Notes: generated by a model not told the origin, from the sequence alone. 19,317 bases of DNA from an uncultured bacterium (GCA_964534375.1 CAZHPN010000122.1:1-19317), one strand, 5' to 3'; positions 1-19,317 are shown, numbered from the stretch's first letter. Made by a program: numbers and translations.

Positions 1-1
1 T

Positions 2-478
2 TGGCACCGGTTCTACGACCCGGTCGCGGGGAGGTATTTGCAGGCGGATCCGATTTCGATTCACAGCCGTTTTCCGAACATCTCTCACCTGATTCCTGCA
101 TACGTGTACGGCACAAACCGTCCATTGAACGCTTTTGATTTCACAGGTTACGATCCGCTCGAGACTGCGAGAGACTTAAAAGAAAAATCAGACCAAGTCG
201 GCGGCTTACTTAATAACGGCGATGCCTGCACCGCGTGTCACGACAAATGCAAGGGCGACCAGGACGCATGCGACGCGAGTTGTGCTAAGAACGAAGACGC
301 TTGCTGGAAAGAAAGCCCCGACAAAGGTCCCCTTCATTGCTATTATGATGCCCTGAAATGCAACGACGCGTGCAACTACTTGGGGCATCCCTGCAACGTG
401 TTTATCAAGTCGATTCTTAATTTCTACATGGATTTCCTTCCGCACCACATGGGCGATGTTCTAAAGCCGGGCGACTAG
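2..478 (+). CDS. RHS repeat-associated core C-terminus with Cys-rich variable tip (5' truncated by window edge)
   Basis: Frame 2 is open from base 2: WHRFYDPVAGRYLQADP...AYVYGTNRPLNAFDFTG, matching the end of the RHS core (YDPxxGRYxxxDP...PxxxxDxxG). A ~110-aa tip with 10 Cys follows. Confidence 0.88.
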   Translation, partial: WHRFYDPVAGRYLQADPISIHSRFPNISHLIPAYVYGTNRPLNAFDFTGYDPLETARDLKEKSDQVGGLLNNGDACTACHDKCKGDQDACDASCAKNEDACWKESPDKGPLHCYYDALKCNDACNYLGHPCNVFIKSILNFYMDFLPHHMGDVLKPGD

Positions 479-508
479 AACTGAAACGGCGGCGTTCACG
501 GGGATTGA

Positions 509-1960
509 ATGAGAGTCCGAAGCACAATTAGAATCATTGTCGTCTTGCTGGGGCTTGTCGCGTTGCTGGCGTTGCCGCACGCCTTCTTGGCTCTCGTTTT
601 TTACAGTTTCCATCCGGGCGGCAATCTCGACATGCCGATTTGGACCGGGGGTCTCTTCCGGCTTCACGAGCTTCATGGAATCTCTTGGGAGTTTTTCGCA
701 TGCGTCATAATATTATTGCGACTGGCCGTCCGCGGAAAAAAAGATCCGTGGATTCTGCGGATGCTTCTTATTTGCTATTGTTCCTTGTTTGGATTGGGCG
801 CGATTCTTGAATTCCGAGGTTTCGACATCGGCCGAGTCCTTTTCCAGATCCTTCTACTGCTGGAATTGATCAGCTTTCTATTAACATGCGCCGGCGGGTA
901 CCTCTTTCTAAAGAAAGCCTTTGCTGCGGAAAAACAGACTCCGGCGGATATCACGCCGGTCGACGGCGCACGGGGCTCCGGGGCGACGTGGTCGTATGTA
1001 AGGGCTTTGGGATTTGTACTTCTCGTTGTCCCCGCCGTTTCGACAGGCATGTATACGGCCGCTCGCTTCGCGATAGCCGAACTTTATGACCGGTCTCGCG
1101 GAGCAGTTGACATGCCGGAGATGGTGAGAGTTCCGAGCGGAAGTTTCATGATGGGTTGTTCGCCGGGCGACGCGAATTGTTACGAGATGGGCCGCGACTC
1201 CGGCGGCCCCCACTGCAACACCGCCTCATGCGTAAATGCCCTCCGTTCAATGAAGCGAAGGGGCCAGGTGATTCATAGGATCGGCTGGTGGATGGAATTC
1301 ACTCCTGAAGAACCCGCCCATTGGGTGACAGTGAATGGATTTTGGATGGATACGATTCCGGTCACGCAGGCGCAATACAAAAAAGTAATGGGGAAAAACC
1401 CGAGCCAGTTTAAGGGTCGGGGTCGCCCGGTTGACGAAGTCGACTGGGAGGACGCCCGCGACTACTGCCAAAAGGTGGGAAAACGCTTGCCCACGGAAGC
1501 GGAGTGGGAATATGCGGCGCGCGGCGGCACAACCGGAGCCCGTTACGGCGAATTGAGTGCCATTGCGTGGTATGGAAAGACGGTCGATCGAACGGGCACG
1601 CATCCGGTTGCGCAGAAACAGCCGAATGCCTTTGGCCTTTACGACATGCTCGGAAATGTAAGGGAATGGTGCGCGGATTGGTACGCCCCGCGGTATTACG
1701 AGGAATCGCCCTCGGATAATCCTCAAGGACCGCCGCCGGCCCTTGCGCCAGGCGACAAGAATTTCGGCGACGGCCACGTGGTGCGCGGCGCCGCGTTTGA
1801 CGACGTGCCCGAGGATGTCCGGGTTTCGCGGCGAGCACAAAAGGGTGCATCGTTCATCGGTTTCCGTTGCGTGCGTGACATTTCCGACGCCAAGTCGGAG
1901 CCACCGGCAGCCGCGACGCCGACGCCCTCGCCCGAGCCGACTCCGGCCGGGCCAGAATAA
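509..1960 (+). CDS. Multi-pass membrane protein with C-terminal FGE-sulfatase (SUMF1/CLec-fold) domain
   Basis: About 5 hydrophobic segments in aa 1-190. FGE motifs MVRVPSGSFMMG, VTQAQY, RLPTEAEWEYAARGG, PNAFGLYDMLGNVREWCADWY, IGFRCVR. Pro/Thr-rich tail. Confidence 0.92.
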   Translation: MRVRSTIRIIVVLLGLVALLALPHAFLALVFYSFHPGGNLDMPIWTGGLFRLHELHGISWEFFACVIILLRLAVRGKKDPWILRMLLICYCSLFGLGAILEFRGFDIGRVLFQILLLLELISFLLTCAGGYLFLKKAFAAEKQTPADITPVDGARGSGATWSYVRALGFVLLVVPAVSTGMYTAARFAIAELYDRSRGAVDMPEMVRVPSGSFMMGCSPGDANCYEMGRDSGGPHCNTASCVNALRSMKRRGQVIHRIGWWMEFTPEEPAHWVTVNGFWMDTIPVTQAQYKKVMGKNPSQFKGRGRPVDEVDWEDARDYCQKVGKRLPTEAEWEYAARGGTTGARYGELSAIAWYGKTVDRTGTHPVAQKQPNAFGLYDMLGNVREWCADWYAPRYYEESPSDNPQGPPPALAPGDKNFGDGHVVRGAAFDDVPEDVRVSRRAQKGASFIGFRCVRDISDAKSEPPAAATPTPSPEPTPAGPE

Positions 1961-2099
1961 GGTGGGCGCCAGCCGCAAGCCGTGCTTCGCCGGCGACCGG
2001 AACTTTAAAGACAGAGGCCACAGAGAGGGAGAACAGAGAGCACAGAGGGCGCAACGGCGCGCATCCGTGGCGCGCGATCACGCGCCAAGAATGCGCGTC
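1921..2099 (+). repeat. Direct repeat copy 1 (~180 bp; copy 2 at ~5278-5456)
   Basis: 1962-2025 is identical to 5319-5382 (64 bp) and the flanks are clearly similar. It includes the PEPTPA-coding tail and stop codon. Confidence 0.9.
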
Positions 2100-2153
2100 A
2101 ACTCTGTGCCCCCTGTGTCTGTGGCTTTCTCTGTGCCCTCTGTGTTTAGAATT
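2001..2153. repeat. MITE-like long inverted repeat with CACAGAG-type arms and an inner GC hairpin
   Basis: Left arm aactttaaagacagaggccacagaga versus reverse complement of the right arm aattctaaacacagagggcacagaga. Inner stem gcgcat..tggcgcg/cgcgcca..atgcgc. Confidence 0.75.
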
Positions 2154-2157
2154 CACC

Positions 2158-2913
2158 TTGCCGATGTCCGGTTGCTTGATCCTGCCGCGCTGGCGGCGGT
2201 ATGATGCGCGCGGCAAAATCCGGCTGACGGTGGTGGCGGGCATCACGGTCGTAACGACCGTTGGCTTGGGGGCCTTCGCCGGCCGTTCGTGGGGAGGGGT
2301 ACTCGTGCAGCCGACGTACACGCCGTATTGGGTACACACCGACAACCTCGGCTCGCCCATCGCGATGACGAACGCGAGCGGCAGCGTCGTTTGGCAAACC
2401 TGGTACGCGCCCTTCGGCGAGACCGCCGACCTCAATGACGATCCCGGCAATACCGGCACGCATGTGACGATGAACATTCGGCGGCCGGGGCAGTACTTTG
2501 ACCAGGAGACCGGGTTGTATTACAATTGGCGCCGGTTCTACGACCCGGTTGCGGGGAGGTATTTGCAGGCGGATCCGCTTTCCAACGATGATGGATCGCT
2601 GCGCGCGTTCCGCGTGGTTCGCCCCTACCAATATGTCGGAAATCAACCGCTGAATAAAGTTGATTTGACGGGCAGGGGACACTGTCTCGACGCTTGTTTT
2701 CACCGCTGCGACGGCGCGTGGTTCACCTCTATGGAGGGGTGTTGCAAGGACCCCGGTTCCGGTCAATGCCACTTGGAACGCGATCGTTGGATATGCGAAG
2801 CGTATTGCGACACTCACCGGGGTGTCTGCGATACCATGTGCGGCGTCATGTGCACCCTCGTAGAGATATTGGGGGATATGGCCGATCCTCTTCACTCCAC
2901 CGGGGGCGAATGA
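2158..2913 (+). CDS. Orphan RHS core fragment with Cys-rich variable tip (start uncertain)
   Basis: YWVHTDNLGSPIAMTNASGSVVW..YAPFGE..RRPGQYFDQETGLYYNWRRFYDPVAGRYLQADP..YQYVGNQPLNKVDLTG, then a ~80-aa tip with 11 Cys. 2526-2577 matches 1-52 at 50/52 nt. Confidence 0.9.
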   Translation: MPMSGCLILPRWRRYDARGKIRLTVVAGITVVTTVGLGAFAGRSWGGVLVQPTYTPYWVHTDNLGSPIAMTNASGSVVWQTWYAPFGETADLNDDPGNTGTHVTMNIRRPGQYFDQETGLYYNWRRFYDPVAGRYLQADPLSNDDGSLRAFRVVRPYQYVGNQPLNKVDLTGRGHCLDACFHRCDGAWFTSMEGCCKDPGSGQCHLERDRWICEAYCDTHRGVCDTMCGVMCTLVEILGDMADPLHSTGGE

Positions 2914-2969
2914 GAAAGGCTCAAGGGCTCATTGATGGACTTTCGAAGGTCTTCGGTCGGGGGGACGTG

Positions 2970-5129
2970 ATGCTGATTCGATTTACGCTGCGGTCCGTTG
3001 GCGTCGTGGCGGCGCTCATCGCGTTGGCCGTTTTTCCGCACTCAAGATTGGCAATGGACTGCTGGCATTTTTATTCTGGTAATGATTTCATTGAACAGTT
3101 GCTCGGATACAGCGGGTTTTGGGGAGACGCGTTGTGGTGCGCGCTGATCCTATTGCGGCTGGCGGTGCGCGGAACGAAGGATCCGTGGAGCGTGCGGGGG
3201 CCCTTCTTGTCGTACGCCCTATTGTTCGGCATATGTGCGACTTTCAATCTTTGGAACATTTTTATCGATCGGACGGCGTTTTTGGCGCTTGTGTCGTTGG
3301 TGGCGATCAGTTTTCTCCTTACTTGCGCCGCCGGGTTTAGTTATTTGGCGAAATCATCCGCCGCCGAAAGACAACGCCAAACCGGCATTGCGATCGGCGA
3401 CAAAGCCGCGGTCTCGCCAGCCGGCCTGTCGCATTTGAGAGCGCTGGGGTTTCTTCTCGTCGCACTTCCGATCGTTTCATTCGGCCTGGAGGCTGCCGTC
3501 GCCGCGGCGATCACTAAATTGGATGATCGATTACCGGAGGCGATGACCCGACCGGAAATGGTAAAAATTTCCGGCGGCGGTTTTATGATGGGGTGTTCGC
3601 CCGGGGACATCGATTGCGGCGAACTTGGAAGCGATCTGCGCAGCCCTCGCTTTTCGGATTCTGTCTCCCGCCATTTGGTTCGGGAGGCCGAAGAAACGAG
3701 ACATCCAAACGGGTGGTGGTTGATTCTTGGCGCCGAGGAACCCGCCCATTACGTGACGGTGAACAGTTTTTGGATGGACACAGCGCCAGTCACACAGGAG
3801 CAATTTGAGCGGGTGATCGGCAGGAATCCAAGCAGGTTCAAGGGCCGGAGTCGTCCCGTCGAGAGCGTGGATTGGCCGGATGCGCGAAACTACTGCGAGA
3901 TGGTAGGAAAACGGCTGCCAACAGAGGCCGAATGGGAGTACGCCGCGCGGGGCGGCACAGCGGGCCCTCGCTATGGAAAAATCGACGACATCGCTTGGTA
4001 CGGGCCGACGATGGGGCGCTGGGGAACTCACCCGGTGGCGAAAAAACAGCCGAATGCCTATGGCCTTTACGATATGCTGGGAAACGTCAAGGAATGGTGC
4101 GCCGATTGGTGGGACGACAAATATTACCAACGCTCCCCCTCTGACAACCCGCAAGGCCCGGAACGACCAAGTTTTATTCGGAAACATATGTATCGCGGCG
4201 CTGCGTGCAACGAACCGCGTGAACGCGTCCGTGCGTCGCGGCGCAATTTCTTCAACGACCAACTTATCGGTTTTCGTTGCGCCCGCGACGATTCGAACGG
4301 CGCTGTGATGGTCGGCCGTAAGGCGGCGCCTGGTAAGGGAGAAGAAAGTGCGCCGGTCGCGATCAAGATCGTGGAAATTCCGGCGGGCAATTTTCAAATG
4401 GGCTCTCCGCTGGAGGAGCCGGAACGGCGGCAAGGAGAGATCCAACATGCAGTTACGATCAGCAGACGCTTTTTTATTAGCGCGACAGAAATCACGCAGG
4501 GACAATGGACGAGCGTGATGGGCATTAATCCGAGCGAATATCGCGAGTGCGGGGAGAACTGCCCGGTGGACCGGGTGTCCTGGAATGACGCGGTTGAATT
4601 TTGCAACCGGCTATCCGACCGCGAAGGCTTGTCGCGTTGTTACAGCGGAACGGCCAAATCGATCGTTTGGGATCGATCATGCGCCGGTTACCGCCTGCCC
4701 ACGGAGGCGGAGTGGGAATACGCGGCGCGGGCCGGGACTACGACCCATTTCAACACGGGCGATTGCCTTCCCGAGGACCAAGCGAATTATCTTGCTTCTT
4801 TTCCGGCGGCGCACTGCCCGAAGGGCAACCGCGAGCGTCCCGACGGTCCCGTGCCGGTGGCCAGTTATCCACCAAATGCTTGGGGGCTGTTCGACATGCA
4901 CGGCAATGTCGAGGAATGGGTTTGGGATTGGTGGGGCAAATACCCTTCAGGAGCGACGACGGATCCTACAGGCCCGCCGAATGGTCGGCTCGGCGGGGGG
5001 CTCAAGGGGATTCGAGGCGGCAGCGATGAAACTGGCGCCGACCATTGCCGTTCGGCAAATCGTTACGGCAACGCTCCCGAAACCCGACGTTCGGATCTTG
5101 GTTTCCGTATAGTAAAATCAGTTCCGTAG
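2970..5129 (+). CDS. Multi-pass membrane protein with two tandem FGE-sulfatase (CLec-fold) domains; paralog of 509-1960
   Basis: N-terminus MLIRFTLRSVGVVAALIALAVFPH aligns with MRVRSTIRIIVVLLGLVALLALPH, and LLRLAVRGxKDPW is shared. Two sets of RLPTEAEWEYAAR / GLxDMxGNVxEW / GFR. An alternative ATG at 2910 overlaps the RHS stop (ATGA). Confidence 0.92.
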   Translation: MLIRFTLRSVGVVAALIALAVFPHSRLAMDCWHFYSGNDFIEQLLGYSGFWGDALWCALILLRLAVRGTKDPWSVRGPFLSYALLFGICATFNLWNIFIDRTAFLALVSLVAISFLLTCAAGFSYLAKSSAAERQRQTGIAIGDKAAVSPAGLSHLRALGFLLVALPIVSFGLEAAVAAAITKLDDRLPEAMTRPEMVKISGGGFMMGCSPGDIDCGELGSDLRSPRFSDSVSRHLVREAEETRHPNGWWLILGAEEPAHYVTVNSFWMDTAPVTQEQFERVIGRNPSRFKGRSRPVESVDWPDARNYCEMVGKRLPTEAEWEYAARGGTAGPRYGKIDDIAWYGPTMGRWGTHPVAKKQPNAYGLYDMLGNVKEWCADWWDDKYYQRSPSDNPQGPERPSFIRKHMYRGAACNEPRERVRASRRNFFNDQLIGFRCARDDSNGAVMVGRKAAPGKGEESAPVAIKIVEIPAGNFQMGSPLEEPERRQGEIQHAVTISRRFFISATEITQGQWTSVMGINPSEYRECGENCPVDRVSWNDAVEFCNRLSDREGLSRCYSGTAKSIVWDRSCAGYRLPTEAEWEYAARAGTTTHFNTGDCLPEDQANYLASFPAAHCPKGNRERPDGPVPVASYPPNAWGLFDMHGNVEEWVWDWWGKYPSGATTDPTGPPNGRLGGGLKGIRGGSDETGADHCRSANRYGNAPETRRSDLGFRIVKSVP

Positions 5130-5277
5130 AACGCATGCGGCCTAGAATCGCTCCAAATCCATCGCGGCGAGCTTGACCGGGCCGTCTTTGCAGGGCGAGA
5201 CAATTGGGCGTCGTTATTTTTTCGCCCGCGGCGAAAAACGAGACGGTTTTTGTGGCAGGCCGTAGCGCTGCGGCGCC

Positions 5278-5456
5278 GGCGCCCACGCCCGAGCCGACTC
5301 CGGCCGAGACGAAATAAAGTGGGCGCCAGCCGCAAGCCGTGCTTCGCCGGCGACCGGAACTTTAAAGACAGAGGCCACAGAGGGGAAGCACGGAGAGCAC
5401 AGGGGGCGCAGCGGCCCGCATTCGGGGCGCGCGATCGCGCGCCCCGAATGCGCGTC
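5278..5456 (+). repeat. Direct repeat copy 2, with a perfect 36-bp palindrome (5417-5452); right CACAGAG arm missing
   Basis: Aligns with 1921-2099. cgcattcggggcgcgcga|tcgcgcgccccgaatgcg is self-complementary. Confidence 0.9.
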
Positions 5457-5480
5457 GCCGGATAATCTTCTGTGAGCGTC

Positions 5481-5748
5481 CCCCCCACGCCTTCGCGGGG
5501 GCAGGCTCTTCCGGGCGCCATCTGACGAATCGCGCCAGGAAAGGCGCTCCTACAGATGGGGGTGCAACAAGCGGCGCCCCGGCGCCGGAGCGAGCGCGGC
5601 GGCGCCGCGCTCGTGACATTTCTTTCGACGCCCGTTCGCATCGAAACAGGGTCGGTGAAACGGGCGCCGTTTGCCGCGCCCGATATCAAAAATGGCGCGT
5701 CGTCGCGTTTTTGCGCGAGCACCCTCCGCTTTCGCGGAGGTAGGCTCT
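5481..5748. repeat. Cluster of REP-like hairpins
   Basis: 5481-5508 ccccccacgc-cttc-gcgggggcaggctc and 5721-5747 accctccgc-tttc-gcggaggtaggctc are related. 5528-5554 reads tGTAGgagcgcctttcctggcgcgatt on the minus strand, a GTAG-REP-like form. Confidence 0.6.
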
Positions 5749-5809
5749 CCCCCCCCTCACACTTCCCATGATTGTCATGATAAATCCGCTGGGAATCATG
5801 GTTTCCTGC

Positions 5810-6568
5810 CTACTGCACGAAATACACCACCGCGACCGCCGCGCCCACCGCCACGACGATCCACCGCAGCGTCTGCGGCGGAACCCGGCCCGCCAGCAGC
5901 CCGCCGAGCGCGCCGCCGGCCAGGGCGCCGATCGCCATCACCAGCGCCGCCGACCATGCCACCTTGCCGGAGAAGAGAAAGAAGATCGCCGCCGAGATGT
6001 TGACGCAAAAGGCGAGCGCCTGCTTGAGGGCGTTGAGCCGCGTGAGCGAATCGTGCGCCGCCAGCGCCAGCACGGCGAGCACAATGACGCTCAACCCCGC
6101 GCCGAAATAGCCGCCGTAGATCGCGGCGAAAAAAATGGGGATGACGGTCCATGACTCGCGCGCGGTCCGAACGTCGCCGCCCTCGCCGCGTGTGCGCCAT
6201 TTGCGCACCGGATTTTCGAGCGCCAGCAGTCCGGCGGCAAAGAGAATCAGCCAGGGAACCAGCGTGCGGAACGTCTGCTCCGCGGTATGCAGCAGCAGGA
6301 CCCCGCCGGCGACGCCGCCGAGCGTCGCGGCCGGAGCGAGCCGGCGCAGCCGCGGCCCGGCGCCGCGCAGATCTTGGCGCTGGGCGAACATCGCCCCGAG
6401 GTAGCCGGGGCACAGCGCGACCGTATTGGTGACATTGGCGACGACGGCGGGCACGCCCACCGCCACCAGCATGGGAAAGGTGATCAGCGTGCCGCCGCCG
6501 GCGAGGGCGTTGACCGCGCCGCCGACCACCGCGGCGCCGCCGGCGAGAATCAGCTCCAGGCCCGTCAT
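5810..6568 (-). CDS. Sulfite exporter TauE/SafE (TSUP) family membrane protein
   Basis: [50 protein letters not shown] motifs; 252 aa, hydrophobic. Confidence 0.93.
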
Positions 6569-6592
6569 GTCCGCGACGGACCCAACTGCGGC

Positions 6593-7552
6593 CTACGACC
6601 GGACGCAGCGCGCGCCGGGGGTGGCGTCGCCGACGTTGCCGTCGTCGACCATGCCGTAGTCGAAATTGATGTACCACGCGCCGCTGTTGCCGCCCGAAAC
6701 CAGGGAAGACGACCAATACCACTCGATGACGCCGGTGAGGTCCGGCGGCCAATACGCGCCGCTGGACCCGGGGCCGCCCGCGAGGGAGCAGCCCTCGCAC
6801 GAGGCATTCCAGCAACCCTGGTAATTCAAGCAGCCGTCGGTCACGCCGCAGGAGCCGCCGGTGTCGGTCGCGGCGCAGCCGCGCAGCAGGCTGCGCAACT
6901 CGTCGATGCTGGGCAAACGCCAACCGCTGTAGCCGCCCCAGCTCAGGCCCGAGCAATAGCTCGCGGCGTCGGACTGCTGATAGCCCGTGACGCCGACCGT
7001 CGCGCCGCTCTGCCACATCAGGCCCGTCGCCGGATCCGTGCAGACCGTGCCGTCGCCGCTGCAATTCAGCGGCGGGGCCGAGTCGTCGTTGTCGTCATCG
7101 TCGTTGTCGTCGTCGTCGTCGGACACGCACACGTTGCTGACGCACATTTGCGACTGCGTCAGGCAATCGACGCAGGCCGCACCGCCCGTGCCGCAAGCGT
7201 AATTCACGTTTCCGGCCATGCAGTTGTTGTCCAGGCAGCAGCCGGTGGAACACGTGGTCGGCCCGCAGGCGACGTCGTCATTGTCGTCATCGTCGACGTT
7301 CGGCGACGAGTCGTCGTCGGGCCACGAGTCGTCGTCCGTCGGAAACGTGTCGTCGTCGGGCGACGTGTCGTCGTCGGGCGACGCATCGTCATCCGGCGAC
7401 GCGTCGTCGTTGTCGTCGTCGTCGTCGGCGGCGGGCGACCCATCGTCGTCGCTCGGTTCGCTGCTGCTGCTGGTCGAATGGCCGCACGCGGCCGCGCAGG
7501 CAAACAGCGCCGCGATCGCGAGGAACATCAAAAACAAATAACTGCGTTTCAA
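6593..7552 (-). CDS. DUF1566 (Lcl_C, CLec-like) lipoprotein with Asp-rich linkers and an extra Cys-rich module
   Basis: TTG start with GGAGGG SD and lipobox-like AAAC. Motifs GDGTVCTDPATGLMWQ, YCSGLSWGGYSGWRLPSIDELRSL, YWSSS, AWYINFDYG, ARCVR. Confidence 0.9.
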   Translation of the reverse strand: MKRSYLFLMFLAIAALFACAAACGHSTSSSSEPSDDDGSPAADDDDDNDDASPDDDASPDDDTSPDDDTFPTDDDSWPDDDSSPNVDDDDNDDVACGPTTCSTGCCLDNNCMAGNVNYACGTGGAACVDCLTQSQMCVSNVCVSDDDDDNDDDDNDDSAPPLNCSGDGTVCTDPATGLMWQSGATVGVTGYQQSDAASYCSGLSWGGYSGWRLPSIDELRSLLRGCAATDTGGSCGVTDGCLNYQGCWNASCEGCSLAGGPGSSGAYWPPDLTGVIEWYWSSSLVSGGNSGAWYINFDYGMVDDGNVGDATPGARCVRS

Positions 7553-7723
7553 GACGAACCCTCCGTTTTCGGCGGTCGAACGTTGGCGAAATTTACACGA
7601 TTTCTACGCCCGTCGCCAACTCCGTCGACCGCCCTCGGGAAAACACTTGTCGGATTCATAACTACGCCCGCCGCGTCGCGCCGTCAAGATTGCGGGATTG
7701 CCGGATTGCGGCGGCGGCCGGCG

Positions 7724-8359
7724 CTACCCCGGCCGCCGCGCGACGACCCGCCAGAAGCGGCGATAACGGTCTTCCTGCGGGGCGGCGGCGACATCGCCGA
7801 AGCCGGCGCGGCCGAGCATCTGTCGAACCTCGTCGATCGCGTAGGTCGCCACGCCCGGGCCCGCGAACGGCCGGTGGTCCAGCGCCGCTTTGTCGGTGAA
7901 GACGAGAATCAACGCGCCGCCGGCCGCCATGACGCGCGCGATTTCGGCGAACGCTTGCGGCGCGTCGTCCCAGTAGAAGATCGTGTTGACCGCGCAAACC
8001 TTGTCGAAAGACGCGGGCGGGAACGGCAGCGCTGCGACGTCGGCGCATTCGAGCGACATCGTTCCGCCGCGCACGAGCGCGCGAAACCGGCGGCGGCAGT
8101 GGTTGACGATGGCTGCCGACGCGTCGACGCCGGCGAGGCGGCCGTCGCCGACCGCGCCGGCGATTCTCGCCAACAAATATCCGCCGCCGAAACCGATTTC
8201 CAAGACACGGTCGCCCGCGCACGGCGCCAGCGCGGCGAAGGCGGCGTCGTTCAAGGCGCGATTGCGTCGGTTCCATAGGCGCGGCAGCAGCCAGCCGCCG
8301 GTCAATCCCGACGGGCGTCGCAATTGGGCGGCGACAAAGCGCCAAAAACCGGTCGCCAA
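7724..8359 (-). CDS. Class I SAM-dependent methyltransferase
   Basis: VLEIGFGGG, AGVDAS, LPFPPASFDKVCAVNTIFYW, EIARVMAAGG motifs and N-terminal AAQLRRPSG. TTG at 8359 is preceded by GGAG. Confidence 0.9.
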   Translation of the reverse strand: MATGFWRFVAAQLRRPSGLTGGWLLPRLWNRRNRALNDAAFAALAPCAGDRVLEIGFGGGYLLARIAGAVGDGRLAGVDASAAIVNHCRRRFRALVRGGTMSLECADVAALPFPPASFDKVCAVNTIFYWDDAPQAFAEIARVMAAGGALILVFTDKAALDHRPFAGPGVATYAIDEVRQMLGRAGFGDVAAAPQEDRYRRFWRVVARRPG

Positions 8360-8436
8360 GATAATTCTCCCCAAGCAGCCGCCGGTTGGACGATCGCGTT
8401 TGTCCAAGCGAAACTGCGATGATTGACCCTGCAAGC

Positions 8437-8466
8437 TTGACAAGTTCCGGGCGCGCTGTCCATCAT
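8437..8466 (+). promoter_or_regulatory. Putative sigma70-type promoter for the beta-propeller gene
   Basis: TTGACA-N18-CATCAT in the divergent intergenic region, ~65 bp before the start. Confidence 0.4.
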
Positions 8467-8532
8467 GAATCGCGACCTCGGAAAGGCGGCGCCGGCTCGT
8501 CCACCGCGGTCGTTTTACATAAAGGCGCCGTG

Positions 8533-9507
8533 ATGAAAGACCGCCCGCGTTTCTGCCGTTTCCTGCCGCTGCTCGTCCTGCTCGCCGCGCTGGTCGCCTG
8601 CGGCCACAGTCGCGCTCCGAGCGCGGCGGATGACGATACGTCGCCCGTCGACGACGACGCCAGTCCCGTGTGGTCGGCGATGACGAGCGGGACGACGGCC
8701 TATCTGTACAGCGTTTGGGGCGGCTCGCCCTCGGACGTGTTCGCCGTGGGCGACGCCGGCGCGATCCTGCACTACGACGGCTCCTCGTGGTCGGCGATGG
8801 CGAGCGGGACGACGCTGGCGCTGCGCGGCGTTTGGGAAAGCGCCGCCACAGACGCGTTCGCCGTGGGCGACGCCGGCACGATTCTGCAATACGACGGCGC
8901 CGCATGGACGCCGATGACCAGCCCTACGTCGGAGGCGTTTTACGGCGTCTGGGGCAGCGCCGCCGCCAACGTTTTCGCCGTGGGCGACGCGGGATCGATC
9001 GTGCGCTACCGGGGCGACGCCTGGTCGGTCATGAAGTCGCGGACCACGAATTTTCTGACCGGGATTGGGGGCGTTTCGGCGCTCGACGTGTTCGCCGTGG
9101 GCGACGAGGCGACAATCATGCACTTCGGCGGCTTTTTGTGGGAGGGGATGACGACCAACGCCACGGGGCCGCTGTCCGGCATCTGGGGCAGCTCGCCCAC
9201 GGATTTGTTCGCCGTCGGCTACGCCGGCATGATCCTGCAATACGTTTCCGCGTGGGCGCCGATGACGAGCGGGACGAAGAGCTATCTCTCCGGGGTTTGG
9301 GGAAGCTCCGCGTCGGACGTGTTTGCCGCGGGCTATTTCGGCACGATCTTGCACTATGACGGCTCGTCGTGGTCGGCGATGCCAACGGGGACGACCGATT
9401 CGTTGTCCGCCATCTGGGGCGCCTCGGCCACGGACGTGTTCGCCGTCGGCTGGGGCGGCGCGATTCTGCATTACGGCGGAGCCGCGTCAGTGAACAGTGA
9501 ACAGTGA
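8533..9507 (+). CDS. Lipoprotein with seven ~40-aa WG-containing repeats (beta-propeller)
   Basis: Signal peptide with LVAC lipobox and DDDTSPVDDD linker. Seven repeats of VWGSSxxDVFAVGxxGxILHYDGxxWxxMxSGT. Confidence 0.88.
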   Translation: MKDRPRFCRFLPLLVLLAALVACGHSRAPSAADDDTSPVDDDASPVWSAMTSGTTAYLYSVWGGSPSDVFAVGDAGAILHYDGSSWSAMASGTTLALRGVWESAATDAFAVGDAGTILQYDGAAWTPMTSPTSEAFYGVWGSAAANVFAVGDAGSIVRYRGDAWSVMKSRTTNFLTGIGGVSALDVFAVGDEATIMHFGGFLWEGMTTNATGPLSGIWGSSPTDLFAVGYAGMILQYVSAWAPMTSGTKSYLSGVWGSSASDVFAAGYFGTILHYDGSSWSAMPTGTTDSLSAIWGASATDVFAVGWGGAILHYGGAASVNSEQ

Positions 9508-9556
9508 ACAACGAACAGTGAACAGCGAGCAGCGAACAGCGAACAGCGAACAGTGG
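9488..9556 (+). repeat. Heptamer tandem array (CAGYGAA) x ~10
   Basis: cagtgaa cagtgaa cagtgaa caacgaa cagtgaa cagcgag cagcgaa cagcgaa cagcgaa cagtgg. Confidence 0.92.
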
Positions 9557-9596
9557 CCAAAGTCTGGCGGGAAGGGTGACAGGCAACCCACGCGTC

Positions 9597-9780
9597 GAGA
9601 GCTTCGATAAATGACACGTTTGACCGCCGACCACTGATAGCTGCGAACTTAAGATTTTGGAGGAGCACAAATCGGAATGTTGAATGGCGAATGGAGAATT
9701 GGCGACGCCGCCCGAAATTCGCCATTCGCCATTCGCCATTCGCCATTGCGCGGGGATGCGTTTTTTATCGACAGACTCTA
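9597..9780. mobile_element. MITE-like remnant with IS-type ends and an internal GAATGGC/GCCATTC inverted heptamer array (9675-9747)
   Basis: Right end (reverse complement) tagagtctgtcgataaa; degenerate left end gagagcttcgataaa. A similar end recurs at 19275-19290 (tagagactgtctataaa). Confidence 0.5.
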
Positions 9781-9825
9781 TAAGACCAGCACGCGCGGCT
9801 GTGCCGAAAATTTTTGGGCAGCGCG

Positions 9826-10383
9826 TTACGTTATTCTTTTCCGTCTGCGGCGCACCAGGACGATCGCGAGCGCGAGTGCGGCGACGGCCGCCAAGAACAC
9901 CATCTGAACTTTGTTGACCCCGCCCAGCAAATCCTGAATCCGGGGACCGAAGAAATAGCCAAACAGCGTCACGACCGGCGCCCAGATCGCCGAACCGAGC
10001 AGGTTCAGCGGCGCGAAACGGCGAACAGGGATGCCGCTCAGGCCGACAGCCACCGGCGTCGTGACGCGCAGACCGTAAAAAAAACGAAAACCGATCATCA
10101 AGGGAATCGCCGCGCGCCCCAGCGCCGCCTGCACGCGCTCGACCCGCGCGCGCCAGACCGGCCGGTTTTCCAGCAACCGCGGCCCCTGCCAACGGCCTAG
10201 CCAATAGAACGTTTGGTCGCCGGCAAACGCGCAGGCGAACGCGATCGGCAGCACCAATTCGAGCCGCAAGTAGCCGCGCTGCGCCGCGTACCCCGCGAGC
10301 GCCAGTACGGCCGGCAGATCGACCGCGCAACCGGCCGCCACCGCCCAATAGCCATACGTCTGGACCGCGTAGTCAAGCGTCAT
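9826..10383 (-). CDS. DedA family membrane protein
   Basis: YGYWAV, LALAGYAA, AFAGDQTFYWLGRWQG, IGFRFFYGLR, RFAPLNLLGSAIWA motifs. Alternative ATG at 10392. Confidence 0.93.
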   Translation of the reverse strand: MTLDYAVQTYGYWAVAAGCAVDLPAVLALAGYAAQRGYLRLELVLPIAFACAFAGDQTFYWLGRWQGPRLLENRPVWRARVERVQAALGRAAIPLMIGFRFFYGLRVTTPVAVGLSGIPVRRFAPLNLLGSAIWAPVVTLFGYFFGPRIQDLLGGVNKVQMVFLAAVAALALAIVLVRRRRKRIT

Positions 10384-10806
10384 CGCGAACATCCACCGTC
10401 AAACGGACCGGCTTATGATTGAGACAACGCGCGCCAGTCTGGCAGGCGCGGGCGGCTTCGGCAAGAGAAGAACAGTGAACAGCGAACGGCGCCTGCAAGA
10501 GTCGCTTTCTTTGCGTGTGCCCAGGCGATTCCGTAGGCTTGCGGGCCACTGACAACCTCGTGGTCCGCTGCGTAAATTCAGGTCCGCCCGCCAAGGGGGC
10601 GTCCGGCCGCCCCTCCCTGCGGCGGGGAGGGGCGCGGCCACGCTGGACGTGGCCGGGGGAGGGGTCTGCGCGACCCGCGGAGCAATGGACGCGTATTTAC
10701 GCAAAATGCTCGAACCGCGAACAAGGAACGACAGGTCTGCACGGGTCGCGGTTCGAGGCAGGCCGGTCGTTCTTCGTCGTTTATTGCCCAACGGCGGCAA
10801 AATATC

Positions 10807-10835
10807 TTGACAACTCAAAACCGCCAGCGTATCGA
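10807..10835 (+). promoter_or_regulatory. Putative sigma70-type promoter for the FadL-like gene
   Basis: TTGACA-N17-TATCGA in an AT-richer patch upstream of the signal-peptide region. Confidence 0.35.
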
Positions 10836-10973
10836 GTTAATCAAGAGCAGCCTTTCCGGAACTTTCCAAAGGGCAACGTCACGCAAGACAGGCACGCGAT
10901 TGCCGCGTTTGGGCGCACGACGCGCGAGCCGTCGTCGCGCGGTCGGGGCGCCGCGCGGCGGATCGCCATTTTC

Positions 10974-12209
10974 GTGTTGTTGTGCGGCGCGATGCCGCCC
11001 GCGGCGGCGCACGCCGGTCTGGGCACGATTCCGTATATGTATGGTTTCGGCGCGCGCGGCGCGGCGCTGGGCCAGGCGTACACGGCCTTGCCGGACGACG
11101 CCTCGACCGCGTTTTTCAACCCGGCGGCGATGGCGGCGATGGCCGAATCGCAGATCGCCTTGAGCTATCTGTACGCGCGGCCGGAATTCCAAGGCGGGCC
11201 GGTCGGCGACCTGCGGCGGTTCCGCGAAGCGAACAACCCATTCGAATTCAACCTGGCGCAGAAGCTTAACAAGTTGTTCAAGACGGACTGGGACCTCGCG
11301 CTCGGCGTCGCCCTGGCGCTCGACGACGGGGGCTGCGCGTTCATTCGTTTCGCGGATTCGGCGAACCGCTACGGCACGTTTTATCGCTACGGCCCGGCCT
11401 CCTTCACCTTGAGCAACGCGCTCGGCTGGCGGATCCAGCCGTGGATGTACATGGGCGCTGGCGTGCTGACGATGCTGCATTCGGAGTCGACGTCGGTCGC
11501 CCAAACCGACCTCAACGGTCATACGGCGCACCAGAACATCACCCTGAACGCCAACGTCGCGCTCGCGCCGATCGCCTCGTTGTTTTTCCGCACCGGCCCG
11601 GCGGACCTCGGCGTCGCGTACCACGGCTCGGCCTGCGGCATCTTCGGCCCGATCAACGACAACACGGTCGTCACCGTCGGCGGCGCCACGCTCGCCGCGA
11701 TTCCGATGGTGCTCAAATACAAAGACACCTTTCTGCCGCAGCGCGTGAGCCTCGGCGTGTTTTGGCGCATCGCGCCCTGGGTGAGCGCCGCGGCGGACGG
11801 CGTGTGGTGGAACTGGGGCGCGTTCAACAAGGCGATCCGGCGCAACGACGAGCCGCGGCAGAACCTGGGCCTCGATTTTCACGACACGTACGTGCCGCAC
11901 CTGGGCGTGGAATTCACGCCCCTGCCCGGCTTCAATGTCCGCGCCGGCTACGGTTACGAGCAAACGCCCGTTTCCCAGGGCGGGTCGAGCGCCAACATGA
12001 TACTCGACAACTCGAAGCACATCGGCGGCCTCGGCCTGGGCTACACGCTGCGGGACTCCAGCGTCATGCGGTATCCGGTGAGCTTCGACGCGTCGTATTT
12101 CCTGCAATATCTCGTCAAACGCACCGCGGTCTCCACCGACGGCGTAAAATACGAGAGCTTCGGCGCGCTCAACGGCGTGATCGGCACGTTGACGCTTCGC
12201 TATCAGTGA
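10974..12209 (+). CDS. OmpP1/FadL/TodX family outer-membrane protein (start uncertain)
   Basis: AHA signal cleavage site, GARGAALGQAYTALPDDASTAFFNPAAM hatch motif, LRAGY-like VRAGYGYEQTPV, and a C-terminal beta strand ending LRYQ. Confidence 0.85.
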   Translation: MLLCGAMPPAAAHAGLGTIPYMYGFGARGAALGQAYTALPDDASTAFFNPAAMAAMAESQIALSYLYARPEFQGGPVGDLRRFREANNPFEFNLAQKLNKLFKTDWDLALGVALALDDGGCAFIRFADSANRYGTFYRYGPASFTLSNALGWRIQPWMYMGAGVLTMLHSESTSVAQTDLNGHTAHQNITLNANVALAPIASLFFRTGPADLGVAYHGSACGIFGPINDNTVVTVGGATLAAIPMVLKYKDTFLPQRVSLGVFWRIAPWVSAAADGVWWNWGAFNKAIRRNDEPRQNLGLDFHDTYVPHLGVEFTPLPGFNVRAGYGYEQTPVSQGGSSANMILDNSKHIGGLGLGYTLRDSSVMRYPVSFDASYFLQYLVKRTAVSTDGVKYESFGALNGVIGTLTLRYQ

Positions 12210-12506
12210 ACAGCGAACAGCGAACAGTGAACAATGAACAGTGAACAGTGAACAGTGAGTGGGGCGACCCGTCCGCGCGCAGAGCGGGTCGCGCGGGTTC
12301 GCGGGCGGCGAGAGCATAGGTCCCATAGGTCCAATAGGTCCAATAGGCCCTATACGTCCCATGCGTCCCACAGGTCCCATAGCGACTGCCGATTTTCTCC
12401 GTAAACCACACAACGCAAAAACGTGTTTTTTCAATTGGCAATAATTCCTTCCTTGCACTTCTTCATTTTTCACTGTTCACTGTTCATTGTTCACTGTTCA
12501 CTGTTC
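12204..12506. repeat. Nested repeat element: (CAGYGAA)x8 ... inner 9-mer array (CATAGGTCC-like x7, 12315-12381) ... inverted (TTCACTG)x~6
   Basis: 12204-12259 and 12462-12506 are inverted heptamer arrays. A hairpin gcgacccg/cgggtcgc and the 9-mer array lie between them. Confidence 0.9.
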
Positions 12507-12518
12507 CGGAGCGGCCCG

Positions 12519-13514
12519 ATGCCGAACATGAAGATCACCGGCGCCGGCATGTACGTGCCGGAGCGGGTCGTCACCAACGACGACCTGGCGATCTTGATGG
12601 ACACGAGCGACGCGTGGATCGTGCGGCGCACCGGCGTCCGGCAGCGCCGCTACTGCCCCGAGGGCCTGTCGGGCGCGGACATGGCCGAGAAGGCCTTCGT
12701 GGGCGCGTTGGCGCAGGCGCAGATCGAGAAGAGCGCGATCGAAGCGATCATTTCGGCGACGCTCAGCCCGGATCACCTTTCCCCCGGCATGGCCAGTTTC
12801 ATTCAAGACAAACTCGGCCTCAACGGCTGCGCGGTGCTGGACATTCGCAACCAGTGCACCGGTTTCTTGTACTCGCTCGCGGTGGCCGACGCGTGGATCA
12901 AGACGGGCTTGTACCGAACGATTCTGCTCACCGGCACGGAGATTCATTCGACCGCGCTCGATTACTCGACGCGCGGCCGCGAGGTGACCGTTCTCTTCGG
13001 CGACGGCGCGGGCGTGATGATCGCCGAGGCGACCGACGAACCGGGCCGGGGCGTGCTCGCGCTCGACTTGCACGGCGACGGCAAGTACGCCGACGCGCTG
13101 TGGATCGAGGCGAGCGGCCACCGCTTCCACCCGCGGGTGACGCACAAGATGATCGAGGAGCCGCGCTTTTACCCGCAAATGCACGGCCGGCTGGTCTACC
13201 TGCACGCGGTGCGGCGCATGCCGGAAACGATGCAAACGTGCTGCGCCAAGGCCGGCGTCAACGTCGCGGACGTCGACTTTTGGATCCTGCACCAGGCGAA
13301 TTTGCGCATCAACGAATTCGTCTGCGAGAGCCTGGGCATTCCGCCGGAAAAATCGTGGAACAACATCGACAAATACGGCAACACGACCGCGGCCACCCTG
13401 CCCCTCGTGCTCTGCGAAGCGCAACAAAAGAAGTTGATCGAGCCGGGGATGCTTGTCGGTTTCGCCGCTTTCGGCGCCGGGTTTACCTGGGGCGCGCTGC
13501 TCATGCGCTGGTGA
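12519..13514 (+). CDS. fabH: Beta-ketoacyl-ACP synthase III (FabH-like)
   Basis: DTSDAWIVRRTG, Cys in DIRNQCTGF, LFGDGAG, His in HQANLRI, Asn in YGNTTAA, FGAGFTWG. GGAG SD precedes ATG 12519. Confidence 0.93.
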   Translation: MPNMKITGAGMYVPERVVTNDDLAILMDTSDAWIVRRTGVRQRRYCPEGLSGADMAEKAFVGALAQAQIEKSAIEAIISATLSPDHLSPGMASFIQDKLGLNGCAVLDIRNQCTGFLYSLAVADAWIKTGLYRTILLTGTEIHSTALDYSTRGREVTVLFGDGAGVMIAEATDEPGRGVLALDLHGDGKYADALWIEASGHRFHPRVTHKMIEEPRFYPQMHGRLVYLHAVRRMPETMQTCCAKAGVNVADVDFWILHQANLRINEFVCESLGIPPEKSWNNIDKYGNTTAATLPLVLCEAQQKKLIEPGMLVGFAAFGAGFTWGALLMRW

Positions 13515-13526
13515 CGAAACCGTGCA

Positions 13527-13589
13527 GCCGCAGATTGCGCGGATTTACGCAGATGCAGGGGCCAAGGGCTGCGCTGCGCAATCTGCAGC
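13527..13589. repeat. CGCAGAT-type inverted repeat between convergent genes (possible bidirectional terminator)
   Basis: gccgcagattgcgcgg ... ctgcgcaatctgcagc, followed by an A-tract. Confidence 0.55.
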
Positions 13590-13597
13590 AAAAAATC

Positions 13598-15436
13598 TTA
13601 CGTTGCGGCCGCCGGCGGCGCGATGTCTTCCGCCGGCAGATCGACGTGAAATTGCGTGCGGACCTCGTCGCTCTCGACGGTCAGCGAACCGCCGTGCTCG
13701 GCGACGATGCCATAGCTGACGGACAGCCCGAGGCCGGCGACGCGATCGCGCGGTTTGGTGGTGAAAAACGGATCGAAGATCCGGTCGATGATCTCCGGCG
13801 GGATCGCCGGGCCATGGTTCTCGACGGTCAGGCGCACCCACGGCTTGCCGTCCTTGGCGAAACGGGCCCCCGCGATCGTGAGCGTTTTGTCCGCGTCGAC
13901 TCCGGGGTAACGTTCGTTGAGCGCGTCGCGGGCATTGGTCAGCAGATTCATCAGCACCTGCTGAATTTGCTGCTGGCGGCAGCAAATTCGCGGCAGGTCG
14001 TCCGGAATGGCGATCGTCAACTCGATCTTGTCCTGGCGCAGCGCCGCCGCCGTCAACGTCAACGTGTCATCCACAATGTCGATCAGGCGCGCCGGGCTGC
14101 AGGCTGACGTTTCGTCGCGCGCAAACGCGAGGAGATTCTGCACGATTTGCGCCACCCGCATCGTTTCCATGACGATGCGCTCGGCGTAGTCGGTCAGGCG
14201 ATCGTTGTCCGACGCGCGAATCTTGATCAGTTCCGCGAAATTCAAGATGCCCGTGAGCGGATTGTTGATTTCGTGCGCGACGCCGGAGGCCAAGGTGCCG
14301 AGCGACTCGAGCTTCTGCTGATGGCGCAATTGGGCCTCGAGCAGGATCTTCTCTTCCTCGGCCCGCTTGCGCTCGGTGACGTCCCAGCAGACGCCGGTCA
14401 TCGACGCGGCGCGGCCGGCGTGGTCATAGGAAACGTCGCCGCGCGCCACGATGTGGTGCACGCTGCCGTCCGGCCAGACCGCGCGGTACTCGGTTTCGTA
14501 CGCGGCGCCCTGCTCGACCGCTCGCGCCAGCGCGGCCTCGACTTCGGCGCGGTCGTCGGGGCTCATGACCTTGAAAAAATCTTCCGCCTCGCCGGAATAT
14601 GTGCCCGGCTCGAATCCGAGCAGGCGATGGGTCTGGTCGTCCCAAAAGCGCTTGTTGTTGATGATATCCCATTCGAAGGCGCCCATTTGCGCGGACGCCA
14701 ACGCCAGGTTGAGACGGTCGCGGCTGCGGCGCAAATCCTCTTCCGCGCGGCGGCGTTCCTCGCTGTTCTGCCGCAGCGCCGCTTCCGTGCGGTCGAGCGA
14801 ACCGCGAATGCGCCAAACCAGAAAGGTGCAGGCGATCAGCACGAGCAGATAATTCACGGACTGGCCGACGATCATGCGCCAATCGAGAAAGACGCTGAAC
14901 AATTTTTCGCGCTCGGTGAACAGCGGCGCGTACGCGACAACGCGCTTGAATTCCAACAGGACCAACAACGCCCACAGGAGATTGCCGAAGACGAAGAACA
15001 AGGCAAATTCCCGCGGACGCAGAAACCAGGCGACCACCAGCAGAATGGCCAGTACGAGCATTTCGTGCAGCGAATTCTGGCTGCCCATCAGGTGCGCGTG
15101 GATGATGCTGACAAACAGCAGCCCAGCGATCACCGCGGTCATCAAGCGGTAGGTTTCCTTGTCGGGCGCGCCAGTTTGCGGCCGGCGATGGAAGCGCCGC
15201 ACCGTATAGGCCAGAAAGGCCACGGTGGCGACGCTGAGCAGGATCGAAAACACGAACACCGGCCGTTCAAGAAAGCCGCGATTATCCATAAAGAAGAGCA
15301 CGCCGCACTGGGCGAGGATATAGAGCACCAGCAGGCCCGCCAGCACCGAGACGCCGTTCATGAACACGAATTCGCGCGCGACGGGTTCCGTGTCTTGCCG
15401 GCGGGGCGATTCTTCGCTGATATTCGGACCGGGCAT
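13598..15436 (-). CDS. Membrane-bound PAS/PAC sensor histidine kinase (NtrB-like)
   Basis: About 5-6 TM segments, PAS/PAC (GAFEWDI...WPDGSVHHI...DVTERK), H-box GVAHEINNPL, QVLMNLLTNARDA, IFDPFFTTK, GLGLSVSYGIV. GGAGGA SD precedes ATG 15436. Confidence 0.94.
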   Translation of the reverse strand: MPGPNISEESPRRQDTEPVAREFVFMNGVSVLAGLLVLYILAQCGVLFFMDNRGFLERPVFVFSILLSVATVAFLAYTVRRFHRRPQTGAPDKETYRLMTAVIAGLLFVSIIHAHLMGSQNSLHEMLVLAILLVVAWFLRPREFALFFVFGNLLWALLVLLEFKRVVAYAPLFTEREKLFSVFLDWRMIVGQSVNYLLVLIACTFLVWRIRGSLDRTEAALRQNSEERRRAEEDLRRSRDRLNLALASAQMGAFEWDIINNKRFWDDQTHRLLGFEPGTYSGEAEDFFKVMSPDDRAEVEAALARAVEQGAAYETEYRAVWPDGSVHHIVARGDVSYDHAGRAASMTGVCWDVTERKRAEEEKILLEAQLRHQQKLESLGTLASGVAHEINNPLTGILNFAELIKIRASDNDRLTDYAERIVMETMRVAQIVQNLLAFARDETSACSPARLIDIVDDTLTLTAAALRQDKIELTIAIPDDLPRICCRQQQIQQVLMNLLTNARDALNERYPGVDADKTLTIAGARFAKDGKPWVRLTVENHGPAIPPEIIDRIFDPFFTTKPRDRVAGLGLSVSYGIVAEHGGSLTVESDEVRTQFHVDLPAEDIAPPAAAT

Positions 15437-15544
15437 CCGTTCCTCCGGGGCGACAAGCGCTGCGGTCGCGTCGTTCTTCCGGGCGGCGCTACGTGGCAGC
15501 GGCGCCGCCAAGAAATTTTCGGGGCATCGGCGATCGACCGCGGC

Positions 15545-15955
15545 TCACGGCCGGATGATCCCTTTGACGGTCTGGAAGTTCTTCTCCGACGCGTCCTTGT
15601 ACTCTTTGATATGTTCCTTGACGCGTTCGATCAGCCGGTCGTGCTGTGTCTGGGTGATCGCTCTGTGCGCGTCGGTGACGATGCGCTGCTCGCCCTCGCC
15701 GTTCGGATCCCATTTGCCCTTCGCCTCGTTGCAGTGTTTGCAGGCGAGCGTGGCGTTGAACGGATCGGCGTAGCGGTTCCGGTATTTCCACGTGGGCAGG
15801 ATGTGTTCCGTGAAGCCGGTGAAATACGCGGTCGCGTTGGCCAGCATGTCGGCGCCGCAATAGGCGCACTTTCCCTCCGTCCTGATCCAGGCGGCGGCGC
15901 TGATCTTCGGCCATTTCAACTCCGCCAGTTTTTCGATCTTCTCCGTGTCTTTCAT
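15545..15955 (-). CDS. HNH endonuclease domain protein
   Basis: GKCAYCG...EHILP...N...ACKHCNEAKG; AAGGAGGA SD. Confidence 0.85.
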   Translation of the reverse strand: MKDTEKIEKLAELKWPKISAAAWIRTEGKCAYCGADMLANATAYFTGFTEHILPTWKYRNRYADPFNATLACKHCNEAKGKWDPNGEGEQRIVTDAHRAITQTQHDRLIERVKEHIKEYKDASEKNFQTVKGIIRP

Positions 15956-16196
15956 GGGGAATCCTCCTTAAGCCCTTGTTGACGCGGGCACACGATGGAT
16001 CGGGTCGCCCCCGCGCCGGCGCTGGCGCGAACTGCGGTCTTCTTTGATCCAGCCCCGATTTTTGGGCGGCGACGGCCGGGCTTGAGTCCTCTCACGGCCC
16101 TATTCTATTGAACCCGCGCCATGATTGGAAGAAAAAAATCGCGGCCACCGCGCTCGCCAAAACGGCGAGCGGGCGACCGCCGGAAGCGGAAGGCGC

Positions 16197-16580
16197 CTAC
16201 TCGGTCGCGGTGACGCGCAACTGCGGCGGCCGCCGGTGCGCCGGATACGTGGACGCCAGCGCGGCTTCGCGGCCCACCCGAACGCCAGCCGTCTGCAGTG
16301 TCGCCGCGCTCGGCGCGCGGCCCGGCCGCGGACGAAGTCGCGCATCCGTCGCGGGAGCGTCGTCGACCGCGCTGGCGGCGGCCGACCCGCCGGCGGCCGG
16401 TTTCCGGTAGAATCGCGCCTCGCCCGGCGCTTCCGCCGCCTTCTTGTCGATAAATTCCTGGAAACGCTCGCCGTCTTCGCTGCGGCGTTTGGCTTCGGCC
16501 GATTCGCTCAGCCGCCGCATCGCGGCCAAGCCGATCAAGATCGCTGTGGCCACGGCCACATTCATTGCGAGATTCAGCAT
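16197..16580 (-). CDS. Hypothetical protein with N-terminal membrane anchor
   Basis: AAAGGAGA SD before ATG 16580, one hydrophobic helix, then a charged Ala/Arg-rich tail. No recognised domain. Confidence 0.55.
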   Translation of the reverse strand: MLNLAMNVAVATAILIGLAAMRRLSESAEAKRRSEDGERFQEFIDKKAAEAPGEARFYRKPAAGGSAAASAVDDAPATDARLRPRPGRAPSAATLQTAGVRVGREAALASTYPAHRRPPQLRVTATE

Positions 16581-16848
16581 CGGTGTTCTCCTTTTCTCTT
16601 CCCGACGCAAATACTTCAAGGATCAGGCCAAGTGGTGTTCTCTGCCATTATCGCGCGATTTCAAATAGTTACGCGCCGTCCGCACGATTGCCCGTCGCGG
16701 GGCGAACCGAAGAAATGAAGGGGCCGGTTACGTTTCGTAATTGAATTTTTTGGCTGGCCGGAACGGCGGGCGGTTTCGGCGCGGGGCGAAGTTGCTCCGG
16801 GCGCGCAAACCCTTGTACACTTGACGTTGAGCAAGGGAGGCCGTTCCG

Positions 16849-17469
16849 TTGACCGTCGTCCATCGCGTGAACGCCAAGATATTTTGGCCAGCGGCCATCG
16901 CGACGCTGCTGATCCTGGCGGGGGGGTTGTTTTCCTCGTGCGGATTCGGCGCCGGCGAACATCGTGTTGACGACGACACGTCGCCCGACGACGATGACAA
17001 CGACGATGCGAGCGCGCTGTGGACGGACGCGACATCGGGTCTGACGTGGCAGAACGGCGCAACTGTCGGGGCCGTCGCCTATGATTGGCAGGCGGCGGCC
17101 GGCTACTGCGCGGGCCTGAACTGGGGCGGCCTCACCGGTTGGCGACTGCCGACAATTTCCGAGCTTCGCAGTTTGATCCGCGGGTGCGCCGGCACGATTA
17201 CCGGCGGCTCTTGCGGCGTGACCGACGATTGTCTGAGTTCCCAAGCTTGTTGGAATGCGCTATGTTACGGCTGTTCCGAATCAGGTGGTTCCGGGTCGGG
17301 CGGCGCCTATTGGCCGCCGGAAATCTCAGGCGAGGCCGGCGCCCATGCGTATTGGTCGTCTTCGTCGCTGGCGGACTACGGCTATCTCGCGTGGAGCGTC
17401 GATTTCAGCGCCGCCGGCGTCGACGCGGTCGGCGTCGTCAGCGATCTCGGCGCGCGTTGCGTGCGCTAG
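16849..17469 (+). CDS. DUF1566 (Lcl_C) lipoprotein
   Basis: AGGGAGG SD, FSSC lipobox, DDDTSPDDDD linker, WTDATSGLTWQ, GWRLPTISELRSL, YWSSS, ARCVR. Confidence 0.9.
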   Translation: MTVVHRVNAKIFWPAAIATLLILAGGLFSSCGFGAGEHRVDDDTSPDDDDNDDASALWTDATSGLTWQNGATVGAVAYDWQAAAGYCAGLNWGGLTGWRLPTISELRSLIRGCAGTITGGSCGVTDDCLSSQACWNALCYGCSESGGSGSGGAYWPPEISGEAGAHAYWSSSSLADYGYLAWSVDFSAAGVDAVGVVSDLGARCVR

Positions 17470-17490
17470 CGGCAAGGGGATTTGAAGCCA

Positions 17491-18069
17491 ATGAAAACAA
17501 GCTCGCTGCTGTTGTTCGCGATTCTGGCCGCGGCGTTTGCCGCCTTGTTCTCCGCCGCCTGCGCCTCCCGCGGCGACGACGACGATTCGCCGGCCGCGGA
17601 CCTCGCCGCCGAAAGCGTCTGGACCGACCCGGCGTCGGGGCTCACGTGGCAGAACGGCGCGCCGGTCGGGGGCGACTCGCTATTGCCGGTGGAGGCGAAC
17701 ACCTACTGCACGGGCCTGATGTGGGACGGCCTCGGCGGCTGGCGTATGCCGACGATCTCGGAGCTGCGCAGCTTGCTGCGCGGCTGCGCCGCCACCGTGA
17801 CGGGCGGTTCCTGCGGCGTGACGGACACGTGTTTGAGCCCCTCCACCTGTTGGCTCGACGCTTGCAACGGCTGCTCCGCCTCCGGCGGGCCCGGGACGAA
17901 CGGCGCGTATTGGCCGCCGGAAATCCTGGGCAGCCTCGCCCTCGGCGGCGGGTATTGGTCCTCGTCGGCGGCGGCGGGCAGCGCGGCGCCGAACGGGTGG
18001 TCCATCGATTTCGCGACCGGCGCGGTCTATAGCGACGCCGTTTTCGCCTTCGTGCGTTGCGTGCGGTAA
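17491..18069 (+). CDS. DUF1566 (Lcl_C) lipoprotein
   Basis: SAAC lipobox, DDDDSP, WTDPASGLTWQ, GWRMPTISELRSL, YWSSS, VRCVR. Confidence 0.9.
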   Translation: MKTSSLLLFAILAAAFAALFSAACASRGDDDDSPAADLAAESVWTDPASGLTWQNGAPVGGDSLLPVEANTYCTGLMWDGLGGWRMPTISELRSLLRGCAATVTGGSCGVTDTCLSPSTCWLDACNGCSASGGPGTNGAYWPPEILGSLALGGGYWSSSAAAGSAAPNGWSIDFATGAVYSDAVFAFVRCVR

Positions 18070-18089
18070 CTGGCGCGCGCGAGTTCGCC

Positions 18090-18108
18090 CATAGGGTTGC
18101 GCCCTATG
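18090..18108. terminator. Intergenic hairpin (terminator- or REP-like)
   Basis: CATAGGG-ttgcg-CCCTATG perfect 7-bp stem, 20 bp after the stop. No U-tract. Confidence 0.3.
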
Positions 18109-18239
18109 TGCGAATGCGGCGGCGCCCGACATACAATCGGCGAACACTTTAGTAGATCTTGGTGAATCGCCTGGTTATTAAGAGCAATCAGGGCGATTTC
18201 GAAAGCCCTTGCGTCAACCGGCAAAGGAGAGAAAGAAGC

Positions 18240-18920
18240 ATGAACAAGAAACTCGTTGCGTTGGTGCTCGCGGCCTGCGCCGCGGCCCTGATTTTCGGCC
18301 TCTGGGCCTGCGCGAGCAAAAGCAGCAGCAGCAGTCCCGCGGCCGACGATGACGTCAGCCCGACCGATGACGACGCCAGCCCGACCGATGACGACACGAG
18401 CCCGACCGATGACGACACCAGCCCGACCGATGACGACGACAACGACGACGACGATGCGTCGCCGGGGGAGACGTGGACCGACCCCTCTACGCATTTGATG
18501 TGGGAAGTCAGCAAGAGCGGCGATCGCGATTTGACCAGCGCGCTGTCGTACTGCAACAGCCTTTCGGCAGGCGGCTTCGGCGATTGGCAATTGCCGACGA
18601 TCGACCAACTGCGGACGATCGTGACCGGCTGCGCGGACACAGAAACCAGCGGCGCCTGCGGCGTCACGGATTCCTGCACGAAAGAAACGTGCCACAACAG
18701 CTCGTGCGACGGCTGCAAACAATACGGCGGTCCTGGCGGAAACGGCTGCTACTTGCCGGCCGAGTTGGGCGGCGATTGCGCGGCGCCATATTGGTCCCAG
18801 ACGCCGGACGAGACCGATGCGCTCTACTTCTGGGCCGTCGATTACTCGTACGCCAGCGTCATTGAGCGCTCCGTGAAAAACGCCGCGACCAACGTCCGTT
18901 GCGTGCGCGCGGCGTCGTAG
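18240..18920 (+). CDS. DUF1566 (Lcl_C) lipoprotein with 21-bp SPTDDDx tandem repeats
   Basis: AAAGGAGA SD, LWAC lipobox, (SPTDDDx)4, WTDPSTHLMWE, DWQLPTIDQLRTI, YWSQT, VRCVR. Confidence 0.9.
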   Translation: MNKKLVALVLAACAAALIFGLWACASKSSSSSPAADDDVSPTDDDASPTDDDTSPTDDDTSPTDDDDNDDDDASPGETWTDPSTHLMWEVSKSGDRDLTSALSYCNSLSAGGFGDWQLPTIDQLRTIVTGCADTETSGACGVTDSCTKETCHNSSCDGCKQYGGPGGNGCYLPAELGGDCAAPYWSQTPDETDALYFWAVDYSYASVIERSVKNAATNVRCVRAAS

Positions 18921-18935
18921 GCGAAAGAAGCTCTT

Positions 18936-19290
18936 TACTACTATCGCTCGATTTCTTGTTTCTGCGCCAAGATTTTCGTCGCGCCGTTGCTTCGACTGGG
19001 AATAATGGGACGTATGGGACCGATGGGACTCATGGGACTATCGGCGCCGTGTCCGTTCGTCAACCACGCGCGATAAGACCACGCCGGCCCCGCGCCGGTT
19101 CATTCCGCAATCCGCAATCCGCAATCCGAAATTTGGTTGCGGCTCTGCCGCGCTGTACTACTGTCGCTCGATTTCTTGTTTTGGCGCAAAGATTTTCCGC
19201 CGCCGCTAACGGCCTCGCCGCAGACTCCGGGGCGCCATAGGACCTATAGGACTTATGGGTCTTATAGGTCTTATAGAGACTGTCTATAAA
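18936..19290. repeat. Repeat-rich intergenic region: 42-bp direct repeats, 9-mer arrays, CAATCCG heptamer array, MITE-like end
   Basis: 18936-18977 matches 19156-19197 at 38/42. ATGGGACnn array at ~18997-19041, (CAATCCG) at 19101-19135, ATAGGACCT-like array at 19236-19277. Confidence 0.8.
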
Positions 19291-19317
19291 GTGAATTTTA
19301 TCGTCGTGACGGCGATT

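Follow-up and report, generated by a model that had tools for sequence, protein, structure and literature searches.

Three Rhs cassettes pairing unrelated cysteine-rich tips with one family of membrane-anchored FGE/CLec proteins: a candidate Sec-exported toxin–immunity system in an uncultured bacterium

The genome of an uncultured bacterium carries three Rhs cassettes of one build, in which near-identical homology arms enclose unrelated cysteine-rich tips and deeply diverged members of a single family of membrane proteins with FGE/CLec domains. We consider it probable that these cassettes belong to a Sec-exported Rhs toxin–immunity system in which cassettes can be swapped, and in which the membrane immunity protein has gained an FGE/CLec domain. 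The pairing of a tip with an FGE protein is known from this one organism and from these three cassettes.

Two of the cassettes lie in tandem at the start of the window, the whole 19,317-nucleotide stretch that was analysed, which is the complete contig C122. The window opens in the 3' end of Rhs module 1 (1..478, plus strand; open frame 2-478), with the core end at 2-148 and a 109-aa tip containing 10 cysteines at 146-475. After a gap of 30 bp follows partner 1 (509..1960, plus; 483 aa), a likely immunity protein with five predicted transmembrane helices (~509-1108), an FGE-sulfatase/CLec domain with a ~40-aa insert (1109-1885), and a Pro/Ala/Thr tail. The first copy of the 3' homology arm (1910..2099, plus) begins with tail codons of partner 1 and continues with a palindromic element. 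The orphan Rhs module 2 (2158..2913, plus) comprises the second half of an internal hydrophobic hairpin (2158-2300), the RHS/core region with both protease aspartates (2323-2673) and a 79-aa tip with 11 cysteines (2674-2910). Partner 2 (2970..5129, plus), a five-helix membrane domain with two FGE domains, starts either in an ATGA overlap with the tip gene (2910-2913; 739 aa from ATG 2910) or after a 56-bp gap (719 aa from ATG 2970), and the alignment of the paralogs favours ATG 2970. The second copy of the 3' arm (5267..5456, plus) holds tail codons with their stop at 5315-5317. An earlier note on this DNA had described the succession of core end, Cys-rich tip, multi-TM FGE gene and repeat as occurring twice, with tightly coupled partner genes; domain and repeat analysis confirmed the double occurrence, and all junction distances were reproduced. 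A third unit lies at the end of C35, with an unrelated tip (97 aa, 7 cysteines), a partner of the same family and a matching arm. The genome thus has three Rhs cores, each followed by a partner of one family and an arm, and a fourth partner copy, on C7, which stands back to back with an Ada-type gene and has no core, tip or arm. The assembly is backed by contigs of two sequencing runs, one of which may be the source sample, without differences across tip 1 and partner 1, and in one run the read depth over the core was about three times that of the flanks (23 versus 7.5-8). RNA runs covered the locus with scattered pieces of 150-200 bases at low depth, PADLOC gave no match, and promoter and terminator scans yielded nothing interpretable.

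The rest of the window contains four lipoprotein-like genes with an Lcl C-terminal domain (PF07603; 6593-7552 on the minus strand, and 16849-17469, 17482-18069 and 18159-18920 on the plus strand), which form a second expanded lectin-fold family in the window. Intergenic runs of a 7-base repeat also occur, both direct and inverted (9473-9570, 12189-12272 and 12462-12516), as does a small HNH-like gene just under the Pfam cut-off (15545-15955, minus).

The history of the cassettes can be read from their arms. The 5' arm, made up of hairpin and core, is common to the three cassettes over 424-523 bp at 90-92% nucleotide identity, and the 3' arm over 190-251 bp at 80-89%. Fourfold sites are identical at 31/40-34/39 positions in the core (78-87%), versus 10/44-23/50 in the TM part and 18/57-40/85 in the FGE part of the partners (23-47%), where 32% is expected by chance. 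Young arms around near-saturated partner genes are the mark of recombinational cassette exchange. A plain segmental duplication of a chance Rhs–FGE neighbourhood would fit the occurrence in a single organism and the tandem position of two of the three cassettes, yet a duplication would age evenly, whereas here arms of 80-92% identity surround unrelated tips and near-saturated partners, and the third cassette is on another contig; we regard this explanation as highly improbable. With three different tips, one partner family in one slot and conserved arms around saturated cargo, the earlier preference for a polymorphic tip/partner system over such a duplication is borne out. The repeat of the earlier note is indeed present behind both units (190 bp, 89% identical), but it is no separate non-coding unit: it starts with the last codons of the partner, which encode the Pro/Ala/Thr tail, and continues with a palindromic element, dispersed through the genome, whose later part (to ~2150) recurs on many contigs. 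Rfam had no match for the 3' arm. In cassette 2, the tail codons lie stranded ~140 bp downstream of the partner 2 stop, a position that points to a later arrival of the second FGE domain.

The Rhs assignment is clear for modules 2 and 3, in which PF03527 and TIGR03696 score over their cut-offs (TIGR03696 in module 2, 68.7 bits). The cut module 1 reaches 30.8-33.6 bits against a cut-off of 32.5 for the TIGR03696 core end, and 59 bits where it is whole on L058, a longer contig of the same organism that is 100% identical over 9,545 bases. At 96-99% amino acid identity of the cores, the tips are unalignable, so that hypervariable tips sit on a conserved core: the alignment score of tips 1 and 2 was reached by 56/1000 shuffles, in agreement with the earlier note, and those of tips 1/3 and 2/3 by 807/1000 and 521/1000. 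Two core aspartates are found in all three modules. The aspartyl protease motif of Rhs proteins has been described as DPxG-x18-DPxG, with 23 residues between the aspartates in Tse5 (PMC10684867, accessible part of the text); in comparison, the motifs here are degenerate (DP followed by I or L without the G, and DxxG) and the spacer is ~7 residues longer, with 30 residues in module 1. Tip cleavage is a candidate activity.

Searches by family, homology and fold found no toxin family, homolog or fold for any of the three tips, and their proposed toxicity rests on the family context. The sole match to a tip among 11 candidate proteins of 237-756 aa was the protein itself, Atlas matches all remained under 0.9 and are leads only, and comparison with 102 tips from related loci gave no convincing match (best z 3.7, 3/300 shuffles, driven by cysteines). 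The low-confidence model of tip 1 (pLDDT 57) is helical, and a fold search with it returned Bcl-2-like and other helical bundles (best Z 6.8). As for the family context, a genome collection gave more than 660 matches to this Rhs family, of which we took the best 74 as further loci; one of these duplicates a locus of the class. By heuristic gene calls that include broken short tips, at least 6 cysteines occur in 28/91 complete tips and at least two TM segments in 32/91 next genes, and one tip passes the Pfam cut-off for prokaryotic phospholipase A2. Among relatives of the class, 15 cores of this Rhs family have a readable next gene, which encodes a small multi-TM protein in 10 cases, a lipoprotein or single-TM protein in 3, and a soluble protein in 2. 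Since Cys-rich tips and membrane partners are common elsewhere, they are ordinary for this Rhs family, and it is the FGE fusion that is the local novelty, in partners that are much larger (427-739 aa across the four paralogs) than the usual ones. In our view, the tips are probably antibacterial toxins, stapled by disulfides, whose site of action is outside the cytoplasm, and the five-helix FGE proteins probably serve in the inner membrane as the cognate immunity proteins. In two relatives, G014 (L042, L050) and G008 (L045), Rhs tips with 11-13 cysteines are each followed by a gene for 2-4 TM segments; the one tip scanned had no Pfam match, and these tips carry what we take to be an HExxH-like motif.

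The five helices of the partners are predicted from hydropathy and a low-confidence model (pLDDT 58). The loops after helices 2 and 4 carry basic residues, a charge distribution by which the FGE domain is predicted to lie outside the cytoplasm and to face the periplasm. The cytoplasmic part consists of short loops and has no signalling domain. A fold search with the low-confidence model of the membrane domain gave generic four-helix membrane bundles (best Z 10). In an Atlas structure search with a low-confidence model, matches stayed under TM 0.5. The number of FGE domains varies, with one in partner 1 and two in partner 2. PF03781 scores over its cut-off, and in alignments to 6MUJ and 2Q17 none of the four first FGE domains has the catalytic cysteine pair at the corresponding site, which supports, at the level of sequence, a non-catalytic FGE-type CLec domain rather than an active formylglycine-generating enzyme. 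Partners 1 and 2 share 43% amino acid identity in the TM part and 60% in the FGE part and are, as had been claimed, clear but diverged paralogs; over all partner pairs the values are 29-43% and 53-65%. In a tree that took in 26/73 FGE domains, the nearest neighbour of partner 2 is the C7 copy without a tip (98/93 support).

The best solved-structure relative of the partner FGE domain is TvpA (PDB 2Y3C, E 2e-27), a variable protein of a diversity-generating retroelement (DGR), and it is here that the partners could be read as receptors. In such non-toxic ligand/receptor pairs, the tips would be pheromone-like disulfide peptides, and the partners allele-specific membrane receptors for kin or self recognition. 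The small, Cys-laddered tips with their helical low-confidence model and without a match to any toxin family would suit this idea, as would the kinship to TvpA, and a private ~40-aa insert that is present in three of the four partners and differs in sequence in each (our list of insert lengths includes four regex artefacts). The segment equivalent to the TvpA variable region also differs in all four partners. However, this predicted binding segment shows no excess variation, with 0.35-0.48 identity at 0.66-0.68 core identity against a background of 0.40 +/- 0.09 in 31 other FGE paralogs of the genome, which counts against a special diversification; nor are the partners conserved in any relative. 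The short cytoplasmic loops without a signalling domain, the neighbouring genes, which encode a TauE exporter and a DUF4886 protein, and the phospholipase-type tips with ordinary small partners elsewhere in this Rhs family also speak against ligand/receptor pairs, which we consider improbable. The kin-recognition slant of the earlier note is therefore not sustained, in view of the missing signalling domain and of a predicted ligand-binding segment that has diverged no further than in the other FGE paralogs. Diversification of the partners by a DGR was rejected: among 76 FGE domain ends in this genome, which is 94% complete, none had a template repeat or an adenine-specific pair, the highest adenine share among 533 pairs tested for DGR mismatches was 0.44, and the only reverse transcriptase match is a fragment. 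This fragment is on C265 (C265:176-2222; L057), where the C-terminal half of a reverse transcriptase, scoring over the PF00078 cut-off, is encoded immediately behind an FGE-domain gene; no template repeat was found there. Its motif resembles, as we presume, those of DGR enzymes, and the locus is probably a decayed DGR.

In a further reading, the partner would be a constant passenger, or its five-helix part alone would matter, the FGE domain having been fused as the commonest extracytoplasmic module of this genome and taking no part in tip recognition. The genome has 79 FGE matches, compared with 14-60 in each of 16 relatives, and its FGE domains are spread over 68 reading frames with many N-terminal architectures, including at least 4 other multi-TM–FGE fusions. 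It agrees with a passenger role that the number of FGE domains differs between partners, that the FGE domain of the C35 partner falls outside the group of the other three in a free tree, although a single clade was not rejected (p-AU 0.35), and that in G005, a relative, the second gene behind each of two cassettes encodes an unrelated FGE lipoprotein. Against it stand the ~40-aa insert, which is private to the partner family, and the intact FGE domain in all four paralogs, which at 53-65% identity despite near-saturated synonymous sites must be under selection. We hold this reading to be rather unlikely.

The partner family is narrowly distributed. A profile of its membrane domain, searched against 1.84 billion representatives, found 3 proteins, all from the organism of the window, and among the best 120 of 7,118 matches, only the four partners of this organism covered more than 90% of partner 1. 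It is this profile search that carries the claim, as the scans of genome and metagenome collections used one 9-residue pattern that is weak alone. None of the 16 relatives had a match to the membrane domain, no FGE domain is encoded in the gene after any of their 26 Rhs cores, as far as the contigs reach, and none occurs in the 74 further Rhs loci. The generality of the pairing, as it had been proposed earlier, is thus not upheld, and the idea that homologs of the membrane domain always follow an Rhs core stands for three of the four copies, all in this organism, but not for the tip-less one on C7. FGE genes near the Rhs loci of relatives are limited to one upstream gene in G008 and the lipoprotein gene two genes behind both cassettes of G005 (L047:1794-2306 and L048:340-1272). 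An ancestral Rhs–FGE linkage by way of G005 was rejected, as this FGE domain belongs to a separate, well-supported lipoprotein clade, and its position is convergence or chance.

On L058, where module 1 can be read whole, it proved to be a C-terminal Rhs fragment of 432 aa that follows an unrelated gene, and both modules of the window are therefore orphans. Neither of them has a full-length Rhs before it. The 5' half of a long Rhs gene lies on C36 (C36:37598-40460; L059), with a signal-peptide-like start, a Cys-rich N-terminal region, a weak DUF6531 match and similarity to the Rhs of a relative. It ends at a 54-bp sequence that is shared with the ends of five contigs (C110, C124, C271, C301 and C346) and that looks like the end of an insertion sequence; the middle part of the gene is missing from the assembly, and we infer that the halves on C36 and C35 come from one long gene. 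In contigs of two runs, the shell region matches module 1 but has other sequence upstream, as is expected if a longer Rhs copy exists. The 94%-complete genome had no match to the type VI secretion (T6SS) markers VipB or VgrG.

Directly before the core, the Rhs proteins of the window organism, G015 and P0127, and with other sequence also of G005, contain a hairpin of two hydrophobic segments around a basic loop (L058:2580-2816, L040:3208-3460, L047:3-315 and P0127), whereas G010 has an Asp-rich linker ending in CGGC at this site. In the window organism, G015 and P0127, a cysteine precedes the first segment, which has Arg-Arg at its end, and the second closes with a small-x-Ala site that resembles the one of a signal peptide. 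The hairpin is present in none of 70 cores from a wider Rhs set, in which the same site can carry dockerin (L088, L092, L114), golvesin C (L089, L099) or thrombospondin-3 (TSP3; L115) domains; in other phyla, this position is a hotspot for the insertion of attachment domains. Together, this suggests an envelope-anchoring site. The succession of Cys, hydrophobic helix and Arg-Arg presumably resembles a MYXO-CTERM-like sorting signal, and NCBIfam gave no match of the insert fragments to curated sorting-signal models. At least 10 proteins of the genome end in an Asp-rich linker with GCGC (on C6, C20, C22, C32, C40, C49, C134, C232, C241 and C304), possibly a lineage-specific C-terminal sorting or lipidation motif. 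One could go further and imagine a T6SS-independent, membrane-processed Rhs capsule, whose shell would be split and anchored at the cell envelope by the Cys-helix-ArgArg element and the signal-peptide-like helix, and whose freed disulfide-laddered peptides would serve as an identity code of a non-lethal kind, exchanged in cassette form and read allele-specifically by membrane CLec receptors; we find this quite improbable.

Orphan modules with homology arms are a familiar feature of Rhs loci, and the cassettes of the window share it. Further common traits with described loci (Tse5/Tsi5, RhsA and Rhs1; PMC10684867, accessible part), for which tip release and recombination have been reported, are RHS and core domains, a pair of aspartates in the core ahead of a hypervariable tip, and a tightly coupled next gene. 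The present system differs by an N-terminal signal peptide and an internal hydrophobic hairpin just before the core, with no T6SS markers found, and by a partner of 427-739 aa from one family that is kept across unalignable tips. FGE-fold proteins have already been published as immunity proteins that bind a cognate effector: Tsi3 guards the T6SS effector Tse3, is usually encoded on the opposite strand, and ~98% of its carriers possess a T6SS, as far as the accessible part of the preprint describes (Lopez et al., 10.1101/2021.05.21.445229). Like Tsi3, the partners have an FGE domain without the catalytic cysteines, occur in several diverged copies per genome and are encoded beside a candidate effector; unlike it, they are co-oriented behind an Rhs tip and carry five fused TM helices, and their genome gave no VipB or VgrG match. 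By the T6SS criterion, they are not of the Tsi3 family, and their neighbour is an Rhs tip. With TvpA (PMC5006420, accessible part), they share the FGE-type CLec fold and a C-terminal variable-region equivalent that differs among partners, and they differ by the lack of a template repeat or adenine-specific pair, the sole reverse transcriptase match being on another contig. In the literature we searched, mostly openly accessible papers, no account of an Rhs tip paired with a TM–FGE gene was found; one source mentions, in its accessible part, a SUMF1 protein beside an Rhs cluster without an assigned role (10.1101/2023.03.17.533219). The earlier note had not recognised the system as a described one, and within this literature that holds for the pairing but not for FGE-fold immunity as such.

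In the toxin–immunity system that we propose, the long signal-peptide Rhs would be exported by Sec, not by a T6SS, and would fold around the tip, which the core aspartyl protease may then free. An orphan cassette could replace the expressed one by recombination between core arm and tail arm, and as these arms enclose both genes, tip and partner would move together. The partner, anchored in the inner membrane and exposing its FGE/CLec domain to the periplasm, would bind its own tip and so neutralise it. Its five-helix domain would stand in for the small membrane proteins that relatives use for immunity, and an FGE domain drawn from the large FGE family of the genome would provide, as in Tsi3, an additional surface for binding. 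The C7 copy without a tip would count as an orphan among the immunity genes. The insertion-sequence-like end that interrupts the long Rhs hints at a system that may be in decay. Several observations weigh against this proposal: the searches linked no tip to a toxin family, homolog or fold, one of the four partners has no tip, the partners are much larger than is usual in this Rhs family, and their predicted binding segment diverges at the pace of the other FGE paralogs. If this reading is true, immunity based on the FGE/CLec fold reaches beyond T6SS effectors into a Sec-exported Rhs system, and the three tips and four partners form a compact 3-by-4 matrix in which the ability of one scaffold to neutralise unrelated tips, and the domain that sets specificity, could be explored. 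The site just before the Rhs core, which hosts anchoring modules such as dockerin, golvesin or the membrane hairpin, appears to be a broader and so far little described feature of Rhs proteins.
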